64,000 bases of DNA from Acidimicrobiia bacterium (GTDB taxonomy: Bacteria > Actinomycetota > Acidimicrobiia > Spongiisociales > ZC4RG35). The stretch is taken from the NCBI GenBank assembly GCA_050742015.1, contig JBOGEV010000012.1, forward strand, positions 326 through 64,325, read 5' to 3'. Within the stretch, counting starts at the first letter, position 1. Every line of letters begins with the position of its first letter. The notes under the pieces were generated by a model that was not told where the DNA came from, did no database searches, and saw only the letters and a program-made list of their open reading frames with translations. The position numbers were made by a program, and so were the translations under genes. Shown here one piece after another: positions 1 to 64,000 of the stretch.

Positions 1-785
1 TCGCGGCCAATGCCCTGTTCAGCAATGGGCTGTGGACAGCCAATCCATTCTTGTCACTGATCATCGTGCTCTTGATCTCGATGACCACCTCCACCCTGGT
101 CGCGATTCTCCTGGAGAGGGTGGCCTATCGGCGCCTGCGGAACGCACCGAGATTGATTCCCCTCATCACCTCGATCGGGGCCTCGTTCTTCATCCAGTAT
201 GCATTTCTCGGCTTGTTCGGCGCTCAGACCCGGACCTATCCCGCTCTGTCGATCCTGGAGGGGTCGTTCAGTGTGCTCGGGTTCGAGGTCAGCTACAGCG
301 AGGCCCTGGTCATCGGGGCGGCAATCGTCATGATGTTCGGGCTCTGGATCTTCGTCGAAAAGACAAGGACGGGGCGCGCCCTCCGCGCTGTCGCCGAGGA
401 CAAGGAAATCGCCGCTCTCATGGGCGTCAACGTGAACCGAAGCATCGTCCTCACCTTCGCCGTCGGTGGAGCTATGGCCGGGGCGGCCGCGCTCTTGTTC
501 GGAGTCGTCTTCCGCACTGTTTTCTTCTTCAGCGGCTTCCTGTTCGGGATCAAGGCGTTCACCGCTGCAGTCCTGGGGGGAATCGGCAACATCTTCGGGG
601 CCATGCTCGGCGGGGTGACCCTTGGCATCGTCGAGTCGGTTGGCCCGAGTCTGGTCCTCACCGGCCTGGGTATCCCATCCGCCCACCAGCTCAAAGACGT
701 GGTCGCGTTCCTCGCCCTCGTGCTGGTGCTCATCTTCAAGCCCACAGGGTTGCTCGGTGAGCGGTTGTCAGAGGAGCGGGCCTAG
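1..785 (+). CDS. livH: Branched-chain amino acid ABC transporter permease, LivH-type (5' end outside window)
   Basis: Frame is open from nt 3 (AANALFSNGLW...), so the gene starts upstream of the window. The [11 protein letters not shown] is a polytopic permease with LivH-like segments (RRLRNAPRLIPLITSIGASFFIQ; GIKAFTAAVLGGIGNIFGAMLGG). It is followed directly by a livM-like gene. Confidence 0.85.
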   Translation, partial: AANALFSNGLWTANPFLSLIIVLLISMTTSTLVAILLERVAYRRLRNAPRLIPLITSIGASFFIQYAFLGLFGAQTRTYPALSILEGSFSVLGFEVSYSEALVIGAAIVMMFGLWIFVEKTRTGRALRAVAEDKEIAALMGVNVNRSIVLTFAVGGAMAGAAALLFGVVFRTVFFFSGFLFGIKAFTAAVLGGIGNIFGAMLGGVTLGIVESVGPSLVLTGLGIPSAHQLKDVVAFLALVLVLIFKPTGLLGERLSEERA

Positions 786-2597
786 ATGGCTCAGGCCACC
801 GAGACCACGGCTCCGGCCAAGCCGGGCGACGGGAGCCAGTTCATGGCGCCGGGTGTCGACCTGGCCAAAGCGGCCCGCGTGGGTCTGATCGGTGGAGTAG
901 CGGCATCCTTCCTATCGGCGATCGGCATGGTCACCGCTTTCGACACCCGGATGCTCATCGACCCCTACATCACTCTCGGCTACGCGGTGCTGTTCCTGGT
1001 CCCATTCGCCGTCGGCTACGTGGCCGGTCGTCCTCCGCCCCTCCTCGAAGGTCAGGAGCCGGCGCCGGTAGGACTGAAGAACGCAATCGCCGGCGCCATC
1101 GCAGGGGCCGGGACCGGCCTCCTGCTCGCCGTCACCGTGTTGATCGCCGCCAACTTCGACCTGCGGACGGTGTTCGTCAACCTGTCACCGGCGATGGTGG
1201 AGACCCTCACCTTCGGTCAATCGCTGGGAGTGGGAATCGCCTGGCTCATCGCCGGCTGTGTCGGGTTCGGGGTGCTCGGGGGAGCTGTGAACGTCATCTC
1301 GAGTCGTTGGCGGGCGCCGATCATGACCGCACTGCTCTGGGTGTTCACTCTCGCACTGCTCGAAGACCTGGTCACGCAGTTGTTCCGCGGGCTCAACCTG
1401 GACCTGCTGATCCGTGTCTTCTACGCCCCCGGTGGGGGAATGACTTCCTTGGGGGCGGCCATCGTCTTCGTCCTGGTGCTGGCGCTGGCCTTGTGGCTCA
1501 AGCGCAGGCCGCCTCAGGTTCGCCAGAAGTTCGAGGCGCTCGACAAGACCGGGCGTCAGAGATGGTTGGCGATCGGCATCGGGGTCACGGCGATCGTCCT
1601 CTATCTGATCCCGGTCGTGATGGGCGGTTTCATGAGCGAGATCCTCGACCTGGTCGGGATTTACCTCCTGATGGCCCTGGGCCTGAACATCGTCGTTGGG
1701 TTCGCAGGTCTTCTCGACCTCGGCTACGTCGCCTTCTTCGCTGTTGGCGCCTATATGACGGCGGTCCTCACCTCACCCGGCTCGCCGGCGTTCGCCCCGG
1801 AACTGACATTCTGGGCGGCTCTTCCCTTCGTGGTGCTGGCTGCGGCAATCGCGGGCGTATTCGTGGGCACACCGGTGCTGCGGATGCGCGGCGACTACCT
1901 GGCCATCGTCACTCTCGGTTTTGGCGAGATCGCCCGAATCCTGTTCCTGTCCGACTGGTTCAAGCCGGTGTTCGGTGGTGCCCAGGGCATCACCCAGATC
2001 CCATCTCCCTCCATCGGCCCGTTCGAGATCAACAATCCCCAGACGTTCTTCTACCCGATCATGTTCATGGTCATCATCGCCGCCTACATCTCGTGGGCGC
2101 TATCCCGCTCCCGGATCGGACGGGCCTGGAACGCGATGCGGGAGGACGAGACGGTGGCCGAAGCTCTCGGGGTCAACATCGTCACTGCCAAGTTGTCGGC
2201 GTTTGTCGTCGGTGCGGCCCTGGCCAGCTTCTCCGGCGCCCTCTTCGCCTCCAAGGTGGGCGCGGTCTTCCCCAACAGCTTCTCGATCGTCGTGTCCATC
2301 ATCGTGTTGGTGATCATCATCGTTGGCGGTATGGGCAATCTGGCCGGCGTGGCAGTCGGCGCCCTCGTCATCGTGGGGCTCCCCCAGTTGTTGCGGGAAT
2401 TCGACGAGTTCCGATTTCTGCTCTACGGGGCCCTCCTCATCTTCATGATGCTGAACAAGCCTGAAGGTTTGATCCCCTCCCGCCGACGTGTCGCCGAGCT
2501 CCATCAGGAGGAGATGGGCCAGGACGCATGGATGGGCCTGGACCAGGAGCAGGCGACTGCCGACAGCACCCCAAGTCCCGTGACAACGACCAGCTGA
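786..2597 (+). CDS. livM: Branched-chain amino acid ABC transporter permease, LivM-type, with long extra N-terminal membrane region
   Basis: ATG lies immediately after the livH stop. The C-terminal ~320 aa look like LivM (LMALGLNIVVGFAGLLDLGYVAFFAVGAY; GRAWNAMREDETVAEALGVN). The N-terminal ~280 aa are additional hydrophobic helices. Confidence 0.85.
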   Translation: MAQATETTAPAKPGDGSQFMAPGVDLAKAARVGLIGGVAASFLSAIGMVTAFDTRMLIDPYITLGYAVLFLVPFAVGYVAGRPPPLLEGQEPAPVGLKNAIAGAIAGAGTGLLLAVTVLIAANFDLRTVFVNLSPAMVETLTFGQSLGVGIAWLIAGCVGFGVLGGAVNVISSRWRAPIMTALLWVFTLALLEDLVTQLFRGLNLDLLIRVFYAPGGGMTSLGAAIVFVLVLALALWLKRRPPQVRQKFEALDKTGRQRWLAIGIGVTAIVLYLIPVVMGGFMSEILDLVGIYLLMALGLNIVVGFAGLLDLGYVAFFAVGAYMTAVLTSPGSPAFAPELTFWAALPFVVLAAAIAGVFVGTPVLRMRGDYLAIVTLGFGEIARILFLSDWFKPVFGGAQGITQIPSPSIGPFEINNPQTFFYPIMFMVIIAAYISWALSRSRIGRAWNAMREDETVAEALGVNIVTAKLSAFVVGAALASFSGALFASKVGAVFPNSFSIVVSIIVLVIIIVGGMGNLAGVAVGALVIVGLPQLLREFDEFRFLLYGALLIFMMLNKPEGLIPSRRRVAELHQEEMGQDAWMGLDQEQATADSTPSPVTTTS

Positions 2598-2604
2598 ATC
2601 AGAA

Positions 2605-3393
2605 ATGGCGCTACTCGAGATCCGTGAGCTGAAGAAGACCTTCGGGGGCCTCAGGGCCATCGAAGGCCTCGACCTGCATGTCGACGAGGGGGAAATCGTC
2701 TCCATCATCGGCCCCAACGGTGCGGGGAAGACCACCCTGTTCAATCTGATCAGTGGGCTGTTCCCTGTCGACGAGGGCGAGATCCTGTTCGGTGGCCGCA
2801 CCCTGAAGGGTCTCTTCCCCAACGACATCACCGAGTTGGGGCTGGCCCGGACCTTCCAGAACGTGAGGCTCTTCCCCAACATGACGGTCCTAGAGAACGT
2901 GATGGTGGCCCGGCACTGCCGGACCAAGTCGGGAATCTTCTCGTCGATCTTTCGCACCCGTCGTTTCCGTCAGGAGGAAGCCGACACCAAAGCGAAGGCG
3001 GAAGAGATCCTGGGATTCTTCGGCAGCCGACTCGTCGGGTACCGGTTCGACCAGCCCGCCTTCGTCCTGTCCTATGCCAACAGACGTCGGTTGGAGATCG
3101 CCCGGGCGATGGCCACAGATCCGAGGATGATCCTCCTCGACGAGCCGACGGCGGGCATGAACCCTCGGGAGACGGCTGAACTGACGGAGTTGATCGGAAG
3201 GCTGCGCGACGACCATGGTTTCACCATCTGCATGATCGAGCACGACATGCAAGTGGTGCGGGGGGTCTCCGACCGGGTCATCTGCCTCGACTACGGGAGG
3301 AAGATCGCCGAGGGGACGTACCAGGAGGTCGCCACCAACGAGCAGGTCATCGAGGCATACCTGGGTCGCAAGGCCACGGACGCCGCCTCGTGA
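2605..3393 (+). CDS. livG: Branched-chain amino acid ABC transporter ATP-binding protein, LivG-type
   Basis: Walker A GPNGAGKTT, signature-region LSYANRRRLEIARA and Walker B ILLDEPTAGMNP. 262 aa. Confidence 0.9.
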   Translation: MALLEIRELKKTFGGLRAIEGLDLHVDEGEIVSIIGPNGAGKTTLFNLISGLFPVDEGEILFGGRTLKGLFPNDITELGLARTFQNVRLFPNMTVLENVMVARHCRTKSGIFSSIFRTRRFRQEEADTKAKAEEILGFFGSRLVGYRFDQPAFVLSYANRRRLEIARAMATDPRMILLDEPTAGMNPRETAELTELIGRLRDDHGFTICMIEHDMQVVRGVSDRVICLDYGRKIAEGTYQEVATNEQVIEAYLGRKATDAAS

Positions 3394-4118
3394 CTGCACC
3401 AGCCGGCGAGCCGGTCCTCGAACTGCGCGACGTCCATACCCATTACGGGCCGATTCACATCCTCAAGGGCGTCAACATCACCATCTACCCCGGCGAGATC
3501 GTCTGCCTATTGGGGGGCAATGCGAGCGGGAAGACGACGACACTCAAGACCATCCTCGGTTATGTGCACCCGACCGAGGGAGAAGTCATCCTCGATGGGA
3601 ACCGGATCAGCGGGCTCGAGACTCAGGACGTGGTCCGCTCCGGGATCTCGATGGTCCCCGAGAATCGCCGCCTGTTTCAACGGATGACGGTCCGGGAGAA
3701 TCTCGAGATGGGCCACTACATGCGCGACGACGACGAAATCGACGGGGACATGGAGGAGATATTCGCGCTCTTCCCCCGGGTCAAGGAGCGTCTCACCCAG
3801 CGGGCGGGCACCCTGTCTGGTGGCGAGCAGCAGATGGTGGCGGTCGGGCGGGCATTGATGGCCCGTCCCAAGGTGTTGCTCATGGACGAGCCATCGATGG
3901 GTCTGGCGCCGGTCCTCGTCGAGCAGAACTTCGACATCATCGAGCAAATCAACGAAACAGGCACCACCGTTTTCATGGTCGAACAGAACGCAAACATGGC
4001 TCTCTCCATCGCCGACCGCGGTTATGTCCTCCAGACAGGCGAAATCGTGCTCGAGGATTCAGCTGACGGTCTGCTGGCCAACCCGCAGATGAGAAAGGCC
4101 TACCTGGGCGAAACCTGA
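3390..4118 (+). CDS. livF: Branched-chain amino acid ABC transporter ATP-binding protein, LivF-type
   Basis: GTGA start/stop overlap with livG. Walker A GGNASGKTT, signature LSGGEQQMVAVGRA and Walker B LLMDEPSMGLAP. Confidence 0.9.
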   Translation: MTAPAGEPVLELRDVHTHYGPIHILKGVNITIYPGEIVCLLGGNASGKTTTLKTILGYVHPTEGEVILDGNRISGLETQDVVRSGISMVPENRRLFQRMTVRENLEMGHYMRDDDEIDGDMEEIFALFPRVKERLTQRAGTLSGGEQQMVAVGRALMARPKVLLMDEPSMGLAPVLVEQNFDIIEQINETGTTVFMVEQNANMALSIADRGYVLQTGEIVLEDSADGLLANPQMRKAYLGET

Positions 4119-4121
4119 TTG

Positions 4122-4149
4122 GGTTCTAGGTTCTAGGTTCTAGGTTCGG
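4122..4149. repeat. Tandem heptamer (GGTTCTA) x3 plus a partial copy
   Basis: Read directly: gGGTTCTAGGTTCTAGGTTCTAGGTTCgg. It sits between the livF stop (4116..4118) and the stop of the convergent AI-2E gene (4126..4128). It encodes the last residues (NLEPRT) of that gene. Confidence 0.95.
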
Positions 4150-5352
4150 CTCGTCTTCCAGCGGCTGCAGCTCCTGGGTATCGAAGAGACGGCTCTGGCT
4201 GGACTGGCGGCGTCTGATCCCCGCGATCCGGTCCGGAGGTTCGGTGTACTCGATCATGTGCTGACTGGCCTCGCCCCAGGTCTCGCCCAGGATCCGGGTC
4301 CTCCACAGGTGCCCGACGATGATCCTGATCGCCGCAGTCATCGGCACCGCAACCAGGACCCCGAGGAGACCTGCCACGGAACCGCCAACGATGAGGGCAA
4401 GCACGATCACCAGTGGTGACAGATTGACCCTGGTCCGCTGCACCAGGGGCGTGATGACATGGTTGTCCACTTGCTGGATGGCCGTGAAGATGAGGACGGC
4501 CCATATCGCCTGGGTCACATCACCGTTGAGCAGGGCGACCAGGGCGGCCAGCGCCGCTCCCACGACCGGGCCGAGGAAGGGGATCAGGTTGAGGAAACCG
4601 GCGATGATCCCGATCAGGAGCCAGAAGGGCAGGTCGATCAGCCACATGCCGACGCTGGAGGCAAACCCGACAATGACGGCGACCAGGAGCTGGCCCCGCA
4701 CGAACGATCCGAGCGCGGTGCTTACTTCGCCGGAGACGAAAGCGAACTCCTCGCGATGCCGGGGCGGCGTGACCTCGAGGGCGTTCGACTTGAACCGCTC
4801 CAGATCGATCAGGATGTAGAGGGCCAGCACCGGGGCGAGGCCGAGCACGGCCACCGCTTCGGCGACACCTCTGATCACTTGACCGGCACCCGCCCCGAAC
4901 CCCAACAGCAGGTTCTGCACCGTTTCCTGGTTGGCCGGGTCGTTGAGCCACTGTTCGATCGCGTCCTGGCTGAGCAACTCGTCGACGTCGAGGCCGAGGC
5001 TGGCCCCGACATCCCGGACCCAGTTGATCCCGGCCAGGTAGAGGTCCGGAAGTCTCGCGCCCACCTCGGCAGCCTGTGCTCGGATCGTGGGCAGCACCAG
5101 GGCAACGATGGCGAGGATGAGGGCGATGAGAGCCAACAAGGCGAGCACCGCCGCCAACGGCCGGGGCATTCTCATCCTCTCGAAGGCCCGGACCACTGGC
5201 TCGAGGAGGAAAACGATTCCTGCACCAAATGCAATCGGAAGCCAGATGACCCGAACCGACCCGGCAACGATGAGGAGGACATAGCCGAGTGCCACCGACC
5301 CGACGGCGATCCAAACGATCAGTGCTACGCGTCTCATCCGTTCAGATGGCAC
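4126..5352 (-). CDS. AI-2E family transporter (PerM/UPF0118-like membrane protein)
   Basis: 408-aa polytopic membrane protein with the typical AI-2E C-terminal core (FLNLIPFLGPVVGAALAALVALL; QQVDNHVITPLVQ). Confidence 0.8.
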   Translation of the reverse strand: MPSERMRRVALIVWIAVGSVALGYVLLIVAGSVRVIWLPIAFGAGIVFLLEPVVRAFERMRMPRPLAAVLALLALIALILAIVALVLPTIRAQAAEVGARLPDLYLAGINWVRDVGASLGLDVDELLSQDAIEQWLNDPANQETVQNLLLGFGAGAGQVIRGVAEAVAVLGLAPVLALYILIDLERFKSNALEVTPPRHREEFAFVSGEVSTALGSFVRGQLLVAVIVGFASSVGMWLIDLPFWLLIGIIAGFLNLIPFLGPVVGAALAALVALLNGDVTQAIWAVLIFTAIQQVDNHVITPLVQRTRVNLSPLVIVLALIVGGSVAGLLGVLVAVPMTAAIRIIVGHLWRTRILGETWGEASQHMIEYTEPPDRIAGIRRRQSSQSRLFDTQELQPLEDEPNLEPRT

Positions 5353-5382
5353 GGTTTCGGATTGTAACGGTCGGCCGATCGC

Positions 5383-5979
5383 TCACCAGGAGGATGCCCT
5401 GCGACGGCGGAATGACCGATTCTTGGAACGGTTGCCACAGACGGCCATTGCGCACCAACCGCCAGAGCGATTACGCGACCGATCGAAAAAGAGCCACGAG
5501 CATTGCCGGCAAGCTTTCAATCGCGACCAGGACCCGTCGATCATCGCCTCGTGGACGATGGCGAGCAGGGAGCCGACGGCTCGCTCGACCCCGATGCCGG
5601 CGGGTGCGAGAAACAACCTCTGGTCCGGGCCCAGACGCATCGTCAGGGATACATCGGGCCCGAGAGCGTCCAGGGCGCCCGACGACTCCGACTCTTCCCC
5701 CTGCGACCAGGGGTCGGCCAGGTCTCGAAGCAGTTCTCGAAGCAGGTGCAACCGGCTGGTGTCATCCGGGGAGAGACGCCGGCCCGGATCCAGCAACGAG
5801 TGGTCGACCAGCCATTGGGCGGCGGCGGCCGGGGTGCGCAGACGGTCACGCTCACGACCCAACTCGTGGTTGTAGGTGTTGACGAATTGCTGGACCACTC
5901 GCAATGGGGATGGCGCCGGTTCCCGTCCCCCGGGCTCGACGTCCTCACCAACACGGCCCAGGTAGGCCTCACGATCCAT
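5383..5979 (-). CDS. CGNR zinc-finger domain protein (ABATE/CGNR putative stress-induced regulator)
   Basis: C-terminus reads CRQCSWLFFDRSRNRSGGWCAMAVCGNRSKNRSFRRR (CGNR zinc-finger signature). Start moved to the ATG at 5979 (MDREAY...), which has a GGAGG/GAGGTG upstream. The longer ORF-track version overlaps the convergently read 6070 gene. Confidence 0.75.
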   Translation of the reverse strand: MDREAYLGRVGEDVEPGGREPAPSPLRVVQQFVNTYNHELGRERDRLRTPAAAAQWLVDHSLLDPGRRLSPDDTSRLHLLRELLRDLADPWSQGEESESSGALDALGPDVSLTMRLGPDQRLFLAPAGIGVERAVGSLLAIVHEAMIDGSWSRLKACRQCSWLFFDRSRNRSGGWCAMAVCGNRSKNRSFRRRRASSW

Positions 5980-6069
5980 GTTCTGTGTCACCTCACCTCC
6001 GCTCCGGAGCTTCGTGACCATCAATGTTGTTTGACTGGTTAGGTGGGGGAACAATAACGTGAGCAAGAA

Positions 6070-7299
6070 ATGAAGCGACGGTTGATCTGGATCTCGCTCG
6101 CCGTCCTGGCTTTGGCCGTGACGGTCACCGCGGTGCTGGTCGCCGACCGGGAAGAGTCCGAACCGATCACAGTCGGAGCCGTCTACAACACCAGTGGCGG
6201 CATGAAGTGGCTGGATCAGCCCGGAATCGAAGGGCTGCTGCTTGCAGCCAACCAGATCAACGACGAAGGCGGCGTTCTCGGCCGGAATCTGGAGGTGGTC
6301 GAGGTGGACGGGACCACCGACACCACCGAGATGTCTCGCCTCGTGTCCGGGCTCGCCTCGAACGATGACATCGTCGCCATTGCCGGAGTCAATGACCCGA
6401 TCCACGCCATCTCCCCGATTCGCGGGGCCCTGCGCAGGGCGGACGGGGGGCTCATCACCTTCTCCCACTCCGAGATGGCCCTGGCGGTGGGGAGGGTGAC
6501 CGGGCCTGCCGGGTTGCCGTTCGTGACCGCGGGCTCCACGCTTTCGTCCCTTCCGGACGAGGTCGGCGATGACCTGTTCATGGTCGCCGCGACCCATGAC
6601 GCCGAGGCATCTGCGGCGGCCGATCATGCCTGGGAGGAGCTTGGCGGCCGTCGAGCCTGGATCCTGGCAGGAGAGGGACGGGACTTCGCAGCAACTCTCG
6701 CTTCGTCGTTCCAGCAGCGCTGGAGCGCGCTCGGCGGCGAGATCGTCGGCACGGACTCATTCCTGCCTGGCGAGCTGCAGATCTCCGAGCAGATCGGCCG
6801 GCTTCAGGCTCTGCCTGTGGAGCCCGACGTGATCTTCATCGCCAGTCTTCAAAACGACGGCGGATACCTGGTGCAACAGCTGAGGGGGGCGGGTTTGGAC
6901 CAGCCGATCCTGTTCGCCGATGTTGTCGACCCTCGCTACATAGCGGCCATGGCCGACGACGTGTCCGACGTCTACATGGCGTCTCACGGGACGCTGGTCG
7001 ACTCCGGCGATGCCATCCGGGAATTTGTTGCGGCCTACGAGGCCGAATATCAACACGCTCCCGAGAGCGCAACGGCCATGTTGGGCTACGACTCGATGCG
7101 TCTGATAGCCGATGCGGTCGAACGTGCGGGCTCGGCAGAGCGGGACCAGATAAGTCAGAGCCTGGCGGCGACCCAAGACTTCGACGCGCTCACCGGCCTC
7201 CTCTCATACACCTCGAACGGAGTGCCCGCCAAGACGATCACGATCATGAAGTACCAGGACGGGGCGCCCGTGGCTGCCACCGACATCGTGCCGCACTGA
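6070..7299 (+). CDS. ABC transporter substrate-binding protein, type-1 periplasmic binding fold (Leu/Ile/Val-binding-like)
   Basis: N-terminal signal/anchor (MKRRLIWISLAVLALAVTV). LivK/Amino-acid PBP1-like body (ITVGAVYNTSGG; GVLGRNLEVVEVDG; YDSMRLIADAVERAG). Probably the binding protein for the nearby liv permease/ATPase genes. Confidence 0.8.
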   Translation: MKRRLIWISLAVLALAVTVTAVLVADREESEPITVGAVYNTSGGMKWLDQPGIEGLLLAANQINDEGGVLGRNLEVVEVDGTTDTTEMSRLVSGLASNDDIVAIAGVNDPIHAISPIRGALRRADGGLITFSHSEMALAVGRVTGPAGLPFVTAGSTLSSLPDEVGDDLFMVAATHDAEASAAADHAWEELGGRRAWILAGEGRDFAATLASSFQQRWSALGGEIVGTDSFLPGELQISEQIGRLQALPVEPDVIFIASLQNDGGYLVQQLRGAGLDQPILFADVVDPRYIAAMADDVSDVYMASHGTLVDSGDAIREFVAAYEAEYQHAPESATAMLGYDSMRLIADAVERAGSAERDQISQSLAATQDFDALTGLLSYTSNGVPAKTITIMKYQDGAPVAATDIVPH

Positions 7300-7318
7300 T
7301 CCCCGCCAGGTGAATTGG

Positions 7319-8179
7319 TCAGCCTTCGATGACCGTCAGCGAAGATCCCTGACCCACCGAGATCACCCAACCCGATCCGGCAACAGGGCTCTCGAACCCG
7401 TCGCTGCTTGCGAGCCATCCGGCCGGCACTGCGGCCTGACCGACCACCCTCGCCGGGACACCGGCGGGGACTGTGACTTGGAAATCTCCCGAGACGGTCA
7501 CGACCACGCTGTCCGTGACCGAGCCCAAGATGGTCTCCCCTCCTCCGTCGAGTTGAAGGGAGGCGAGACGGAGACGGCTCAGGTCGGCTTCGACATCACC
7601 TCCGAGCGACAGACTCCAGACCGGGGCCTCATCGAGGTCGAGCTGCCAGCCGGCAAATGTGTACAGGCCCGGATCCTCGGAAGGGCTGATGGCCACAGCG
7701 ATGTTGGCCCCCTGGATCTGCTCCACGGCAACCGGCGGCCCGATGTCCCCTCCCCGGCGCACCGGCTCCACCGAGTACAAGAACCCAGATTGGCCGGATC
7801 CGACCTCGAGCCTGCCTTCGATGCTGGCGGACAGGGCGCCCGTCGCGACTGAGCCGGCCTGGGGGCCATTGAGGTTGGTCGACGCCGACGGCATGGCGGG
7901 CCAGCCGAGGACGTGGCCGGTGACGAACAGTCCGAGGACGATCAGCCACAGGATCGGGACCAAGGCCATCACCCGCACCCTCCCCCAGCGACGGCCCCGA
8001 GCCAGGAGGGTGAGGCCCAAGAGCAGGAGCCAAACCGGCCACCAGGCGATGAAGTCGTGGAAGACCGAGCGGCTGAGGTAACCGAGAAGGGCAGCGGCAA
8101 CGATGAGAGCCAACCCCAGCACGGGCAGGGTCCACGCCCTGGGCACCCCGCGGCGAGCGCCACCGGAGCGATGGGTCAT
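7319..8179 (-). CDS. Hypothetical membrane protein (4 N-terminal TM helices plus beta-rich C-terminal domain, LiaF/DUF-like)
   Basis: 286-aa ORF whose start overlaps the upstream gene's stop (ATGA at 8176..8179). N-terminal hydrophobic helices are followed by a repetitive beta-strand-like C-terminal half. No family recognised with certainty. Confidence 0.6.
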   Translation of the reverse strand: MTHRSGGARRGVPRAWTLPVLGLALIVAAALLGYLSRSVFHDFIAWWPVWLLLLGLTLLARGRRWGRVRVMALVPILWLIVLGLFVTGHVLGWPAMPSASTNLNGPQAGSVATGALSASIEGRLEVGSGQSGFLYSVEPVRRGGDIGPPVAVEQIQGANIAVAISPSEDPGLYTFAGWQLDLDEAPVWSLSLGGDVEADLSRLRLASLQLDGGGETILGSVTDSVVVTVSGDFQVTVPAGVPARVVGQAAVPAGWLASSDGFESPVAGSGWVISVGQGSSLTVIEG

Positions 8180-8742
8180 TCGGTGTAGCCGGTGCCCAGC
8201 ACCAGCACCACGTCCGCGCCCGGCTCCAACTCGGGATCCGGTATCGGCTCGACCACGGCGCCGGGCAGGAACTCGAGCAGGGCGTTGGCCTCGGGGGCGA
8301 AGCCCTCGCGGTACCAGACCCGGGACGGGTCCTGAGCCGGTTCCAGATCGCCTGCCTGCTGGGTCTGGTAACCGGCATCGGCGAGTTGCTGGGTCTTCCG
8401 GCCGGCTGCTCCGTCCAGCCCGATCGAGTTGAGGACGATGACACGCACTTCGCCGGGGGGGCGAACCGGGATCGTGGTCGCGGCCAGGGTGGTCGGGGTG
8501 GTGGTGGTCTCCGCCGCGGTCGTCGCTGTCGAGGACGCCGTCGAGGACGCCGCCGACGTCGTGGTGCTGCTCGATGACGATGACGGTGCCGTGGTGTCGC
8601 CGGCTACCGGGTCGGGATCGCCGGCGAACAGGTAGAGGAGCAGGAAGACCGCGGCGCCGACCAGGAGGATGCCGACCACCATCATGACCAGGTCCCGGTA
8701 GAACGACCCTTCGGTGCCTGAGGCATGCCTTCCCCGGTTCAC
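8176..8742 (-). CDS. LytR C-terminal (LytR_C) domain membrane protein
   Basis: Single TM helix (MMVVGILLVGAAVFLLLY), a Ser/Thr/Ala-rich linker, then a LytR_C-like end (VRVIVLNSIGLDGAAGRKTQQLADAGY ... DVVLVLGTGY). Start set to the GTG at 8742, which overlaps the DUF3263 stop (GTGA). Confidence 0.75.
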   Translation of the reverse strand: MNRGRHASGTEGSFYRDLVMMVVGILLVGAAVFLLLYLFAGDPDPVAGDTTAPSSSSSSTTTSAASSTASSTATTAAETTTTPTTLAATTIPVRPPGEVRVIVLNSIGLDGAAGRKTQQLADAGYQTQQAGDLEPAQDPSRVWYREGFAPEANALLEFLPGAVVEPIPDPELEPGADVVLVLGTGYTE

Positions 8743-8972
8743 GATGCGGCCACCTCGTCGGTCGTTTCGGGGTCGATCATTGCCCGGATCCGGGCCACGG
8801 TGAGAGGATCGAAACGGGCCGACTCGGGCAGGGCAACGATCCTGATCAGGTGCTCGTAGTAGTCGGCGGCGGGCAGGCCGAGGCTCAGCTCGATTGCCTG
8901 GTCTTTCGGACCCGGCTCCAGCCACCAGCCTCTCTCGAACTCGAGGACGGCTCGATCCCCATCGCTGAGCAT
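8739..8972 (-). CDS. DUF3263 domain protein
   Basis: 77 aa beginning MLSDGDRAVLEFERGWW... The DUF3263 plus LytR_C pairing is typical of actinobacteria (recollection). Confidence 0.7.
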   Translation of the reverse strand: MLSDGDRAVLEFERGWWLEPGPKDQAIELSLGLPAADYYEHLIRIVALPESARFDPLTVARIRAMIDPETTDEVAAS

Positions 8973-9106
8973 GAGGATGAGGGTATTTCTCGACCTGGAT
9001 TTAGTTGAGGATTTGATCGTGGGCTCGTCACGCGGAGGGAGTAGAGGTGTTACGCCTACCGAGCCAACGGTCGGCGTTTTGCCACCACCTCAACGGGCCG
9101 GGCCGG

Positions 9107-9883
9107 TTAGACGGGCTTGTGGGCTCGGAACGGATAGCCCCAGGTTCCGAATGACCGTGCGTTCCTCTCGCCGTTTGCGCCGGCATAGGTGTCGACTCGA
9201 GGGCCGAACTCGAGCTCGAGGAACCCGACCGCGGTGATGACTGCCTCCCACCCTGCACACGGCAGGGCACCGGCAATTCAGCCGGTCCAGAGGTCGATGT
9301 TCCTTCTCGCCTCCTCCGAGACCGGTTTGTCGACGCAAATGTCGGCGATTTGGAAGCGGCCGCCCGGCTTGAGGGCACGCTCGATCTGTCGGTAGGCGCC
9401 GTATTTGTCGACCGTGAGGTTGAGCACGCCGTTGGAGATGACGAGATCCACCGACTCGGCGTCAACGGGCAGTCGTTCCGCCCGTCCTTCACGAAACTCG
9501 ACATTGGCGAGACCCATCCGATCCGCGCTATGCCGGGCGGCTCCGAGCATTTCGCGTGTCATGTCCACGCCGACCACCCGGCCTTCCGGACCGACGGCCT
9601 TGGCGGCGATCAGGACGTCCACACCGGCTCCCGATCCTACGTCGAGGACGGTTTCGCCCCGTCTCGGCAATCCGAAGTGGAAAGGGTTGGCGACGCCGGC
9701 GAAGGATGCGATCACATCGTCAGGCAAGTCGTCGATGATTGAGTTGTCGTAGCCGACCTGCCGGGCCGCCTCCCGGCCGGTGTGGAAGTGGAACTCGTGC
9801 TCGGGGTTGGTGGCTACCTCGGCGTAATGCTTCTGGATCTCGACCCGTAGTTGGTCCTCGTCGACCGGGATGATGTCAGTCAT
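9107..9883 (-). CDS. ArsM/AS3MT-like SAM-dependent methyltransferase with in-frame UGA (candidate selenocysteine) at 9280..9278
   Basis: SAM motif VLDVGSGAGVD. ATGA overlap with the upstream MFS gene. The frame stays open 56 codons past the TGA and reads DLWTG-[UGA]-IAGALPCAGWEAVITAVGF..., matching the ArsM ..W.xC(I/L)xGAL..AGF.. region. TAA at 9109..9107. If the UGA is a true stop, the product is 9278..9883 (201 aa). Confidence 0.6.
9249..9269 (-). promoter_or_regulatory. SECIS-like stem-loop downstream of the in-frame UGA
   Basis: The mRNA UGCCCUGC-CGUGU-GCAGGGUG forms 6 Watson-Crick plus 2 G-U pairs. The loop spans +20..+24 from the U of UGA, with G/U at +23/+24. Confidence 0.5.
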
Positions 9884-11142
9884 TGCGCACCTTTCGTGAT
9901 GATCTGGGGAAGTGTCTCTCGCATCCGCACGGCGACGTCGAGCCCGCTGACGGCGGTGATGGCGGCCACTGCGACGATGGCGGTTGGAATGGTGTAGAGG
10001 TCGGCTAGTACTCCGGCCAAGACCGCCCCTACCGCGAAGCCGAGGTCCCGCCACAGCCTGTAGACACCTATGGCGGCGCCACGCCAGTAGGGGTGGGCGA
10101 TGTCGCTGACTGCGGCAATGAGAGTGGGGTAGGCCATGGCAGTGCCGGCTCCGAACAGGATGCTTCCCGCCACCCAATACTCGACTTGGCCACCAAGAGC
10201 GATGATGAGAAGCCCGGCTGCTTGGTTGAACTGGCCGAACACGATGAGCAGCTTCCTTCCGATCCGGTCCGACAGTGCGCCGGTGAGGAGCTGGCCGAAT
10301 CCCCAGACAGCTGGGGCAATGGCTACGAGGCCTCCAACTGTGGCGAGGTTGAGCCCGGCGGTGGCGAAGAGGACGGGGAGCAGGCCCCAGGCCATTCCCT
10401 CGTTGAGGTTGTTCACCAAACCGGCCCGACTCGCCGAGGAAAGGCTCCGGTCCCCCCAGCTGGTCAGGGCGAACACCTGCTTGGAGTCGAGGCCACCGTC
10501 GAGGTGCCCGATATGAAGGGCGGCTTCTCGGGTGACGTGGTCACTGGTCTCTCGGACAAAGAGCGCGCTCAGCCCGAGGCCCAGGGCGGCGACCGCAAGG
10601 CCCAGGAAGAATGGGGCGGGTCGGAGTCCCGCGCTCTCGGCGATGGCTCCGGTCGCCCAGGCGACGGCAGCGAGTGCGGCGTAGCCGGCTGCCTCGTTGA
10701 ACCCCATCGCGGTTCCGCGGAGCCGGGGGCCGACCAGGTCGATCTTCATGATCACCGTCACCGACCACGTCAAGCCCTGACTGACCCCCAAGAGAATGTT
10801 GGCTACCAGCACCCATTCCCAGGTCGGAGCCCACATGAGAAGAAGGGGCACAGGGAGCCCGATCAGCCATCCTGCGACAAGGACCGGTTTTCTCCCGTAC
10901 CGGTCCGCCAGATAGCCGGCGAAGAAGTTGACCGCGGCCTTGGAGAGCCCGAACACGACTATGAACGAGACCATTCCGGCATATGCGGCAATCCCGAACT
11001 CGGCCTCCGCGAGCAGGGGGACCACCGTCCGCTCCTGGCCGACCATCCCGCCGACCAGGGCGTTGACCGCCACCAGCAGGAGGAATTGAGGGAGATTCTC
11101 CCGCAGCCCGAGCCGGACCGGTCGTCCGAGCTGATCGGTCAT
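9880..11142 (-). CDS. MFS transporter
   Basis: 420 aa and about 12 TM helices, with MFS loop motifs (GYLADRYGRKPVLVAG; LSDRIGRKLLIV). ATGA overlaps at both ends. The N-terminal 158 codons of the ORF-track version overlap the upstream gene and were trimmed. Confidence 0.85.
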   Translation of the reverse strand: MTDQLGRPVRLGLRENLPQFLLLVAVNALVGGMVGQERTVVPLLAEAEFGIAAYAGMVSFIVVFGLSKAAVNFFAGYLADRYGRKPVLVAGWLIGLPVPLLLMWAPTWEWVLVANILLGVSQGLTWSVTVIMKIDLVGPRLRGTAMGFNEAAGYAALAAVAWATGAIAESAGLRPAPFFLGLAVAALGLGLSALFVRETSDHVTREAALHIGHLDGGLDSKQVFALTSWGDRSLSSASRAGLVNNLNEGMAWGLLPVLFATAGLNLATVGGLVAIAPAVWGFGQLLTGALSDRIGRKLLIVFGQFNQAAGLLIIALGGQVEYWVAGSILFGAGTAMAYPTLIAAVSDIAHPYWRGAAIGVYRLWRDLGFAVGAVLAGVLADLYTIPTAIVAVAAITAVSGLDVAVRMRETLPQIITKGAQ

Positions 11143-12482
11143 GAACCCCCGCTCTTGGTCGAGAGCTGGTCGTGCCCACCCTCGAACACGACCACGTCCT
11201 GACGACCTGCTTTGGCGAGGAGGCTGGCTGCGGTCATGGCTCGCTCCCCATGACCGCAGTGGAGTAGCAACTGACCGCGAGGCAGTTCGGCGGTCGAATC
11301 GACAACCGAGCCGAGCTCGACGTGGACGGCGTCGGGATGGTGTCCCGTCTCGTACTCCGATTCCTGCCTGACATCGAGGATCGACCGCTGCCCGACCCCT
11401 GCCGGATTCCTGGCGACCTCGATCTGCGACACCGGCCGCCCTGCATCGATCCAAGCGGGCAGCCCGCCGGCGAGCAGCCCCGTCAAGTTCTCGAACCCGA
11501 CGGTGAGGGCCGACCAGGTCAGGTCGTGTTCGTCGACCGTCCTGTCGGTGACGAACACCAATGGTGTATCCAAGGGCAAGAGCCAACCGAGCCATGTGGA
11601 GAACGACTCTCGCCACGGGTTGGATATGGATTCAGGCACATGTCCGGCAGAAAAGGCGTCGATGGCGCGCACGTCGATCACCTCGGCGCCATCGGCCATT
11701 GCGGCCTCCACCTCCGAAACCGAAAGCCGCGGCAGGGGTGGAGAGGTGCCGAAGACCCGGGGTCCTCGCCTGTTCAGTTGCCGCAGCTCGAGGAAGTAGG
11801 GGGGATAGCTGCCGTAACCGGCGAGCAGACGCCGAACGAAGGTGTCTTCGTCGGCCTCGCCGGCCATCAACGGGTTGGAGACCTTCTCGGCCCCGATGGT
11901 CGTGGTCCGTTCCGTGTCGCCTCCCACTGAGCAGAACGACCCGGCGCCGTGGGTCGGATAGACGACCAGCTCGTCGGGGAGGGTGAACAATCGCTGCCGG
12001 ATCGACCGGTAGGCCGCCCGCGCCAGCGGCTCGGTCTGGTCGGGGGTGAGAAGGTCGGTGCGAGCCACGCCGCCCGCCATCAGCGTCCCACCCGAGAACA
12101 ACCCGATCTGATGCGAGTCGTCGGAGAGGAGATACGAGAGGTGCTCGGGAGTGTGCCCCGGTGTGGCGATCACCTCCAAGGTCAACCCTCCCAGATCGAC
12201 CTTCTCGCCATCGCTCAACGGCCGATGTGGGAACGCCGCTTGCGAGGCCGCTGGAGCCAGGAGAGTCGCTCCCTCGGCGATCAGCTCACGGCTCCCGGAG
12301 ACGAAGTCGGCATGGAGGTGGGTCTCGACGACGAATCTGGGGCGAAGACGGGCCCGCGCCAGCCGGCGCAGGTATGGACGCGGGTCCCGCTCGGGGTCCA
12401 CCACCATCGCTCCACCGTCGCCCAAATCCACGACGTAGGAGCTGTTGCCCAGACCTTCGTCGACGATCGGCGTCACCACCAT
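11139..12482 (-). CDS. MBL-fold metallo-hydrolase fused to two rhodanese-like domains (CstB/Blh-like persulfide dioxygenase-sulfurtransferase candidate)
   Basis: N-terminal metallo-beta-lactamase motif ETHLHADFVSG and TPGHTPEH. The C-terminal rhodanese domains end in the active-site loop LLHCGHGERA. Confidence 0.8.
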   Translation of the reverse strand: MVVTPIVDEGLGNSSYVVDLGDGGAMVVDPERDPRPYLRRLARARLRPRFVVETHLHADFVSGSRELIAEGATLLAPAASQAAFPHRPLSDGEKVDLGGLTLEVIATPGHTPEHLSYLLSDDSHQIGLFSGGTLMAGGVARTDLLTPDQTEPLARAAYRSIRQRLFTLPDELVVYPTHGAGSFCSVGGDTERTTTIGAEKVSNPLMAGEADEDTFVRRLLAGYGSYPPYFLELRQLNRRGPRVFGTSPPLPRLSVSEVEAAMADGAEVIDVRAIDAFSAGHVPESISNPWRESFSTWLGWLLPLDTPLVFVTDRTVDEHDLTWSALTVGFENLTGLLAGGLPAWIDAGRPVSQIEVARNPAGVGQRSILDVRQESEYETGHHPDAVHVELGSVVDSTAELPRGQLLLHCGHGERAMTAASLLAKAGRQDVVVFEGGHDQLSTKSGGS

Positions 12483-12502
12483 GTCGTACCCTTCTCAAGC
12501 CT

Positions 12503-12554
12503 TCACTTGAATAATGGCCCGACTTCCCGCTATAGTCAAGCGATCATTTGAATA
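12503..12554. promoter_or_regulatory. Candidate operator boxes and back-to-back divergent promoters of the ArsR-rhodanese / MBL-rhodanese intergenic region
   Basis: TCACTTGAATA (12503..12513) and TCATTTGAATA (12544..12554) are direct repeats. An imperfect inverted copy TATAGTCAAGCGA lies at 12531..12543. Plus-strand TTGAAT-N18-TATAGT (12507..12536). Minus-strand TTGACT (12539..12534)-N17-CATTAT. The region is AT-rich relative to its surroundings. Confidence 0.45.
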
Positions 12555-12574
12555 GCTGATCGGGGTAAGAAAAG

Positions 12575-13276
12575 ATGCTGGAAACGGAGCCATCGACGGA
12601 TCCCAAGAGGAAGGCGAAGGACGCCATGTTCGAGGGGTTCGCCTCGATCGCGGCCGCGCTGGCCTCGGGTCGCCGCGTCGAGATAGTCGAGGTACTCGCC
12701 CAAGGGGAGCGAACGGTCGAAGATGTCGCCCAGGCAATAGGCCAGTCGGTGGCCAACACGTCTCACCATCTGCGGACACTGGCTCGGGCCGGCCTCGTTT
12801 CCACCCGCCGCCAGGGAAATCACATCTACTACCGCCTGGCATCGGAGTCGGTTGCCGACGTCTGGCTCGCCATCCGAAACCTGGCAGCCGACCGTCTGGA
12901 AGCAATGGACCAACTCGTCCATGCCTATCTCGGCGATCGAACCGAGCTGGAGGTGATCGGGGTCGAGGACTTGAGGGAGCGCCTGCGGACCGGTGAGGTG
13001 GTGTTGATCGATGTCCGACCCGAGCCCGAGTACCAGGCCGGCCATCTGCCTGGCGCCGTGTCGGTGCCGCCCGATGACTTCTCGCGGCTCGACGCCCTAC
13101 TCGAGATCCTCCCTCCCGACCGCGACATCGTGGCCTATTGCCGGGGCCCGTACTGCCTCTACGCCGACAGCGCAATCCGATACCTGGCCGGCCGAGGCCG
13201 GACCGCCGCTCGGCTCGAACAGGGAATTCCCGAGTGGCGACGCGGAGGCGGGCTCGTGGAGACCCAGTCCACTTAA
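12575..13276 (+). CDS. ArsR/SmtB-family transcriptional regulator fused to a rhodanese domain
   Basis: Winged-HTH ArsR core (RVEIVEVLAQGERTVEDVAQAIGQSVANTSHHLRTLARAGLV). C-terminal rhodanese domain with active-site CRGPYC. Confidence 0.85.
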   Translation: MLETEPSTDPKRKAKDAMFEGFASIAAALASGRRVEIVEVLAQGERTVEDVAQAIGQSVANTSHHLRTLARAGLVSTRRQGNHIYYRLASESVADVWLAIRNLAADRLEAMDQLVHAYLGDRTELEVIGVEDLRERLRTGEVVLIDVRPEPEYQAGHLPGAVSVPPDDFSRLDALLEILPPDRDIVAYCRGPYCLYADSAIRYLAGRGRTAARLEQGIPEWRRGGGLVETQST

Positions 13277-13959
13277 GGACGGTGAGGCACGATGGACACC
13301 GAATTCGGCGTGGCGCTGGACCCTGTGCAGGAACGGACCTGTACCAGCAAGGTCAAGACCACGCCCGGCGCGGGGTGACCAGGAACAATATGTGATGGGA
13401 GTCGTCGCCGAGTCGTGATGTCCTCAACCACCAGGCCGGAGATCTTTGCAGCCAAGCTCCTGGTCGAAGCGGGGGCGGGCGCCGGCGAACACGACACGCC
13501 TCAGTCTTGCTCCCAAGCGAAGTCGGCGGCACGGTTCCCCGGCCTCGACGTGTCGAGGAAGCCGGTCAGGTTCAGAGTTGTCTTGGCGGGCGATCTGTAC
13601 CAGACGATGATGCTCGGCCTGGTGGATCCGATCGTCATGGATGGATCGGACGACGCCAGGGTCAATGTACGGATTCACAATGTGTCTCTCAGGGTTGACG
13701 TTTCTTTGCTGCCACATGACGCGGCATGACATTTCTCGCACAGGTCGGTTCCCATGCAGAAGAGGTTTGGTAGACGACCCGGGGAGACGAAGGGTGGTCA
13801 AATGACGCCGACTCCCCGCTCGCCTGCCAAGACGTCCTTGGCGTGGCGATGGCACAGACCGCTCACCTCCACCCCACGTCAATGCTGAGCCACCGTCTGA
13901 AGATGAGCACACCCCTCGCCACGGGGTAACGACCATCTGGGCGGACCAGTCCAACACAT

Positions 13960-14409
13960 ATGCGATTTCGCCTCCCCGAATGGGACGTCCGGATGCCGGA
14001 GTCGCTCGTCTCCTATTGGGCTGCGTGGAACGAGATGGAAATAGGCCTAGTGACGCAGCACCTCGCCCGAGCAGTCACAGAGGACGTTGAGTGGACCGAT
14101 CCTCGTGACGCGTTCGTCGGGATTGCTGAGTTGGAAGCCGCGATCCGAAGTCTTCGAACGAGCAAGCCGGGCTATCGCTTCGTCATCGCGTCAGAAGTGG
14201 ATCATCATCACGACCGATTCAGGTACCGATGGGACATGATCAGTCGCGGCCGAACTTTGATGGAGGGCCTCGACATCGTCACGATCGACCCTTCGACGGG
14301 TTTGATCTGCCGCGTCGACGGGTTCTTCGGACAGGTCACTCCGATCAAAGGAGAAGCGACGGGTGTGCCCGCTGAGTTACTCGGAGAATCCGAGAGTCAC
14401 AACGGCTAG
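13960..14409 (+). CDS. NTF2/SnoaL-like fold protein
   Basis: 149 aa, alpha+beta barrel-like (YWAAWNEM...; RFRYRWDMISRGRTLMEGLDIVTID). Family call is approximate. Confidence 0.55.
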   Translation: MRFRLPEWDVRMPESLVSYWAAWNEMEIGLVTQHLARAVTEDVEWTDPRDAFVGIAELEAAIRSLRTSKPGYRFVIASEVDHHHDRFRYRWDMISRGRTLMEGLDIVTIDPSTGLICRVDGFFGQVTPIKGEATGVPAELLGESESHNG

Positions 14410-14448
14410 CGCCTTACCCCGCAGTCGCTCAAACCGCTGCATGTGTCG

Positions 14449-14521
14449 AGCCGGGTGCCGGAATCGAACCGACGACCTGCTGTTTACAAGACAGCTGCTC
14501 TACCAACTGAGCTAACCCGGC
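14449..14521 (-). tRNA. tRNA-Thr (anticodon UGU)
   Basis: Cloverleaf folded by hand from GCCGGGTTAGCTCAGTTGGTAGAGCAGCTGTCTTGTAAACAGCAGGTCGTCGGTTCGATTCCGGCACCCGGCT. 7-bp acceptor stem, anticodon loop CT-TGT-AA, T-loop TTCGATT. CCA is not encoded. Confidence 0.95.
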
Positions 14522-14630
14522 GATAGCTCGAGATTACCGGGCGGCCTCGATTCCCCGAGGTGGAGGGCCGCGGATCCGACCTGGAACGACCGGAGTCATC
14601 TGCAATGATCCAGGGCAACGATCCGAGGAC

Positions 14631-15023
14631 TTGATGACTCTCTCTGCAGTAGATCTGATGGAACTTCTCAACAGACATACCGATGCTTGGAACCGCCACG
14701 ATCTCGAAGCCCTCATGGATCTCTTCGATCAGGACTGTGTCTTCGAAGCGTCCGGAGGCGACGAGGTCGTGGGAAAGCGGCATCGTGGGCACACCGAGGT
14801 CAAGCACGCGTTTGCCGAGGTCCTCGAATCGATGCCGGACGCCCAGTGGGGCAATGGGCGCCACTACATCCTCGCCCCGGACTATGGCGTGTCCGAGTGG
14901 ACTCTCACCGGAACACTTCCCGACGGTCGGCGCCTCGAGGTCAATGGCTGTGATTTCCTGACTGTGCGCAACGGAAAGATCGTCGCCAAGAACTCCTATC
15001 GAAAGCAGCGACCCCCGATCTGA
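14631..15023 (+). CDS. SnoaL-like (NTF2 family) protein
   Basis: 130 aa with the N-terminal pattern LNRHTDAWNRHDLEALMDLFDQDCVFE, typical of SnoaL-like polyketide-cyclase-fold proteins. Confidence 0.7.
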   Translation: MMTLSAVDLMELLNRHTDAWNRHDLEALMDLFDQDCVFEASGGDEVVGKRHRGHTEVKHAFAEVLESMPDAQWGNGRHYILAPDYGVSEWTLTGTLPDGRRLEVNGCDFLTVRNGKIVAKNSYRKQRPPI

Positions 15024-15044
15024 TCCGGTGTGCCTGGCCTGTTG

Positions 15045-15794
15045 TCACTCAGCGCCGGAGTCATGGCTCCGCCTGACCCGCATGACCTCGAAGCCGGCCA
15101 GAGCTGCGGACACCGAGGCGTTGAGACTGTCCGAGCCCCCGGCCATGGGGATCGAGGCCAGGAGGTCGCATCTCTTGGCGGCAAGGACGGAGAGACCGGC
15201 ACCTTCGGCCCCGACCACCACGGCCACCGGCTCGGTAAGGATCTCGAGGCCGAACAGGGACGTCGCCGAGTCGGCATTGAGGCCGACGATCCATATGCCA
15301 CCACCCTTGAGCCGATTGAGAGCCTCAGGGATCGATCCGACCACAGAGATCGGGAGTGTCTCCAGGGCCCCAGCCGCCGCCTTGAAGGCGGCAGCCGACA
15401 GCGGCGCAGCCCGCTTGGCCGAGACCACCATGCCGGTCATTCCCGATGCCAAGGCGCTGCGGGCGATGGCGCCCACGTTGTGCGGATCCTCGATGTGATC
15501 GAGCACGACGAGGGCCGCTTCGGCGACGAAGAGAGCGTCGATCGGGACAGGCATGATGGGGGTGCAATCGGCGACCACGCCCTGTGGCGCCTCGGTCTCC
15601 GCCATCCGCCGCACGTCGGCCACAGTGGCGACCCTGTCCGACCCGACCGCATCGGCAATCGAGGCGACATCAGGGATGCCGAGCCGTCTCTCCTCGACCC
15701 AGAGCTTGCGCACCCGTCCCGCGGCGGCGGCCGCGACCACCGCGTGCAGCCCTTCGACCCTATTTCCGTAACCAGCGGGTGCCATCCGGGCCAT
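15045..15794 (-). CDS. TrmH/SpoU-family RNA 2'-O-methyltransferase (RlmB-like)
   Basis: SpoU motifs (VLDHIEDPHNVGAIARSA; VVVGAEGAGLS; IPMAGGSDSLNASVSAAL). Located downstream of cysS, as in other actinobacteria. Start may be 15785. Confidence 0.85.
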   Translation of the reverse strand: MARMAPAGYGNRVEGLHAVVAAAAAGRVRKLWVEERRLGIPDVASIADAVGSDRVATVADVRRMAETEAPQGVVADCTPIMPVPIDALFVAEAALVVLDHIEDPHNVGAIARSALASGMTGMVVSAKRAAPLSAAAFKAAAGALETLPISVVGSIPEALNRLKGGGIWIVGLNADSATSLFGLEILTEPVAVVVGAEGAGLSVLAAKRCDLLASIPMAGGSDSLNASVSAALAGFEVMRVRRSHDSGAE

Positions 15795-17151
15795 CCTCCA
15801 AGATCACGCCCGCCCGCTCCAGACCTTCCCGGATCGCGTCGGCGGCGTCGAACCTCCGATCATCCCGGGCGAGGGCGCGAAGTTCGACCAGCCGGTCGAC
15901 TACATCGTCGCCGTCGCCGTCGAGTCCGAACTTCGCCGGGAGGTCACCCAGGTCGAGGCTCATCTCGACCGGCAACGACGCATCATCGAGCCCGAGCACC
16001 CCGACGATCGACTCCACCGCTCCTGACGTGGCAGAGGCGTCCCCACCCTCGTCGAGGGCGCGGTTGCCGTCGCGCACCAGGTCGAAGAGCAGCGAGACCG
16101 CCTGAGGGGTGCCGAAATCGTCGTCCATCGCTTCCCGGAACGCCGCAATGGCCGTCGGATCGGGCTCACCGGGAGTTGCCCGCTCCCGGAAGCGCTGTAA
16201 CCGGTCCAGAGCGTCCTCGGACTCGGCGAGGAGCTCATCCGAATACTCGATCGGCGACCGGTAATGGGCACGAAGCATGAGCAGGCGAAGGGCCCTCCCC
16301 CCGTGCATCTCCACTATCGAGGCCAGATCGACGATCAGGCCGGTCGACTTGGCCATCTTCTCTCCGCCCAGGTTGACCATCCCGTTATGAAGCCAGTAGC
16401 GAGCAAAAGTCGTGCCTGTGGCGCCCTCACTCTGGGCGATCTCGTTCTCGTGATGGGGGAAGACCAGATCGCTGCCCCCGCCGTGGATGTCGAATCCATC
16501 CCCGAGGTATTTGCCCGCCATCGCCGAGCACTCGATGTGCCAGCCGGGCCGGCCCGCACCCCAGGGTGAGTCCCACCACGGCTCTCCCGGTTTTGCCCCC
16601 TTCCACAGGGCGAAGTCCAGGGGATCGTGCTTCGACTCTCCGACCTCTATCCGATAGCCGGAGCGCAACTCGTCGGGGTTGCGGCCGGAGAGCTTCCCGT
16701 AGCCCTCGTCGGCCCGGACCGAGAAGTAGACGTCCCCCTCCGAGGAGTAGGCGAGGCCTCGATCGATCAGCACCCGGATCAGATCGATGATCTCCGGGAT
16801 GTGCTCGGTGGCCTTGGGCTCCAGGTCGGGCGCCAACACACCGAGGGCCTCATAGCCGGCGGTGAAACGGGCGCTCATCCGCTCTGCCAGCGTCTCCACA
16901 CTCTCCCCGATCTCGGCGGCGGCGGCAATTATCTTGTCCTCGATGTCGGTGACGTTGCGGACATAGGTCACCTGGTATCCGCTCCACATCAGATAGCGAC
17001 GAATTACGTCGAAGGCGACAGCAGAGCGGCCGTGGCCCACATGGGGCGCCCCTTGGACGGTCGGACCGCACACATACATCGAAACCTTGCCCTGGTCCCT
17101 CGGCTCGAAGGGGACAACGGCGCGGTGCAGCGTGCTGTTGAGACGGAGCAT
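15760..17151 (-). CDS. cysS: Cysteine--tRNA ligase
   Basis: Class I HIGH-type motif (APHVGHGRS) and KMSKS-type motif (KMAKS). 463 aa. Confidence 0.95.
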   Translation of the reverse strand: MLRLNSTLHRAVVPFEPRDQGKVSMYVCGPTVQGAPHVGHGRSAVAFDVIRRYLMWSGYQVTYVRNVTDIEDKIIAAAAEIGESVETLAERMSARFTAGYEALGVLAPDLEPKATEHIPEIIDLIRVLIDRGLAYSSEGDVYFSVRADEGYGKLSGRNPDELRSGYRIEVGESKHDPLDFALWKGAKPGEPWWDSPWGAGRPGWHIECSAMAGKYLGDGFDIHGGGSDLVFPHHENEIAQSEGATGTTFARYWLHNGMVNLGGEKMAKSTGLIVDLASIVEMHGGRALRLLMLRAHYRSPIEYSDELLAESEDALDRLQRFRERATPGEPDPTAIAAFREAMDDDFGTPQAVSLLFDLVRDGNRALDEGGDASATSGAVESIVGVLGLDDASLPVEMSLDLGDLPAKFGLDGDGDDVVDRLVELRALARDDRRFDAADAIREGLERAGVILEDGPDGTRWLRK

Positions 17152-17160
17152 CGTCGAATG

Positions 17161-17655
17161 TTACGGCAGGGCGGACACCGTGACCACAGCCACCGCGGCA
17201 AGACCTTCCCCCCGACCGATGAAGCCGAGCCGGTCGGTGGTGGTGGCCTTGACCGACACCGAGCCGACCGGGATGCCGAGTGCTGCCGCCAGGTTGGCCC
17301 GGATCTCGTCCCGATGCGGGGCGATCCGAACCTCCTCGACCACAACGGTGCCGTCGACGTGGCCGATCTCCCAGCCGGCCTCATGTGCCATGCCGACGGT
17401 CAGACGGACGAGGTCGAGGGAGTCGGCGTCATTCGATGCAGGGTCATCCGACGGGAAGTGCTCCCCTAGGTCGGAAAGGGCACATGCCCCGAGGATGGCA
17501 TCGGTGACTGCATGGGCCAGGACATCGCCATCCGAGGTGGCGGTGACCCCGGCGGTCTCGGAAACGATGACGCCACCGAGGATCAGCGGTGGCTCTCCGT
17601 CGAGGGGGTGGGCGTCGAAACCCCAGCCGACACGGATGCCGGCGGCCGGGCTCAT
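17161..17655 (-). CDS. ispF: 2-C-methyl-D-erythritol 2,4-cyclodiphosphate synthase
   Basis: IRVGWGFDAHPL ... SDGDVLAHAVTDAILGA ... motifs. 164 aa. Confidence 0.95.
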   Translation of the reverse strand: MSPAAGIRVGWGFDAHPLDGEPPLILGGVIVSETAGVTATSDGDVLAHAVTDAILGACALSDLGEHFPSDDPASNDADSLDLVRLTVGMAHEAGWEIGHVDGTVVVEEVRIAPHRDEIRANLAAALGIPVGSVSVKATTTDRLGFIGRGEGLAAVAVVTVSALP

Positions 17656-18164
17656 TCTTCGTCCGGTTCGACCTTGGGCAGGGCCCGGTCCAGCCTCTTG
17701 ACCGCTTCTTCGTCGTCGATCTCGAGGCTGAAGGCCAGCTCCGAGCTGAGGGTGAGCCGGGCCTTGGACAACATCCTCTTCAGAGCCGGGCTGATCCCTT
17801 TCGTCTGCTGGGCAAACGAGAGGTCACGAACCACCTCGGCCACCTGGAAGATGTCTCCGGACGTCATCTTCTCGTTGAGGACCTTGTACCAGCGGCTCCA
17901 GTTCGACCCGGCTTCCTCGGGCTCGCCCTTGAGCGACTTGAGCACGTCGCGCGACCTGGTCTTGGAGATGACAGGGCGAATCAGGTCGTCGACCTTGTCC
18001 AGGGGGACCATCACTGTCAGTTGCTCGGTGGCGATGTCGAGGACGAAGTAGTCCTGTTTCTTGCCTCCGAAAGCCTGCTTTACCTTTTTCTGGATGGTGG
18101 CCGCTCCGTGCTGCGGATGGACCACCTTGTCGCCTACCGAGTATTTGGTTGCTGCTGAAGCCAT
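17652..18164 (-). CDS. carD: CarD-family transcriptional regulator
   Basis: N-terminal KYSVGDKVVHPQHGAATI (CarD/TRCF RID-like). 170 aa. Start/stop overlap with ispF. Confidence 0.9.
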   Translation of the reverse strand: MASAATKYSVGDKVVHPQHGAATIQKKVKQAFGGKKQDYFVLDIATEQLTVMVPLDKVDDLIRPVISKTRSRDVLKSLKGEPEEAGSNWSRWYKVLNEKMTSGDIFQVAEVVRDLSFAQQTKGISPALKRMLSKARLTLSSELAFSLEIDDEEAVKRLDRALPKVEPDEE

Positions 18165-18195
18165 ATGCGGGAGCGGAGTGTACCGGTGCCCGTTT

Positions 18196-19257
18196 TCAAT
18201 CCAGGACCGGCGCCCATTCGTCGGCCTTGTCCAGCAGCCGCTCGAAGTACGCCTTCAGCTGACCTGCCCTCGTTTCACCCACCCCTTCAACCTTGAGCAG
18301 GTCCTCGACATCGGCCCGGAGCAGCCGCGACACCGACCCGAAGTGCTTGATGATGTCGTCGCGCACCGAGTCGGGGAGACGACCCACCTGGGAGAGGATG
18401 CGATAGCCCCGTGGCTCGGCCGGGTCGTCGAGGTCGGGGAAGTCCAGCTCCTTGCCCACCCGACTCGGATCCTCGAGGTCGGTCCCGGTCAAACCGCTCA
18501 GGTCTTCCATCGCCTGGCGGACGGTGCTCGACCGGAGCGGCTTGACATAGTCACGGAGCACCGCCCGTTTGGTGAAATCGACGCCGGCGAGGAGATCGTT
18601 CAACTGGAGATAGACGATGCGCCCCTCCTCTCCCAGGGTGAGGGTCCTGGCCTCGACCACCCGACCCAGGCGCTCCACCAACTCTGCTCGTTGGAGCACG
18701 GTGACAGCTGGGCGGTAGGTGGCGATGTCGGCCACTTCGAGACGGGTCAGCCTGGTCTCTGCGTCGTCGAGACGGCTCCGCAGCCGATCAAGGCTCTGCA
18801 GCTCCTGATTGACGTGCGCGGCTACCTCGGTCGGCGATGCAAGCTCGATCTTCTGGCCGCTGTAGAAGAGAGTGGCCACCTTTCGCCCCTCGCTGACCGC
18901 CACCACCGGCTTTCCGGTCTGGAACGCCATCCTCTCCGCGGTGCGGTGACGGGCGCCGGTCTCGTCGGTCGGGATAGAGCCTTCGGGGACGAAGTGAACG
19001 GCGGCCTCGAGAATGGTCGACCAGGAGTCGTCGAGGACGATCCCACCGTCCATCTTGGACAGCTCCGCGAGTCGTGCCGGGCTGAAAGGAGCCGACTTGA
19101 GCGAGAAACCTCCCGAGCTGGCCTCGGTCACCTCGGCCCCGTCGCCGAGGACGACCAGCCCGCCCTTGCCCTGTTGGATGATGCGCTCCAGGGCACGACG
19201 CATGGGTGTGCCCGGTGCCAAACGCTCGAGCGTTTCTGTTATCGACGGACCACCCAC
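18196..19257 (-). CDS. disA: DNA integrity scanning protein DisA (diadenylate cyclase)
   Basis: DAC domain (LAPGTPMRRALERIIQQGKGGLVVLG; RHRTAERM) and a C-terminal HhH. Start set to the GTG at 19257 (alternative ATG at 19203). The upstream 133 codons of the ORF-track version are low-complexity read-through of a repeat region. Confidence 0.85.
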   Translation of the reverse strand: MGGPSITETLERLAPGTPMRRALERIIQQGKGGLVVLGDGAEVTEASSGGFSLKSAPFSPARLAELSKMDGGIVLDDSWSTILEAAVHFVPEGSIPTDETGARHRTAERMAFQTGKPVVAVSEGRKVATLFYSGQKIELASPTEVAAHVNQELQSLDRLRSRLDDAETRLTRLEVADIATYRPAVTVLQRAELVERLGRVVEARTLTLGEEGRIVYLQLNDLLAGVDFTKRAVLRDYVKPLRSSTVRQAMEDLSGLTGTDLEDPSRVGKELDFPDLDDPAEPRGYRILSQVGRLPDSVRDDIIKHFGSVSRLLRADVEDLLKVEGVGETRAGQLKAYFERLLDKADEWAPVLD

Positions 19258-19311
19258 GGACTCAGAGTAGTTGATTCCCTTCTTCCCCGGCAGGGAGAGA
19301 AGCGAAGGGAC

Positions 19312-19380
19312 CTGGCCACCTGTGGCCAGAAAACGCCCCCCTCCGACCCTCCGGGCCACCTCCCCTCCGGGGGAGGACAC
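19312..19380 (-). repeat. Two-hairpin intergenic module, copy 2 (radA-disA spacer)
   Basis: Minus-strand RNA: GUGU-CCUCCCC-CGGA-GGGGAGG ... GGCGUUUU-CUGGCCAC-AG-GUGGCCAG. It shares a 16-nt identical block GTGGCCAGAAAACGCC and CCGGGG(G)AGGACAC with copy 1. Confidence 0.8.
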
Positions 19381-19439
19381 GTGGCTCCCTGGTTCTCGCC
19401 CCGCAAGGGGGAGTGCTCGCGGAGCCGGGGCGGGGGGAT

Positions 19440-19485
19440 CTGAGCCACGCGTGGCCAGAAAACGCCTTCCGTCCGGGGAGGACAC
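19440..19485 (-). repeat. Two-hairpin intergenic module, copy 1 (radA-disA spacer)
   Basis: Minus-strand RNA: GUGUCCUCCCCGGACGGAAGGCGUUUUCUGGCCACGCGUGGCUCAG. Shorter version of the module, with a bulged second hairpin. Confidence 0.8.
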
Positions 19486-19496
19486 TGGAACGGCGA

Positions 19497-20792
19497 TCAG
19501 CGGAGACCGGCCCGCTCCAAGGCATCGCCCAACCGCATCGGTTGGCCGCCCAGGGGGGCGATCCGGTTCTCCAACCCCATGCGATCGAGTTCCTCGATCC
19601 GCCGGGTCTCCATCGGGATGGAGCGCACCTCGCCGACGAGCCCGATCTCCCCCCACGCCGCCAAGCGGCCCAAAGGATGGTCGGCATAGGAAGAGGCAAT
19701 TGCCAGCGCCACCGCCAGGTCACAACCTGGCTCGTCGAGACGCCACCCGCCCACCACGTTGACATAGACCTCCTTGTCGTGGAGGGTCAGATCGCTGTGA
19801 CGGTCGAGAACGGCCAGAACCTGGTTGACCCGGGTTGGATCGAGGCCCCGAATCGATCGTCTCGGTTGCGCCTGGTTGGTCGGCGAGACGAGAGCCTGGA
19901 TTTCGACCAGGATCGATCGCCGCCCTTCTACCGCCGGGTAGATCACGGTGCCGGGGACGTCGGATTCCCATCCATCGAGAAACAGCTTGGACGGATCGTC
20001 GACCTCCCTGAGGCCTTCGCTCCTCATGTCGAACATCCCCGAGACGTGGGTGGCCCCGAAACGGTTCTTGATGCTGCGCAACACCCGGAACCCACGGTCG
20101 GGGTCGCCTTCGAGATACAAGACGACATCGACCATGTGCTCCAGCATCTTGGGCCCGGCCAAGCCCCCCTCCTTGGTCACATGGCCAACCAGGACCACAG
20201 CCACCCCGGTCGTCTTGGCGAGTCTGACCAGTCTCGCCGCGCTCTCCCGCACCTGGGCCACCCCACCCGGGGCAGCACCGATCTCGGGGACACCAACGGT
20301 CTGGATCGAGTCGACGACCAGCAATGCCGGGCGCTCCCGTTCGGCGAGAGCCACGATGGCATCCACGTCGTCGTCGGAGACCAGGCTTATCGAGTCGTCG
20401 GCGATCCCGAGCCGGGAGGCACGCATGGCAACCTGGTCCGCCGACTCCTCGGCGCTGGCGACGACCACGGCCCGGCCGCCGCCGGCCACGGCGCCGGCCA
20501 TCTGAAGCAACAAGGTCGACTTGCCCACCCCGGGCTCCCCGCCGAGTAGCAGCACAGAGCCGGCGACGATGCCCCCACCCAATACCCGGTCGATCTCACC
20601 CCACGAGGTCGGTCGGCGCTCCTGGGTGCGCTCGGCAGCGGCCCGCAGCCCGACCACAGCGGCCGCCCTGGCCGTCGAGCGAACGGTGCCCGAGTCTTCG
20701 ACCAATGGGTCCATGGACCCACATTGGGGGCAAAAGCCCATCCATTTGGCCGATTTGTGGCCGCAAGTGTCACATCTGAATGCCATCCGCAT
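19497..20792 (-). CDS. radA: DNA repair protein RadA/Sms
   Basis: N-terminal zinc ribbon CDTCGHKSAKWMGFCPQCG, Walker A GEPGVGKST, KNRFG motif and Lon-like C-terminal domain. Confidence 0.95.
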   Translation of the reverse strand: MRMAFRCDTCGHKSAKWMGFCPQCGSMDPLVEDSGTVRSTARAAAVVGLRAAAERTQERRPTSWGEIDRVLGGGIVAGSVLLLGGEPGVGKSTLLLQMAGAVAGGGRAVVVASAEESADQVAMRASRLGIADDSISLVSDDDVDAIVALAERERPALLVVDSIQTVGVPEIGAAPGGVAQVRESAARLVRLAKTTGVAVVLVGHVTKEGGLAGPKMLEHMVDVVLYLEGDPDRGFRVLRSIKNRFGATHVSGMFDMRSEGLREVDDPSKLFLDGWESDVPGTVIYPAVEGRRSILVEIQALVSPTNQAQPRRSIRGLDPTRVNQVLAVLDRHSDLTLHDKEVYVNVVGGWRLDEPGCDLAVALAIASSYADHPLGRLAAWGEIGLVGEVRSIPMETRRIEELDRMGLENRIAPLGGQPMRLGDALERAGLR

Positions 20793-20955
20793 ACCTTTAG
20801 AGTTAACGATTGCGCTGCCGAACGACGAAAATCAAGGCAGCCACAAGTGCCAGGAAAACGATCGTCGAGGTCAGGATTGTGGCGACCGTCCAGGGCTCAT
20901 GACTTCTAATCGCCCACAGAAACATCCCATGGCACAATAACTACGAAGGAGGGAT

Positions 20956-21972
20956 GTGGCCTCTCGCAGATGTGATCAATGCGGCGCGAACGTCGCGGCC
21001 GACGAACAGTTCTGCCCTAATTGCGGGTCGTTTCTCGACCCGTTGGAGCCGGGTGCCGCCCGGACCAGGGAGAATGTGATCTCGGTCAACTCGGACGGCA
21101 ACTACGAGGAGTTCGAGCTGGGCGCTCCGCCGAGCGGCTCTGAGCGTGGCGGTTCGGGCGCCGGTGCGGGCGAGGTCATATGCCCCTCTTGTGGTGCGGC
21201 GAACCCGGCCAACAACCGTCATTGCCAGGAGTGCGGTGCCCGCATCAGCCAGGGGCCGCTCCCGACCGCGCCCCGGCCTGCGGTTCAGGCCACGGCGGGG
21301 GTGCGGGCAGCACTGGCCATCAGCGCTCTCCTCTTCGGGGTCGTTGTCATCGCCCTTCTCTTCAACATCTTCAATGGCGATCAGGAAGCTTCGGCCACCA
21401 CGACGACCGCCGGCAGCACCACCAGCACCGCCATCGCCGAGTTGGCCCCAATCGACATTCTGACCGTCGAGTGCAGCAGGGAGGCCATCGGCTCCTTCGT
21501 CTGCGGCAATCTCATCGACGGTACCGCGGCCGAGTACCAGTTCGACTGGGAGGAGGTGCCGGAGGGCGAGGCGGTGACGATCCGGTTGATCTTCGATCGG
21601 CCGACAGTCGTGCAGCGGGTCGATTGGGTCAACCTGGAGGACGCCACCCAGCTCAAACGGAACTACCGGGCCCGGGGAATCGTGCTCAACGCCGACAACT
21701 CGATCCAGCCTGTCCCCCTCCAGCTGGAAGACCTTGCCGGGAGTCAGCCAATTCCCTTCGCGGCCCTCGACGCCACTTCGGTCGACATCACGATCGAAAG
21801 CGCATACCTGGCCGAAGTGGTCGACGACAACAGGTTCACCGAGATGGCGATCCAAGAGATCCGGGTGATCGGCCGCCCCGGCACCACCACCAACGGCACG
21901 ACCGGAACAACCGTGACCACGATCCCGGGCTCCACCACCACCGTCCCCGCCACCACCACGGTGGCGCCCTGA
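20956..21972 (+). CDS. Double zinc-ribbon membrane protein with extracytoplasmic discoidin/F5-8-C-like domain
   Basis: Two CxxC...CxxC ribbons (CDQCGANV..CPNCG; CPSCGAAN..CQECG), one TM helix (ALAISALLFGVVVIALLF), a beta-rich domain and a Thr-rich tail. GTG start follows AAGGAGG. Confidence 0.65.
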   Translation: MASRRCDQCGANVAADEQFCPNCGSFLDPLEPGAARTRENVISVNSDGNYEEFELGAPPSGSERGGSGAGAGEVICPSCGAANPANNRHCQECGARISQGPLPTAPRPAVQATAGVRAALAISALLFGVVVIALLFNIFNGDQEASATTTTAGSTTSTAIAELAPIDILTVECSREAIGSFVCGNLIDGTAAEYQFDWEEVPEGEAVTIRLIFDRPTVVQRVDWVNLEDATQLKRNYRARGIVLNADNSIQPVPLQLEDLAGSQPIPFAALDATSVDITIESAYLAEVVDDNRFTEMAIQEIRVIGRPGTTTNGTTGTTVTTIPGSTTTVPATTTVAP

Positions 21973-21990
21973 ATCCGTTTCTCTGTCGTC

Positions 21991-22012
21991 GTAGCGCCAC
22001 ATATGGCGCTAC
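21991..22012. terminator. Hairpin GTAGCGCC-ACATAT-GGCGCTAC between convergent genes
   Basis: Perfect 8-bp stem and 6-nt loop, 19 nt after the 21972 stop and 17 nt before the convergent 22029 stop. No U-tract. It shares the CCACATATGG core with the repeats flanking the DUF559 gene. Confidence 0.5.
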
Positions 22013-22028
22013 GTACCTCAGGTAAGAC

Positions 22029-23294
22029 TCACTCCTTGATGTACGGCTGGCCGTCGGCGGCGGGGGGTCGGGCGGCGCCGACGACGCCGGCCACGACGAC
22101 GATGGTCACCAGATAGGGGGCCATCAGCAGGAACTCGGAGGGGATGCCGGAGTCGAGGATGGCCAGCTTCACCTGGAGCGCGTCGGCGAAGCCGAAAACC
22201 AAGGCCGCGGCCAGGGCCCCGACCGGGTGCCAGCGGCCGAAGATCATGGCCGCCAGCCCGATGTACCCCCGACCACCGGTCATGTTCTCGTTGAAGGCGC
22301 CGACCGATCCCAAGGTGAAGTAGGCGCCGCCGAAGCCGGCGATCATGCCGCCCAGGATCACGTTGACGTATCGCCTGTGGAATACGTTGATCCCCAGGGT
22401 GTCCGCCGCCTTGGGATGCTCGCCGACCGCCCGGGAGCGAAGGCCCCACCGGGTCTTGAATAGGCCGTAGGTCATGACGGCCACGATGATGAACATGGCA
22501 TAGACGAAGATGTTCTGCTCGAAGAACAGCCGACCGAGAACCGGGATCTCGCTCAGGATCGGGATCGGGATCGGCCCCAGCACCCCAGGGCTGTTGTACT
22601 CGGCGGAGTTCTCAACCAAAACCTGGGCGCTGAGAAACGAGGTCAGGCCCAGGGCAAAGATGTTGATCACCACACCGGCGATGATCTGATCGACCCGGTA
22701 CTTGATGGCGAGGACAGCCAGCCCCGCCGCCATCAAACCGCCGGCGAGCGTGGCCCCGAGTATCCCCACGAACGGGCCGACAATGGTTCCCATCACCGCG
22801 CCGGCGAAGGCACCGGTGAGCAACATCCCCTCGATCCCGATGTTGATCACGGCGACCCGCTCACACATGACACCTGACAGAGCGCCGAACGCGATCGGAG
22901 TCGCGGCCCTGATCGAGCCGTCGAGCATCCCGACCAGGCTGAGCGATTTTCCGGCGGCGGCGAAACCGAGGAAGGCGAAGGCGAATATCCCCAGGGCGAT
23001 GGCCAAGGCCACGTTGCTCCACCGACCGATCCCCCTGGTCAGCTCCCACCCGCCGAGGAACCCGAATACGACCGCCGAGAATGTGGCCAGCCCCTGGGAG
23101 GAGACCGTCCAATCCAGGTCACCGGCCACTTCCCCGAGTCGAAAGACGACGTCGCCTTCGGTCCCCGATGCCAGGAAGGCGTAGGTGAGGACGGCCAGGA
23201 TCAGATAGACGATCCCCCTGATTCGGGCACGCCGCACCTCGGCCGGAGCCCGAACCAGTGTCGGCGTGTCGGCTACGGCCGTCATGTCGACCAA
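22029..23294 (-). CDS. ABC transporter permease (BMP/nucleoside-type, NupQ/YufQ-like)
   Basis: 421-aa polytopic permease, last gene of a four-gene BMP-type ABC operon. Confidence 0.8.
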   Translation of the reverse strand: MVDMTAVADTPTLVRAPAEVRRARIRGIVYLILAVLTYAFLASGTEGDVVFRLGEVAGDLDWTVSSQGLATFSAVVFGFLGGWELTRGIGRWSNVALAIALGIFAFAFLGFAAAGKSLSLVGMLDGSIRAATPIAFGALSGVMCERVAVINIGIEGMLLTGAFAGAVMGTIVGPFVGILGATLAGGLMAAGLAVLAIKYRVDQIIAGVVINIFALGLTSFLSAQVLVENSAEYNSPGVLGPIPIPILSEIPVLGRLFFEQNIFVYAMFIIVAVMTYGLFKTRWGLRSRAVGEHPKAADTLGINVFHRRYVNVILGGMIAGFGGAYFTLGSVGAFNENMTGGRGYIGLAAMIFGRWHPVGALAAALVFGFADALQVKLAILDSGIPSEFLLMAPYLVTIVVVAGVVGAARPPAADGQPYIKE

Positions 23295-24460
23295 CCCCTT
23301 GTCAGTTGCCCGGTCTCCTTGCCCCCCTTGACCCGGTAGATCGCCCGCACCAGTTCGGGAGCCGCGATGAACACGATGATCAGGGCCTGGATGATGATGA
23401 TCAGGTCGATCCCGACCTCACTCTGCACCTGCATGGTGCGACCGCCGGCCCGAAGCGCGCCAAAGAGAATGGCGGCAAGCACGACACCGCCAGGATGGGA
23501 TCGCCCGAGCAGGGCGAGTGCAATTGCATCGAAACCGATGGCGGCGGTGAAGCCGGGAGTCGCCCGCTGCAGGACCCCAAGTGTCTCGTTGCCGCCGGCC
23601 ATGCCGGCCAGCCCGCCGGACAACACCATGACCAGGATGATCGCCATGGACACGCTCATCCCGCCGTACTTGGCGGCGTGGGGGTTGGCACCGACGGTAC
23701 GGAACTCGAAGCCCCACGTCGTCTTGAACAAGATCCAATACACCAGCCAGGCCATGGCCAGCGCGATCAGGAAGCCGAGATGTACCCGAAGTCGGCCCGC
23801 ATCGACGATTGGGAGCCAGGTGAGGATGGGAGGAAGACGCGCCGAGGGCAGCACATCTCTCGATATCGGGTCGAATCGCCCTTCTGGCTGGATCCAGGGG
23901 AGCTTCAGCATGTAATCGAGGAGGCGGAACGCGATGTAGTTGAGCATGATCGTCACGATCACCTCATGGGCACCGGTCTTGGCACGCAGGAAACCCGGGA
24001 TGAAGCCCCATATGGCCCCTCCGAGGAACCCGGCAAGAACGGCAAGCGGCAGATGGACGACGGCCGGCAATCCGGTGATGGAGAAGCCGACGATGACTGC
24101 GGTGAGGCCGCCAATGGTCATCTGACCCTCGGCGCCGATGTTGAACAGACCGGCGCGGAAGCCGATGGCGACGGCGAGACCCGCCAGGATCAGCGGCGTG
24201 GACACCAGCAGGGTCTCGGAGATGGAGCTCCAGCCGACGAATGCGCCGGTGAACAGGGCTCGGTACGCGGGCCAGATCTCGCCCAGGCCCTCGGTGAGGG
24301 CGATGAAGATCGCCCCGATGATCAGTGCGCTCAACACCGCCAGCAGCGGGATCACGAAGAGCGAGCGCCAGTCGACGTCCTTGGGCGCGATCCGGTCGAG
24401 CCACGAAGGACGATCGGGCTGCTCCGGCTCCTGAGTCACGGTCTCCGTGGTCTGGCTCAT
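23282..24460 (-). CDS. ABC transporter permease (BMP/nucleoside-type, NupP/YufP-like)
   Basis: 392-aa polytopic permease that overlaps both neighbouring genes. Confidence 0.8.
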   Translation of the reverse strand: MSQTTETVTQEPEQPDRPSWLDRIAPKDVDWRSLFVIPLLAVLSALIIGAIFIALTEGLGEIWPAYRALFTGAFVGWSSISETLLVSTPLILAGLAVAIGFRAGLFNIGAEGQMTIGGLTAVIVGFSITGLPAVVHLPLAVLAGFLGGAIWGFIPGFLRAKTGAHEVIVTIMLNYIAFRLLDYMLKLPWIQPEGRFDPISRDVLPSARLPPILTWLPIVDAGRLRVHLGFLIALAMAWLVYWILFKTTWGFEFRTVGANPHAAKYGGMSVSMAIILVMVLSGGLAGMAGGNETLGVLQRATPGFTAAIGFDAIALALLGRSHPGGVVLAAILFGALRAGGRTMQVQSEVGIDLIIIIQALIIVFIAAPELVRAIYRVKGGKETGQLTRGWST

Positions 24461-25965
24461 GGGTTTCCACCGGCCATGGCCAGACCGAGATCTGCCGCCG
24501 TTGCCTCCGAACCGGCCACTTCGGCCACGATCTGACCCCGGTACATGACCAGGATGCGGTCGGCCAGGGCCATCACCTCGTCGAGCTCGCTGGACACGAT
24601 CAGCACCGCGGCCCCTTCGTCACGCTCCTCGACGATGCGCTGGTGGATGTACTCGATGGAACCGACATCGATGCCCCGGGTCGGCTGGGAGGCAATGATC
24701 AGCTTGGTGTCGCGGGCGAACTCCCTGGCGACGATCAGCTTCTGCTGGTTGCCTCCCGACAGCGAGCCCGCGGTTACCTGAGCGGATGGGGTGCGGATGT
24801 CGTATTGCTCGATCAGCTCATCTGCGTGACGTCTCGCCTCGTCCCAGTCCATCACGATCCCTTTGCTGTAGGGCCTGGCGTAGTACGAGTCGAGGACCAG
24901 GTTCTCGGCGAGATCGAATGAGAGCACCAGACCATCCCGCTGGCGGTCCTCGGGGACGTGGGCAACGTCGAGCTGGTGGAGACGACGCGGGGAGGTCAGG
25001 GTGATGTCTTCACCGGCCATGGTCACCGAACCGGCGAGTGGGACGATCAGGCCGGTGATCGCCTCGACCAACTCGGTCTGGCCATTGCCCTGGACCCCCG
25101 CTATCCCGACGATCTCCCCTGAGCGAACTTCAAAGCTGACGTCGTTGACTGCATTGTGGAGACGCTCGTCCTGAACCACCAGGTTCTTGACCGACAGGAC
25201 CACGTCCTTGGGCTGCGCGATGTCCTTGTCGACCTCGAGGTCCACCGGTCTCCCCACCATCAGCTCGGCGAGTGATTCTCGGGTGACGCTCGCCGGCTCT
25301 GCCTCACCAACGATCTTCCCCCGCCGCAGGACGGCGATTCGGTCCGCGATCTCGAGCATCTCCCCCAATTTGTGAGTGATGAAGATGATCCCCTTGCCGC
25401 TCTCTCTCAGGCCGCGCACGATCCCGAAGAAGTCCTCGACCTCCTGGGGCGTGAGCACCGAGGTCGGTTCGTCGAAGACGATGATCTCCGCGTCCCGGAA
25501 CAGGACCTTGATGATCTCGATGCGTTGTTGGATCCCCACCGGAAGATCTTCGACGACGGCGTCGGGGTCCACAGCCAGCCCGTATTTCGAGGAGATCTCC
25601 CTGACCTCCTTGCGGGCCTCGTCCATGTCGATGTGCCCGAGCGGGCCCACAGTCGGCTCCACTCCGAGTACCACGTTCTCGGTCACGTCGAACACCGGCA
25701 CCAGCATGAAGTGCTGGTGCACCATCCCGATGCCGGCGGCGATGGCGTCCCCTGGGCCGGCGAAGTCCATCTTCTCACCGTCCATGAGGATTTCGCCCTC
25801 GTCGGCCCCGTAGAGCCCGTAGAGGATGTTCATCAGGGTGGTCTTGCCGGCCCCGTTCTCACCGAGCAGGCCGACGATCTCGCCGGAGCTGACCGTGAGG
25901 TCGACCGAGTCGTTCGCCACCACGCCGGGAAAGCGTTTGGTGACGTTCTTCAACTCCAGCCTCAC
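24457..25965 (-). CDS. ABC transporter ATP-binding protein with duplicated ATPase domains (BMP/nucleoside-type)
   Basis: Two Walker A sites (GENGAGKTT; GVQGNGQT) and two signature motifs (QQRIEI; LSGGNQQK). Start set to the GTG at 25965, which follows GAAGGGG. The longer ORF-track N-terminus overlaps the upstream gene's 3' end and a hairpin. Confidence 0.85.
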   Translation of the reverse strand: MRLELKNVTKRFPGVVANDSVDLTVSSGEIVGLLGENGAGKTTLMNILYGLYGADEGEILMDGEKMDFAGPGDAIAAGIGMVHQHFMLVPVFDVTENVVLGVEPTVGPLGHIDMDEARKEVREISSKYGLAVDPDAVVEDLPVGIQQRIEIIKVLFRDAEIIVFDEPTSVLTPQEVEDFFGIVRGLRESGKGIIFITHKLGEMLEIADRIAVLRRGKIVGEAEPASVTRESLAELMVGRPVDLEVDKDIAQPKDVVLSVKNLVVQDERLHNAVNDVSFEVRSGEIVGIAGVQGNGQTELVEAITGLIVPLAGSVTMAGEDITLTSPRRLHQLDVAHVPEDRQRDGLVLSFDLAENLVLDSYYARPYSKGIVMDWDEARRHADELIEQYDIRTPSAQVTAGSLSGGNQQKLIVAREFARDTKLIIASQPTRGIDVGSIEYIHQRIVEERDEGAAVLIVSSELDEVMALADRILVMYRGQIVAEVAGSEATAADLGLAMAGGNP

Positions 25966-26027
25966 GTAACCCCTTCGTCCCGGGAGCGTTGCGAGCATAC
26001 ACAGGCTTCTCGACGCCGCCCCAACGA

Positions 26028-26056
26028 GAAGGGCCCCCGCCAGGCGGGGGCCCTTC
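26028..26056 (-). terminator. Strong GC hairpin between the binding-protein gene and the ATPase gene (partial terminator / mRNA stabiliser candidate)
   Basis: GAAGGGCCCCCGC-CAG-GCGGGGGCCCTTC, a perfect 13-bp stem. It lies 19 nt downstream of the 26075 stop. Only a weak U run follows on the minus strand. Confidence 0.55.
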
Positions 26057-26074
26057 CGATCGAATCGGGTCGGA

Positions 26075-27226
26075 TCAACCGCCCGCGGCCATGTCGGCGG
26101 CGACGATGCTGCCGTCGACCAGACCGGCGCGGATCGTCTCGATCTGGGCGGCCAGCTCGGGATCAACGGCTTCGTTGATCGGACCGATTCCGACACCATC
26201 CTCGGCGATGGTGTACTCCCGCGTCCCACCTTCGAACGTGCCCTGGGCGACAGCCTCGATAGCCGAGGAAGCGGCCACATCCAGACCCTTGAGCACCGAG
26301 GTGAGGGTCACGTCGCTGTACTCGGGGAGCGTCTGGAACCAGTCGGCGTCCACACCGATGACCCACACATTGCCCAGCTCCTGAGCCAGTGCTGCGGAGC
26401 CGACACCAACTGGCCCTGCCACCGGCAGGATGACGTCGGCACCCTCGTCCACGAAGGACTGGGTCAGGTTCCGGCCGTTGTCGGCGTTCTCAAAGTCACC
26501 GGTGAAAGATCCGGTCTGCTCCTCGGGGTTCCAGCCCAAGGTCTGAACATCGGTTCCATTCTCCTGGTTGTAGTACCGGACTCCATAGACGAATCCGTCC
26601 ATGAAGCAGGTCACACCGCAGGGGATCTGGATGCCGCCATAAGTGGCGACCACGCCCGTTTGACTCACGCCTGCTGCCAGGTACCCGGCGAGGAAGGCGG
26701 CGTCGGTGGTGCCGAACACCGCTCCCTGGAGGTTGTCGAGCTCGGATGTGGCATCGATGATCTGGAACAGTTGATCAGGGTTGGCCTCGGCCGCAGCCGT
26801 GATGTCGGCGGCAAGCAGGAATCCTGCCGCGATGATCAGGTCACATCCCTCGTCGACAAACGACTGGATGTTGGGTGCGTAGTCCGTAGGCGCCTGTGAC
26901 TCCAGGAACTTCGAGTCCTCGGTGGCGGTCCCCGCCTCGATCGCGTTCAAGACGCCCTGCCAGGCGGTCTGGTTGAACGACTTGTCGTCGATCCCGCCGG
27001 TGTCGGACACCTGACAGGCGAGGATTGCCTCTCCAGCAGGCTCCTCACCGCCGGCTGTGGTGGTGGGCTCTTCCTCGGCGGCCGTCGTCGTTGGCTCTTC
27101 GGCGGCGGTCGTGGTTGGCTCCTCGCCCGCCGTTGTCGTGGTGTCTCCACCCTCGCCGTCGCCGCAGGCCGCAAGGACCAACGCGAAGACGGAGATGAGG
27201 GCGAGATACCGCAGATAGCGTTTCAC
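26075..27226 (-). CDS. BMP-family ABC transporter substrate-binding lipoprotein (PnrA/Med-like)
   Basis: Lipobox LVLAAC after a signal peptide, and a BMP-like body (DKSFNQTAWQG; GVDADW). GTG start at 27226 lies 8 nt after GGAGGA. Confidence 0.85.
   Translation of the reverse strand: MKRYLRYLALISVFALVLAACGDGEGGDTTTTAGEEPTTTAAEEPTTTAAEEEPTTTAGGEEPAGEAILACQVSDTGGIDDKSFNQTAWQGVLNAIEAGTATEDSKFLESQAPTDYAPNIQSFVDEGCDLIIAAGFLLAADITAAAEANPDQLFQIIDATSELDNLQGAVFGTTDAAFLAGYLAAGVSQTGVVATYGGIQIPCGVTCFMDGFVYGVRYYNQENGTDVQTLGWNPEEQTGSFTGDFENADNGRNLTQSFVDEGADVILPVAGPVGVGSAALAQELGNVWVIGVDADWFQTLPEYSDVTLTSVLKGLDVAASSAIEAVAQGTFEGGTREYTIAEDGVGIGPINEAVDPELAAQIETIRAGLVDGSIVAADMAAGG
27038..27142 (-). repeat. In-frame tandem coding repeat (EEPTTTAA-like units) in the lipoprotein linker
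   Basis: [11 protein letters not shown] reads TTTTAGEEPTTTAAEEPTTTAAEEEPTTTAGGEEP, directly after the lipobox cysteine. Confidence 0.8.
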
Positions 27227-27284
27227 GCTGGTTTTCCTCCGTTTATCTGGAAGTGGCAGGGAAATACCCTGCCGACAAGTCACA

Positions 27285-27950
27285 TTAACGGCCATTTCGG
27301 GGGTAGGTCGCCGTGAGGGGGTCAGGTCGGACCCAATAGATCCAGGGGATGGAGATCACCGTGACGATCCCCTTGAACACGACATTGACCCAGAAGATCG
27401 ACCAGGCCACCTCGGTGGGAAACACGCCGAACGCGGTGGCCAAACCAACGAACACGGCGGAGTCGACCGGGATCGCCACTGCGTTGCTTGTCAGGACCCG
27501 GCCCCATTGCAGACGATCACCAAAGTGGTTCGTCCATCGCTGATAGGCCTCGGTGTCGATGAGCTCGGAGACGACCTCGGCCAGGATCGAAGCCACCACG
27601 ATTCCCCATACCGGGGAGAGGACCGTCCCGAACTCGAGCTGAGGGCCGGTCACCGGGTCCGGTGGGAGACGGCCGACCAGCCAGAAGAACCCGGCCATGA
27701 AGACATTGATCCCGGCGGCGAGAAAGATGATGGTCCGAGCCGCCTCCTTCCCCGCGACCTTGTGCACGAGATCGCGGAGTGTGAAGGTGAAGGGATAGAT
27801 CAGGGTGCCGGCGTCCACCGGGTAGCCGGCCACGGTGATGATGCGGAGACTTGCGATGTCCGCCATCATCTGGGCGGCGACGTAGGCGCCACCGACGATC
27901 AGCAGCGTTCGTATCGCCCGGTTCACGGGTGCCCTGCCATACCTGTGCAC
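27285..27950 (-). CDS. yhhQ: Queuosine-precursor transporter family protein (YhhQ/DUF165, VUT family)
   Basis: Typical segments PVDAGTLIYPFTFTLRDLVHK and LTSNAVAIPVDSAVF. Start is uncertain (GTG at 27950 or 27926). The long ORF-track N-terminus was rejected. Confidence 0.75.
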   Translation of the reverse strand: MHRYGRAPVNRAIRTLLIVGGAYVAAQMMADIASLRIITVAGYPVDAGTLIYPFTFTLRDLVHKVAGKEAARTIIFLAAGINVFMAGFFWLVGRLPPDPVTGPQLEFGTVLSPVWGIVVASILAEVVSELIDTEAYQRWTNHFGDRLQWGRVLTSNAVAIPVDSAVFVGLATAFGVFPTEVAWSIFWVNVVFKGIVTVISIPWIYWVRPDPLTATYPRNGR

Positions 27951-28001
27951 GAAGTTAGAGCCAGAATGTCGATCGTGGGTTTCGTTGCCTCCATCCGACG
28001 C

Positions 28002-29279
28002 ATGGCCGACGCCACCCCGCCGGAGCGCAACCGTGTGGTGGACCTGCTCCGCGCCGCGTCGATCCTCGTCGTCGTGTTCGGCCACTGGCTCATGGCGGCC
28101 GTGACGATCGAGAGCGGAGAGCTGGTCGCCGGGCACCTCTTGATCCTCGCCGACTGGACTCACCCCCTCACCTGGGTGTTCCAGGTCATGCCCGTCTTCT
28201 TCCTCGTCGGGGGCTACGCCAACGGGTTGTCGTGGCGGTCGGCACGGCGCCGTGGCGAGAGCTATGGGGGCTGGCTCCGGGCGCGGCTCCGCCGGCTCAT
28301 CCTGCCCGTCGTGCCCTTGCTCCTGTTCTGGACGGCGGGAGGGTGGCTCGGGCTGAGGCTCGGTCTCGATTGGGAGGTGCTCCAGCTCGCCTCCCAGGTG
28401 GCCCTCGTGCCGACCTGGTTCCTCGCCGCGTATGTGGTGATCGTCACCATCGCCCCGCTGGCGCTCTGGATCTGGGAGCGTTGGGGGTGGTGGACCATCG
28501 TGGGCGGGATCGCCCTGGCCGGCCTCTGCGACTGGCTCTCGATCGGCGCCGGCATGGTCCCGGTTGGCTTCCTCAATTACATCTTGGTCTGGGGAACGGT
28601 CCACCAGATCGGGTACGCCTGGCTCGACGGCAGGCTGGACCAGGTCTGGAAGCGGCTGCTCATGGCCGGGATCGGTCTGGGCGGGACCCTGCTCCTGGTA
28701 GGCCTCGGGCCCTACCCGGTGGCGATGGTCGGCCTCGACACCAACGAGATCACCAACTCATACCCGCCACGGGTGACCCTGGCCTTTCTCGGCATGTTCC
28801 AGTCCGGGGTCGCGCTTGCCCTCGAGCGTCCCCTGCAAAGACTGATGCAGCGGAGGGGTGCCTGGACGTTCGTGGTCGGGGTGAGCGCCCGGATCATGAC
28901 CCTCTACCTCTGGCATCTGACTGCGATGGTGATCGTCATCGGGCTCTCGCTGGCGGTTGGGGGATTCGGGCTCGGTATCGAGCCTCTCACTGCCGGCTGG
29001 TGGCTCAGCCGGCCGATCTGGTTCCTGGTGGTGGGGCTGGTGACGGTGTCGATGGTGGCCATCTTCGGTCGCTTCGAGAATCCGGTCGAAGACCTTCGCC
29101 CTGCGCCTTCCTGGTGGCGGCCGGTCTTGGCGGTGTTGGGGATCTGCGCCGGACTCGGCCTGCTCGCCGCCATCGGCATCGCCGATGACGAGGGCCTCAA
29201 CGGCCTCGTCCTCAGCCTCCCCATCCTCGGCGTGGTGGTCGGCGGGATCTCCCGCCTCCCGGCGCTACGTCGAACCTGA
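28002..29279 (+). CDS. Acyltransferase family 3 membrane protein
   Basis: N-terminal RVVDLLRAASILVVVFGHW and about 10 TM helices. Start is ATG 28002 or 27966. The ORF-track start at 27507 is antisense to yhhQ. Confidence 0.75.
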   Translation: MADATPPERNRVVDLLRAASILVVVFGHWLMAAVTIESGELVAGHLLILADWTHPLTWVFQVMPVFFLVGGYANGLSWRSARRRGESYGGWLRARLRRLILPVVPLLLFWTAGGWLGLRLGLDWEVLQLASQVALVPTWFLAAYVVIVTIAPLALWIWERWGWWTIVGGIALAGLCDWLSIGAGMVPVGFLNYILVWGTVHQIGYAWLDGRLDQVWKRLLMAGIGLGGTLLLVGLGPYPVAMVGLDTNEITNSYPPRVTLAFLGMFQSGVALALERPLQRLMQRRGAWTFVVGVSARIMTLYLWHLTAMVIVIGLSLAVGGFGLGIEPLTAGWWLSRPIWFLVVGLVTVSMVAIFGRFENPVEDLRPAPSWWRPVLAVLGICAGLGLLAAIGIADDEGLNGLVLSLPILGVVVGGISRLPALRRT

Positions 29280-29319
29280 GGTTCTGCGTTCCACATATGG
29301 AACTAACAGTCTCAGGTTC
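29272..29319. repeat. Structured repeat, left copy
   Basis: GAACCTGAG-gttctgc-GTTCC-acatat-GGAAC-taacagt-CTCAGGTTC. The outer 9-bp arms and inner 5-bp arms are self-complementary. Confidence 0.9.
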
Positions 29320-29342
29320 CCCGGGCAGACACCCCTGGAATC

Positions 29343-30281
29343 TTGCGCCGCAAGCTGACATGCTGGACGTCGGTGGGAGAGAAGACATTGCGCCTCATCG
29401 GGCACGCTCGTGCCAACGGTGGAGTCATCACGACAGCTGAGGCCCAAGCGCTCGGCTTCAGCCGGACCACACTGTCGAGATGGGCCCAGACGGGTGCCTT
29501 GACCCGAGTCCAACGAGGTGTCTTCGCCCTGCCCGGGCTCAACTTGAGCGAGGAGGAGGTGCTCGAGGATGCTTGCCGACGCCTGATTGCGGTTGTCTCC
29601 CACCATTCCGCTGCGAGGCTGCACCTCTTCGACGGCGTGCCGCGGGCGGCTCCCTGCGTGACGGTGCCGCATCGGCTCACCCACAGATTCCCAGGCGTCT
29701 ACGTCCATCAATCAACGGACATCACCGACGACGAGCTCGTCTCGATTCGGGGTCTTCCGGTCACCAGCCCGGAGCGCACCATCATCGACCTGGCCGCAAT
29801 CGTCGGAGACGGCCGAATGGATTGGATTCTCGATCGCGCCCTGTCTTCAGGAACAGTCGACCTTGCGAGGTTGTCGGACCTCTTCTCCACGCTGGGCCGC
29901 CGTGGCAAGCCCGGGACCACGAGGGTCAGACGGATGCTCGAGAAGCGAGACGCCTCGTACACGCCCCCGGATACCGTCCTCGAGCAGCGACTCCTCGGGA
30001 TCATCGAGGGAGACGGCCTGCCCAAGCCGGAGCTGCAGTTTCGACCATCGTGGCTGGTGCCGACCCAGGGCCGGGTCGACTTCGCGTATCCGGATCAGCA
30101 GTTGGTGGTCGAAGGGGACAGTCGCAAATGGCATCTGCTGATGGAGTCGTTCCAGATCGATCGGCACCGTGACAATCAAGCGCAGTTGGCCGGATGGCGC
30201 ATCCTTCGCTTCACTTGGAAGGACATCGTCGAGGAGCCTCTCATGGTGGCGAACTCGATCCGTACTGGGTTGGGTCTGTAG
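29343..30281 (+). CDS. DUF559 (Vsr/endonuclease-like) domain protein with N-terminal AbiEi-type HTH
   Basis: N-terminus GGVITTAEAQALGFSRTTLSRWAQTGALTRVQRGVFALPG. C-terminus RVDFAYPDQQLVVEGDSRKWH ... LAGWRILRFTW. Start is uncertain (TTG 29343, GTG 29373). Confidence 0.8.
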   Translation: MRRKLTCWTSVGEKTLRLIGHARANGGVITTAEAQALGFSRTTLSRWAQTGALTRVQRGVFALPGLNLSEEEVLEDACRRLIAVVSHHSAARLHLFDGVPRAAPCVTVPHRLTHRFPGVYVHQSTDITDDELVSIRGLPVTSPERTIIDLAAIVGDGRMDWILDRALSSGTVDLARLSDLFSTLGRRGKPGTTRVRRMLEKRDASYTPPDTVLEQRLLGIIEGDGLPKPELQFRPSWLVPTQGRVDFAYPDQQLVVEGDSRKWHLLMESFQIDRHRDNQAQLAGWRILRFTWKDIVEEPLMVANSIRTGLGL

Positions 30282-30308
30282 CTCAGCCCTTGAACCTGGT
30301 GGAATCGA

Positions 30309-30358
30309 CGAACCTGAGACAGTTGGTTCCACATATGGAACGTGGAACCTCAGGTTCG
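30309..30358. repeat. Structured repeat, right copy (inverted relative to left copy)
   Basis: CGAACCTGAG-acagttg-GTTCC-acatat-GGAAC-gtggaac-CTCAGGTTCG. Its reverse complement matches the left copy at 43/50 positions, against 37/50 in direct orientation (hand count). Confidence 0.9.
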
Positions 30359-30371
30359 GCGTAACACCGGC

Positions 30372-31025
30372 CTACTCGATGACGGCGAGGAGGGCGGGGT
30401 TGAGGCGGTTGTAGCCGACGAGGTTGGGGTCGGTGACGCCGGCGTACTCCCAGTGCCAGGGCTCCTGGCCGGGTTGTCCGCAGTGGGCCCAGTCGGGATG
30501 CACCCACCCGAAGCGATATGCGTTGCCCTGCAGCCAGCGGAAGGTTTCGTCCGAGCAGCCGAGGACGCCACGCCCATCGGTGAAGTCGACGGCCCGGCCC
30601 CATCCGTGGTTGGAGTGCCCGGCCTTGGCGATCGGAGGCCCGCTGCACACGATCTCGGCCGTGACCCCGGTCTGCACGGTGACTCCAGTCAAAGGGTCGA
30701 CCCCGAAGACCGGAGTCTCGACCAAGGGACAACGAGCGCTGTAGGCGTTCGCCTGGGTGCGGTACGACCGGTAGCAGTCCTCGTACCCGAGTCGGACGTC
30801 ATCCGCAGCGGCTGCCTCCATCATCAATGCATACATGTAGGCGGCGTCTCGCTCCAGGGTGCAGCCGTCCATGGTCATGAGGCGGGAATCTTCCATGCTG
30901 CCGTTGACGTACCCGTCGGCCTGGAGGTCGAGGGTGTAGGCCTCGTCGCTCGCGGGGACATACTGAGGGGTGGGCAGTGCGGCGACTGCGGTCGAGATGG
31001 CGAGAATAAAAGCGATTATTGGCAT
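30372..31025 (-). CDS. M15-family D-Ala-D-Ala carboxypeptidase/VanY-like metallopeptidase
   Basis: Signal peptide, then the zinc-ligand motifs SNHGWGRAVDF and EPWHWEY. Confidence 0.8.
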   Translation of the reverse strand: MPIIAFILAISTAVAALPTPQYVPASDEAYTLDLQADGYVNGSMEDSRLMTMDGCTLERDAAYMYALMMEAAAADDVRLGYEDCYRSYRTQANAYSARCPLVETPVFGVDPLTGVTVQTGVTAEIVCSGPPIAKAGHSNHGWGRAVDFTDGRGVLGCSDETFRWLQGNAYRFGWVHPDWAHCGQPGQEPWHWEYAGVTDPNLVGYNRLNPALLAVIE

Positions 31026-31072
31026 GCCGATTGGAGACCATCATCGGCAAAAAGCCCCGCCAGCTTTAGCGA

Positions 31073-33559
<2,487 letters not shown>

Positions 33560-33659
33560 TCGTGACTCCCACGGCTGACATACGGAAGTTTACCACCGGG
33601 TGGTCATTGACCTTCGAGCTTGGCTCTCGACGAATGGACACGTAATACCATCGTCATGG

Positions 33660-34649
33660 ATGGAAGACCTCCAAAGCCTCATTCGGATACCAAATGTCTG
33701 GGTTTCGCTCACACGCGTCGAGGAGAGGCTGCTCGAGGCCGCGGCGGCCGACGACCCTTACCTGACCAAGATCGCCCAACACCTGCTTCTCGCCGGCGGC
33801 AAGCGCTTCCGGCCGCTCCTCGCCTTGCTCGCCGCCCAGTTTGGTGAAGCGCGGGATCATCGCCCTGTGGAAGCCGGCGTGTCGGTGGAGTTGATCCACG
33901 TCGGATCGCTGTACCACGACGACGTCATCGACGAGGCGGATGTCCGACGGGGCGCCGCTTCGGTGAACGCCAATTGGAGCAACACGGTTGCCATCCTCGC
34001 CGGCGACTTCTTGATGGCACGCGCCTCCGAAGTCGCCGCCACCCACCTCAGCCAGGATTCGGTCCGGCTCCTCGCCACCACATACGCGGAGTTGGTCGAA
34101 GGCCAGACCCGCGAGCTCCAGCTCGATTTCAACCTCGATCACACTGTCGCCGAGTACGAGCAGGTCATCGCGGGCAAGACGGCCTCTCTGATCAGGACCT
34201 CCGCTCGTCTCGGGGCGATGGCCGCCGACGCCGACGCTGGCGTGGTCAAAGCCCTGTCGGACTGGGCTTGGGAGCTGGGAATGGTGTTCCAGATCGCTGA
34301 TGACGCCCTCGACCTGGTCGCCGACGAGGAGACCATCGGCAAGCCTGCCGGGTCGGACATCAGGGAGGGGAAGTACACGATGCCGGTCCTCGAGGCGCTG
34401 GCAGGGCCGGACGGTGAACGGGTCCGATCGCTGCTGGGTAACCCGCATCCGTACCCCGACTCGGTGGTGAGAGATGTGATCGAAATCGTGCGATCCGGGG
34501 GTCACGTCGACAACTCCCTGGCCGAGGCAACCCGTCGACTCGGGGTGGCGTCCAAAGCCCTGGATGTGGTCCCCGACGAGAATCCGAAGCAGATCCTGGA
34601 AGGACTCGGAAGCTACCTGCTGGAACGGGTGGACGCGGCGCGAACCTAG
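33660..34649 (+). CDS. Polyprenyl diphosphate synthase (trans-isoprenyl diphosphate synthase family)
   Basis: First and second Asp-rich motifs LYHDDVIDEAD and FQIADDALD. Start placed at the ATG at 33660. Confidence 0.85.
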   Translation: MEDLQSLIRIPNVWVSLTRVEERLLEAAAADDPYLTKIAQHLLLAGGKRFRPLLALLAAQFGEARDHRPVEAGVSVELIHVGSLYHDDVIDEADVRRGAASVNANWSNTVAILAGDFLMARASEVAATHLSQDSVRLLATTYAELVEGQTRELQLDFNLDHTVAEYEQVIAGKTASLIRTSARLGAMAADADAGVVKALSDWAWELGMVFQIADDALDLVADEETIGKPAGSDIREGKYTMPVLEALAGPDGERVRSLLGNPHPYPDSVVRDVIEIVRSGGHVDNSLAEATRRLGVASKALDVVPDENPKQILEGLGSYLLERVDAART

Positions 34650-34654
34650 AACGC

Positions 34655-36139
34655 TCAGGCCTCCGGCCTGAGCGTGGGGAACAAGATGACCTCCCGGATG
34701 TGGGCCTGGTCGGTGAGGAGCATGACCAGACGATCGACCCCGATCCCGAGCCCCCCGGTCGGGGGGAGCCCGTACTCCAGTGCCAACAGGTAGTCCTCGT
34801 CGACAGGGTGGGCCTCTTCGTCGCCTGCCGCCCGGGCCGCTGCCTGGGTCTCGAATCTCTCCCTCTGATCGTCCGGGTCGTTGAGCTCGCTGAACGCGTT
34901 GGCGTACTCTGAGCCGGCGATCACCAGCTCGAACCTGTCAGCGAGACGGGGGTCGTCGCGGTTGCGACGCGCCAGAGGGGAGATCTCCACCGGCTGATGG
35001 GTCACGAATGTGGGTTCCCAGATGCCGGGCTCGACCACCTCCTCATATATCTCCGAGATGATCCGAGCCGGGCTCCAAACCTCTTCGACTGCGACCCCCA
35101 TCTGAACGGCGCGAGTCACCAATTGGTCCACCGCAGTGTCCAGGTCCACCTGTTCACCCACGACCTCGGAAACCAGCTCGATCATCGTGGCCCGGCGGAA
35201 CGGCGGCGACAGGTCGACGTCCCGACCCTGATAGCTGATCGACAGGCCGCCGGTGACCGTCGCGGTGACACCGCTGACCACCCCCTCCACCAGGGTCAAC
35301 ATGTCCGAGTTGTCGGCCAGGGCTTGATATGCCTCGAGCATGGTGAATTCGGGGTTGTGAGTGGAGTCGATCCCCTCATTGCGGAAGATCCGACCGATCT
35401 CGAAGACTCTTTCCATCCCCCCCACCACCAGCCGCTTGAGATAGAGCTCAGTGGCGATCCTGAGGAACATCTCCATGTCGAGAGCGTGATGATGGGTGGC
35501 GAAGGGGCGGGCAGTGGCCCCCGTCGCCTGGCGGAGAAGCACGGGGGTCTCCACTTCGACGAACCCCCTCGCCTCGAACTGCCGGCGCAGCTCGCTGACC
35601 ACTTTGGCCCGGGTCACGGCGGTCCTCCGCGCCTCCTCGTTGACCATGAGGTCGAGGTAGCGCCGTCTGCTCCGGATCTCCACGTCGTGAAGGCCGTGCC
35701 ACTTGTCGGGGAGTGGTCGGAGGCTCTTTTGGAGAATGACGAAATCGTCGACCCGCACACTCAGCTCGCCCTTGCGGGTGGTCATGATGACCCCCGAGGC
35801 GCCGAGCCAATCCCCGAGGTCAATCCGGGAGAATCGGTCCGCCTCCTCCTCGCCGAGGGTGGCCCGGTCCACGAACAACTGGATCGTCCCAGAGTCGTCC
35901 TGGAGGGTCCCGAACTGGAGTTTGCCGAAGGATCGATGCAGCATCAGCCGACCTGCGACCGACACCCGCTCCCCGGCATCCGCGCCCGGTCCCAGGTCGG
36001 CGAACCTCTCGTGCAGCTCGGCGGCCATATGAGTGCGCTCGTAACGGTGGGGATAGCCGCCGGCGGCGAGGATCTCCTGATGGTGCTCCCTCCGCCCGGT
36101 CACGACTGGATCTAGGCCCTGGTCGGATGTCTCGCTCAT
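34655..36139 (-). CDS. lysS: Lysine--tRNA ligase (class II)
   Basis: OB-fold N-domain and class II motifs (FVEVETPVL; FRNEGID; GLGIGVDRLVMLL). 494 aa. Confidence 0.95.
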   Translation of the reverse strand: MSETSDQGLDPVVTGRREHHQEILAAGGYPHRYERTHMAAELHERFADLGPGADAGERVSVAGRLMLHRSFGKLQFGTLQDDSGTIQLFVDRATLGEEEADRFSRIDLGDWLGASGVIMTTRKGELSVRVDDFVILQKSLRPLPDKWHGLHDVEIRSRRRYLDLMVNEEARRTAVTRAKVVSELRRQFEARGFVEVETPVLLRQATGATARPFATHHHALDMEMFLRIATELYLKRLVVGGMERVFEIGRIFRNEGIDSTHNPEFTMLEAYQALADNSDMLTLVEGVVSGVTATVTGGLSISYQGRDVDLSPPFRRATMIELVSEVVGEQVDLDTAVDQLVTRAVQMGVAVEEVWSPARIISEIYEEVVEPGIWEPTFVTHQPVEISPLARRNRDDPRLADRFELVIAGSEYANAFSELNDPDDQRERFETQAAARAAGDEEAHPVDEDYLLALEYGLPPTGGLGIGVDRLVMLLTDQAHIREVILFPTLRPEA

Positions 36140-36175
36140 GTCACTCGGAGCTCGGGTAGCGGCAGGGTACTGGCA

Positions 36176-37054
36176 CTAGGTGAGCCGGCTCGGCTCGTTT
36201 AGGAGGAGGCCGCGGTCAGGCACCGGTCGGCTGTCATCCCAGTCGAAAGTGATGTTGTCGATGAGCCGGACTCCCCCCACGTGAGCCGCGGCTGCCAGCA
36301 CCGCGGGTTGATCGAGACTCTCGATAGGCACCATGGTCTCCTTGGAGGCCAGCGTCGCATAGTCCACTTCCAGGCCCTTCATCGACTTGCGCACCGTCGC
36401 CTCGAGCCGCTCACCACGACGCTCCCCGGCATCCACCTGCTCGGCTGCCTGGAACAATCCGCGACTGATGGCCAGTGCTCGCTCGCGGGACATCCTGTCG
36501 AGCCGGACATTTCGGCTCGAGAGGGCCAGACCGTCGGGCTCTCGGACCAGCGGGGCGTCGATCACCGAGACCGGGAATCTGAGATCCCGCACCATCGCCC
36601 GCAGCACCGCGATCTGTTGTGCGTCCTTGCGACCGAACATCGCGAGGTCGGGAGCCAGCCCGGCGAACAGCTTGGCAACAACCGTGGCGACACCGGTGAA
36701 ATGGCCGGCGCGATACCTCCCCTCCATCTCCTGAGAGACTCCCCCGACATCGACGATGGTGGTCTCCCCGACCGGGTAGACCTCGTCATGCTCGGGAGCA
36801 AAGAGCAAGTCGACCCCGTGTTGCTCGGCGAGGCCGGCATCGCGGTCGGTGTCCCGGGGGTAGGCGGCAAAGTCGTTCTTGTCGTCGAACTGTGTGGGGT
36901 TCACGAACAGCGACACAACCAGCGTGTCACAGTGTTCTCGAAGGAGGTCCATCAGTGCCAGGTGGCCCTCATGGAAGAAGCCCATCGTCGGCAGCAGCCC
37001 GACCGTGCCCCGGTACTTCTCGCGAGTGCCGGCGAAGGTCCGCGTCACCTCCAT
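36176..37054 (-). CDS. panC: Pantoate--beta-alanine ligase
   Basis: LPTMGFFHEGHLALM, VVSLFVNPTQF and MFGRKDAQQ motifs. Start at the ATG at 37054. The ORF-track N-terminus overlaps the upstream gene. Confidence 0.9.
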   Translation of the reverse strand: MEVTRTFAGTREKYRGTVGLLPTMGFFHEGHLALMDLLREHCDTLVVSLFVNPTQFDDKNDFAAYPRDTDRDAGLAEQHGVDLLFAPEHDEVYPVGETTIVDVGGVSQEMEGRYRAGHFTGVATVVAKLFAGLAPDLAMFGRKDAQQIAVLRAMVRDLRFPVSVIDAPLVREPDGLALSSRNVRLDRMSRERALAISRGLFQAAEQVDAGERRGERLEATVRKSMKGLEVDYATLASKETMVPIESLDQPAVLAAAAHVGGVRLIDNITFDWDDSRPVPDRGLLLNEPSRLT

Positions 37055-37836
37055 TGGTCGACGTCGCCTTTCCGGTCGGCCCGGATGGCGGTTGCCTCGG
37101 CCATCAGCCTGTACTGAGCCCCAACCGCCTCCGAGACCCGTCGCGCCGCCTCGAGTTGGCCGACCACCGTGGAGACATCGCCGCGGGCAATGGGCCCGGT
37201 CAACGACGACTCGGCGCCGGACTCGTAGAGGTTCGCCACTGCCTGCTCCACCAAGGGGCGGGTGACCGCGGGATCCACTTGGGCGGCCCCCATCAGGTCG
37301 CCCGCCGTGGCCAGAGCGGTCAGGACGAAGTTCGCCGCCGCCGAAGCCCCCGCGTGATACCCCGGTCGGGAGGCGTCGTCGAGCCGAAATGGGGTCATGT
37401 GGAGCGATGTCGCCAGCTCGGTCAGGGTCTCGATCGCTGCCGGTGCGCCCCCGATACCCACATAGGCGCCGGCCAGGGCGGCAGCACCCCGCTCGGGATC
37501 GGGAAGCGTCTGGAGCGGGTGCAACCCGCCAGTGGCGACCCCGGCCGCGGCGAGGTCGTGGAGCGCGGTGACCGGGGTGAATCCGGAGAGGTGAGCCGCC
37601 ACCGGGACCGATCGGGATCCAGATGCGAGCCGGGCGGACACCTCTTCGATGGCGTCGTCCCGCACCGCGACCACGAGCAGATCGGACTCGGGCAGCGGCT
37701 GGTCCCACGTCAGTGCGGGCCCATATCTCGTTTCGCCGGTTCGGGACAAGACTCCGGCAATCTCGTGACCAGCCCGCTTGGCGGCAAGGGCCACCGCGCC
37801 TCCGGCCCGCCCCGGGCCCACGATTGTCAATCTCAC
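37045..37836 (-). CDS. Rossmann-fold / DUF2520 domain protein (ketopantoate-reductase-like, Rv3603c-type)
   Basis: N-terminal IVGPGRAGGAV dinucleotide-binding motif. Its position directly upstream of panC matches other actinobacteria (recollection). Confidence 0.7.
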   Translation of the reverse strand: MRLTIVGPGRAGGAVALAAKRAGHEIAGVLSRTGETRYGPALTWDQPLPESDLLVVAVRDDAIEEVSARLASGSRSVPVAAHLSGFTPVTALHDLAAAGVATGGLHPLQTLPDPERGAAALAGAYVGIGGAPAAIETLTELATSLHMTPFRLDDASRPGYHAGASAAANFVLTALATAGDLMGAAQVDPAVTRPLVEQAVANLYESGAESSLTGPIARGDVSTVVGQLEAARRVSEAVGAQYRLMAEATAIRADRKGDVDQWR

Positions 37837-37875
37837 AGGTCTTCCTCCGCCGGCGTGGCGGCGGAGGCTAACGGC

Positions 37876-38220
37876 TCAGACCTGATCTTCCTCTAGTTGG
37901 TTGGGCGTGATGACGGGCCAGTTCGAGTCCAACTCCGACTTCATGTCGTGGAACCCGGACCGGCGCTTCCAAAACTTGGTCTTCCAGACCCGGAACCTGC
38001 GCTTTTTCGAATCTGGTGGCTCGGCGAGCTGGGCTTCGTGATTGCCCCCGGTGCCCCGCACTTCAGGGACGACGACCTCGTCCGGGTCGTCGGTCATGTG
38101 CAGCACCTGATGAGTGGAGTGCCGCACGGCCCGATGCTGTTGTTTGCGCTCCTCGCGCGTCGGGCGACCGTCGTTGTATCCGGGGATTTCCTGGCGATGC
38201 TCTCGCGACCGTTTGGCCAT
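37876..38220 (-). CDS. Hypothetical highly charged protein
   Basis: 114-aa ORF with GGAGGA 9 nt upstream of the ATG. Rich in Arg/Lys/Glu/His, with no recognised domain. Confidence 0.5.
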   Translation of the reverse strand: MAKRSREHRQEIPGYNDGRPTREERKQQHRAVRHSTHQVLHMTDDPDEVVVPEVRGTGGNHEAQLAEPPDSKKRRFRVWKTKFWKRRSGFHDMKSELDSNWPVITPNQLEEDQV

Positions 38221-38358
38221 CTAGATCTTTCCTCCTGTCCTGGACGCGTGCTCGTTGTGTCCCAGACTCGAAGGAGGGCCGCGGCCGCTTCCCATACATG
38301 GAACCTAGCACGACCCCCGTTCTCCGTGCCAGGGTCAGAAGACCCGAAGCCGGACCAC

Positions 38359-39309
38359 TCAGAAAAGGTACGGGATCAGACTCTTGCGAACCCGGCTCGC
38401 ATAGGCCGAGTAGCCGGGGTGGACGATACGGAGCCGGCGCTCCTCGTAGCCCGACTTGGCCCAGAAGAAGATGAGCAGTGCGAAGCTCAGCGCCGCTCCC
38501 ACCGAGCTCGCCAGGAGCAGGGAAATCCCGATCATCATCAGCGACAGCCCGCCGTAGATCGGGTGCCGGGCCCGGGAGTAGACACCGGTTTCGACGAGGG
38601 GGGCTCCAGGAGCCGGCTCGGGCGTCATGGTGAGGGCAGGGCCCAGGGCCCTGGAGCCGGCCAGCACCAAGTAAGCCCCGGTCAGGATAATGGGGCCCCC
38701 GATGACCCTGACCAGGACGAACCCCTCGCCGGGGAGGGACCCGTCGCTGTACAGCGCGATCGCAATCGCGGTGAGGAACACGAGTTGGGCCATGACCCAG
38801 TACCTGCCCTCGGCCGGCCGGTCGTCGACCCAACTCGAGGCCAGCAGATCAACATCCTGATCTGTGACCGCGGCCAAAGCCTCGGCCGCGGTGAGGCCAT
38901 CCCCGACCAGGGCCTCGGGCCAAACCGCGGCCAGCGGCTCCAGGACGAATCTGCGCTCGGCGGCCCGTGGATGAGGAACCACGAGGTCGGGAGTGTCGAC
39001 CGGCTCGCCGTCGAGGGCGACGAGGTCGAGGTCGAGGGTTCGAGCCCCCCACCGGACCTCCCGTGTCCGGTCGTGATCGGCCTCGATGGCCTGCAACCCA
39101 TCAAGCAGCTGTCGGGCCGAGAGCTCGGAATCCAAGACGGCGACGGCGTTCAGGTAAGGGTCCTGTTCCGGGCCGCCGACGGGCTCGGTCTCATAGAGGC
39201 CTGAGATGCCGTCCATTCGGCCCAGGCGGCGCATCGATTCGATCGCCCCTCGGATGTGGCCCAATCGGTCTCCGAGATTGGAGCCGAGGCCGACGGCGAA
39301 TCTCGTCAC
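38359..39309 (-). CDS. folK: 2-amino-4-hydroxy-6-hydroxymethyldihydropteridine diphosphokinase (FolK) fused to an ICMT/PEMT-like membrane methyltransferase domain
   Basis: The N-terminal half is HPPK (FAVGLGSNLGDR; GARTLDLDLV; VVPHPR). The C-terminal ~150 aa have 4 TM helices and the VETGVYSRARHPIYGG ... EERRL pattern of the isoprenylcysteine/phospholipid methyltransferase family. No stop codon separates the two halves. GTGA overlap with folB. Confidence 0.8.
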   Translation of the reverse strand: MTRFAVGLGSNLGDRLGHIRGAIESMRRLGRMDGISGLYETEPVGGPEQDPYLNAVAVLDSELSARQLLDGLQAIEADHDRTREVRWGARTLDLDLVALDGEPVDTPDLVVPHPRAAERRFVLEPLAAVWPEALVGDGLTAAEALAAVTDQDVDLLASSWVDDRPAEGRYWVMAQLVFLTAIAIALYSDGSLPGEGFVLVRVIGGPIILTGAYLVLAGSRALGPALTMTPEPAPGAPLVETGVYSRARHPIYGGLSLMMIGISLLLASSVGAALSFALLIFFWAKSGYEERRLRIVHPGYSAYASRVRKSLIPYLF

Positions 39310-39665
39310 CGCGATCGATCGATGGTGATCGCCACGTCCCCGAATCGCACCGCGATCGGTGCCTCGGGCTTGTGTACGGTCACCACGACCCGATCGACCC
39401 GCGCGTCGCCGAGAACCATCCCGGCCACACGGTGGGCCACAGTCTCGATCAGCTGATGACTCTCTGCCTGGACCAGGTCGTGGGTTTCTTGCGCCAACCG
39501 CCCATAGTCGAGGGTGTCGTCGAGATCGTCCGAGGCCCCGGCCCGGGTGAGATCCAAATACACGGTGACGTCCACCTGGAAGACCTGGGGCTCGACTTGC
39601 TCGTGCTCGAGCACGCCGTGTCGGGCGAGGACCTCGATGCCTTTGAGATCGATCCGATCGGTCAC
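39306..39665 (-). CDS. folB: Dihydroneopterin aldolase
   Basis: 119 aa, reading GIEVLARHGVLEHEQVEPQVFQVDV ... TLDYG. GTGA overlaps at both ends. Confidence 0.9.
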   Translation of the reverse strand: MTDRIDLKGIEVLARHGVLEHEQVEPQVFQVDVTVYLDLTRAGASDDLDDTLDYGRLAQETHDLVQAESHQLIETVAHRVAGMVLGDARVDRVVVTVHKPEAPIAVRFGDVAITIDRSR

Positions 39666-40156
39666 GAGACCGCGGATGCCGGGATGAGCGAGCGACCTTC
39701 CGGTCCCAACGCCCTCCCCAGAATCTGCTGAATGACCGCCAGGGCCAGAATCGGGTCCTTGACCAACCCGGACACCACGAGGAAGCCCCCGAGCAGCCCA
39801 CCCACGGTGTCGTCGATGGCTTCCCGATGCACCAGCACCTTTGCCCGGCTGGGCGCCGTTGCCTTGCTCAGGGTCTTGAAGAAGTCGTCGATGTCCTTCT
39901 CGGTCAGATCCTGCCCGATTGGGACCGAATAGGTGGAGATCCCGGCCTCTCGATACGCCAGGAGGTTTTGATTCGACGGCAGCATCGAGACGACCGCATT
40001 GATCCCAGCCTCCTCCACGAGCCAGGTGATCTCCTCCTCGCGCCGCACACGGCGATGCTGGAATCCGGAGCCTCCCACCCGCTCCGACACAGCGAGACGA
40101 TCGGTGATGACCCAGGTGAAACCCCGAGGCTTTAGTCCGGCGACCATTCGTCCCAT
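39662..40156 (-). CDS. Dual-specificity-phosphatase-fold protein lacking the catalytic Cys/Arg
   Basis: DSP-like layout (WVITDRLAVS ... GINAVVSML ... STYSVPIGQD ...). The P-loop position reads VLVHREAIDDTVG instead of VHCxxGxxR. Start is ATG 40156 or 40147, both overlapping the folP 3' end. The stop overlaps the folB start. Confidence 0.6.
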   Translation of the reverse strand: MGRMVAGLKPRGFTWVITDRLAVSERVGGSGFQHRRVRREEEITWLVEEAGINAVVSMLPSNQNLLAYREAGISTYSVPIGQDLTEKDIDDFFKTLSKATAPSRAKVLVHREAIDDTVGGLLGGFLVVSGLVKDPILALAVIQQILGRALGPEGRSLIPASAVS

Positions 40157-40992
40157 TGCTGGGGATTCACGATAGCCGCGGCGAGACGGAGCGCAGCTCG
40201 TGATGAGGCGACATCGTGAACCCGAAAAACCCTGGCCCCACGCTCGAAACCGAGGGCTGTGGTGACCGCGGTGACTCCGTCGCGGCCAGCCGGATCGTCG
40301 ATCCCGGTGAGCTTCCCCAGGAACGACTTGCGGGATGCTCCCAGCGCCACCGGAAACCCGAAACCGGCCAATTTGCCGAGCGCCTCGATCAAGGCGAGGT
40401 TGTGGGCAGTCGTTTTCCCGAACCCGATACCCGGATCCACCACGATCGAGGCCGGGTCCACACCGGAAGCGATCACCCCCTGTGCCCGGTCGGAGAGGAA
40501 CGCCCCAACCTCCCCGACCACATCGGTGTAGACGGGTTGGTGCTGCATGGTGCGCGGGGTGCCCTTCATGTGCATCAGGATCACCCCTGCTCCCCACTCG
40601 GCGATGACCCCGGCCATCTTGTCCGCGGCGGCGGCAGTCACATCGTTCACCACCTCGGCACCCGCCTCGAGGGCGGCCTGGGCAACATCCGGCTTGGAGG
40701 TGTCGACCGAGACCACGACGCCGTCGGCAGCCAGTGCCTGTATCACCGGGATGATCCGATGGCGCTCTTCCTCCGCAGAGACCGGGCTGGCGCCGGGACG
40801 GGTCGACTCCCCGCCGACATCGATCAAGTCCGCCCCCTGCTCAACCATATTCCGCCCCGCGGCGACCGCATCGCCTGGTTCCAAATGAAGTCCGCCGTCA
40901 GAAAAGGAGTCCGGCGTCACATTGAGGACCCCGAGAATCACCCCCCGGGAAACGTCCAGTTCCCTGGTCCGAAGCTTCCATCGCGTGCTCAC
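40132..40992 (-). CDS. folP: Dihydropteroate synthase
   Basis: ILGVLNVTPDSFSDGG, DVGGESTRPGA and GASRKSF motifs. 286 aa. Confidence 0.95.
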   Translation of the reverse strand: MSTRWKLRTRELDVSRGVILGVLNVTPDSFSDGGLHLEPGDAVAAGRNMVEQGADLIDVGGESTRPGASPVSAEEERHRIIPVIQALAADGVVVSVDTSKPDVAQAALEAGAEVVNDVTAAAADKMAGVIAEWGAGVILMHMKGTPRTMQHQPVYTDVVGEVGAFLSDRAQGVIASGVDPASIVVDPGIGFGKTTAHNLALIEALGKLAGFGFPVALGASRKSFLGKLTGIDDPAGRDGVTAVTTALGFERGARVFRVHDVASSRAALRLAAAIVNPQQWDEWSPD

Positions 40993-41034
40993 GGCGTTAA
41001 ACGTAGAACGTAGAACGGGCGAGCGAAACGAGCC

Positions 41035-41610
41035 CTATCTCGTCGTTCCGAAGAGGAGAGCCATCGCCTCGGCCCGAGTCGACGAATCCGTCTGCATCGT
41101 CCCCCGCACTGCCGAGGTCACCGTCACCGCACCCGGCTTCTTGATGCCCCGCATCGACATGCACAGGTGCTCGGCCTCGACCACAACCATGACACCGAGC
41201 GGCTCGAGCCGGTCGGCCAGCGCATCGGCCACCTGGGCGGTGAGCCGTTCCTGCATCTGGGGGCGTCGGGCAAATCCCTCGACGAGCCGGGCCAATTTGG
41301 AGAGACCGGTGACCCTGCCCCGCGGGATGTAGGCCACATGCGCCTGGCCGTGGAAGGGGACGAAGTGGTGCTCACACATCGAGTAGAAGGGGATCTCGCG
41401 CACCATGACGATCTCCTGGTAGTGCTCTTCCCCGAAGAAGGCGTCGATCACGTCGCCGGGCTCCCGATGGATGCCATCGAACACTTCGGCGTAGAAATTG
41501 GCCATCCGTTCCGGGGTGTCGACGAGCCCCTCACGCTCGGGGTCTTCACCGAGTGCCTCGATGATCTCTCGCACCGCTTTTTCGATTCGTCCCTGGTCTA
41601 TATCGTTCAT
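41035..41610 (-). CDS. folE: GTP cyclohydrolase I
   Basis: [14 protein letters not shown] and QVQERLT-like (PQMQERLT) motifs. 191 aa. Confidence 0.95.
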   Translation of the reverse strand: MNDIDQGRIEKAVREIIEALGEDPEREGLVDTPERMANFYAEVFDGIHREPGDVIDAFFGEEHYQEIVMVREIPFYSMCEHHFVPFHGQAHVAYIPRGRVTGLSKLARLVEGFARRPQMQERLTAQVADALADRLEPLGVMVVVEAEHLCMSMRGIKKPGAVTVTSAVRGTMQTDSSTRAEAMALLFGTTR

Positions 41611-41627
41611 CCATAGAGAAAATAGAC

Positions 41628-41654
41628 GGTTCGGGGGTTCCTATTCCCCAAACC
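41628..41654 (-). promoter_or_regulatory. Terminator-like leader hairpin immediately upstream of folE
   Basis: Minus-strand RNA GGUUUGGGG-AAUAGGAAC-CCCCGAACC (9 pairs including one G-U), followed by GUCUAUUUUCUCUAUGG and then the AUG. Confidence 0.45.
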
Positions 41655-41666
41655 TGGTTTCGACGG

Positions 41667-41695
41667 TTGACATGACGTCGCCTTGACGTTATGGT
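41667..41695 (+). promoter_or_regulatory. Near-consensus sigma-70-type promoter TTGACA-N17-TATGGT
   Basis: Read directly: -35 at 41667..41672 and -10 at 41690..41695. It points toward the RHH/DUF4097 genes. Confidence 0.5.
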
Positions 41696-41698
41696 GAT

Positions 41699-41723
41699 GT
41701 CATCGTGACATCATCACGATGTC
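41699..41723. promoter_or_regulatory. 25-bp near-perfect palindrome (candidate RHH operator)
   Basis: GTCATCGTGA-CATCA-TCACGATGTC, with 10-bp arms and 1 mismatch. It lies between the -10 box and the AAAAGGAGA ribosome-binding site. Confidence 0.45.
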
Positions 41724-41818
41724 GAAAAGGAGAAGTCCATGATGTTCATTCAAACCCCGGACAGTCTGGAAGCCGAGCTCGGCGAGCGCATCCGTCGGCT
41801 CCGCGCCACGGCACGCCG

Positions 41819-42283
41819 ATGCAACTGAGACAGGCCTCCCTTCGTCTGGAGGCGGCGGTCGAAGCACAACTCCGGCTCGGTGATCACCCCGACCTGGCCG
41901 CACTCGGAGCCGATCTTCTCGAGGTGTTGCGACCCGCCATCAGGCAGACCCTGCTCGAGGTGGTCGAGATGGCCACCCAGGAAGTCAACAGCCAACTCGT
42001 CGGGCATCGTGTCGCTATCCACCTCGTCGACGGTGACCCCGAGCTCGTGGTCACTCACGACGATTCCACGATTCCCCAGCCTCCACCACCACCCTCCCCC
42101 GGCGATTCTGTCGACGCCGAAGCTCGAATCACGCTTCGTCTGCCCGGATATCTCAAGGACCTCATCGCAGAAGCGGCCGAGGGGGCCGGTGACTCTGTGA
42201 ACGCTTTCGTTGTCGACGCCCTTCGGTCCAGAGCCTATGAAAGGGCGCCCTCGAACTCGGTGAAACGGACCATCGACCTGTGA
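41819..42283 (+). CDS. Ribbon-helix-helix protein (HicB-antitoxin-like annotation family)
   Basis: C-terminal RHH ARITLRLPGYLKDLIAEAAEGAGDSVNAFVVDALRS, with a Pro-rich linker. Start set to the ATG at 41819 (MQLRQASLRLEAAV...), based on recollected homologues that start M.L....LR.ELAVAAE. Confidence 0.65.
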   Translation: MQLRQASLRLEAAVEAQLRLGDHPDLAALGADLLEVLRPAIRQTLLEVVEMATQEVNSQLVGHRVAIHLVDGDPELVVTHDDSTIPQPPPPPSPGDSVDAEARITLRLPGYLKDLIAEAAEGAGDSVNAFVVDALRSRAYERAPSNSVKRTIDL

Positions 42284-43020
42284 TCGAGCGAGAGTTCGAG
42301 GTTGGTGACTCGCCTTCGGTCAAGGTGAGGATCAAGTCGGGCCGGGTGCGGGTCAGGCACAGTGAGCCGGGCATGGTTCGGGTCCTCGTCGACTCCGGGG
42401 ACCCCACCTTCGAGGTGACTCAGCGTGGCGATGCCATCGTCGCCGCAGGAGAGCGAAGCGGCCGGGCGGAGGTGACGGTTCATGCCCCGCCGATGGTCGA
42501 CCTCGATGTGGCCACGGCGAGCGGCGACATCACCGTCGTTCCTGCCGTGAGCAGGCTTGACATCGCCACGGCCAGCGGCACAGTCGAGTTCGACTCCGCC
42601 ACCCGCCTCCAGGTCAAGAGCGCGAGCGGCGATGTGCGTGGCAATCGGGTGGATGGCGAAGCGCGGTGCATCACTGTCTCGGGTGACATCCGCATCGCGG
42701 AGACAGCAGACCGGGTCGACGTCTCGACCGCATCCGGAGACATCACCATCGGGGAGTCCCGGGGTTCCCTGTCCGCCGCCAGTGTCTCAGGCGACATCCG
42801 GGTCGACCGGCTGCTCGGTCCCGAGCTCAACGCCAAATCGATGTCGGGCGGGGTTCGCCTCGGGATCCCCCCTCGCACCCGGCTCGATCTCGACGCACAC
42901 ACCCTGTCGGGAAAGATGGATCTGCCCTCACCCAGCCCGACATCGGATCCGCCTCAGCGCGAGATGAGCGTCAAGGTCCGGCTGGTCTCAGGCAACCTCA
43001 GGATCGTCCGCGTCGACTGA
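42280..43020 (+). CDS. DUF4097 beta-strand-repeat protein
   Basis: Repeated SGD(I/V) units (ASGDITV, ASGTVEF, ASGDVRG, VSGDIRI, ASGDITI, VSGDIRV, MSGGVRL, LSGKMDL, VSGNLRI). GTGA overlap with the RHH gene. Confidence 0.8.
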   Translation: MIEREFEVGDSPSVKVRIKSGRVRVRHSEPGMVRVLVDSGDPTFEVTQRGDAIVAAGERSGRAEVTVHAPPMVDLDVATASGDITVVPAVSRLDIATASGTVEFDSATRLQVKSASGDVRGNRVDGEARCITVSGDIRIAETADRVDVSTASGDITIGESRGSLSAASVSGDIRVDRLLGPELNAKSMSGGVRLGIPPRTRLDLDAHTLSGKMDLPSPSPTSDPPQREMSVKVRLVSGNLRIVRVD

Positions 43021-43025
43021 CGGAC

Positions 43026-45023
43026 CTAACCAGCGTCGGTGGCGGGCCGGGTGGAGCGGCGCAGCTTGCGGTTGAGCTGGAGGGACTCGGTCACCGGCTC
43101 CTCCTCTTCTGCCTCCTCGGCCGCAGCGATCTGCTCTTCGCCGGGCTGGGGCAGGACCGGGTTCTCCGGGTACTTGAGTCTCAGGGCGCCTTCGGAGGTG
43201 TGCTCCCACTTAGGAACATCGGAAAACAACTCGGCAACCTCGGAGCGGTCGACGGTCTCCTTCTCCAGCAGGGCTTCGACCATGCGATTCATCGATTCCT
43301 CATGGCGTTCGAGGATCAGACGGGACTCCTCATGGGCGGCGTTGATCATCTTGCGGACCTCGTTGTCGATGTTGGCCGCGACCTCGTCGGAGTAGTCCTG
43401 CTGACGGGCGTAGTCACGACCGAGGAAGACCTCACCGGTCGGCTTGCCGTACTGCATCGGGCCCAGGATGTCGCTCATCCCGTACTCCATCACCATGCGC
43501 CGGGCGATGGCGGTTGCCTTCTCGATGTCGTTGGCGGCACCCGTGGTCGGGTCGGCGAAGATCAGCTCCTCGGCGGTGCGACCCCCGAGCAGCATGGCCA
43601 GCTGATCGACCAGCTCGGAGCGACGCACCAGGTACTTGTCATGGGTGGGAAGAGCCAGGGTGTGGCCCAAGGAGCGGCCCCGCGCCACGATCGTCACCTT
43701 GTGCACCGGGTCGGAGTTGGGCAGGGCGTAGCCAACCAGGGCGTGACCGGTCTCGTGGTAGGCGATGAGTCGCTTCTCCTCGTCGGTCATGACCTTGGTC
43801 TTGCGCTCCGGGCCGGCGATGACCCGGTCGATTGCCTCCTCGAGCTCGAGCATGCCGATGTCCTTGCGGCGACGCCGGGTGGCGAGCAGGGCGGCCTCGT
43901 TGATCAAGTTGGCCAGGTCGGCCCCGGTGAAGCCGGGGGTGCGCCGGGCCAGAACTTTGAGGTCGATCTCGTCGGCGAGCGGCTTGCCCTTGGCATGGAC
44001 CTCGAGGATCGCGGTCCTGCCTTCGATGTCGGGGGCGTCGACCACGATCTGACGATCGAACCGGCCCGGACGGAGCAAGGCGGGGTCGAGGATGTCGGGG
44101 CGGTTGGTGGCCGCCATCACGATCACCCCGGCATTGCCCTCGAAGCCGTCGAGCTCGACCAGAAGCTGGTTGAGGGTCTGCTCCCGCTCGTCGTGCCCGC
44201 CGCCCAGACCGGCGCCACGGTGCCGGCCCACGGCATCGATCTCGTCGATGAACACGATCGCCGGGGCGTTCTGCTTGGCCTGATCGAAGAGGTCGCGAAC
44301 GCGAGAGGCGCCGACTCCGACGAACATCTCGACGAAGTCCGATCCGGAGATGGAGAGGAAGGGGACCCCGGCCTCACCGGCCACCGCCTTGGCCAGGAGG
44401 GTCTTTCCGGTCCCGGGAGGGCCGAATAGGAGGACGCCGCGGGGGATCTTGGCCCCCATCTGCCGGTACTTGTCCGGGTTCTGGAGGAAGTCCTTGATCT
44501 CCTCCAGCTCCTCCTTGGCCTCGATCAGCCCGGCGACGTCGTCGAAGGTGATCTTGGGCTGCTCCTTGCCCACCAGCTTGGCCCGGGACTTCCCGAACTG
44601 CATGACGCGATTCCCGCCGCCCTGCATCTGCATGAAGATGAACACCATGAACCCGAGCAGAAACAGCCAGGGAAGGAAGCTGATCAGCACCTCCCAGAAG
44701 CCGGGTGGCTGGGGGTCGGAGCTGAAGTCGACGCCGGTATCACGCACCTGGGTGACGAGATCGGCCTCGGCCCCTTCGGGATAGCTGGAGACCTGGTCCC
44801 AGGCCTCGGCGGGCAGATCCGAGGTCGTGAGACGCCCCTGAAGCTCGTTGGAGCGGGCCAGCATCTCCACTGATTCGTATTCGCCGGCCTCGACCTGATC
44901 CATGAACTGGGAGAGTGGGATCACCTCAGGCCCTTGGACCTGGTCGAACCACCATTGGGCGAGGATGGCCAGCATGATGATCGACAGTCCGTAGACCACC
45001 AGTGTGCGCAGGGTTCGGTTCAC
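43026..45023 (-). CDS. ftsH: ATP-dependent zinc metalloprotease FtsH
   Basis: Two TM helices, AAA+ module ([13 protein letters not shown]; DEIDAV) and zinc site HETGHAL. 665 aa. GTG start follows GAGG. Confidence 0.95.
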   Translation of the reverse strand: MNRTLRTLVVYGLSIIMLAILAQWWFDQVQGPEVIPLSQFMDQVEAGEYESVEMLARSNELQGRLTTSDLPAEAWDQVSSYPEGAEADLVTQVRDTGVDFSSDPQPPGFWEVLISFLPWLFLLGFMVFIFMQMQGGGNRVMQFGKSRAKLVGKEQPKITFDDVAGLIEAKEELEEIKDFLQNPDKYRQMGAKIPRGVLLFGPPGTGKTLLAKAVAGEAGVPFLSISGSDFVEMFVGVGASRVRDLFDQAKQNAPAIVFIDEIDAVGRHRGAGLGGGHDEREQTLNQLLVELDGFEGNAGVIVMAATNRPDILDPALLRPGRFDRQIVVDAPDIEGRTAILEVHAKGKPLADEIDLKVLARRTPGFTGADLANLINEAALLATRRRRKDIGMLELEEAIDRVIAGPERKTKVMTDEEKRLIAYHETGHALVGYALPNSDPVHKVTIVARGRSLGHTLALPTHDKYLVRRSELVDQLAMLLGGRTAEELIFADPTTGAANDIEKATAIARRMVMEYGMSDILGPMQYGKPTGEVFLGRDYARQQDYSDEVAANIDNEVRKMINAAHEESRLILERHEESMNRMVEALLEKETVDRSEVAELFSDVPKWEHTSEGALRLKYPENPVLPQPGEEQIAAAEEAEEEEPVTESLQLNRKLRRSTRPATDAG

Positions 45024-45132
45024 TGAGACCTCAGTTCAGACTCCGGGGAAATCTTCAGGTCGTCAATGCTACGGGAATCCCTTGCGTAGTCGAACCCCTT
45101 CTCGTCGGGCCTTGATGGCCCGGCACGCCGCA

Positions 45133-45654
45133 TCAGGCTTCAGCCCCCATGATCCCGACGTACGGGAGATTGCGGTACTTGCCGGCGTAATCCAGGCCGT
45201 ATCCGACGACGAACTCGGGCCCGATGGGGAAACCGACGTACTTGACATCGAGCGGGACCCTCTGGATCCCCTCCTTCAACAACAGAGCCGCTATCTCGAG
45301 AGAAGCCGGCTTGCGCACATTGAGGCTCTTCATCAGGTAGTTCAATGTCAGCCCGGAGTCGATGATGTCCTCGACGATCAGCACGTGCCGGCCCTCGATC
45401 TCCTCGTCGAGATCCTTGAGGATTCGGACCACCCCCGAGGTCTGGGTCGAAGCCCCATACGACGACACGGCCATGAAATCGAACTCCACGGGGAGGTCGA
45501 TGTGCCGGGCCAGGTCGGCCATGACCATGAAGGCACCGCGGAGGACCCCCACGAGGAGAACGTCTTTGCCCGTGTAGTCCTCGGTGATCTGCCGGCCGAG
45601 CTCGGCGAGCTTGGCCTCGATCTCCTCGGCGGTGATCATGGGCTTGATGTCCAT
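45133..45654 (-). CDS. hpt: Hypoxanthine phosphoribosyltransferase
   Basis: PRPP motif LIVEDIIDSGLTL. Start at the ATG at 45654 (MDIKPMITAEE...). Confidence 0.9.
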   Translation of the reverse strand: MDIKPMITAEEIEAKLAELGRQITEDYTGKDVLLVGVLRGAFMVMADLARHIDLPVEFDFMAVSSYGASTQTSGVVRILKDLDEEIEGRHVLIVEDIIDSGLTLNYLMKSLNVRKPASLEIAALLLKEGIQRVPLDVKYVGFPIGPEFVVGYGLDYAGKYRNLPYVGIMGAEA

Positions 45655-46883
45655 CCGCGTTCCTCTGTGGCGAACACGGAAAGGTAGCCGGTGGTCCCCG
45701 GCTGGTACCAGGCCACCGGGAGCCGCCTCTCCCCAGGCAGCCATGCCTTCTCCGCATTGGCTGCGACCACGAGCCGGCCCGATTCCTCGACCCGGCCCTC
45801 GAGGGAGACGTCGGGCGGGAATATCGCCGACCACAGCCCGATAGGGGCCACCCGGCACACGCGGTCCATTAGCTCTACGACCACCTCGTACTCGCCGACC
45901 TGGTTGTCGCCGATTGCCAGCTCGACGCGAGCGGGAACTGGCTCGACCTGTACGACCGGGCGAAAGACCAGCAGAGGACCTTGGTGGACGACTTCAACAC
46001 CACCAGCCAGTGTCGCCGCCGACCGGGACCGACTCGCCACAGCCCAGACCTGCTCCAGCTCAGCCGCCGTTCCCCCATGTGGCGGGCGGACCCGGCTCAG
46101 GGACGACCGCAAGACCCGGTCCGCAACCGGTCGGGGCACGGCCAGGAGCGAGCCGAGAGGGACAGCCAGTGACGCGCCATCCTCCAACACCGGCACCGCA
46201 GCCGCTTCGGAGAGCAGGAATCTCTCGTCGGCCCCGATCAGGGACGCCGACCGGGCCAGGGATTCGACCAATCTCGGGTTGAAACGCGCCGAGAGGTCGG
46301 GGAGGACCTCGAGCCGGATCACATTGCGACGGAACCCTCGATCGAGATTCGTGGGGTCGTCGAAGTAGGGCAGGGCACCAAGGGTGGCCAGCTCCCTGGT
46401 CTCGGAGCGGGTCACCGGGAGGAGGGGGCGGACCAACGAGCCGGACCGGGGCGGTATGCCGGCCAGGCCACCGGGGCCGGCGCCCCGGAACAGGTTGATG
46501 AGGACCGTCTCCGCCTGATCGTCGAGGGTGTGGGCCGTCAGCAAGAGCTCCCCCGGGGTGAGGGTGGCGAAGAGTGCGCGGTATCGGGCGGTGCGCGCCT
46601 GGCCTTCCATCGATGCGCCTTCAGGGACCTCGATCTCGATGACCTCGAGATCGAGAGCCAGAACCTCCGCGACGGCGCGGGCCGCCGCCTCGAGCCGCGG
46701 GGAGGCAGGCAGACCGTGGTTGACGTGGATCGCCCGGAACTCTCGACCGAGATGGGTCAGCAAGAAGGCGAGGGCGGCCGAGTCCGCACCTCCGGACAGT
46801 GCCACGACCAGGTCGCCATCAGGAACCAGGAGCAGTTCGGAGAGCCTGCTCCTCAAGGCTCTCAGCCGACGCGTCTCAACCAT
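45636..46883 (-). CDS. tilS: tRNA(Ile)-lysidine synthase
   Basis: PP-loop VALSGGADSAAL. Start at the ATG at 46883. It has a long C-terminal extension. Confidence 0.85.
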   Translation of the reverse strand: MVETRRLRALRSRLSELLLVPDGDLVVALSGGADSAALAFLLTHLGREFRAIHVNHGLPASPRLEAAARAVAEVLALDLEVIEIEVPEGASMEGQARTARYRALFATLTPGELLLTAHTLDDQAETVLINLFRGAGPGGLAGIPPRSGSLVRPLLPVTRSETRELATLGALPYFDDPTNLDRGFRRNVIRLEVLPDLSARFNPRLVESLARSASLIGADERFLLSEAAAVPVLEDGASLAVPLGSLLAVPRPVADRVLRSSLSRVRPPHGGTAAELEQVWAVASRSRSAATLAGGVEVVHQGPLLVFRPVVQVEPVPARVELAIGDNQVGEYEVVVELMDRVCRVAPIGLWSAIFPPDVSLEGRVEESGRLVVAANAEKAWLPGERRLPVAWYQPGTTGYLSVFATEERGWTSSP

Positions 46884-47905
46884 CCCTCGGGGTTTCCGAT
46901 CTCCTCGAGAGTGGGGAGGCTGCCGACGCCGCGGAAGGCGTGCCCGACGGTCTCCCAACCTGCTTCCCGCTCAACGATCTCGATGAACCGCTCCCCCATT
47001 CGGTACTGGTTCATCTTCATCTCGAGCCCGGTGAGCCGGAAGAATGCGGCGGTTCTCTTGTCTTTGCGTCTGGCCTTCAGGACCTTGCTCATCCGGTCCT
47101 GGGTACGGAGATGCTGATGGCCGAGTCGGTCCATTACAACATGGCCGTGCCCTTCGAGCAGGGACATGAGGGCCTGCACCTTGTCGATGACCACGTGCTG
47201 CTCGGAGGAGGCGAACAACCCGAGGAGGCCCCGCTCGTCGATGACCGGGTCACCTGCGAAACGGCGGCGAGTCACCTCGTCGATGACCCGGTTCATCCGC
47301 CCCGGCTCAGGCCGGGAGTGCTCGACGAGCTCGCTCACCAGGCTCATGAAATACTCCCGCAACCAGGGGACGCCCTGGAACTGGGCCCTGTGGGTCAGCT
47401 CATGAAGGGCCACCCAGAACCTGAACTCTTCGGGCCGGAACTGGTGCACCCTCTCCAGCTGCATGATGTTGGGGCCGACGAAGGCGACCACGTCGGCGTC
47501 CTCTCCGGTGGGCAGGACCAGCTCGTATTGGCCGAGCACCCGGCGGGCGATGACCCCGAGGATTGCGGTCATCTCCGCCTGCATCATCCTGTTGGTGAAC
47601 GAAGCCACACCTTTGGCTCCCGGGCCGGATGTCTCGATCTTCTCCAGGAGCTGACGCTGGACCGGCTCCATGAGGTGGGTGAAGCTGGCCACGTTGCGCT
47701 CGATCCACTCCGCCCTGTCGATGACGATGGTGGTCGGCTGGCCGGGGAGCGTCAGTCCGGTGGCGGCGGGGACGAGCTCGGAGACACGGTTGGTGAGACG
47801 GGCCATGTCGGTCTCGAGGGCCGATCGGTGATACGTCTCGGCGAGGGGGTAGGTCCCCGCAATCCTTCCGGCGAGACGACCCGAACCGGATCGGCTGGAA
47901 GTCAC
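46862..47905 (-). CDS. Zinc-dependent metalloprotease (DUF2342 family)
   Basis: HExxH motif in WVALHELTHRAQF. Its position upstream of tilS/hpt matches other actinobacteria. GTGA overlap with the upstream gene. Confidence 0.75.
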   Translation of the reverse strand: MTSSRSGSGRLAGRIAGTYPLAETYHRSALETDMARLTNRVSELVPAATGLTLPGQPTTIVIDRAEWIERNVASFTHLMEPVQRQLLEKIETSGPGAKGVASFTNRMMQAEMTAILGVIARRVLGQYELVLPTGEDADVVAFVGPNIMQLERVHQFRPEEFRFWVALHELTHRAQFQGVPWLREYFMSLVSELVEHSRPEPGRMNRVIDEVTRRRFAGDPVIDERGLLGLFASSEQHVVIDKVQALMSLLEGHGHVVMDRLGHQHLRTQDRMSKVLKARRKDKRTAAFFRLTGLEMKMNQYRMGERFIEIVEREAGWETVGHAFRGVGSLPTLEEIGNPEGWLRRVG

Positions 47906-48219
47906 TCTTTGACGATTCGGTACCGCTTGCGGACCACCCGGGTGAAGTACTGGATCGACGTGACGACGATCACCAGGACTGCGAGGACGATCCCGGTCGG
48001 GATCATGTAGCGGTAGGTCCAGTCGGGCAGCGTCTCGGCCGTCTCCGGGGTGGTGACCGGCACGGCCGGCTCGACGTCGGATGTCGGCGCCGGCTCCTCG
48101 GCCACCGTGGTCGAGGTGGCCTCTTCGGTGTCCTCGGTACCCAGCGCCGGAGCGATGGTGAGCGCGGTGTAGGCGCCGACCAGACAGAGGAGTGTTGCGA
48201 TGCGGCTGAATCGCTTCAT
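47902..48219 (-). CDS. Small exported/membrane-anchored protein
   Basis: Signal peptide (MKRFSRIATLLCLVGAYTALTIAPALG), acidic Thr/Pro-rich middle and a C-terminal TM helix. 105 aa. Confidence 0.6.
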   Translation of the reverse strand: MKRFSRIATLLCLVGAYTALTIAPALGTEDTEEATSTTVAEEPAPTSDVEPAVPVTTPETAETLPDWTYRYMIPTGIVLAVLVIVVTSIQYFTRVVRKRYRIVKE

Positions 48220-48265
48220 CTGACGCGCAGACTACCCAGGGTCACGGGTAGTAGCCAAGGTCACT

Positions 48266-48281
48266 AGAGCACTAGTGCTCT
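48266..48281. terminator. 16-bp perfect palindrome AGAGCACTAGTGCTCT spanning the rsrA stop codon
   Basis: Read directly. It is centred on CTAG, and the rsrA stop TAG (48274..48272) is in the loop. Confidence 0.35.
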
Positions 48282-48514
48282 GCGGCCTCTCGGGCCAGTG
48301 CATCGCGGAGACGATTCAGGAACTCGGGGGGAACGTCTTCGGAGAGGCGCTCGCGGACGACGACCTTGAGCCGGGCCTCGAAGTCGAAGCTGCGCAGACA
48401 ACCCGAACAGTCTTCGAGATGAGCCCGGATCACCTCGTATGTGGTTGTCTCGATCTCCTTGTCGAGATACTGGTAGAGGTTGGTCAAAGCGTCATCGCAC
48501 TCGTGGCCGCTCAT
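48272..48514 (-). CDS. rsrA: Anti-sigma factor, ZAS family (RsrA/RshA-like)
   Basis: 80 aa with an H-x3-C-x2-C motif (HLEDCSGC) plus the upstream Cys. Start overlaps the sigma factor stop. Confidence 0.85.
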   Translation of the reverse strand: MSGHECDDALTNLYQYLDKEIETTTYEVIRAHLEDCSGCLRSFDFEARLKVVVRERLSEDVPPEFLNRLRDALAREAAEH

Positions 48515-49089
48515 GGTCGCTCCGCGCCTTCAGGTACCAGGCCTCGTTTCATTGCGTACTCCCACAACGATTTCTGCATCGCCTTTCTTCCCCGATGGAG
48601 CCGGGACATGACTGTGCCGATCGGAATGTCCAGGATCTCTGCGATTTCCTTGTATGAGAATCCTTCGAGGTCGGCGAGGAGGACGGGGAGCCTAAAGTTC
48701 TCGGGAAGGTCCTCAACCGCCTCCTTGATGTCGGACTCGACCAAGCCTTCGAGGACCAGGTCCTCGGTGGTGCGGGCGGCCTCGGCCGACTCCTCGGACC
48801 CGATGTTTCGATAAAGGTAGAGGTCTTCGACGGAGCCGAGATCGACCTCGGAGGGACGACGGGAGTCCTTGCGGTACTTGTTGATGTAGGTGTTGGTGAG
48901 GATCCGGTAGAGCCAGGCCTTGAGGTTGGTCCCCTCCTCGAAGGTGTGATACGCCCGGTACGCCTTGAGAAATGTCTCCTGGACCAGGTCCTCGGCATCG
49001 GACGGGTTCCGGGTCATCCGCATGGCCGCGCTGTACAGCTGGCGGGTGAACTGCATCGCGTCGCGTTCGAAGTTGGCCTGGTCAGCCAT
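48511..49089 (-). CDS. sigH: ECF sigma factor (SigH/SigR-type)
   Basis: Region 2 ([14 protein letters not shown]) and region 4 ([25 protein letters not shown]). Paired with the ZAS anti-sigma factor. Confidence 0.9.
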   Translation of the reverse strand: MADQANFERDAMQFTRQLYSAAMRMTRNPSDAEDLVQETFLKAYRAYHTFEEGTNLKAWLYRILTNTYINKYRKDSRRPSEVDLGSVEDLYLYRNIGSEESAEAARTTEDLVLEGLVESDIKEAVEDLPENFRLPVLLADLEGFSYKEIAEILDIPIGTVMSRLHRGRKAMQKSLWEYAMKRGLVPEGAERP

Positions 49090-49134
49090 GGGCGAGACGG
49101 TACAGGGTGGGCGGTCAAAGACCTAGACCGGGCG

Positions 49135-49744
49135 TCACGGGGCCCGGGGAAGGGCCAGGAGGACGACGACCCCGGCGACGAGCCCGATCACGGCGACCGA
49201 GAACATGACCCACTGGTTGGCCTCGCCGGTGAGCTTGGTGCTGATGGATGCGAAGAAGAGCACTGTGGCGAACAGCACCGTCGTCACCACGTAGTCGCTG
49301 GCCCACTCCGTGGCTTCGCGGGCAGCGATGGTCCGGGCCTCAGCCGCCTCCGCCAGTTCTTGGGTAGCCAGGGCCGCAAGCACCACATACTCCTCCATCA
49401 CGAACGGCGACACAGGGGCGTCCGGGTTCTCGAACGGGTCCTCTGCCAGCCAGGCGTCGGTCGCGACCCGGAGCCGATCCGGAAAACCGCCATAGATGAA
49501 GTTCGCCGTGGCGCTGTCGCCACTGGTCTCGGCGTCGAGCCAGCGAGGAACACCGCCAGGTCGACCGATGTCGCCTGTCGTGCCTCGTTGGAGGACCGAA
49601 CCGACTCGGTCTGGTAATCCGCGGCCTCCCCGTAGCTGTCGCCTGTTCCGCCTACCACTGGGCACTTTGGAACCCGGACCAGGCAGTGAAGATGGCGGTC
49701 AGGGACATGACGACGACCGAGAGCAACTCGAAGCTCCTCGTCAT
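49135..49744 (-). pseudogene. Membrane protein gene interrupted by two apparent -1 frameshifts
   Basis: Three consecutive frames each carry a protein-like piece. First: MTRSFELLSVVVMSLTAIFTAWSGFQSAQW (stop at 49654..49652). Second: VGGTGDSYGEAADYQTESVRSSNEARQATSVDLAVFLA. Third: WLDAETSGDSATANFIYGGFPDR...TM-TM end. The shifts lie near 49655 and 49542. Confidence 0.55.
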
Positions 49745-49826
49745 ACAGCGCCGGGCCTTGAACACGAGGATCTCAGGGGTGGGCGAGGGATTCTTTGGCC
49801 GGCCGGTCACCGCCGGGAAGTTACAG

Positions 49827-49898
49827 AGCCGGAGAGGGGAGTCGAACCCCTGGCCTACGCATTACGAGTGCGTTGCTCTACCACTGAGCTACTCCGGC
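49827..49898 (-). tRNA. tRNA-Thr (anticodon CGU)
   Basis: Cloverleaf folded by hand from GCCGGAGTAGCTCAGTGGTAGAGCAACGCACTCGTAATGCGTAGGCCAGGGGTTCGACTCCCCTCTCCGGCT. Anticodon loop CT-CGT-AA, T-loop TTCGACT. Confidence 0.95.
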
Positions 49899-50106
49899 GG
49901 AAGGTCCAATGGTAAATGGCCGGCTTGCACTGAGCCAGACCCCTTCGCCTGACCCATTGACGGTGGTGGTTAGCCGGATGCTGGCTGCTACTTGCCCGTC
50001 CCAACCGGTGAAGGCAGATAGAAGCACTGATCGCTGGTCACGTTGCAGGTCGACCAGGATCATCGCCTCGCCGATCTCCCCCTTGGCGTTGGTCTTCCCC
50101 ATCTCT

Positions 50107-50136
50107 CCCTCACCCCGAAGGTATTGGGGGCGAGGG
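50107..50136 (-). terminator. Hairpin downstream of holB
   Basis: Minus-strand CCCUCGCCCC-AAUACCUUC-GGGGUGAGGG (10 pairs including one G-U), starting 8 nt after the holB stop. No U-tract. Confidence 0.45.
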
Positions 50137-50143
50137 ACAGAAA

Positions 50144-51181
50144 TCAGGTCTCGGAGCCGAGACCGGCGAACAGGTTGGCCAGGACCAGCTCCCGGCGGAG
50201 ATTGGCCTGGATGTCGACCACGGCGTCGAGGATCTTCTCCGCGGAGGCCACGGCCTTTCTCGGGCTGACGTCGGTGAACGACCCCAACGCCAGGTCGGTG
50301 TTGCGCACCGGCCCCCCCATCTGCAATGAAGCCGAGTCGGTGTACCACGAGGCGAGGATCTCTAGACCATTGACGAGCAGGGACTGCTCGGCGCGGCGCC
50401 GGGCACGCTGCAGCGCCTCTTTGGGCATGTCCTCCGACACCGACTGATCGACGAGTGGCGTTATCTCCGCCAGGACACCCGAGGCCAACCGCTGGCCATC
50501 CCCGGGGTGGGGTGTCACCTGGGCCGGGATCGCCAGCCACATCTCACGGAAGCGGGAGACCTCGGGCTGGCCCATCAGCGCCAGCGCCAAGCCGGGTCGA
50601 CCGCCGGATACGATGGCCACCCCCTCGGCGGCTGCTCGATCCATTCCCTGACTCTCCAGGGCCGCCACCATCGTCTCCAGAGGCACCCGACCGACATGGA
50701 TGGTTCGGCATCGTGAGGCCACCGTGGCCGGGAAGTCGTCCTCGGACTCAGCCACGAGAAGGAACACCACCGATGCGGTCGGCTCCTCCAATGTCTTGAG
50801 CAGGGCGTTGGCAGCCTGCTCGGTCATCGTCCCAGCCTCCGGGAACAGGAAGATCGATCTGTCGGACTCGACCGGGCGCAACGACGCCCTCGTCACCACG
50901 GCCCGCGCCTGATCTACCCCGAGACTGGTCGCCCCCTCCGGCTCGATGACCGTCACGTCGGGATGCACCCCGGTCCTGACCAAACGACAGGAGCGGCACT
51001 CGACGTCGTGCTCACCGTGCTCGGCACAGAGCAGGGCGGCGGCAAAACGGACCGCCAGTGTCCCCTTACCCACCGAGTCGGGCCCGGTGAACAGATAGGC
51101 CTGGGCCGGGACCGACACCTCGCGCCGGAGCAGTTCGACCACCCGGTCGTGACCGATCACCCCGCCGAACCGATCGCTCAT
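50144..51181 (-). CDS. holB: DNA polymerase III subunit delta'
   Basis: AAA+ clamp-loader pattern (AYLFTGPDSVGKGTLA; C-x-C zinc module CRSCRL). ATGA overlap with tmk. Confidence 0.85.
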   Translation of the reverse strand: MSDRFGGVIGHDRVVELLRREVSVPAQAYLFTGPDSVGKGTLAVRFAAALLCAEHGEHDVECRSCRLVRTGVHPDVTVIEPEGATSLGVDQARAVVTRASLRPVESDRSIFLFPEAGTMTEQAANALLKTLEEPTASVVFLLVAESEDDFPATVASRCRTIHVGRVPLETMVAALESQGMDRAAAEGVAIVSGGRPGLALALMGQPEVSRFREMWLAIPAQVTPHPGDGQRLASGVLAEITPLVDQSVSEDMPKEALQRARRRAEQSLLVNGLEILASWYTDSASLQMGGPVRNTDLALGSFTDVSPRKAVASAEKILDAVVDIQANLRRELVLANLFAGLGSET

Positions 51182-51837
51182 CGGCCCAATACCCCCATCA
51201 CCTGATCAACGAGGTCCTCCACCGGCTCCCCCCCGTCGAGCAAGGTCACACGATCGGGCTCGTGAGTGGCCAGGTCGCGGTACGCCGACCTCACCGCCTC
51301 CTGGAACGCCACGCTCTCGCCCCCGATCCGGTCCGGGCGATGCTGGCGGCCCAAAGCTGTCCCCGGGTCGACGTCGATCACGAACACCCGGGCCGGCACG
51401 ACGCCATCGAGCCCGATCTCATTGATCTCACGCACCTTCTCCTCCCCCAGGCCCCGGGCCCTCCCCTGATAGGCGATCGATGAGTACAGAGTGCGGTCAC
51501 TGATGACCCACGCCCCGCGATCGAGCGCGGGCGCCAGGACGTCGCGGGCGAGTTGGGCTCGCTGGGCGGCAAACAGGAACACCTCGGCCCAAGGATCGAC
51601 CTGGTCGGAGTCGAGCAATAGCTCGCGGACAGTCTCCCCGAGTGGTGTCCCGCCCGGCTCGCGAACCTCGACCACCTCATCGCCCTCGGAGCGCAGTCTG
51701 ACCGCCAGCGCGGCCGACAGAGTCGTCTTGCCACTCCCATCGCCACCTTCGAGCGCAATATATCGGTGGTTCCGGGACCCGTTTCCTGCCACGGGACAGA
51801 CGGTAACGGACGAGACGTATTGACATAAGGCGGTCAA
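51178..51837 (-). CDS. tmk: dTMP (thymidylate) kinase
   Basis: P-loop YIALEGGDGSGKTT and the DRTLYSSIAYQG motif. Start is uncertain (TTG 51837 or GTG 51792). Confidence 0.85.
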   Translation of the reverse strand: MTALCQYVSSVTVCPVAGNGSRNHRYIALEGGDGSGKTTLSAALAVRLRSEGDEVVEVREPGGTPLGETVRELLLDSDQVDPWAEVFLFAAQRAQLARDVLAPALDRGAWVISDRTLYSSIAYQGRARGLGEEKVREINEIGLDGVVPARVFVIDVDPGTALGRQHRPDRIGGESVAFQEAVRSAYRDLATHEPDRVTLLDGGEPVEDLVDQVMGVLGR

Positions 51838-51859
51838 ATGAAGTCAACTCTCCACACCC

Positions 51860-54424
51860 ATGCCTAAAACTCTGGTCATTGTCGAGTCGCCCACCAAGGC
51901 TCGAACCATCTCCGGATTCCTCGGTCCGGACGTGGCCGTCGAGTCCTCTATGGGACACATCCGCGATCTGCCCCGGTCGGCCGCGGAGATACCGGCGAAG
52001 GCGAAGGGCGAGGACTGGGCACGTCTCGGAGTCAATGTAGACAAGAACTTCGAGCCCCTGTACGTGGTGCCCAAGGAGCGCCGGGACCGGGTCAAGATGC
52101 TGAAGAAGCTGCTGGCCGATGTCGACGAGCTCTACCTCGCAACTGACGAGGATCGCGAGGGCGAGTCGATCGCCTGGCACCTCACCGAGGCCCTCAAACC
52201 CAAGGTCCCCGTGCACCGCATGGTGTTTCACGAGATCACACAGCACGCCATCGAGGATGCCTTCGCCAGCCCTCGCGATCTCGACCTGCGTCTGGTCCGG
52301 GCCCAGGAGGCGCGGCGGATCCTCGACCGGCTCTACGGGTACGAAGTGTCCCCGGTTCTGTGGCGCAAGGTGCAGCAAGGCCTGTCCGCCGGGAGGGTCC
52401 AGAGTGTCGCGATCCGCATCGTCGTGGAGCGGGAGCGGGAGCGCATGGCGTTCAGCTCCGCCTCCTACTGGAGTATCGAAGGCACTTTCGCCCCGGCAGC
52501 CGACCTGGACAAGACCTTCGAAGCGACTCTCCTCCAGGTCGACGAGCAGCGGGTGGCAACGGGCAAGGAGTTCGACGCCAACGGCAAGCCCAAGGAAGGC
52601 GTGCTCGTTCTCGACCAGGCAGAGGCGACGAGTCTTGCCGAAGCTCTTCTGGATCGCCCGTTCCAGGTGCAATCGGTGGAGGAGAAGCCCTACAAGCGGT
52701 CCCCATATCCCCCGTTCCGCACGTCCACACTTCAACAGGAAGCGGGCCGAAAGCTCCGCTTCTCCTCATCACGGACCATGTCGGTGGCCCAGCGTCTCTA
52801 CGAGAACGGCTACATCACATACATGCGGACCGACTCCACATCCCTGGCCGACAGTGCCGTGGCCTCGGCCCGCTCTCAGATCACCAAGCTCTACGGCGAT
52901 CAGTATCTCTCGCCCAAACCACGGGTGTACGCCTCGAAGGTGAAAGGGGCGCAGGAGGCGCACGAGGCGATCCGCCCCGCCGGAGACGAAACGTTCCAGA
53001 CCCCGGAGCAGGTGGCGACCGCTGTCGGGCCCGACGAGGCCCGTCTCTACGATCTGATCTGGAAGCGCACAATCGCCTCGCAGATGGCCGATGCGGTCGG
53101 GTTCACCGTTTCGGCCCGCCTCGGCGCCGAGACCGGCGACAGACGCAAGGCGGTGTTCAACACCAGCGGGCGGACCATCACCTTCCCGGGATTTCTCCGG
53201 GCTTACGTCCAAGGCTCCGACGATCCCGAGACCGAGCTCGACGACAAGGAGAGGATTCTGCCCCCGCTGGCCCAAGGCGACTCCCTGGGCGTGCAGCGTC
53301 TGGAGCCGACAGGACATGAGACCCGCCCACCGGCCCGCTACACCGAGGCGTCACTCGTCCAGCGTCTGGAAGAACTGGGTGTCGGTCGCCCCTCCACCTA
53401 TGCCTCGATCATGACCACCATCCAGGACCGGGGGTACGTGTGGAAGAAGGGCACCGCCCTGGTCCCGACCTTCACCGCATTCGGGGTGGTCGCTCTCCTC
53501 GAGAAGCACTTCCCCCAGCTCGTCGACTACAGCTTCACCGCATCGATGGAGGACGATCTCGACCGGATCGCAGCCGGCGAGGAGGAATCCGTCCCCTGGC
53601 TCACCCATTTCTACTTCGGAGACGACGGCCTAAAGCACAAGGTCGCGGCCCGCCTCGACGAGATCGATCCCCGGGCCGTGGGCTCGATCCCAATCGGGGT
53701 CGACGAGGCCGGGACCGATGTCGTGGCGCGGATCGGACGCTACGGCCCTTATGTCGAGATCGGCGAGGAGAGGGCTTCGATCCCCGAAGACCTGGCCCCG
53801 GACGAGCTCACCGTGGAGAAGGCTGTCGAGTTGATCCAGACCCAGAACGTTGGCGACAAGATCTTCGGTAGCGATCCCGACACCGGGCTCACCGTGTACG
53901 GCAAAACCGGCAGGTTCGGGCCTTATGTCCAGCTCGGTGAGGTCGAAGAGGGAAGCAAGGAGAAGCCGAAGCGGGCTTCCTTGTTCTCGACCATGTCCCT
54001 CGATGAGCTGTCGTTGGACAGTGCTTTGCAATTGCTCTCACTGCCCCGCACCGTGGGCAACGACCCCGACGGCGTGGAGATCACTGCCCTGAACGGGCGC
54101 TACGGGCCGTACATCCAACGAGGCACCGACCGTCGCAGCCTGGAGAGTGAGGATCAGATCTTCAGCCTCACCGTCGACGAGGCCATGAAGCTGCTCGCCG
54201 AGCCGCCACGGCGTAGAGGGCAGCGGGCAACCGGGCCGTTGAAGGAGTTGGGCGATGACCCGGTGAGCGGGAAGCCGGTCACCGTGCGCACCGGTCGTTA
54301 CGGCCCGTATGTGACCGACGGCGAAGTCAACGCCTCGCTGCGTCAAGGCGACACCCCCGAGACGATCACGATCGAGCGAGCCGCCGAGCTGTTGGCGGCC
54401 CGACGAGAACGGGTGGGTAGGTAG
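51860..54424 (+). CDS. topA: DNA topoisomerase I
   Basis: TOPRIM start LVIVESPTKARTI and active-site region YITYMRTDS. The C-terminal repeats are of the GRYGPYV type (actinobacterial, Cys-less). 854 aa. Confidence 0.95.
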   Translation: MPKTLVIVESPTKARTISGFLGPDVAVESSMGHIRDLPRSAAEIPAKAKGEDWARLGVNVDKNFEPLYVVPKERRDRVKMLKKLLADVDELYLATDEDREGESIAWHLTEALKPKVPVHRMVFHEITQHAIEDAFASPRDLDLRLVRAQEARRILDRLYGYEVSPVLWRKVQQGLSAGRVQSVAIRIVVERERERMAFSSASYWSIEGTFAPAADLDKTFEATLLQVDEQRVATGKEFDANGKPKEGVLVLDQAEATSLAEALLDRPFQVQSVEEKPYKRSPYPPFRTSTLQQEAGRKLRFSSSRTMSVAQRLYENGYITYMRTDSTSLADSAVASARSQITKLYGDQYLSPKPRVYASKVKGAQEAHEAIRPAGDETFQTPEQVATAVGPDEARLYDLIWKRTIASQMADAVGFTVSARLGAETGDRRKAVFNTSGRTITFPGFLRAYVQGSDDPETELDDKERILPPLAQGDSLGVQRLEPTGHETRPPARYTEASLVQRLEELGVGRPSTYASIMTTIQDRGYVWKKGTALVPTFTAFGVVALLEKHFPQLVDYSFTASMEDDLDRIAAGEEESVPWLTHFYFGDDGLKHKVAARLDEIDPRAVGSIPIGVDEAGTDVVARIGRYGPYVEIGEERASIPEDLAPDELTVEKAVELIQTQNVGDKIFGSDPDTGLTVYGKTGRFGPYVQLGEVEEGSKEKPKRASLFSTMSLDELSLDSALQLLSLPRTVGNDPDGVEITALNGRYGPYIQRGTDRRSLESEDQIFSLTVDEAMKLLAEPPRRRGQRATGPLKELGDDPVSGKPVTVRTGRYGPYVTDGEVNASLRQGDTPETITIERAAELLAARRERVGR

Positions 54425-55774
54425 CTACAAGACCGTGGCAGCCATCTCGGCCAGGGGTGACCGCACCGACTTCTCCAGCGTGACATGGCCGAACAACGGC
54501 GACCCCTTGAACTTCTCGATGAGGGCGGCCATCCCTCCGAACGGCGAGATGTAGGGGTTGTCCACCTGGGTGAGGTCGCCGCAGAACACGACCTTGGAGT
54601 CCCGGGACATTCGAGTCAGGATCACCTTGAGCGTGGGGAGCTCGAGGTTCTGCGCCTCGTCGATGATGACGAATTCCCCGGTGATCGACCGGCCGCGCAG
54701 ATAGGTGACGGCCGCCATCTCCAAATCGCCTCGATCCATGAGCTCCTCGATGGCATGTTTCGCCCCGTCGACGCCGGCATCCGAGAAGAGAGCGAACAGG
54801 TTGTCATGCACCGCCGCCATCCAAGGGGCCAGCTTCTCGTTCAGGTCGCCGGGCAGATAGCCGACTTCCTGCCGCCCTACCGCGACCAGGGGGCGGTAAA
54901 CGGAGACCCGCCGGTACCGGCCTTGCTCGAGAACCTGTTCCAGGGCGGCGGCCAAGGCCAGAAATGTCTTGCCGGTGCCGGCCATGCCCATCAACGAGAC
55001 GGCCGGGATGTCCGGATCGAGCAACTGGTGCAGCGCCACGGTCTGGCGCACGTTCTTGGGCTCCACCCCGAACGCTCGCACATGAGTATGGACCCGCTCC
55101 ACCACCACCGTAGGCTCCGACTGCACGACCCGGGCCAGCGCCGATCGAGAGGGACCCGAGCGGAGGACCATGAACTGGTTGACCATCGCCTCCGCATCGT
55201 CGAGCACGATCTTTCCCTCGTTGAAGAGCCGGTCGATGGTGTCGCCGTCCGTCCTGAGCTCGACCAGCCCCGACTGGAGCTGCTCCACCGGGACGGTGTC
55301 CGCCCGATAGTCCTGAACCGGGACTCCGAGCTGCGCCCCCTTGATTCGTAGTGACGCATCCTTGGTGACCAGCACCGCCGGGGTGTGATCATGGAGGTTG
55401 AGACAGGTAGCCAGGATGCGGTGGTCGGGGGTGCGGGGATCGAGCACAGCGGGCAATCGGTCCGATACGACCCCATTGAGCTCGATGCGGAGTGAGCCGC
55501 CTCCGGGCAGCCGCACGGCCTCTTTTAGTCCCCCGGTCTGCGACGCACCCAACTCCTCCAGGAGGCGGATCGCCGATCGGGCGTTGGCGCCGACCTCGTC
55601 CATCCGGGTCTTCATCCGGTCCAACTCCTCGACGACGACGAGCGGCAGCACCACATCGTGTTCATCGAATCGGAGGGGGGACTGGGGGTCGGCGAGAAGG
55701 ACGCAGGTGTCGAGGACGAAGGTGCTCGCCACCTGACCGGTCTCCTTAGGGGTCGTCGCCAAGGACCACAGCAT
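54425..55774 (-). CDS. PhoH2-type protein (N-terminal PIN domain fused to PhoH-like ATPase)
   Basis: PIN start FVLDTCVLLADP and Walker A GMAGTGKTFLA. Its stop codon abuts the topA stop (TAG|CTA). Confidence 0.85.
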   Translation of the reverse strand: MLWSLATTPKETGQVASTFVLDTCVLLADPQSPLRFDEHDVVLPLVVVEELDRMKTRMDEVGANARSAIRLLEELGASQTGGLKEAVRLPGGGSLRIELNGVVSDRLPAVLDPRTPDHRILATCLNLHDHTPAVLVTKDASLRIKGAQLGVPVQDYRADTVPVEQLQSGLVELRTDGDTIDRLFNEGKIVLDDAEAMVNQFMVLRSGPSRSALARVVQSEPTVVVERVHTHVRAFGVEPKNVRQTVALHQLLDPDIPAVSLMGMAGTGKTFLALAAALEQVLEQGRYRRVSVYRPLVAVGRQEVGYLPGDLNEKLAPWMAAVHDNLFALFSDAGVDGAKHAIEELMDRGDLEMAAVTYLRGRSITGEFVIIDEAQNLELPTLKVILTRMSRDSKVVFCGDLTQVDNPYISPFGGMAALIEKFKGSPLFGHVTLEKSVRSPLAEMAATVL

Positions 55775-55822
55775 CCTCCACCCTGCCCCGAATTACAAGG
55801 ATCGCCGGTGGTGGGGCTCCGC

Positions 55823-56245
55823 TTACCGGGTTTCGGTGACCCGGAAGACCGGGAACTGGGCGGCTCGCTCCGCGAAGTCGTCGACGGTGGGGTTTTCGGG
55901 GACGTCCATGAAGGGGCGGGCGAAACTCTCCCGGGCGTGGTACGCGGCCACGACAGGTGCACCGGACCCATCGGCCATCTCCTCCAGACGCACCGAGCGC
56001 ACCTTGGAACCGTGACGCATAGTCACCGTTGGGTTCGCCCGCACGTTGTGGACCCAGGCCACCTCGCCGTACGGGGAAACCACATACTCGGTCCCATCCT
56101 CCACGAGCGGGCTCACGGGGACATGGCGCGGCTGGCCGCTCTTGTGACCGGTCGTGGTCAACACCTCGGACTTACCGATTCCACGACGCGCCATCCAGGT
56201 CATGATCCGGTTGACACCCTTGGTGGGGTGATACTCCTTGGCCAT
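55823..56245 (-). CDS. Deazaflavin (F420)-dependent nitroreductase family protein (DDN-like)
   Basis: Typical pattern GVNRIMTWMARRG ... LTTTGHKSGQPRHVPV ... AWVHNVRANP. Start at the ATG at 56245. Confidence 0.8.
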   Translation of the reverse strand: MAKEYHPTKGVNRIMTWMARRGIGKSEVLTTTGHKSGQPRHVPVSPLVEDGTEYVVSPYGEVAWVHNVRANPTVTMRHGSKVRSVRLEEMADGSGAPVVAAYHARESFARPFMDVPENPTVDDFAERAAQFPVFRVTETR

Positions 56246-56258
56246 GGCTGGAAGATAC

Positions 56259-57986
56259 TCAGCGACGCCGGGCGGCCCACTCCAGGAACTCATCCAGCGG
56301 CTTGGTGTTCACCACACGGTCCCCGGTCACCCAACCCCGTTGGGCGTAGGAGACTCCATACCCCATCCGAGCCCACTCACTGATGTGGTGGGAGTCGGTG
56401 TCGATCACGAAGTCGACGCCTCGTGCCATGGCCCGTCGCGTCACGTCCGCCGAGGCATCGAGGCGGTCGAGCGCTCCGTTGATCTCGAGGGCGACCCCGG
56501 TGACCTCCAGAGCCTCCAGCACGACGTCGATGTCGAGCTCGACCCCCGGCCGGCGACCGATATACCGCCCGGTGAGATGCCCGATGGCGTTGACAGCCGG
56601 GTCGTGCAGGGCGGCCAGGATGCGGGCCGTCTGTTGGTCCTGAGGCAGATCGAAGTGGGAGTGGATGGAGGCCACGCAATAGTCGAACTCGAGCCTGAAG
56701 TCGGCGTCGTAGTCGAGATCACCGTCGGGGCCGATGTTGAGCTCACAGCCGAAGAGGAGACGGACCTGCGGATACTTGTCCTGAAGCCCGCGAATCCGAT
56801 CTCGATGCTCGAGCATCACCTCGCGTGGCGATCCGTTGATGGCCAGATCCTCCCCGTGGTCGGTGAACGCAACGTATTCGTACCCGCGGCCGACTGCCGC
56901 CTCGATCATCTCCTCCAGCGTCGACCTGCCATCGCCGGATCGGTCGGAGTGATAGTGGAGATCTCCCCTGATCTGGGACAACTCGACCACTGCCGGCAGT
57001 TCACGGGCCGCAGCCGCTTCGACCTCGCCGCTCCCCTCCCGCAATGGAGGCGGGACCGACTGCATCTCCAGCGCCTGGTAGATGTCATCCTCGGTCTTCG
57101 AAGCCACCACGTCCTCCCCCTCGAACAACCCGTACTCACTGAGCAGCCATCCCTGGTCGAGGGCGCGCTGACGGAGGGCGATGTTGTGGGCCTTGGACCC
57201 GGTGAAGTAGAGGAGGGCCGACCCCAGCTGATCGGGTTCGACGGTGCGTACATCGACCTGCAGCCCTTCCCGAGTCAGGAACGAGGTCTTGGTGCTTCCC
57301 GAGCCGATCACCTCCACGGATTCGGGCAGTCCGACTACGAACTTCGAGACGGCGTCGGGATCGGTCGTCGCCACCACGATGTCGATGTCGCCCACCGTGT
57401 CGGAGAAGCGGCGAATCGAGCCGCACGGCACCGCGGCCTCGACCGGGTCGAGAGCGGAGATGCGCGCCGCCAGCGACCGGGCCAGGGGAAGGGCCTCGAT
57501 GATCGGAGTGCGCCGGTCTTTCCCGTGGAGCCCGAGTCGCTCAATCGCCTTTGCGATCTTCTCCTCGGAGGTCTTGCCCAGACCAGGCAGCTCCCGGAGT
57601 TGCTCGCCCGCGATCGCCTGACGGAGACCTTCGATGTCCTGAACACCGAGCTCGGCCCGGATGAGCTTGAGAGTCTTCGGCCCGAGACCGGGGATCTTGG
57701 AGAGCTCCACGAAAGCCGGCGGGTACTTGTCGCGCAGGTCGACGAGTTTTGCTACCGATCCCGTCGTCATGAACTCGATGATCTTGTCCGCGGTCGACCC
57801 ACCGACACCTTTGATCTCGGTGAGCTCCTTCTTGCTCAGACCCTCGAGCTCCCCTTGGTAGCCCTCGATGCCGTGGAGGGCGTTCTCGTAGGCACGGGCC
57901 CGAAAGGCCTGGGAGCTCCCCTCGTCGAGGGCAGCCAGCTTGGCCAACTCGGACAGCATCCGGAGCACTTCGAGACGGGTGGCCAT
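56259..57986 (-). CDS. polX: DNA polymerase X family protein with C-terminal PHP phosphoesterase domain
   Basis: HhH/Pol-beta-like N-terminal half (GVGGSTADKI; GSIRR..DTVGDIDIVV) and a PHP domain (GDLHYHSDRSGDG; DTDSHH). 575 aa. Confidence 0.9.
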   Translation of the reverse strand: MATRLEVLRMLSELAKLAALDEGSSQAFRARAYENALHGIEGYQGELEGLSKKELTEIKGVGGSTADKIIEFMTTGSVAKLVDLRDKYPPAFVELSKIPGLGPKTLKLIRAELGVQDIEGLRQAIAGEQLRELPGLGKTSEEKIAKAIERLGLHGKDRRTPIIEALPLARSLAARISALDPVEAAVPCGSIRRFSDTVGDIDIVVATTDPDAVSKFVVGLPESVEVIGSGSTKTSFLTREGLQVDVRTVEPDQLGSALLYFTGSKAHNIALRQRALDQGWLLSEYGLFEGEDVVASKTEDDIYQALEMQSVPPPLREGSGEVEAAAARELPAVVELSQIRGDLHYHSDRSGDGRSTLEEMIEAAVGRGYEYVAFTDHGEDLAINGSPREVMLEHRDRIRGLQDKYPQVRLLFGCELNIGPDGDLDYDADFRLEFDYCVASIHSHFDLPQDQQTARILAALHDPAVNAIGHLTGRYIGRRPGVELDIDVVLEALEVTGVALEINGALDRLDASADVTRRAMARGVDFVIDTDSHHISEWARMGYGVSYAQRGWVTGDRVVNTKPLDEFLEWAARRR

Positions 57987-58011
57987 GACGCCGCGAGCCT
58001 AGATCCGCTCC

Positions 58012-58494
58012 TCAGTCGTCGGCGATGGAGGCGAGGGACCCTCCGGTGACCTCGATGACAGCCGGCGGGGCGAGCTCGAGCTGAATGCCGCGCCGACCAC
58101 CGGAGACAGCGATCGTCTCGAATCCGAAGGCGGACGAGTCGAGGGTCAGACTTAGCGCCCTCCGCTGACCGAACGGGCTGATCCCGCCAGTGACGTAGCC
58201 GGTCAATCGCTCGGCCTCGGTAGGGGAGGCCAACGTGCATTGCTTGCCGCCCACGACCCGGGCCAGCTTCCTGGTAGAGAGTCTTCGAGACACCGGAATC
58301 ACGGCTATCACCGGCTGGTCGTCCACCTCGGCCACCAATGTCTTGAAGACCCGGGTCGGGGGCATCCCGATGGCGGCGGCCACTGCCTCCCCGTAGCCGT
58401 CACCGACCTTCTCGGCAACGTCGTAGAGGTGGATCACGTAGGTCACGCCTGCTCGATCGAGAGCCTCAGTCGCCCTGGTGGCACGTCCCGCCAT
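58012..58494 (-). CDS. ybaK: Cys-tRNA(Pro)/Cys-tRNA(Cys) deacylase YbaK
   Basis: YbaK/EbsC pattern (FKTLV; GYVTGGISPFGQ). 160 aa. Confidence 0.85.
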   Translation of the reverse strand: MAGRATRATEALDRAGVTYVIHLYDVAEKVGDGYGEAVAAAIGMPPTRVFKTLVAEVDDQPVIAVIPVSRRLSTRKLARVVGGKQCTLASPTEAERLTGYVTGGISPFGQRRALSLTLDSSAFGFETIAVSGGRRGIQLELAPPAVIEVTGGSLASIADD

Positions 58495-58498
58495 CCAC

Positions 58499-58873
58499 TC
58501 ACCAACGCTCGACCAGATGCTCGCGCCCCGGTGGCGGGTCGTAGGGCTCGGGCCAGAAGTCCGTCACCGTCGTGATCACACCACCGGCAAAAGTGAAGAA
58601 CGCCATCGCGTCGGCCGGGGCGGACCCGGGGACCTCCCACATGAACCAGGCCACGCCGTTTTCCTCATCGGCCACGGCTACCTCGACCGTGAGATGCCAC
58701 TCGCCCGGGTATTCCTGGTTGAACTGGAGGTAACGATCCCGACCCCGGATCCGCTCTCGAGTCTGGGGGACTTCGTAGATCACGTCGGGATGCAAAAGGG
58801 CCGCCCATGCTTCCCAGTCGCGTTGGTCCAGAGTCGTGATGAAGTCTTTGACCAGGTCGCGGTTGGTGGGCAC
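58499..58873 (-). CDS. NTF2/SnoaL-like fold protein
   Basis: 124 aa, reading LVKDFITTLDQRDWEAWAALLHPDVIYEVPQT... Confidence 0.65.
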   Translation of the reverse strand: MPTNRDLVKDFITTLDQRDWEAWAALLHPDVIYEVPQTRERIRGRDRYLQFNQEYPGEWHLTVEVAVADEENGVAWFMWEVPGSAPADAMAFFTFAGGVITTVTDFWPEPYDPPPGREHLVERW

Positions 58874-58900
58874 CGTCCCAACCCTATTGACGACGGATCA

Positions 58901-59287
58901 TCACCGGCCGAGCCAAGCCCGGGGCTCGAACTCGGCCCGAGCCGTCTTCCCCACGAGCACCTCGCCGAAGAGAGGGAGATCGGCGGTCAGAGCCACGGTC
59001 ACCGCGGCCACTCTGGTCTGGAGACTGCCATCCACCGGGCACCGGCAGCTGACGAGCCGGGTGCCATTGCGAGCCGCAAACTCCGCCGCCACCGCCCGCG
59101 GAGCAGCCGCTCCGGTGGGCGGGTAGGTGGCGACTGCGGCGGCAAGTGCTGCCGATTCGGCCGCGGTAGCCGCCTTCTCCCGGGCATCGAACAGGACACC
59201 CAAGGCCGCGGTGGCGACACCGAGGGTGGCGATCAGGGCGCAGAGGCCGACCATGAGGACCGCCATAGCGCCCCGATCGCTGTTCAT
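58901..59287 (-). CDS. TadE-like pseudopilin (helicase/secretion-neighbourhood type, Rv3654c/Rv3655c-like)
   Basis: N-terminal hydrophobic segment GAMAVLMVGLCALIATLGVA. Last gene of the Tad-like operon. ATGA overlap with the upstream gene. Confidence 0.65.
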   Translation of the reverse strand: MNSDRGAMAVLMVGLCALIATLGVATAALGVLFDAREKAATAAESAALAAAVATYPPTGAAAPRAVAAEFAARNGTRLVSCRCPVDGSLQTRVAAVTVALTADLPLFGEVLVGKTARAEFEPRAWLGR

Positions 59288-59628
59288 CTCTCGGTTCGCA
59301 TCGTCGCTCTGGCCGAAAGCTCGACACCCACGCCGGACGGGAAGGGCCTGCCCAACGCGTATCGCATCGTCACCGAGACGTTGGCCGGAGCACCGACCCT
59401 CGATGGCCGCTCGACCGAGACCCGGGCACCGTCCCGCATCGCCGGCGAGAGGGAAGCCAACACCGCCTCGACGGCCTTTGCCGGGTCCGGCGTGGTTGCG
59501 GCCACCCTGGCCCCGTCCCGGACGGCGGCCTGCAGCTCGATCCGCGTTCGGGCGACACCGATGAGCTGGATCGACGCCACCACCACCAGGATCACGATCG
59601 GAAGGACGAGGAAGAACTCGACGGTCAT
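59284..59628 (-). CDS. TadE-family protein
   Basis: MTVEFFLVLPIVILVVVASIQL N-terminus (TadE motif). Start at the ATG at 59628. Confidence 0.7.
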   Translation of the reverse strand: MTVEFFLVLPIVILVVVASIQLIGVARTRIELQAAVRDGARVAATTPDPAKAVEAVLASLSPAMRDGARVSVERPSRVGAPANVSVTMRYALGRPFPSGVGVELSARATMRTER

Positions 59629-59645
59629 CGACCCGCGTTCGTCGC

Positions 59646-59837
59646 TCAGAACTTGCCCGCGACCCAGTCGATGACCTTCCCGAACAGGCCTCCGAGGAGC
59701 CCGCTCCCGCTCCCTGATTGCAGCCACCTCAGGGCGATCACGGCCAAAGCCGTCGCCGCCAGGATGACCAGGAAGTATTCGACCGTGCCTTGCCCGCGGT
59801 CGTCGCGCGTGGCAAGCCAAGTCAGTATCCGTGCCAT
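59646..59837 (-). CDS. Flp-type pilin-like protein (DUF4244-like)
   Basis: 63 aa with leader ...RDDRGQG followed by TVEYFLVILAATALAVIAL, the Flp G/XXXXEY-type processing motif. Confidence 0.7.
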   Translation of the reverse strand: MARILTWLATRDDRGQGTVEYFLVILAATALAVIALRWLQSGSGSGLLGGLFGKVIDWVAGKF

Positions 59838-59888
59838 TGACTCTCCTTCTTCTCCGGTAGCCGACCGGGGCGGGGAGAAGTGCGGATC

Positions 59889-60428
59889 TCATGTCAGGGG
59901 CCCGGACAGCTCGTCGAAGAGTCGGAGCAGGGAAGGGGCGTAGAGGAGTAGGACCAGGCCGGGAAGCAGGAAGAGTGTCAACGGCACCATCAGGCGCACC
60001 GGCAAGGCGCGGGAGCCGGCCACGCGTCTCGCTTTCTCGGCGGCGATGTCGGCCTCGATCATGGACCGGACCGTGTCACCGAGGGCGGCGCCGGATTTCT
60101 GGGCCCGGGCCAGTTGGGCGAGCACGCCTTTCATCTCCCCGCTCATCAGAAGGACCGCCTGGGTCAGCCCCGAGATGGTGGCGACGCGGGCCGCCAGCAC
60201 CAGGTCGTGCTGGCCGGGGAACATCGCAGCCACGGTTTGCAGGGCACCGAGCACCGAGCGGCCCGATCGCAGCTCCACGAGCAGCACGATGAGGACCGGT
60301 CGGATCATCGAGGCGCGAGGTCGGATCCGGGTCCGAAGACGTGTGAGGCCGTGCGCGGCCATGGCCACCATCGCCCCGGGAAGTCCTGCGATGGCGAGAC
60401 CGGCCGAACCGATGATGACCAGCCTCAT
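59889..60428 (-). CDS. Type II secretion system F-family protein (TadC-like)
   Basis: 179-aa membrane protein with a T2SSF-like C-terminal part (RALPVRLMVPLTLFLLPGLVLLL). Overlaps the upstream gene. Confidence 0.7.
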   Translation of the reverse strand: MRLVIIGSAGLAIAGLPGAMVAMAAHGLTRLRTRIRPRASMIRPVLIVLLVELRSGRSVLGALQTVAAMFPGQHDLVLAARVATISGLTQAVLLMSGEMKGVLAQLARAQKSGAALGDTVRSMIEADIAAEKARRVAGSRALPVRLMVPLTLFLLPGLVLLLYAPSLLRLFDELSGPLT

Positions 60429-61066
60429 CGGGATCTCCTCAGGATCACGATCGAGAAAGAGAGTCCGACGGCGACGAGCGCCAGACCGACCAAGGCGGCG
60501 GCCCGTTGCGCCGGTTGCCTGAGGAAGGGCTCGAGCTCACCCCGGGTCACCGCCCAGCCCGCGGCCAGGAGCGGAGCGATGAGGAGCACGGCACCGGTCG
60601 CCCGCGCCGGCGCCGAAGCGATCCGGACCTCGTGGGCCACCTCCACCTGGGCCAGGGCCAGCCCGCCGATCTCGTCGAAGAGGGCCGCAGGGGAGATGCC
60701 CATCCCATCGGCGCGGGTGAGAAGCGCCCCGAGCTCGGGCCCGATCTCGGTGAACTCGCCCCGGGCCTCTCGTGCGAGCTCGTGAGTCGAGGCTCCGAGC
60801 CGGCAGAGTCGGGCCAGATCGGTGGCGTCCACCGACGTGGCTGCCTTCTCCAACCCGGTCCGGAGGGTGGCGCCGGCCCGAAGCTCACCCGATACCGCCT
60901 CGCAGAACTGCGCCGCCCTCATCGAGAGCCCCGGCCGAGCCCGCCACCAGTGGACCGCGATGAGGCAGGCCGCGGGCAGCGGAGCCAGGGTCGCCAGGAG
61001 CAATAGCCCCAGATGACGCCAATCGACGCCGAGCCCAACCCCGACGGCGATGAGGACCCAGGTCAT
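60425..61066 (-). CDS. Type II secretion system F-family protein (TadB-like)
   Basis: 213-aa membrane protein. ATGA overlap with the tadA-like stop at 61063..61066. Confidence 0.65.
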   Translation of the reverse strand: MTWVLIAVGVGLGVDWRHLGLLLLATLAPLPAACLIAVHWWRARPGLSMRAAQFCEAVSGELRAGATLRTGLEKAATSVDATDLARLCRLGASTHELAREARGEFTEIGPELGALLTRADGMGISPAALFDEIGGLALAQVEVAHEVRIASAPARATGAVLLIAPLLAAGWAVTRGELEPFLRQPAQRAAALVGLALVAVGLSFSIVILRRSR

Positions 61067-62103
61067 GGCTCGACTCCGTCGGGACCGACCTCCGCGATCT
61101 GGGAGACGACCCGGACCCCGTCGGCCCTGTCCAACTGCACCACCAGATCGATGGCGGCCAGCAGTTGTCTCCTCACCGCCATCTCTGAAGTGTCTCCCGC
61201 CGAGAGGGCCAGTGTCTCCAACCTCCACAGCGCCTCCCGGGGGGCATTGGCGTGGATCGTGGACAGGGACCCGCGATGACCGGTGTTGAGGGCCGAGATC
61301 AGGTCGAGGGCCTCACTTCCCCGCACCTCGCCCACGATGATCCGGTCCGGGCGCAGGCGCAGGGCCGAGCGAAGGAGTTGACGGATCGTTATCTCGCCCA
61401 CGCCCTCGGGATTCGGCGGATGCGCCTCCAATCGAACACGGTGGCCCGGAATGCGCAGCTCCGCGGCATCCTCGATGGTCACGACTCGCTCGCTGATCGG
61501 GATGTGGGCGGCCAGCAGGTTGAGGAGGGTGGTCTTTCCGGTTCCGGTGCCGCCGGAGACCAGAATGGTTCTCCTCGCGCGCACGGCTTTCGCCATGGTC
61601 TCGACCTGGGTAGGAGTGGCTGTGCCCGCCCCGACGAGCTCGTCCAGAGAGGCCACTGCCTGGGTGAATCTCCGAATGGCGATGATCGGGTGGTCGACGG
61701 ACGCCGGTGGGACCACCACGTGGATCCGGCTCCCGTCGCCGAGTCGGCCGTCGACCATGGGAGATGAGCGGTCGACCCTGAGACCGAGAGGGGCGATGAC
61801 CCGTTCCACGGCGGCGTATAAGTCGGCCTCGCTCGCGAACTGCCCCTCGACCCGGGTGAGGGCTCCACCCCGATCCACCCAGATGTCACCGGGTCCGTTG
61901 ACCAGGATGTCAGTCACAGCCGGATCGGCCAGGAGCGGTTCGAGCGGGCCCAGCCCGAGAACGCGATCCGCGATCGTCGCCGCCCAATCACCTGCGTGAT
62001 TGGGTGACGCCAGCCCGAGGAGACGTCGGGCTTCTGCGGTCACCTCGGACCGACGTAGCGGGACCCCGCCCGTGGCTATGTCGTCGACGACCCGGTCGAT
62101 CAC
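61063..62103 (-). CDS. tadA: Tad/CpaF-type secretion ATPase (TadA-like)
   Basis: Walker A SGGTGTGKTT, Walker B IIVGEVRG and a His box (GHRGSLSTIHAN). Start at the GTG at 62103, overlapping the upstream stop (GTGA). Confidence 0.85.
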   Translation of the reverse strand: MIDRVVDDIATGGVPLRRSEVTAEARRLLGLASPNHAGDWAATIADRVLGLGPLEPLLADPAVTDILVNGPGDIWVDRGGALTRVEGQFASEADLYAAVERVIAPLGLRVDRSSPMVDGRLGDGSRIHVVVPPASVDHPIIAIRRFTQAVASLDELVGAGTATPTQVETMAKAVRARRTILVSGGTGTGKTTLLNLLAAHIPISERVVTIEDAAELRIPGHRVRLEAHPPNPEGVGEITIRQLLRSALRLRPDRIIVGEVRGSEALDLISALNTGHRGSLSTIHANAPREALWRLETLALSAGDTSEMAVRRQLLAAIDLVVQLDRADGVRVVSQIAEVGPDGVEP

Positions 62104-62663
62104 GCCCACGGGAGCCCCCAGACACCTTCCCAAGCCCGGACCCACCGGGCGCGCCCGACCGATCTTCCCGAGAGCATCCGTCGCACCAACGAGCCGCTGA
62201 GCCTGGGCAAAACCGGCCCGGGACCGGTCGGCCTGACGCCGGCCACCACTGGCTGCCACACCGCCGGACTTGGTTCGGCCGAGTGCAGAAAACCTGAAAG
62301 CAGCGGTCGTACGGGGACCGTGGGCCCGGTCCACTGGCCGGGTTCGCATCGGACCACGATCGCGGGCCAGTTGACCGCCAAGGCCTCGATGGCCGGGCGG
62401 GTCTCCTCGATCGATATCGGACCGGAGGCCAACAGGGCCACCCCCGACCGGCCCGGGCTCAACTCGGACAACGATGGCCCTTCGTTCGCCAGATCGGACA
62501 AAGTCCGGTTGCCATGGAGCGTCAGATCGCGGCAGAGGTCGACGACCAGGGCGCTGCCCGCCGCCTGGGCCAGGCCCAGCGCCGAAACCAGCGAAAGAAC
62601 CGGGTCGGCCGACGCGACTCCGAGGACGCCAAGCCCACCTGGAGATCTCCCCATCCCCACCAT
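62100..62663 (-). CDS. Short CpaE/Ssd-like protein without recognisable P-loop
   Basis: Positionally equivalent to the CpaE-like (Rv3660c-type) gene upstream of tadA. It is 187 aa. The Walker A position reads VLGVASADPVLSL instead of G..GG.GK(T/S). Confidence 0.5.
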   Translation of the reverse strand: MVGMGRSPGGLGVLGVASADPVLSLVSALGLAQAAGSALVVDLCRDLTLHGNRTLSDLANEGPSLSELSPGRSGVALLASGPISIEETRPAIEALAVNWPAIVVRCEPGQWTGPTVPVRPLLSGFLHSAEPSPAVWQPVVAGVRPTGPGPVLPRLSGSLVRRMLSGRSVGRARWVRAWEGVWGLPWA

Positions 62664-62693
62664 GGGCTCGAAAGTATCGAGCCCGGGCCGGCC

Positions 62694-63083
62694 CTACAAG
62701 GGGTATGTGCCGGGTAGGTCCGGGCCGGCGGACATCTCCACGACCCGCCATCGGTAGCCGGCCGCCACGACGGCAGCCATCAGGTCGTGAGCCGAATATT
62801 CGCCTTCCGGAATGGCCCGCAGCACTTCGGCGTCCAATACGAATCCTTCGACCGCCCACAGTTCGTCACGGTTCAGATGGTGGACAACCCGCCCGGACTC
62901 TGCCTGCTTGACCGCTTCGTTGACCCGGGCCACCAGCAAACCGGGCATGGGGACATCTTCGGAGAGCCACTGGAGCGCCATGTGCTCACCCCGATGGTCG
63001 ATCACGGTCGGCGCTGCGCCGCTCGAAGCACGCTGACTCAGGACCTGGGGATCGATCACGCCCCAAAAGTACCCTCCGCCCAT
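62694..63083 (-). CDS. Hypothetical protein
   Basis: Open frame with no recognised domain. Start is uncertain (ATG at 63083, or 62981 giving 96 aa). The 63155 start would overlap ispD. Confidence 0.4.
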   Translation of the reverse strand: MGGGYFWGVIDPQVLSQRASSGAAPTVIDHRGEHMALQWLSEDVPMPGLLVARVNEAVKQAESGRVVHHLNRDELWAVEGFVLDAEVLRAIPEGEYSAHDLMAAVVAAGYRWRVVEMSAGPDLPGTYPL

Positions 63084-63732
63084 GATCGATCGGGTCATGA
63101 TCGTGGTGGCCGCGGGCAGCAGCGTCAGGTTCGGTGGCGACAAGCTGCTGGCCATGGTGGCCGGTCGCCCTCTCGTGGCTCACACGGTGGCCGCGGTGAT
63201 CGAACATGTCGACCATTGCGTCCTCGTCTGCCGGCAGGATCAGATGGCTTCGCTCGACGGGCTGGGGGCAGAACTGGTCCCCGGTGGCCCGACCAGAACG
63301 GCATCCGAGATGGCCGGCCTGTCCGCACTCGGGGGTCAGGCGGGCCTGATCGGGATCCACGACGGGGCGCGGCCCTTGGTACAGGGCTCCTTGATCGAGA
63401 CCCTTTTCCGGGTCGCCGACCGGGTAGGCGGGGCGATCCCCATCCTGGAGCCCGAGATGCCCCTGATCCACAAGTCCGATCTCTCCCCCGCGGCGTCCGC
63501 CGTGGTCGCCCAGACCCCCCAGGTGTTCCGGGGCGAGGAGCTGCTCGCCGCCTACACGGCTGCGACCCGAGTCGAGTATCAGGCCCAGGACACCGCCGAG
63601 GTCGTTCAGAAATTCGGCCGGCTCGTCATCGAAGGCGTCCCTGGTGACCCGGCCAACATCAAGGTGACCGAGCCAGCGGATATCGAGGTAGTCAGGGCAG
63701 CGCTAGAGCCTTCTCGTAACGAACCTCGTTGA
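63082..63732 (+). CDS. ispD: 2-C-methyl-D-erythritol 4-phosphate cytidylyltransferase
   Basis: VAAGSSVRFGGDK P-loop-like motif, IHDGARP and QTPQVF motifs. Start is ATG 63082 or, more typical for the family, 63097. Confidence 0.9.
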   Translation: MIDRVMIVVAAGSSVRFGGDKLLAMVAGRPLVAHTVAAVIEHVDHCVLVCRQDQMASLDGLGAELVPGGPTRTASEMAGLSALGGQAGLIGIHDGARPLVQGSLIETLFRVADRVGGAIPILEPEMPLIHKSDLSPAASAVVAQTPQVFRGEELLAAYTAATRVEYQAQDTAEVVQKFGRLVIEGVPGDPANIKVTEPADIEVVRAALEPSRNEPR

Positions 63733-64000
63733 CGTCCTTTCCCCCGATGTTCTCGATCCGGATCGGCTTCCCGATCACCCAGCCCTGACGTTCGTAGAAG
63801 GCACGGGCACGATGGTTGGTATCGAGGACCCACAGCATCGCCCGATGGTGGCCGCTGCCGGCGAGGGCCTGCTCGGCCGCCGCCAACAGCTCGCGGCCGT
63901 GTCCCTGGCCCCAGTGTTGCGGGGCGAGATAGATCGAATACACCTCTCCCCAGTCCAGGTCGAGGGACGGTCCCACCACGCAGAAGCCGACGATCTCGCC
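63692..64000 (-). CDS. GNAT-family N-acetyltransferase (5' end outside window)
   Basis: Acetyl-CoA binding motif QHWGQGHGRELL and C-terminal RARAFYERQGW. The frame is open to the window edge. The 3' end overlaps the ispD 3' end by 41 nt. Confidence 0.8.
   Translation of the reverse strand, partial: GEIVGFCVVGPSLDLDWGEVYSIYLAPQHWGQGHGRELLAAAEQALAGSGHHRAMLWVLDTNHRARAFYERQGWVIGKPIRIENIGGKDVNEVRYEKALALP

Follow-up and report, generated by a model that had tools for sequence, protein, structure and literature searches.

The minus-strand segment 9883..9107 of the window (the whole 64,000-nucleotide stretch of DNA that was analysed) is very probably a single gene. It encodes a 258-residue selenoprotein, a class I SAM methyltransferase of the ArsM/AS3MT family, in which an in-frame UGA is read as selenocysteine (Sec) through a SECIS element. 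The first-pass annotation had proposed this reading, with the UGA in the column of a catalytic cysteine, and every available sequence-based test supports it. Conservation of Cys or TGA at the UGA column, selection acting on the codons beyond it and a conserved hairpin together argue for a bona fide selenoprotein gene with a SECIS. The features of the gene are:

9281..9883, minus strand: first part of the methyltransferase coding sequence, codons 1–201 (MTDIIP...DLWTG), comprising an ArsM-like N-terminal region and the Rossmann core that binds SAM
9278..9280, minus strand: in-frame UGA, predicted Sec codon (U202), equivalent to CmArsM C224 and human AS3MT C206
9249..9269, minus strand: SECIS-type hairpin inside the coding sequence, from folding, comparison of Sec- and Cys-type loci and RNAalifold
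9110..9277, minus strand: post-UGA extension of 56 codons (IAGALPCAGW...GYPFRAHKPV), with homology to the C-terminal ends of Cys-type relatives
9107..9109, minus strand: TAA, the true stop, closing the 258-residue selenoprotein; relatives stop here or no more than a few codons away

Reading frame and coding extension

The start codon (ATG, 9883..9881, minus strand) overlaps, as ATGA, the stop (TGA) of the MFS transporter gene upstream. The first part of the open reading frame ends with RRNIDLWTG at the TGA of 9280..9278, beyond which the frame stays open for 56 codons (IAGALPCAGW...RAHKPV) down to the TAA of 9109..9107, exactly as first annotated. The predicted peptide spanning the Sec residue is DLWTG-U-IAGALPCAGWEAVITAVGFLELEFGPR, and the protein contains one Sec, its C-terminus (RAHKPV) being free of a second UGA. 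The SAM motif reads VLDVGSGAGVD. The full-length product would have a mass of about 28 kDa, the 201-residue form of about 22 kDa.

The extension has the properties of coding sequence. An earlier count by hand of 42 codons ending in G or C out of 56 agrees with the computed GC3 of 0.75; the upstream coding sequence has 0.80, the sequence just past the TAA 0.55 and the extension read in the other two frames 0.60 and 0.65. Of the codon differences, a fraction of 0.60 is synonymous in the extension and 0.63 in the upstream coding sequence, versus 0.08–0.12 in the wrong frames, and by this measure the extension is under purifying selection in this frame only. It contains no in-frame ATG, GTG or TTG, hence no start codon of its own. 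Along its whole length it aligns with the C-termini of full-length Cys-type relatives across phyla, a homology that had been named beforehand as a check on the annotation. Its structural role was read from the AlphaFold2 model of a Cys homologue (P0108, pLDDT 84.5), not from the window protein itself; the model has post-Cys strands at residues 221–229 and 246–254, and by homology the extension would contribute the final helices and the two strands that follow the Cys column.

At the UGA column both Cys and Sec codons are found in homologues, another point on which a check had been proposed. Cys is invariant there in 15 full-length homologues with 53–58% identity, and among 86 fetched loci the column holds TGA in 31 and TGC or TGT in 46. 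The TGA-type loci come from at least nine lineages (Acidimicrobiia, Acidobacteriota, Chloroflexota, Delta- and Alphaproteobacteria, Gemmatimonadota, Mycobacteriales, Desulfobacteraceae and a Firmicute), and in them the frame after the TGA is open and homologous. In a collection of 5.8 billion proteins, all close homologues that were found are gene calls stopping at the UGA: about 100 protein clusters (clustered at 90% identity), with 71–91% identity to the window protein, all end at residue 201 or 202.

The window contains eight further in-frame-TGA candidates as judged by GC3, most of which resemble antisense frames or adjacent genes in the same frame. Two of these eight, at 22029 and 46170, were scanned for family support and none was found.

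The hairpin downstream of the UGA

Counting the U of the UGA as +1, the hairpin has a stem of eight base pairs, in which +12 to +19 pair with +25 to +32 (9269..9249, minus strand). The apical loop, CGUGU, occupies +20 to +24, with G at +23 and U at +24. Folding reproduced both this stem and the loop placement of the first-pass annotation, and added a weaker lower stem that lengthens the hairpin to about 9277..9241. Taken alone, the fold of the window sequence is unexceptional for DNA of 65% GC (z = -1.68, equalled by 14 of 200 shuffles), so that the significance of the hairpin lies in the comparison with relatives rather than in the single-sequence fold.

When Sec-type and Cys-type loci are compared over the whole region, their minimum free energies differ weakly (p = 0.10), for which reason a test restricted to the hairpin position was used. 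The local hairpin energy averages -13.6 kcal/mol at Sec-type loci versus -9.1 kcal/mol at Cys-type loci (p = 4e-5). The position of the loop is fixed among the Sec-type loci, always with a G in it, and paired cells reach 92% at the hairpin versus 24–56% for controls slid along the sequence. Four stem pairs show double, compensatory changes; the observed covariation score was reached by none of 500 shuffles, and RNAalifold, run on the relatives, predicts the same helix. Since the stem sits in coding sequence, some of the covariation could mirror amino-acid differences (LPCAGW versus LLEAEL). No SECIS match was obtained in Rfam, where bacterial SECIS elements are poorly covered; a permissive scan of 9180..9320 returned only a spurious miRNA match (E = 0.28).

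The window hairpin is like the E. coli fdhF SECIS in starting about 11 nucleotides past the UGA and in presenting G and U at +23 and +24 of the apical loop (fdhF numbering). It is unrelated to that element in sequence, and a bulged U in the upper stem is not evident. In the proposed mechanism, the hairpin, with the G/U of its apical loop within +20 to +24, would act as a bacterial SECIS and recruit SelB with Sec-tRNA(Sec) to the ribosome. The presence of a recoding signal and the continuity of coding across the UGA are shown by comparative sequence evidence, and we infer the dependence on SelB from the established bacterial mechanism.

Two other explanations of the UGA were weighed, and both are highly improbable. 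According to one, it is a genuine stop, the product has 201 residues and the 56 codons downstream are untranslated or a decayed remnant. All gene callers do end the protein at 201–202 residues, and TGA is the commonest stop codon in the window. Also counted against Sec is that selA, selB, selD and tRNA-Sec were not found within the 64-kb window, where about 24 open reading frames were scanned; these are housekeeping and operon genes (ClpC-like, FtsH, RadA, DisA, LysS, CysS, TopA, ABC transporters), and the only tRNA genes are two for tRNA-Thr. Sec machinery is universal in Actinomarinales, an order of the class Acidimicrobiia, and in one locus (L012) a tRNA-Sec gene lies 1 kb from the orthologue. 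A sel operon beside that tRNA-Sec was considered and rejected, since what flanks the tRNA is an island with an integrase and a P4-type primase. A genuine stop is at odds with the frame-specific selection on the extension, which matches that on the upstream coding sequence, and with its homology to Cys-type C-termini across phyla; a 201-residue product would also miss both post-Cys strands of the model, and only in TGA-type genes is the UGA followed by the co-varying hairpin at its conserved position. Slightly less probable still is that the TGA arose from TGC or TGT, through a mistake in sequencing or assembly or through a recent nonsense mutation that left a pseudogene of a Cys-type enzyme. 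One base separates these codons, but the same TGA recurs in independent assemblies (the roughly 100 clusters and 31 loci mentioned above), and the hairpin accompanies it. Decoding of the UGA as Sec thus remains the preferred reading.

Active site and relation to known ArsM enzymes

Alignment to solved ArsM structures places U202 on the Cys of GECLGGAL (CmArsM C224), V64 of FAGVANP on the Cys of FYGCG (C72) and G152 of SNGV on the Cys of SNCV (C174). The distance from SNGV to the UGA is 50 residues. Both this spacing and the residue mapping had been proposed at the outset and are upheld by the alignment. The loss of the other two cysteines, also noticed then, is real: the three columns hold a non-Cys residue (V, T or I), Gly and TGA in 27 out of 27 window-type loci, versus Cys, Cys and Cys or Sec in canonical ArsM loci. 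The Cys-type members of the clade lack the C72 and C174 equivalents as well. A fourth conserved ArsM Cys looks replaced, being aligned with Gly36 in one pairwise alignment. The motif FHFHTGR is invariant in the clade. The window gene thus belongs to a distinct clade, spread over many phyla, that keeps only one of the metalloid ligands of ArsM, usually as Sec.

A phmmer search of the PDB with the window protein gives ArsM as best match (E = 3e-25). Foldseek with the P0108 model finds CmArsM, CrArsM and human AS3MT at the top (PDB entries 4fr0, 5evj and 8xt7), with TM-scores of 0.67–0.72 (0.71 for 4fr0) and about 33% identity. The window protein shares with these enzymes the SAM motif and the active-site segment LW..C(I/L)xGAL. 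Their site contains three or four cysteines, whereas the window protein retains the C224 equivalent only, as Sec, and they carry an extra C-terminal domain (300–330 residues versus 258). In the ArsM literature these enzymes are described as using a disulfide cascade.

The first-pass annotation knew of no characterised enzyme of this kind, a statement that needs correction, as Sec-containing ArsM is represented both in NCBIfam and in the literature. Arsenite methyltransferases with Sec at the same position (motif UxxG) have been on record since Fomenko et al. (2007, Science 315:387), and arsenite methyltransferase is also listed as a selenoprotein family, with the same motif, in the GOS selenoproteome of 2008. 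NCBIfam holds three models of ArsM-type selenoproteins, which are the top matches of the window protein: NF041537 (ArsM/AhpD, 231 bits against a cut-off of 510), NF041536 (ArsM/DUF2284, 216 against 575) and NF047649 (methyltransferase/UXPK-star, 219 against 460). These matches to fusion models cover the methyltransferase part only (residues 3–226). The UxxG Sec motif is common to all, but the window protein has neither AhpD nor DUF2284 nor the C-terminal UXPK-stop Sec motif, and one Sec rather than two or three. It scores below every curated ArsM cut-off, including that of NF008823 (210.1 bits versus 263). With canonical Sec-ArsM (PRK11873/NF008823) it has in common the fold family, the Sec column and a SECIS hairpin directly after the UGA. 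The residues following on Sec are U-I-A-G in the window protein and U-V-S-G or U-V-A-G in the canonical loci L030, L046, L066 and L061. Unlike these, the window clade has V, T or I and Gly where canonical enzymes keep the C72 and C174 equivalents, and the C-terminal region of the window protein is short, with 56 residues past Sec. Neither the selenoprotein family nor the mechanism of recoding is new, and our result confirms and refines existing knowledge but overturns none of it; the distinctive point is a clade without C72 and C174 equivalents.

Gene neighbourhood and putative substrate

The genes next to the methyltransferase are:

9880..11106, minus strand: MFS transporter (Pfam MFS_1, 1e-40), directly upstream and coupled to the methyltransferase via the ATGA overlap
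11139..12482, minus strand: metallo-beta-lactamase-fold protein (GloB/persulfide-dioxygenase-like) with two rhodanese domains (Pfam Lactamase_B and Rhodanese), first gene of the apparent operon
12569..13276, plus strand: divergent ArsR/SmtB-type HTH regulator fused to a rhodanese domain (Pfam HTH_5/HTH_20 and Rhodanese)

The methyltransferase would be the last gene of an operon with the metallo-beta-lactamase–rhodanese and MFS genes, controlled by the divergent ArsR-rhodanese regulator. The frame of the regulator is given from stop to stop, its first Met being at about 12575; its match to NF033788 exceeds the cut-off, and it has no Cys in the HTH domain, only in the rhodanese loop CRGPYC. The GloB/Blh matches of the metallo-beta-lactamase–rhodanese protein in NCBIfam are weak and under the cut-off. 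The rhodanese domains were considered as Acr2-type arsenate reductases, which have the loop motif HCX5R, and this was rejected, the loops being CRGPYC and CGHGER.

No neighbour families recur other than rhodanese, ArsR HTH and MFS. ArsR-rhodanese homologues, the top recurrent family, adjoin the orthologue in L008, L013, L014 and L017, and MFS homologues in L014 and L017; L014 also has a remnant of the metallo-beta-lactamase–rhodanese protein. This context is seen in only about five of 21 clade loci, close relatives being often solitary or beside transposases. A conserved operon was rejected, as the close relatives L081–L086 do not have the neighbours found in the window, and no homology links the window MFS to the MFS genes that flank Cys-type members.

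In the catalytic step proposed here, Sec202 would take the place of the metalloid-binding Cys beside the SAM methyl group (CmArsM C224), and a single Se-X bond would tether a soft, thiophilic substrate for methyl transfer from SAM. As to the class of this putative substrate, we favour sulfane-sulfur, selenium or tellurium species, at somewhat less than even confidence; the alternative is a trivalent arsenical that is already partly methylated. More tentatively, the clade may be a functionally separate and widely transferred family of methyltransferases that work with a single selenol or a single thiol and do not act on arsenite. Its lone Sec might tether a chalcogen or metalloid (for example sulfane sulfur or selenium delivered by rhodanese, or a dimethylated arsenical) for methylation and volatilisation, under control of the ArsR-rhodanese regulator.

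It is less likely that the protein is a plain ArsM that detoxifies As(III), with Sec in place of one ligand, while small thiols or other residues (for instance the invariant His32 and His34) stand in for the missing cysteines. Such a role would agree with the best sequence and structure matches, all of them ArsM/AS3MT, with the location of Sec at an arsenic-binding position, with the canonical enzymes L030, L046, L061 and L066 that have Sec in the same column, and with an ArsR/SmtB-family regulator and a coupled efflux-type MFS gene, which resemble small ars operons. The first-pass annotation took the single selenol to argue for a substrate other than As(III), a step that needs tempering. An arsenic role is conceivable for the clade, since TtArsM from Thermus thermophilus, a single-Cys arsenite methyltransferase linked to an ArsR/SmtB regulator, is reported to methylate As(III), with two histidines proposed as the other ligands (mBio 2021, PMC8649762). 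The window clade likewise has one chalcogen ligand and invariant His (FHFHTGR), a likeness drawn from the description of TtArsM; unlike the window protein, TtArsM keeps as its sole Cys the N-terminal one, of the C72 rather than the C224 type, and it is no selenoprotein. Against plain arsenite methylation stand the absence of both defining As(III) ligands from all 27 window-type loci and from the Cys-type members, the NF008823 score, the lack of recurrent arsB, acr3 or arsC in the neighbour tally and an HTH domain without Cys in the regulator.

The public records of close homologues are clearly mis-annotated as truncated proteins; as they stop at the UGA, they lack both the active-site residue and the 56 residues that follow it. 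Corrected annotation affects how many selenoproteins are counted in Acidimicrobiia and other environmental phyla, and surveys of arsenic cycling based on arsM could wrongly count or discard genes of this clade. The clade lends itself well to testing what one selenolate beside SAM is capable of, and is a candidate for the methylation of sulfur, selenium, tellurium or organoarsenic species, an activity without an assigned gene family. If a lone selenol does act on such a substrate, these genes would encode an undescribed enzyme activity, hidden by annotation as a 201-residue fragment.

Reading frame and conservation of the UGA codon

The first-pass annotation described a methyltransferase gene with an in-frame TGA, followed by 56 open codons and a TAA, and re-reading of the sequence gives the same frame:

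9883..9881, minus strand: ATG start of the methyltransferase, forming ATGA with the overlapping stop codon (TGA) of the upstream gene
9280..9278, minus strand: in-frame TGA, after ...RRNIDLWTG
9277..9110, minus strand: extension of 56 codons, IAGALPCAGWEAVITAVGFLELEFGPRVDTYAGANGERNARSFGTWGYPFRAHKPV, with the frame open until the TAA
9109..9107, minus strand: TAA, end of the open frame

The extension contains no in-frame ATG, GTG or TTG. Its GC3 is 0.75 in frame and 0.60 and 0.65 in the two other frames, with 0.80 for the upstream coding sequence and 0.55 just beyond the TAA. Of the codon differences between 11 distinct close relatives, the fraction that is synonymous is 0.60 for the extension in frame and 0.63 for the upstream coding sequence, and falls to 0.08–0.12 in the wrong frames of the extension; by this measure, the extension is under purifying selection. 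In the AlphaFold model of P0108, a homologue with cysteine at the UGA position (pLDDT 84.5, pTM 0.88), the cysteine is followed by a helix (residues 208–217), a strand (221–229), a second helix (239–243) and a second strand (246–254). The two strands are presumably the last two of the central sheet in class I methyltransferases and, judged by the model of this homologue, a 201-residue product would be without their equivalents.

A search of 5.8 billion proteins returned about 100 clusters with 71–91% identity to the window protein, all ending at residue 201 or 202. No full-length version above 70% identity was among the matches, all the closer ones being calls that end at the UGA. These close homologues (P0001–P0105, for instance P0046, P0055 and P0081) are named "methyltransferase domain-containing protein" or "arsenite methyltransferase". 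The gene calls P0007, P0021, P0068, P0098 and P0104 have over-extended amino-termini. The next tier, at 53–58% identity, consists of proteins of 258–266 residues covering 97–100% of the read-through protein. In the full-length homologues the UGA column is an invariant cysteine (DLWTDCIAGAL), and their carboxy-termini align with the extension (VDTFGGAPGExNARSF..GYPFxARKP), so that homologues carry either Cys or TGA at this column, as the first-pass annotation had asked of them, and match the extension beyond it.

At 80 loci from species-representative genomes, the column is TGA in 25 and TGC or TGT in 46, the other 9 not being placeable by simple extrapolation. The TGA loci, in which the frame after the TGA is open and homologous, belong to Acidimicrobiia, Acidobacteriaceae, Anaerolineales, Dehalococcoidia, Deltaproteobacteria, Deferrimicrobiaceae, Alphaproteobacteria, Gaiellaceae, Gemmatimonadota, Mycobacteriales, Desulfobacteraceae and Falseniella ignava. 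In several relatives (L081–L086), genes for transposases or integrases (rve, DEDD_Tnp_IS110, Transposase_20) lie next to the methyltransferase gene, which suggests horizontal transfer and agrees with the patchy distribution over many phyla. In L086 (9409–9600, ENA contig ctg213018l) the extension is frameshifted after about residue 33 (…DTYAGARRREKRQNLWYLG…); neighbouring genes on this contig are likewise split, a pattern that fits indel errors in long reads better than a biological cause.

Four independent lines thus indicate that the UGA is read through: the Cys/Sec pairing together with the conservation of the TGA, the purifying selection, the lack of a start codon of its own for the extension, and the structural need for it.

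The hairpin downstream of the UGA

The hairpin proposed from the sequence (an 8-bp stem with a CGUGU loop) is reproduced by RNAfold, with the stem formed by +12..+19 and +25..+32 and the loop by +20..+24, counting the U of the UGA as +1. The loop G and U at +23 and +24 occupy what we take to be the positions of the SelB-contacting loop bases in E. coli fdhF. The geometry therefore stands; as a single sequence the hairpin is unremarkable (z = -1.68, with 14 of 200 shuffles folding equally well) and needs comparative support. No Rfam model matches it.

Single hairpins near the expected position were compared between 26 TGA-type and 46 Cys-type sequences. Their mean energy is -13.6 kcal/mol for the TGA-type and -9.1 kcal/mol for the Cys-type (one-sided Mann-Whitney p = 4e-5). 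The TGA-type loop is located at +20..+24 or +21..+23 in 21 of the 26 and always contains a G (CGUGU or CGUGC, GGA, or AGGUGA, the Desulfobacteraceae type); in the Cys-type, hairpin positions are scattered. When 21 TGA-type sequences are aligned without gaps, 92.1% of the cells of the 8-bp stem are paired, falling to 24–56% if the partners are slid by 1–3 columns, and four stem pairs are changed on both sides. The covariation score of 0.255 (versus 0.06–0.10) is matched by 0 of 500 shuffles, and RNAalifold independently predicts the same helix.

As the stem lies inside coding sequence, the covariation is in part tied to the peptide variants LPCAGW and LLEAEL. The stem-loop itself codes for LPCAGW, the variant that most TGA-type members have, and the UGU or UGC codon of Cys208 provides the GU of the loop (Pro207-Cys208, window 9257–9262). 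TGA-type members with a GGA loop have LLEAEL, without Cys208, and Cys-type members are variable here. Conservation of Cys208 and LPCAGW may thus be driven by the RNA rather than the protein.

With pairing, TGA conservation, purifying selection and a covarying hairpin all bearing out the core of the first-pass reading, the window gene very probably encodes a genuine selenoprotein and has a bacterial SECIS.

Relation to arsenite methyltransferases

The protein contains a class I SAM methyltransferase domain (Pfam). Its best NCBIfam matches are NF041537, NF047649 and NF041536 (curated ArsM-type selenoprotein models) and NF008823 (arsenite methyltransferase), all below cut-off; its clade, lacking the cysteines equivalent to C72 and C174, scores below every curated ArsM cut-off. 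The top matches among solved structures are CrArsM and CmArsM (E ~1e-25 for both) and human AS3MT. Alignments to these structures confirm the proposed residue mapping, with the UGA on an active-site cysteine and two others replaced:

U202, in LWTG-U-IAGAL: aligned with the Cys of GECLGGAL (CmArsM C224)
V64, in FAGVANP: aligned with the Cys of FYGCG (C72)
G152, in SNGV: aligned with the Cys of SNCV (C174)

The fourth conserved ArsM cysteine (TSAC) corresponds to Gly36 in the CrArsM alignment. Adjoining it, the motif FHFHTGR (residues 31–37, window 9770–9790), containing two histidines, is invariant in the window protein and 15 full-length Cys-type homologues and is a candidate replacement ligand site at the place of the fourth cysteine.

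Residues at the C72, C174 and C224 columns in 86 loci

C72 Cys, C174 Cys, C224 Cys: 44 loci
C72 Cys, C174 Cys, C224 Sec: 4 loci
C72 Cys, C174 Cys, C224 not resolved: 9 loci
C72 not Cys, C174 Cys, C224 Cys: 2 loci
C72 Val, Thr or Ile, C174 Gly, C224 Sec: 27 loci (including the window gene)

FAGVANP and SNGV are also found in the Cys-type proteins P0106–P0120. An extra cysteine at 183 (ADICVD) is present, among the 86 loci, only in the Acidimicrobiia group and in L008.

The statement in the first-pass annotation that no characterised enzyme of this kind was known is wrong at the family level. Listings that cite Fomenko et al. 2007 count arsenite methyltransferase among the experimentally verified selenoprotein families of prokaryotes, with the motif UxxG, the same motif as U-I-A-G here. 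For "arsenite S-adenosylmethyltransferase (PRK11873)" the GOS selenoproteome paper gives 8 sequences with Sec and 245 with Cys, NCBIfam has three fusion selenoproteins of ArsM type, and the canonical ArsM genes at L030, L046, L061 and L066 have a TGA at the same column. The window gene is a new, unannotated member of this known family.

Gene neighbourhood, selenocysteine machinery and possible substrate

Three genes run in the same direction, the methyltransferase coming last, with a divergent regulator:

11139..12482, minus strand: MBL-fold protein with two rhodanese domains, first of the three
9880..11106, minus strand: MFS transporter, second of the three
9107..9883, minus strand: methyltransferase, last of the three
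12569..13276, plus strand: ArsR/SmtB HTH-rhodanese regulator, divergent from the three

Just downstream of the methyltransferase are DUF3263/NapA-like and LytR_C genes. A housekeeping block (14448–57998) contains two tRNA-Thr genes and genes for a SpoU-type methylase, CysS, DisA, RadA, ABC transporters, a ClpC-like ATPase, LysS, FtsH, TopA and a PolX/PHP polymerase.

The HTH domain of the regulator is without cysteine; its only two cysteines are in the rhodanese active-site loop CRGPYC, suggesting sensing through the rhodanese module. It matches TsoR (a selenoprotein-neighbourhood regulator) and rhodanese selenoprotein models weakly, all below cut-offs. ArsR-rhodanese homologues adjoin the orthologue in L008, L013, L014 and L017, and a homologous MFS gene does so in L014 and L017. 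Among the 73 nearest-neighbour ORFs of 20 clade loci, the most recurrent families are rhodanese (5), ArsR HTH (4), MFS (3) and other methyltransferases (3), with no recurrent ars genes; one ORF encodes a DUF3179 protein, and reviews include DUF3179 among known selenoprotein families. Many close relatives are solitary or adjoin transposases. Cys-type members (L087:4577-5734, L092:4708-5898 and relatives) have a different neighbourhood from that in the window: the genes immediately before them encode an ECF sigma factor, a zf-HC2 anti-sigma factor and a methyltransferase-cupin fusion of ~390 residues.

In the 64-kb window, selA, selB and selD were not found among the scanned ORFs, nor was a tRNA-Sec, its tRNA genes being the two for threonine. 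In L012 (alphaproteobacterial MAG, JAJFGG010000073.1), a tRNA-SeC gene (anticodon TCA, 8914..8993) precedes the Sec-type methyltransferase by 1 kb and has genes for a tyrosine integrase and for a primase of the P4 family on its other side (region 7459–8993), so a genomic island has apparently integrated at this tRNA gene. The homologues nearest to the window gene are placed in the class Acidimicrobiia. Actinomarina genomes have low GC, and the window, at 65% GC, presumably represents a lineage of this class other than Actinomarinales. For the order Actinomarinales, a 2026 preprint reports selA, selB, selC and selD in 84/84 complete genomes.

The gene context suggests single-selenolate tethering, in which one Se-X bond would hold a soft substrate to the lone selenolate and the methyl group would then be moved from SAM. 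Sulfane sulfur or selenium species are suggested as substrate by the rhodanese-rich module; the ArsM ancestry points to methylated arsenicals, as does the one-thiolate requirement of DMA(III) (PMC3877260). TtArsM shows that As(III) may still be within the reach of an enzyme with one Cys (PMC8649762). The loss of the other ArsM cysteines in this clade makes its substrate a testable question, and the chemistry of the clade is of greater interest than the selenoprotein assignment.

Follow-up and report, generated by a model that had tools for sequence, protein, structure and literature searches.

A candidate reactive-sulfur regulon with an ArsR-rhodanese regulator and an ArsM-like methyltransferase predicted to contain selenocysteine

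In a 64,000-nucleotide stretch of the genome of an uncultured Acidimicrobiia bacterium (the window), an ArsR/SmtB regulator carrying a rhodanese domain is read divergently from three minus-strand genes, which encode a CstB-like MBL-rhodanese protein, an MFS transporter and an ArsM-like methyltransferase (Table 1). We give about even odds (a probability of roughly 0.5) that these genes would constitute a repressor-controlled regulon for reactive (sulfane) sulfur, working by the mechanism proposed below. Since the methyltransferase lacks arsenic-binding cysteines, the most probable function of the unit is to sense reactive sulfur (or selenium) and dispose of it, by a route not described so far. 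The cst operon and the BigR/Blh operon are of the same functional kind as this putative regulon but are made of different parts.

We read the four genes, their two ATGA overlaps, the divergent arrangement and the regulator's CRGPYC loop directly from the sequence, which confirms the preliminary description of three minus-strand genes chained by ATGA and divergent from an ArsR-rhodanese gene. The stop of the MBL-rhodanese gene overlaps the MFS start as ggttcATGAccg (11142-11139), and the MFS stop overlaps the methyltransferase start as gcgcaATGActg (9883-9880). Because all four genes recur in unchanged order in L088, a relative with 91% identity, and other lineages group the same four families in differing orders, the arrangement is, judged by comparison, more than chance.

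Table 1 Coordinates of features in the window.
Feature	Position	Strand	Basis or remark
ArsR/SmtB winged-helix repressor with C-terminal rhodanese	12575..13276	+	ORF, 233 aa; Pfam
Rhodanese active-site loop C189-R-G-P-Y-C194, codons	13139..13156	+	Read from sequence
CstB-like MBL protein with two rhodanese domains	11139..12482	-	447 aa; Pfam Lactamase_B, Rhodanese (two stretches)
Gly132 codon	12087..12089	-	Aligned with metal-binding Asp of CstB (LFSGD), ETHE1 and glyoxalase II
MFS transporter	9880..11142	-	420 aa; Pfam MFS_1, E = 1e-40
SNG-type ArsM-like SAM methyltransferase, predicted selenoprotein	9107..9883	-	258 aa including U202; TAA stop 9109..9107
In-frame TGA, Sec 202, motif WTG-U-IAG	9278..9280	-	Aligned with ArsM Cys224
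SECIS-like hairpin, 7-bp stem (G-CCCUGC / GCAGGG-U), 5-nt loop CGUGU	9250..9268	-	Alignment A1
Operator-like palindrome 1, TCAAGCCTTCACTTGA (extended form TCTCAAGCCTTCACTTGAATA)	12495..12510		TCAA-N8-TTGA type
Operator-like palindrome 2, TCAAGCGATCATTTGA	12536..12551		TCAA-N8-TTGA type
Two divergent sigma-70-like promoter matches	12507..12539		Consensus matches only
Promoter-like TTGAAT-18-TATAGT	12507-12536	+	Consensus match only
Promoter-like TTGACT-17-CATTAT	12539-12511	-	Consensus match only

Co-occurrence of the four families had been set beforehand as a check that could refute their grouping, and they were found together in related as well as distant genomes. Across 85 loci, the only recurrent partners within 6 kb of the regulator were the MBL (56/85), MFS (50/85) and methyltransferase (27/85) genes; DsrE-like sulfur carriers occurred within that distance at 5 loci. 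Of the 35 regulators flanked on each side by 1.5 kb or more of sequence, 27 had the MBL gene, 25 the MFS gene, 8 the methyltransferase and 6 all four genes. The conserved core is the regulator, an MBL protein of the persulfide-dioxygenase family and the MFS transporter; a fourth gene, for the methyltransferase, is optional and accompanies about a quarter of regulators, in several gene orders. Its original assignment to the regulon stands insofar as it co-occurs with the other genes, but because about three-quarters of regulator loci lack it and many homologues stand alone without the operator, its role is not exclusive to the regulon. Close homologues (L001, L005, L009, L012 and L013) have neither partner genes nor operator. 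The methyltransferases that do lie beside a regulator are without exception of the SNG type, a subfamily described below. At least one cluster partner (ArsR-rhodanese, MBL or MFS) was nearby in 7 of 27 SNG-type contexts, versus none of 58 contexts of canonical ArsM (C/C/C), ArsR-rhodanese included (Fisher p = 1.8e-4).

The two palindromes are spaced 41 bp start to start, and both overlap the divergent promoter-like sites, with palindrome 1 overlapping the plus-strand -35 and sitting just downstream of the minus-strand -10. These promoter-like matches number 2, against 0.4 expected from shuffles. Of 80 metagenomic ArsR-rhodanese genes, 65 have an exact TCAA-N8-TTGA upstream (-200 to +40 relative to the gene start), where about 0.2 would be expected by chance, and all loci together (1.87 Mb) yielded 129 matches versus 17.6 expected. 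ArsR-rhodanese genes almost always have this palindrome upstream, which points to a conserved operator-like element. Separately transcribed methyltransferase genes have palindromes of their own (at -88 in L090, -53 in L097-L100 and -77 in L157), and L093 has copies upstream of the MFS gene.

The regulator had been likened to repressors of the BigR/CstR type, and its ArsR-type fold, divergent orientation and conserved putative operator agree with that likeness, but the cysteines of BigR are all missing. Its only cysteines, C189 and C194, both lie inside the CRGPYC loop, and the translated DNA-binding domain contains none. Pfam places HTH_5 at residues 33-76 and Rhodanese at residues 131-222; the NCBIfam model HTH_metalloreg was passed (80 bits; cut-off 55), the BigR model scored 38 bits, under its cut-off of 155, and the top PDB match of the HTH part was 2kko/3gw2 (E = 5e-18). 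An alternative start at M18 (12626), used by the public gene call, gives 216 aa. All 86 regulator homologues have the motif YCRG-x-x-C without variation, and the rhodanese domain resembles both the UxxxxU rhodanese of selenoprotein TsoB (NF045694, E = 3.5e-11) and the NCBIfam model 'rhodanese-related (seleno)protein'. We propose that the Cys-x4-Cys rhodanese loop is the sensor site of the regulator; such a loop would also be fit to bind selenium or a soft metalloid.

The likeness of the MBL-rhodanese protein to CstB was only partly upheld. It aligns full length to the S. aureus CstB structure 3r2u (E = 4e-46) and to 3tp9 (E = 6e-73), and persulfide dioxygenases (PDOs; 4ysb, 5ve3, 4chl, 2gcu) outrank glyoxalase II among its matches. 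Its MBL domain is persulfide-dioxygenase-like and is followed by a rhodanese homology domain that has no Cys and by a catalytic rhodanese (C409, loop CGHGER); the protein's only other cysteine is C184, and its motifs are HxHxDF (residues 55-60), GHT (H110), LFSGG (residues 128-132), HGAGSFC and LHCGHGERA. Whereas CstB and ETHE1 have an Asp as the motif-4 metal ligand, Gly132 stands there in the window protein, and GG is kept in 13 of 13 three-domain orthologues. Because this Asp of the 2-His-1-Asp site is replaced, dioxygenase chemistry is possibly altered or lost, and the protein may not be a dioxygenase. At other loci, the MBL proteins that accompany the regulator keep the Asp and the full ligand set and have CstB-like proteins and PDOs as first matches. 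Rhodanese fusions of MBL partners occur at the C-terminus or the N-terminus.

The suggestion that the methyltransferase might contain selenocysteine (Sec) was borne out by a conserved TGA, coding selection downstream of it and a covarying hairpin, and we confidently predict that this TGA encodes selenocysteine. More than 100 protein clusters conserve it, as do all 38 of the SNG-type TGA loci that were examined, in several phyla and at identities down to 39%. In the 56 codons past it, substitutions are biased toward the third position (3/3/22 and 7/4/24, for example, for codon positions 1/2/3). The SECIS-like hairpin begins 9 nt past the UGA; 94% of its cells are paired, three pairs have compensatory changes, none of 500 shuffles matched the observed value, and RNAalifold predicts an identical helix. 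TGA genes keep it in register (6.6 of 7 pairs), whereas Cys-codon genes lack it (3.1 of 7). Gene callers end every database entry of the methyltransferase at residue 201, as they would if the TGA were a genuine stop codon, or a lesion in a pseudogene, and the product a truncated 201-aa protein; the shared TGA, the constrained downstream codons, the confinement of the hairpin to TGA genes and the alignment of Cys-form homologues through the C-terminus make that extremely improbable.

The same protein had been called ArsM-like, which its predicted fold bears out, but it is, by its key residues, not a canonical ArsM and belongs to a distinct "SNG-type" subfamily. Its Pfam matches include Methyltransf_31, its top NCBIfam matches are ArsM-type selenoprotein models, and its closest solved structures are ArsM/AS3MT; against NF008823 it scored 210 bits, under the cut-off of 263. 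Whereas canonical ArsM has the arsenic-binding cysteines (C/C/C), the equivalents of Cys72 and Cys174 are Val and Gly in every subfamily member, the region aligned to Cys44 contains no Cys, and the Cys224 position alone is retained, as Sec or Cys, so that three of the four ArsM cysteines are gone.

For the reactive-sulfur regulon, we envisage that the repressor would stay on its palindromes until a persulfide or polysulfide donates sulfane sulfur to the rhodanese loop; the persulfide so formed on Cys189 would bridge to Cys194 (di-, tri- or tetrasulfide), releasing the DNA. The CstB-like enzyme would then process low-molecular-weight persulfides via C184 and the C-terminal rhodanese C409, and membrane transport of the anion so produced, or of the stressor, would fall to the MFS protein. 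Persulfide, sulfide or selenide could serve as the chalcogen substrate of the methyltransferase, bound to Sec202 in a Se-S or Se-Se adduct and methylated with SAM to methanethiol-type or methylselenide-type products. Methylation of sulfane sulfur or selenium may be followed by export, but methylation leaves the transporter unexplained because methanethiol and dimethylsulfide diffuse freely. Sulfide detoxification by methylation is established in Actinomycetota for MddM1/MddM2 (PMC12904073) and MddH (PMC11445057).

An arsenic or antimony resistance unit, with an ArsR repressor, an ArsM methylase and MFS efflux of the ArsK/ArsJ kind, would account for the regulator family, the nearest structures of the methyltransferase and the label 'arsenite methyltransferase' that public pipelines give its homologues, and MFS-family arsenical exporters do exist. 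We nevertheless regard it as very unlikely, given the lost cysteines and low NF008823 score of the methyltransferase, the Cys-less DNA-binding domain of the regulator, the failure of the MFS protein to reach any specific NCBIfam family above cut-off or to match an arsenical transporter model, the absence of arsB, acr3, arsC and arsH within 10 kb in the window and its relatives, and the 58 canonical ArsM contexts of which none has an ArsR-rhodanese gene.

The genes could also serve to take up and use some small molecule, such as an organic compound of sulfur or selenium, with the MFS protein importing, the MBL protein acting as a hydrolase that has lost the dioxygenase-type Asp, and the methyltransferase modifying a metabolite unrelated to inorganic sulfur. 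The MFS protein is indeed the most conserved partner (72-74% identity where the regulator has 59-67%), the MBL metal site is changed, and stand-alone methyltransferase genes occur in very diverse contexts. We consider this unlikely: rhodanese domains recur in the regulator, the MBL partner and a separate gene (L091), which points to sulfane-sulfur transfer chemistry, and MBL partners elsewhere are PDO-like with all their ligands. Somewhat more doubtful still is a selenium-specific unit, in which the regulator loop would capture selenium as a selenotrisulfide or perselenide (from selenite and thiols), the Sec-methyltransferase would turn enzyme-bound selenide into methylselenides, and the transporter would handle selenium species. 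Rhodaneses can carry selenium, that of the regulator resembles the two selenoprotein-related models, the methyltransferase itself is a predicted selenoprotein, and the gene immediately ahead of one Sec-form homologue (L026) belongs to the homocysteine S-methyltransferase family, which includes selenocysteine methyltransferases. Against this, the recurrent partner of the persulfide-dioxygenase family has no obvious selenium role, DsrE-like and TauE-family neighbours point to sulfur, selD, selA and selB were not found nearby, and the unit is independent of selenium use because many clusters have the methyltransferase in Cys form. An AIR-synthase-like neighbour, considered as a selenium gene candidate, was rejected as PurM.

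Sulfur-linked neighbours were also seen beside individual stand-alone members, namely a single-domain rhodanese in L091, a TauE-family exporter in L019, and DoxX together with a sulfite-oxidase-family gene in L005.

The gene layout and ATGA chaining proposed in the preliminary description hold in full. By the ORF table and direct reading, an ArsR-rhodanese gene is divergent from three minus-strand genes, which encode an MBL protein with two rhodanese domains, an MFS protein and a methyltransferase and overlap one another by ATGA (11142-11139 and 9883-9880). Public gene calls cut the methyltransferase at 201 aa and begin the regulator at M18. The regulator start is ambiguous between the longest ORF, at 12575, and M18 (12626), where the AAGGA ribosome-binding site is better, and the alignments of some homologues begin at residue 7. 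Close homologues come from Acidimicrobiia MAGs.

Features of the cluster in the window, with gene orders at homologous loci (L-numbers)
Feature	Position or locus	Strand	Evidence or detail
ArsR-rhodanese	12575-13276	+	ORF table, Pfam, NCBIfam
MBL + 2 rhodanese domains	11139-12482	-	ORF table, Pfam, NCBIfam
MFS	9880-11142	-	ORF table, Pfam, NCBIfam
Methyltransferase (MTase), 258 aa	9107-9883	-	In-frame TGA 9280-9278; end TAA 9109-9107
SECIS-like hairpin, 7-bp stem + 5-nt loop	9268-9250	-	Begins 9 nt after UGA
Palindrome copies, TCAAG-N6-(C/T)TTGA	12495-12510; 12536-12551		92-bp intergenic region
Gene order MFS<MBL< >ArsR>MTase	L097-L100, L110
Gene order ArsR>MTase>MBL>MFS	L102
Gene order MTase>ArsR>MBL>MFS	L157
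Gene order MTase convergent with MBL>MFS	L090
Gene order ArsR>(MBL fragment)>MFS>MTase	L021

The DNA-binding domain of the regulator is an ArsR/SmtB winged helix-turn-helix (HTH_5, E=5e-12; NF033788, 80 bits against a cut-off of 55) that contains no α5 metal site. Residues 1-188 of the protein contain no cysteine, and with 38 bits the regulator stays below the BigR model's cut-off of 155. Every one of 86 regulator homologues has the rhodanese loop motif Y-C-R-G-x-x-C. The best PDB match of the DNA-binding domain is 2kko/3gw2 (E=5e-18, residues 14-109), which we take to be a fragment of Mycobacterium Rv0324/Mb0332; full-length Rv0324 presumably has a C-terminal rhodanese domain as well. Rv0324 is known from network studies only, on hypoxia and bedaquiline tolerance (PMC4916473), and the passage of PMC3817168 that cites Bordo and Bork 2002 records that ArsR-rhodanese fusions exist.

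Two promoter-like sites point in opposite directions here, and each of the two intergenic palindromes overlaps the -35 element of one and the start region of its counterpart, which is the usual layout of a repressor controlling both directions. A perfect palindrome, TATTCAAGTGATCACTTGAATA, occurs in a relative, and exact TCAA-N8-TTGA was found within -200 to +40 of 65 of 80 metagenomic ArsR-rhodanese genes, where about 0.2 would be expected by chance. Separately transcribed methyltransferase genes carry a palindrome of their own, at -88 in L090, at -53 in L097-L100 and at -77 in L157. Upstream of stand-alone methyltransferase genes (L001, L005, L009, L012, L013, L091 and others) there is none, even with one mismatch, so they show no visible sign of belonging to the regulon. 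With the operator defined as TCAA-N8-TTGA, regulon prediction becomes possible in hundreds of genomes. Exact matches also occur in the window at 26163-26178 and 48713-48728, far from the cluster and within or near other genes; these are probably due to chance.

When 80 metagenome loci were surveyed with the regulator as anchor, the sole recurrent neighbours within 6 kb of it were MBL (56/85 loci), MFS (50/85) and methyltransferase genes (27/85); DsrE-like proteins were encoded in five regulator loci. Of the 35 regulators flanked by 1.5 kb or more of sequence on each side, 27 had an MBL, 25 an MFS and eight a methyltransferase gene. The preliminary description had staked its reading on the four families co-occurring, and they do so in six of these 35 loci. 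Every methyltransferase beside a regulator belongs, in a Sec or Cys form, to what we call the SNG type, an ArsM-like subfamily with Val/Thr/Ile, Gly and Sec/Cys at the positions of ArsM Cys72, Cys174 and Cys224. At least one cluster partner was present in 7 of 27 distinct SNG-type contexts versus 0 of 58 contexts of canonical (C/C/C) ArsM (p=1.8e-4). Numerous close homologues of the Sec form are found on their own, with no operator; sulfur-related neighbours of stand-alone members include a rhodanese (L091), a TauE-family exporter (L019) and DoxX with a sulfite-oxidase-family gene (L005). Judged by gene context, the predicted core regulon is the regulator with MBL and MFS, and the methyltransferase is a specific but optional recruit.

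Several of these neighbourhoods contain further genes. The L097-L100 clusters (e.g. L099 712-1230 and 2398-2844) include another Methyltransf_11 gene, unrelated to the first methyltransferase, and encode a small protein rich in Cys that looks DsrE-like and has no Pfam match, true DsrE-family genes being found in five other regulator loci. At L026 8033-9889 (Gemmatimonadales), the two genes immediately ahead of a Sec-form methyltransferase gene encode a homocysteine S-methyltransferase-family protein and a further small methyltransferase, and at L019 11026-11970 (Alphaproteobacteria) the exporter, of the TauE/SafE family, follows the Sec-form methyltransferase.

The TGA of the window methyltransferase lies in the context DLWTG-TGA-IAGALPCAGW. 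A protein search returned about 105 protein clusters at 71-91% identity, nearly all 201-202 aa long and ending exactly at the TGA residue, with a next tier at about 55% identity that is full length (258-266 aa) and has Cys at the Sec position. Alignments by tblastn pass through the TGA to residues 250-258 where the contig is long enough. Among 92 loci, TGA is present in every DNA-level homologue at 49% identity or more, these homologues belonging to Acidimicrobiia, Gaiellaceae, Mycobacteriales, Acidobacteria, Alpha- and Deltaproteobacteria, Gemmatimonadota, Dehalococcoidia and Anaerolineales. TGA occurs in 38 SNG-type loci from several phyla. Cys forms are represented by homologous proteins P0106-P0120 and loci L097-L120. 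The 56 codons after the TGA show a third-position substitution bias (e.g. 3/3/22 and 7/4/24 at codon positions 1/2/3) with the same pattern as before it, and 79-91% amino-acid identity is kept.

In the hairpin that follows, 94% of cells are paired in 30 distinct sequences, the loop G is near-invariant, and compensatory double changes occur at three pairs, with the stem variants CCCUGC/GCAGGG, CUCUGC/GCAGAG, CUCUCC/GGAGAG, GCCUGC/GCAGGC and CGCUGC/GCAGCG. The observed values were matched in 0 of 500 shuffles, pairing collapsed in slid registers, and RNAalifold independently predicted the same helix. In this register, TGA genes form 6.6 of 7 pairs, and Cys-codon genes, among them Cys forms from within the subfamily, form 3.1 of 7. 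Because the compensatory changes alter the peptide (ALPCAGW to ALLEAEL), the constraint acts on the RNA. Comparative analysis alone was informative here: single-sequence folding of the SECIS region was unremarkable (z-score -0.74), and Rfam showed no known RNA families in the region. The conserved TGA, the coding selection downstream of it and the covarying hairpin bear out the possible Sec suggested earlier, and the predicted residue at the window TGA is selenocysteine; the chance that the TGA is a true stop codon appears negligible. Use of Sec has been reported in the class Acidimicrobiia, in Actinomarinales (bioRxiv 10.64898/2026.04.03.716425). ARAGORN and Rfam identified no tRNA-Sec in the window. 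Window ORFs at 20.9-26.3 kb that resemble SelD, SelA and SelB in size encode a zinc-ribbon protein, an ABC permease and an ABC ATPase, the window genes at 17-36 kb being housekeeping genes, and a candidate SelD beside the Sec-form homologue L017 (an AIRS/AIRS_C gene) is PurM.

The top sequence matches of the methyltransferase are ArsM structures (5evj, E=3e-25; 4fr0), and a model of the Cys-form homologue P0108 (pLDDT 85) likewise has ArsM as its best fold match, with TM 0.6-0.72 (4fr0, 6cx6 and 5evj); the fold is that of a class I SAM methyltransferase with an ArsM-type substrate domain. By sequence and fold alike, ArsM/AS3MT are its nearest relatives of solved structure. The active-site residues differ. 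At the position of Cys72 (CmArsM numbering, motif GCGNP), the window protein reads FAG-V-ANP, with Val, Thr or Ile across the SNG type; this residue is Cys in 57 of the 58 canonical ArsM loci compared and Ser in L028. At the position of the As(III) ligand Cys174 (SNCV), it reads ISN-G-VLN, the Gly being invariant in the SNG type and Cys being present in every canonical ArsM locus compared. The other As(III) ligand, Cys224, corresponds to Sec202 in the window and to Sec or Cys in all SNG-type members, and canonical ArsM has Cys, occasionally Sec, here in all but L062. The segment aligned with ArsM Cys44 has no Cys and contains an invariant FHFHTGR motif instead, which together with FAGVxNPF, SNGVxNL and W-T makes up the invariant motifs of the subfamily. 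Homologues below about 45% identity are all canonical ArsM. Since the equivalents of Cys44, Cys72 and Cys174 are absent and the arsenite methyltransferase model NF008823 scores 210 bits against a cut-off of 263, we do not file the protein as ArsM: the "ArsM-like" of the preliminary description applies to the fold, not to canonical ArsM identity. From these alignments, the methyltransferase is predicted to be an ArsM fold with a single reactive chalcogen residue, for which chelation of As(III) in the ArsM manner would be impossible. The window's clade has two extra cysteines, C183 and C209, and most Cys forms have one eight residues upstream; as candidates for an essential partner of the Sec/Cys residue, C183, C209 and the Cys-form C194 were each rejected, being absent in some members.

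Sec at the UxxG position is a known site of ArsM-type selenoproteins, according to the part of PMC13188914 that draws on Fomenko et al. 2007. The known forms (NCBIfam NF041536, NF041537 and NF047649) have the same fold, Sec position and UxxG motif. The window methyltransferase differs in its linkage, which is to ArsR-rhodanese and not to ars genes, and is short (258 aa), without an AhpD, DUF2284 or UXPK extension. Four compared loci, L037, L053 and L073 (Deltaproteobacteria/Desulfobacteraceae) and L068 (Falseniella ignava), encode canonical ArsM in which the equivalents of Cys72 and Cys174 are in place and TGA stands where Cys224 would be; they have a downstream hairpin in a different register and appear to be ArsM selenoproteins of the already known kind. 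L001 (GCA_022573225.1, JACZUI010000001.1) is labelled 'Acidobacteria bacterium' and encodes a methyltransferase 82% identical to that of Acidimicrobiia MAGs, which may reflect mislabelling, mis-binning or gene transfer.

Over its entire length, the MBL-rhodanese protein can be aligned to 3tp9 (E=6e-73) and to S. aureus CstB (3r2u, E=4e-46; residues 30-461 against residues 6-438 of the window protein), and persulfide dioxygenases (PDOs; 4ysb, 5ve3, 4chl and 2gcu) outrank glyoxalase II among its matches. Pfam identifies Lactamase_B and two Rhodanese stretches, of which the middle domain is Cys-less. The sole two cysteines, C184 (HGAGSFC) and C409 (loop CGHGER), align with the Cys of the CstB HGAGSPCGK motif and with the Cys of the CstB C-terminal rhodanese domain, which we take to be the functional cysteines of CstB. 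The motif-4 Asp (LFSGD in CstB and 3tp9), a metal ligand in CstB, ETHE1 and glyoxalase II, is replaced by Gly132 (LFSGG), and the histidines H55/H57 and H110 are kept. In CstB-type persulfide dioxygenases, the mononuclear iron site comprises two His and this Asp (H79/H135/D154 in ETHE1 numbering). Gly132 is kept in all 13 three-domain orthologues, at 33-87% identity. In other lineages, the MBL partners of the regulator, whether stand-alone or Rhod-MBL, retain TGD and HxHxDH, and their strongest resemblance is likewise to PDOs. A three-His site (H55, H57 and H110) is possible in the window MBL domain. The architecture appears CstB-like with a different metal site, and dioxygenase activity is uncertain. 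The Rhod-MBL form (367 aa, loop CNSGYT), in which an N-terminal rhodanese is fused to MBL, occurs in many ArsR-rhodanese loci (L143 5543-6646; also L137, L138, L144-L147 and L150-L153); its domain order is the reverse of the window's MBL-RHD-Rhod (RHD, rhodanese homology domain), so rhodanese has been joined to MBL more than once.

The resemblance to BigR/Blh and CstR/CstB operons noted previously stands for the CstB-like enzyme, the divergent ArsR regulator and the membrane transporter, and fails for the sensor cysteines and the metal-binding Asp. The S. aureus cst operon comprises the repressor CstR, CstA, CstB (a persulfide dioxygenase-rhodanese fusion, PDB 3r2u), SQR and TauE. Common to both are full-length MBL-RHD-rhodanese homology, control by a repressor (divergent here) and an adjacent membrane transporter; the repressor is ArsR-rhodanese rather than CsoR-family CstR, the transporter is MFS rather than TauE, SQR and CstA are absent, a Sec-methyltransferase is added, and the metal-ligand Asp is Gly. 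With BigR/Blh of Xylella and Agrobacterium, to whose regulator the sulfane-sulfur ArsR sensors SqrR, YgaV, SoxR/sHdrR and HlyU are related, the window shares a divergent ArsR-family repressor, a palindromic operator within the promoter region common to both directions, a PDO-family enzyme with rhodanese-type domains, and membrane proteins. BigR-type sensors have a Cys pair inside the winged-helix dimer that forms a di- or tetrasulfide; in contrast, the window regulator has none there, and a whole rhodanese domain with a Cys-x4-Cys loop takes its place. The Tso neighbourhood (the ArsR-type regulator TsoR and the rhodanese/DsbD selenoprotein TsoB) of Haft and Tolstoy 2025, listed in PMC13188914, also ties an ArsR-type regulator to selenoproteins and rhodanese, with chalcogen residues four positions apart (UxxxxU in the Tso rhodanese versus CxxxxC in the window regulator). 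Its regulator and rhodanese are separate proteins with other partner genes, whereas those of the window are fused, and the Tso models score weakly on the window (TsoR, 52 bits against a cut-off of 115; TsoB, 42 against 805).

We consider the cluster to be a candidate reactive-sulfur regulon, a reading to which we assign a probability of roughly one half. Sulfane sulfur would load onto C189 and bridge to C194, and this bridge would release the repressor; the CstB-like and MFS proteins would process and move sulfur species, and the methyltransferase would methylate a Sec-bound persulfide, sulfide or selenide. Detoxification of sulfide by methylation has precedents in Actinomycetota with enzymes of other families (PMC12904073): MddA, MddH, MddM1 and MddM2 are small SAM-dependent methyltransferases that detoxify sulfide or methanethiol in bacteria including Actinomycetota (PMC11445057, PMC12904073), and transcription of mddM1 and mddM2 is induced by H2S (PMC12904073). 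These are UbiG/UbiE-type proteins of 204-210 aa or the integral-membrane MddA (PMC12904073), with no catalytic Cys or Sec reported. They are the nearest functional analogy to the proposed role, and the 258-aa ArsM-fold methyltransferase of the window is set apart from them by their descriptions only.

Other assignments are less probable. Import and use of another compound is unlikely, and a selenium-specific unit is slightly less likely still. An arsenic function would be suggested by the composition of ars operons, which combine ArsR, ArsM and the MFS proteins ArsK or ArsJ. This assignment is disfavoured by the lack of As(III)-type cysteines in the methyltransferase and of any cysteine in the DNA-binding domain of the regulator, by the absence of ars genes within 10 kb of the cluster in the window and its relatives, and by canonical ArsM never lying beside ArsR-rhodanese in the 58 contexts compared; nor is there an arsenical-transporter model among the NCBIfam matches of the MFS protein. 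We regard an arsenic function as very improbable.

CstB-like enzymes, sulfur-stress ArsR repressors, the UxxG Sec of ArsM-like proteins and ArsR-rhodanese fusions are each already known separately. The open-access literature contained no description of an ArsR-rhodanese sensor class with its operator, of the Asp-to-Gly CstB variant, or of genetic linkage among ArsR-rhodanese, the SNG type and this variant; in the open-access literature searched, the SNG-type subfamily with its single Sec/Cys was likewise undescribed, and no paper was found on methyltransferases in cst- or BigR-type operons. Beyond the regulon, we propose more tentatively that ArsR-rhodanese proteins could be widespread, undescribed sensor-repressors that catalytically load sulfane sulfur (or selenium) onto their own Cys-x4-Cys loop, and SNG-type proteins new single-Sec/Cys chalcogen methyltransferases of enzyme-bound persulfide or perselenide. 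If true, soil and sediment bacteria would have a new way, under regulation, of making methanethiol, dimethylsulfide or methylselenides, and Rv0324 of Mycobacterium tuberculosis would gain a signal that can be tested; by homology to the Rv0324 type, the signal still missing for this drug-tolerance regulator may be H2S or persulfide. ArsR-rhodanese would be a fourth type of sensor for reactive sulfur beside the CstR, BigR/SqrR and FisR types, with a complete sulfurtransferase domain as the input module. If the methyltransferase acts on sulfide, persulfide or selenide, volatile sulfur or selenium compounds in sediments, cold seeps and soils would have a further, new origin, and an enzyme of this kind whose sole reactive residue is Sec would put selenocysteine to an unusual use and lend itself to biochemical study. 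"Arsenite methyltransferase" annotations include a large subfamily that lacks arsenic-binding cysteines and is genetically tied to sulfur enzymes, not ars genes, so surveys of arsenic methylation potential that count arsM are affected.

Between the regulator and SnoaL genes, the sequence (window 13277-14630; 2423-5641 in L088, a 91%-identical relative) is variable. In the window it contains small ORFs (weak SnoaL_2 match, 13960-14409) and tRNA-Thr(TGT) at 14448-14521, and in L088 a 1072-aa BTAD/TPR regulator is encoded instead; the stretch beside the tRNA gene may be an insertion hot spot. Farther along the window, an AbiEi-type antitoxin/transcriptional regulator gene (29307-30281) lies amid housekeeping genes that encode RadA, an ABC transporter, ClpC, polyprenyl synthetase and LysRS.

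Follow-up and report, generated by a model that had tools for sequence, protein, structure and literature searches.

The gene studied here lies in a 64,000-nucleotide stretch of DNA from an uncultured Acidimicrobiia bacterium (genome G000 in our set; "the window" below is this whole stretch). It sits between a host gene for an acyltransferase and a convergent gene for a D-Ala-D-Ala carboxypeptidase, after which comes ClpC (Table 1). The encoded protein joins an AbiEi-like winged-helix DNA-binding module (residues ~1-190) to a DUF559/Vsr-like (EDxHD-type) nuclease domain (residues ~200-302). We took the GTG rather than a TTG at 29343 as the likely start codon, giving 302 residues, because the N-termini of orthologs read MG[ND]KT....

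Table 1. Position and strand of the features at the locus (window coordinates).
Feature	Position	Strand	Remarks
Acyltransferase (Acyl_transf_3), host gene	27960..29279	+	Pfam 1.6e-25
Left hairpin unit, family 1	29261..29320	+	covariance model R1 76.7 bits (G000:C12:29586-29645 = window 29261-29320)
Leader, left hairpin to start codon	29321..29372	+	52 nt; junctions of 6 genomes aligned by eye
AbiEi-like + DUF559/Vsr-like nuclease gene	29373..30281	+	302 aa; start GTG 29373, stop TAG 30279-30281
Right hairpin unit, family 1	30309..30368	-	inverted relative to left unit; R1 83.8 bits (G000:C12:30634-30693)
VanY/M15-type D-Ala-D-Ala carboxypeptidase	30372..31025	-	convergent with acyltransferase; Pfam 5.7e-16; in 28/31 genus genomes
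ClpC, after peptidase	31073-33559	-	

Pfam searches of the reading frame returned AbiEi_4 (E 2.5e-11) and DUF559 (PF04480; 22.9 bits, gathering cut-off 20.6), PADLOC matched AbiEi across residues 5-192 (4e-32), and a PDB profile search with the protein also returned AbiEi. With an AF2 model (pLDDT 83.6) as query, Foldseek matched the AbiEi-like part to AbiEi (6y8q, E 7e-9) and Rv2827c (1zel), and the nuclease domain to I-Bth0305I (3r3p, TM 0.75), NGO0050 (3hrl, TM 0.77) and Vsr (1vsr), with TM values across this set of 0.54-0.77 when normalised to the target. The original prediction of an AbiEi-type HTH plus Vsr-like nuclease between convergent host genes agrees with Pfam, Foldseek and the annotation of the neighbours. 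Seven residues (D236, E247, D249, W253, H254, D263 and D267) do not vary among 32 homologs, the most distant of which have 36% identity, and dN/dS for the gene is 0.10-0.25. No AbiEii toxin gene lies beside the nuclease gene, and the hairpin-bounded unit holds no other ORF.

Two palindromic elements in inverted orientation bracket the gene at the positions first noted. Their outer-arm pattern, GAACCTGAG...CTCAGGTTC, occurs at 29272-29319 and at 30310-30357 (two exact matches, against 0 in 100 shuffles), and a repeat search delimited an inverted repeat with arms at 29259-29319 and 30310-30370 (61 nt, 85% complementary); scored as a direct repeat, the pair is 75% identical over 52 nt. Counted base by base, the framing palindromes match at 43/50 positions inverted and 37/50 direct, so both earlier hand counts were right. 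Each copy had also been described as a nested hairpin. As single-stranded DNA, the left copy folds at -13.0 kcal/mol (z = -3.2) and the right at -17.4 kcal/mol (z = -5.1), with 0/200 shuffles as good in either case.

The left unit consists of an outer flank, GGCGCTACGT, followed by CGAACCTGAG-GTTC-TGC-GTTCC-ACATAT-GGAAC-TAAC-AGT-CTCAGGTTCC, and the right unit, read on the minus strand, of GGTGTTACGC followed by CGAACCTGAGGTTCCACGTTCCATATGTGGAACCAACTGTCTCAGGTTCG. The family unit is a ~60-nt nested hairpin with the outer palindrome GAACCTNAGGTTC and the inner stem GTTCC/GGAAC. As first noted, the acyltransferase stop codon falls inside the left hairpin (...CGA ACC TGA, 29277-29279); the hairpin supplies the C-terminus and stop of this protein, and in orthologs the C-terminus at occupied sites is not the same as at empty ones. 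On the other side, the peptidase stop codon occupies 30372-30374 (minus strand) and the right hairpin begins 3 nt beyond it. The hairpins contain no T-run on inspection. A known RNA family was ruled out as their identity, since an Rfam search at E <= 1 over 28000-31500 returned only a chance snoRNA match. Orthologs have a common sequence in the leader (consensus ...tggca(t/a)(g/c)tt...gg(g/a)ATGgg(a/g)a(a/g)acaagac), and this stretch is therefore a probable promoter or leader of the gene itself.

Dispersed hairpins in the genome

A census of this hairpin family (family 1) in G000 found 43 hairpins at 24 loci, all of them extragenic, arranged as 17 tight inverted doublets, two gene-spanning doublets and five singles. 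No DUF559 gene adjoins 41 of the 43. The hairpin is thus a common REP-like element and not, as had been proposed, private to a selfish cassette; scatter of the repeat independent of DUF559 genes, named in advance as counting against a cassette, is what the genome contains. The search for further cassettes found the nuclease gene to be single, with the other DUF559 genes lacking this repeat.

The hairpins mostly abut stop codons, usually within ~10 nt; most are at gene 3' ends rather than in promoters, and the doublets are placed mainly between convergent genes. Some doublets separate tandem genes instead (contigs C109, C230, C281 and C322), and outer hairpin ends may face gene starts (C73 and the right side of C195), which excludes two independent terminators of convergent genes as a full explanation of the doublets. 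On C195, hairpins enclose an aminotransferase gene just as they do the nuclease gene, in G000 and in several relatives. In the inner stem, compensatory changes are seen at 4/6 pairs, and pairing holds in 94% of cells; G-U intermediates are present in the stems.

Spacers within the doublets are 20-83 nt long. Among the 17 doublets, they are no more similar to one another than shuffled sequence, and they are also unrelated to the interior of the nuclease gene unit. We therefore rejected the view of doublets as MITE-like internal-deletion derivatives of that unit, which their spacers, compared with controls, do not support. No direct duplication of a target site was seen at doublet ends. In four other genomes (G001, G022, G041 and G042), doublets have constant spacers of ~21 nt.

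Two other identities were considered and rejected. PF01797 (the HUH/Y1 tyrosine transposase, RAYT) had no match in the whole 97.9%-complete genome, which rules out a RAYT/IS200 partner. An integron attC site, R''(RYYYAAC)...R'(GTTRRRY), does not fit either, since the outer GTTAC...GTAAC has the wrong polarity and sequence and the doublets are scattered rather than arrayed.

The locus and the hairpin population across the genus

The comparison set comprised 31 genomes of the same genus, all MAGs, with completeness of 61-99%. An intact gene is present at the acyltransferase / M15 peptidase / ClpC locus in 8/31; besides G000, the hairpin-framed orthologs are those of G001, G007, G021, G022, G041, G042 and G043. 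Two genomes (G044 and G008) have pseudogenes at the locus, with hairpin still adjoining. There is one ortholog per genome, always beside the M15 peptidase and ClpC, and the cassette was found at no other site in the 31 genomes. In seven genomes the site is empty: the acyltransferase and peptidase genes touch or overlap, and neither the nuclease gene nor a hairpin lies between them. Because the gene and both hairpins are missing together at all seven, the hairpins are the true boundaries of the presence/absence unit. A single hairpin had been expected at an empty site; the real ones have none. Of the predicted bounded mobile unit, the boundaries thus stand, whereas its mobility is countered by a single copy at the same locus wherever it is carried. 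The unit has no intron or intein context, and gene-less alleles of this one locus exist.

Hairpin numbers follow the gene. The R1 covariance model, which was trained on gene-bearing genomes and would miss families with changed outer arms, gave 21-86 matches in the 8 intact-gene genomes, 25-50 where a pseudogene is present (3 genomes) and 0-14 in the 18 genomes with neither gene nor pseudogene, 9 of which had zero. G018 and G023, in which the locus is not assembled, were left out of this comparison; both have many family-1 hairpins. Over the genomes of the ClpC tree (n = 26), count and gene presence are associated (Mann-Whitney p = 7.5e-5), and phylogenetically independent pairs agree in 4/4 cases (p = 0.125, with too few pairs for power).

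The aminotransferase locus provides a second orthologous position at which the fate of the hairpins can be read. At least one hairpin is kept there in all intact-gene and pseudogene genomes scanned, and where the stem was read, it is the genome's own variant (GTTCC in G000, GTTTC in G022, GTTGC in G041 and G044, GGCCC in G042). In most gene-less genomes, only alignable, non-palindromic relics are found. Decay was scored here by model bits, as a simple count of pairs is uninformative because of asymmetric bulges and opposite orientation. One gene-less genome (G019) is an exception and retains a 69-bit hairpin. Taken with the counts, this suggests that the repeat population shrinks and decays on gene loss, with the caveats of four independent pairs and of two exceptions, G019 and G003 (see below). 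A ~90%-identical metagenome relative (Ga0268386-type) has hairpins at the same loci; with the unrelated spacers, this speaks against recent copying, and replication, if any, would therefore be rare.

Paralogs, homologs and allele exchange

On contig C337 of the same genome, a paralog of the nuclease gene has hairpins of another family on both sides; the pattern of that family has 135 matches. Across the genus, this second nuclease locus has two unrelated alleles at the same site, 2a and 2b, each with its own hairpin family, and genome-wide family counts track which allele is present. Empty sites at this locus keep a solo palindrome, GCTTACCTNAGGTAAGC. There are two exceptions: G003 has 50 family-3 matches though its allele-2b gene is gone, and G042 has 111 family-2 matches with no gene found, the locus being unassembled there. 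In total, the genus holds three distinct DUF559 lineages, each between copies of its own, different family. In other Acidimicrobiia and beyond, 35/47 homolog loci are framed by their own inverted hairpins, and in framed loci the upstream cognate hairpin lies 33-102 nt from the gene.

These loci bear on whether the nuclease gene is merely a bystander, placed by chance in a gap between ordinary REP-like or terminator elements that some other factor, or selection on RNA 3' ends, keeps at gene ends. That the aminotransferase gene is framed alike in G000 and several relatives would suit such a view, as would the terminator-like position of hairpins that abut stops, with most doublets between convergent genes, and the G-U intermediates, which are compatible with pairing at the RNA level. 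Chance framing cannot, however, account for three lineages in the genus and 35/47 homolog loci that each have their own hairpins, the latter at a conserved distance. The tracking of gene presence by hairpin counts, the missing T-run and the lack of an Rfam family match also speak against the bystander view, which we consider very improbable.

The nuclease tree groups exactly by hairpin stem variant, a match to which simple vertical descent of gene and hairpins together would contribute. Its topology disagrees with those of ClpC and the peptidase (AU p 0.0007-0.00002), and because of this conflict the hairpin-gene-hairpin unit has probably been exchanged between lineages. Any such exchanges of alleles would be ancient, since dS between alleles is 1.4-1.9. 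On the ClpC tree, gene state requires at least five changes, or seven losses if the gene is ancestral. The 31 genomes offer three gene/hairpin pairs, several pseudogenes and two allele replacements. G007/G042 and alleles 2a/2b suggest that a swap of gene allele may re-programme the stem variant genome-wide.

The original prediction took the hairpin-gene-hairpin unit for a possible small selfish, homing-like cassette inserting between convergent genes. Several observations are in its favor: seven genomes have clean empty sites with neither gene nor hairpins, two unrelated alleles with their own hairpins occupy one site at the second locus while its empty sites keep the solo palindrome, the gene tree conflicts with those of the flanking genes, and the nuclease domain shares its fold with the homing endonuclease I-Bth0305I. 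The cassette does not multiply, and such a model is at odds with the single copy at a constant locus and no other site in 31 genomes, the great age of any exchange (dS 1.4-1.9) and the 41 of 43 hairpins away from DUF559 genes. It also leaves unexplained why the dispersed hairpins decay and disappear along with the gene. We now find it improbable; a resident gene with a dispersed hairpin population is a better model than a jumping gene cassette.

A resident gene could still act through binding only. In that case, the protein would be an AbiEi-type regulator that uses the upstream hairpin as operator and also binds the dispersed ones, for instance as roadblocks, as aids to termination or as nucleoid sites. 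Its nuclease domain would be a vestige or have some other use, and hairpins would go with the gene since unbound sites lose function. AbiEi proteins bind inverted repeats in their own promoters, resulting in autoregulation. Here, residues 1-190 correspond to an entire AbiEi antitoxin, 52 nt separate the left hairpin from the start codon downstream of it, framed homolog loci have a cognate upstream hairpin 33-102 nt from the gene, and the outer 13-mer GAACCTGAGGTTC forms the kind of duplex palindrome to which dimeric HTH proteins bind. A regulator does not readily explain why D236, E247, D249, H254, D263 and D267 should be kept without exception in homologs as distant as 36% identity, why no AbiEii toxin gene is adjacent or why most hairpins are at gene 3' ends rather than promoters. 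Moreover, for a stem variant to be replaced genome-wide at orthologous loci, the copies must be homogenised at the DNA level, beyond binding. We therefore think a regulon unlikely, if less so than a cassette.

Relation to known systems and proposed mechanism

The closest parallel is the REP/REPIN-RAYT system, or REPtron, of Proteobacteria (Bertels & Rainey 2011, PMC3116915; PMC3337134; PMC5581495). As there, a single-copy gene in a fixed extragenic space is flanked by inverted cognate palindromes, tens of copies are dispersed outside genes, many as inverted doublets, inheritance is mainly vertical, a genome may have several gene/repeat pairs, and repeats decay upon loss or breakage of the gene. 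In contrast, the enzyme of REPtrons is a HUH tyrosine transposase, whereas here it is an unrelated AbiEi winged-helix plus Vsr/EDxHD-type nuclease with no Y1 transposase, and the host belongs to the Actinomycetota (Acidimicrobiia). Doublet spacers also differ in not being conserved, so the copied unit here is not the whole doublet. RAYTs are assigned to REPINs by being flanked by the population, by occupying the same extragenic space and by forming monophyletic clades, and REPINs decay once the RAYT is lost (bioRxiv 10.1101/2021.07.10.451892). Flanking and the same extragenic space apply to the present system, as do grouping by variant and decay with the caveats given above.

Other systems share parts of this arrangement. 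AbiEi antitoxins of type IV AbiE systems (6y8q of S. agalactiae; 1zel, M. tuberculosis Rv2827c) resemble the N-terminal ~190 residues in sequence and fold, but here there is no AbiEii nucleotidyltransferase partner, a nuclease is fused at the C-terminus, and the palindrome is genome-wide rather than confined to a promoter. Vsr (1vsr), I-Bth0305I (3r3p; PMC3239194) and NGO0050 (3hrl) share the fold of the C-terminal ~100 residues and the E-x-D...W-H...D invariants; unlike these Vsr-like/EDxHD nucleases, the present one has no intron or intein, no cytosine methyltransferase in the window, and an AbiEi-like specificity module. MITEs and IS200/IS605-type elements likewise have long, hairpin-folding terminal inverted repeats and scattered short versions that lack the gene. 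They differ in that no transposase gene, target-site duplication or conserved interior is found here, and in that the hairpins occupy orthologous positions across deeply diverged species. Our literature search found no link of DUF559 or Vsr-like nucleases to dispersed palindromes. The one mention found, a table row in PMC9881135, gives DUF559 proteins as enriched among predicted inversion targets; a gene lying between inverted repeats would be picked up by such a prediction.

We favor a REPtron-like partnership built on a non-HUH enzyme, in which a resident nuclease maintains its cognate dispersed hairpins, and put its probability at roughly 55%. The 302-residue protein would recognize the ~60-nt nested hairpin at its own gene and at ~40 further extragenic places and would nick or cut it, with the breaks repaired from other copies. 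Such repair would keep the copies alike, a concerted evolution towards a genome-specific "master" stem, and may occasionally add, pair or delete hairpin copies. The gene itself would not jump: single-copy and mostly vertical, it would stay at one locus, with the whole hairpin-gene-hairpin unit sometimes replaced or lost. Once the gene is lost, the dispersed hairpins would decay by point mutation. Of these steps, binding, cleavage by the predicted nuclease, homogenisation of the copies through gene conversion and any de novo insertion are inferred.

REP-like palindromes are abundant in many bacteria. To our knowledge, their enzyme partner (RAYT) has been identified in Proteobacteria only, and the lifestyle of a resident replicator plus a repeat population is so far known for RAYTs only. 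Likewise, we know of no function assigned to DUF559, a very large family. A broader proposal, to which we lean slightly less than halfway, is that the REP-like repeats of Actinomycetota include an unrecognised class whose enzymes are the AbiEi-DUF559 proteins. The nuclease of each lineage would cut the ~60-nt hairpin proper to it, dozens of dispersed copies would stay identical through ectopic repair, and an allele swap at the fixed locus would re-programme the variant genome-wide. The lifestyle of replicator and repeat population would then have arisen a second time, independently.

The genus is a natural experiment in which the hairpin population follows the gene. If the relationship is causal, DUF559 proteins would gain a function and orphan repeat families of Actinomycetota a candidate enzyme. 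A long-lived partnership between enzyme and repeat would then have evolved at least twice, from unrelated nucleases, and the natural specificity variants (GTTCC, GTTTC, GTTGC and GGCCC stems) would provide directly testable nuclease/target pairs.

The hairpin-framed nuclease and its repeat family

The one ORF between the two palindromes of the window matches AbiEi_4 and DUF559, and its start was placed by the N-termini of its orthologs (MG[ND]KT...), giving a product of 302 aa. Convergent Acyl_transf_3 and VanY/M15 genes lie on either side of the hairpin-gene unit, followed by ClpC. In its extended form the palindrome pair is an inverted repeat of 61 nt with 85% complementarity and, read in direct orientation, is only 75% identical; the original prediction's hand counts for the palindromes, 43/50 inverted versus 37/50 direct, were both correct on recount. 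The outer-arm pattern has exactly 2 matches in the 64-kb window and none in 100 shuffles, and as single-stranded DNA the two hairpins fold far better than shuffled controls (z = -3.2 and -5.1). As had been claimed, the left palindrome includes the acyltransferase stop, a TGA within the hairpin arm CCTGAGG. The same arm supplies the TGA stop of a neighboring gene at hairpins on contigs C109, C277, C314 and C100 of the source genome, G000. Gain or loss of a hairpin therefore rewrites protein C-termini.

Coordinates of features in the window and on other contigs or loci
Feature	Location	Position	Detail
Nested palindrome, left of DUF559 gene	window	29272-29319	~50 nt
Acyltransferase stop codon	window	29277-29279	TGA
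DUF559 gene	window	29373-30281 (+)	GTG start at 29373
Nested palindrome, right of DUF559 gene	window	30310-30357	~50 nt
Orphan family-3 hairpin	window	about 21975-22027	TTCTCTGTCGTCGTAGCGCCACATATGGCGCTACGTACCTCAGGTAAG
DUF559 paralog	G000, C337	6601-7488 (-)	beside GroEL 3' end
Paralog unit	G000, C337	6551-7600	
Hairpin-framed aminotransferase-like gene	G000, C195	21367-22636	
Hairpin doublet	G000, C258	12650-12798	
Hairpin doublet	G000, C100	40077	
Tandem palindromic repeat	G003, L021	about 2995-3140	GTGTGCAAGGAGTTGCCCAGGCGGCAATTGCCTGCACA...

Further copies of the hairpin (family 1) were sought in G000 (3.40 Mb, 344 contigs, 65% G+C), in which the window lies on contig C12, by BLAST and motif scans. 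The unit recurs on many contigs in a consistent orientation, (G)GTGTTAC-NN-CGAACCTGAG-GTTC-YRC-GTTCC-AYATRT-GGAAC-GAAC-NGT-CTCAGGTTCG; the conserved stretch is bounded by the GTTAC flank and, at its other side, by the outer-arm end. The census gave 43 hairpins, all extragenic: (i) 17 tight inverted doublets, whose two units point their GTTAC sides outward and are 20-83 nt apart, (ii) 2 wide doublets, around the DUF559 gene and around an aminotransferase-like gene on C195, and (iii) 5 singles. The majority of doublets lie between convergent genes, some between tandem genes or facing gene starts, and a stop codon usually lies 5-20 nt away from the outer end or is provided by it. Of the 4 DUF559-type genes of G000, just the one in the window carries the repeat. 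The repeat is therefore not private to the DUF559 gene; taken at its wording, the original prediction counts a common REP element of this kind, spread independently of such genes, as evidence against the selfish cassette.

The N-terminal ~190 residues of the nuclease match AbiEi (PADLOC 4e-32), with PDB profile matches to 6y8q and 9hlo and Foldseek matches to 6y8q (E 7e-9) and 1zel. A regulator for which the hairpins are dispersed operators ranks first among three rival readings and is in our judgment unlikely. In an AF2 model from 32 homologs (pLDDT 83.6), the C-terminal ~100 residues superpose on the catalytic domain of the homing endonuclease I-Bth0305I (TM 0.75), on the DUF559 protein NGO0050 (0.77) and on Vsr (0.54). 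D236, E247, D249, W253, H254, D263 and D267 are invariant in 32/32 homologs, a pattern compatible with a predicted active EDxHD/Vsr-type site. Units of family 1 and of family 3 (described below) have an invariant outer-arm core, CCTNAGG, in a 13-bp duplex palindrome, GAACCTNAGGTTC or TACCTNAGGTA. CCTNAGG is the kind of sequence that Bsu36I-class restriction enzymes recognize and is similar to the CTWGG context of Vsr; the core may be the site of the DUF559 nuclease.

Gene state and hairpins across the genus

We compared 31 species-level genomes of the genus, all MAGs, the relatives being uncultured Acidimicrobiia. DUF559 orthologs of 64-68% identity are present in 7 other genomes (G001, G007, G021, G022, G041, G042 and G043), and all 7 adjoin the M15 peptidase and ClpC, with family-1 hairpins at both ends. 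G044 and G008 carry stop-ridden pseudogenes at the same locus, hairpins still alongside. The locus is empty in G002, G005, G011, G016, G017, G019 and G045, where acyltransferase and peptidase abut or overlap with neither a DUF559 gene nor a hairpin at the junction; an empty site marked by a single hairpin, as originally predicted, is thus not what these 7 genomes show. In 5 further genomes the acyltransferase is absent as well. Since dN/dS among the orthologs is 0.10-0.25 and dS is 1.4-1.9 between most lineages, the gene is old and under purifying selection. It is a fixed resident of the peptidase/ClpC locus rather than a jumping cassette, and the mobile lifestyle first proposed, now the second-ranked rival, is improbable.

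The nuclease tree appears to track the hairpin variant and not the species tree. It groups G022 with G043 (stem GTTTC), G007 with G042 (GGCCC; support 95/94) and G001 with the pair G021 and G041 (GTTGC), and places G000 alone (GTTCC). Neither the ClpC tree nor the peptidase tree is compatible with G007 + G042 (AU p 2.5e-5 and 2.3e-4), and the ClpC groupings are in turn rejected on the nuclease tree (p 0.0013 and 0.0007); these p-values are indicative only because the tested groups were named once the trees had been seen. Such incongruence suggests at least one swap of the hairpin-gene-hairpin unit between lineages.

Hairpins were counted with a covariance model (R1) of 58 aligned units, structure specified, trained on gene-bearing genomes and scanned over the genus; they usually score on both strands, so that the 86 matches of G000 are 43 hairpins. 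The inner stem has compensatory changes in 4/6 pairs, with 94% of cells paired against 23-46% in slid controls. Matches numbered 86, 68, 60, 56, 52, 38, 31 and 21 in the 8 genomes with an intact gene, 50, 27 and 25 in the pseudogene genomes G044, G013 and G008, 43 and 33 where the locus is not assembled (G018 and G023), and 14, 6, 4, 3, 2, 2, 1, 1, 1 and nine zeros in the 18 genomes in which no gene or pseudogene was found. Family-1 hairpin numbers go with presence of the DUF559 gene, the exceptions across families being G003, G019 and G042. On a ClpC DNA tree (2.5 kb) the gene-bearing genomes are scattered, as they are with the adjacent peptidase, and at least 5 changes of gene state are needed. 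In 4/4 independent pairs on well-supported branches the direction is the same; family 1 offers no further independent contrasts, and with four of them p < 0.125 is unattainable; the Mann-Whitney test of R1 counts against gene state (p = 7.5e-5) is non-phylogenetic, and thresholds and clade tests were picked after data inspection. That the gene is a bystander to the hairpins, the last-ranked rival, we regard as very unlikely.

The C195 aminotransferase gene could be found in 28 genomes, and R1 was run over its flanks in 26 relatives. One or 2 hairpins each are present in G000 and the intact-gene genomes G001, G021, G022, G041, G042 and G043, in the pseudogene genomes G044, G008 and G013, and in G018 and G023. 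Among gene-less genomes, one good hairpin persists in each of G019, G016 and G003, scores of just 11-16 bits were obtained for G046 and for the other flank in G016 and G019, and 12 gave no R1 score; in G020/G006, G024/G004, G015 and G017/G002, alignable, non-palindromic remains are visible by eye at the hairpin position. At this site the genomes differ in their inner stem, with GTTCC in G000, GTTTC in G022, GTTGC in G041, G044 and G023, and GGCCC in G042, each matching the variant that prevails in its genome. Since the site predates the lineage split yet its stems are lineage-specific, homogenisation (gene conversion or re-insertion) and not independent drift would explain them. At the level of sequence, the locus shows concerted evolution of the hairpins, and their decay in gene-less genomes. 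The family-1 framing is conserved in deeply diverged genus members (loci L006 and L060-L085). An internal or terminal TGA in the reading of 9 genomes may reflect only a query extending beyond the stop codon.

Other hairpin families and homologs

A separate palindrome, CCTAATGCAGGGCGTCAC..GTGACGCCCTGCAT, different from that of family 1, flanks the C337 paralog (49% identical) on both sides. This family-2 palindrome, CCTAATGCAGGGCGTCACGCATATGTGACGCCCTGCAT, has 135 pattern matches across G000. The locus is syntenic across the genus, with allele 2a and family-2 hairpins in G000, G001, G002 and G017, and allele 2b, 46-48% identical to 2a, in G043, G010, G018 and G022 (a pseudogene in G013), where the flanking hairpins belong to a third family, TACCTGAGGTAC-GTAGCGCC-ATAT-GGCGCTAC. 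Two alleles with different hairpin families at one intergenic position in different species (L137-L141, L146) constitute allelic replacement. Genome-wide counts track the allele: family-2 matches number 92-135 in allele-2a genomes and 0-18 in others except G042 (111; GroEL locus not assembled), and family-3 matches 19-58 in intact allele-2b genomes and 0-17 in others except G003 (50), with 16 in G013 and 17 (both strands counted) in G000, which lacks the cognate allele. In G003 the gene is gone from the GroEL locus and a solo palindrome, GCTTACCTCAGATAAGC, is left, the outermost ends of two hairpins. The empty GroEL sites of G003, G046 and G019 hold a 17-bp solo palindrome, GCTTACCTNAGGTAAGC, of joined hairpin outer ends.

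A different palindromic repeat stands in two tandem copies in the peptidase/YhhQ-like gap of G003, and a related GTGTGCA...TGCACAC element occurs in G015 (L028) and L130; the genus carries additional hairpin families beyond these three. Beyond the genus, 35 of 47 retrieved homolog loci are framed in inverted orientation by private hairpins of ~45-60 nt (z at least 6.5 against shuffles), the upstream one 33-102 nt from the gene start and in one case 8 nt. Among the 12 unframed loci are those of the Solirubrobacterales homologs and of a single Acidimicrobiales one (about 30% identity), that of an Acidimicrobiaceae homolog with 34% identity, and the two genus pseudogenes.

Turnover and a possible mechanism

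A ~90%-identical metagenome relative, Ga0268386, has hairpins at the same loci as G000 on 4 contigs, among which no new hairpin insertion was seen. The C100 doublet is kept, its 21-nt spacer having diverged more (5/21) than its hairpins, and no similarity was found among doublet spacers. Where G000 has the C258 doublet, the relative (L164) has one hairpin, the difference being an 86-nt indel between directly repeated CGAACCTGAG arms; copy number therefore shifts by doublet/singlet conversion. On present evidence the hairpin system is not very dynamic.

Operational criteria for RAYT/REPIN systems are flanking by cognate repeats, the same extragenic space, gene grouping by repeat variant, and decay after loss (bioRxiv 10.1101/2021.07.10.451892). 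Flanking and extragenic space hold for the system in the window, and grouping and decay hold with caveats. The differences from REPIN-RAYT systems are that the enzyme is of an unrelated kind and that copying does not take in the doublet as a whole; a genome-wide search of G000 found no Y1/RAYT transposase. For these reasons we favor, at a probability of roughly 55%, the reading by analogy that the DUF559-hairpin system works like a REPtron (the REP/REPIN-RAYT partnership) without belonging to that family. Most likely, the REPtron-like system would act by break and repair: the nuclease would break DNA at hairpins, and the breaks would be mended from other hairpin copies. Such a mechanism would account for the near absence of new sites, neutral spacers and flanks, stems at orthologous sites that are particular to each genome, and the decay of hairpins once the gene is lost.
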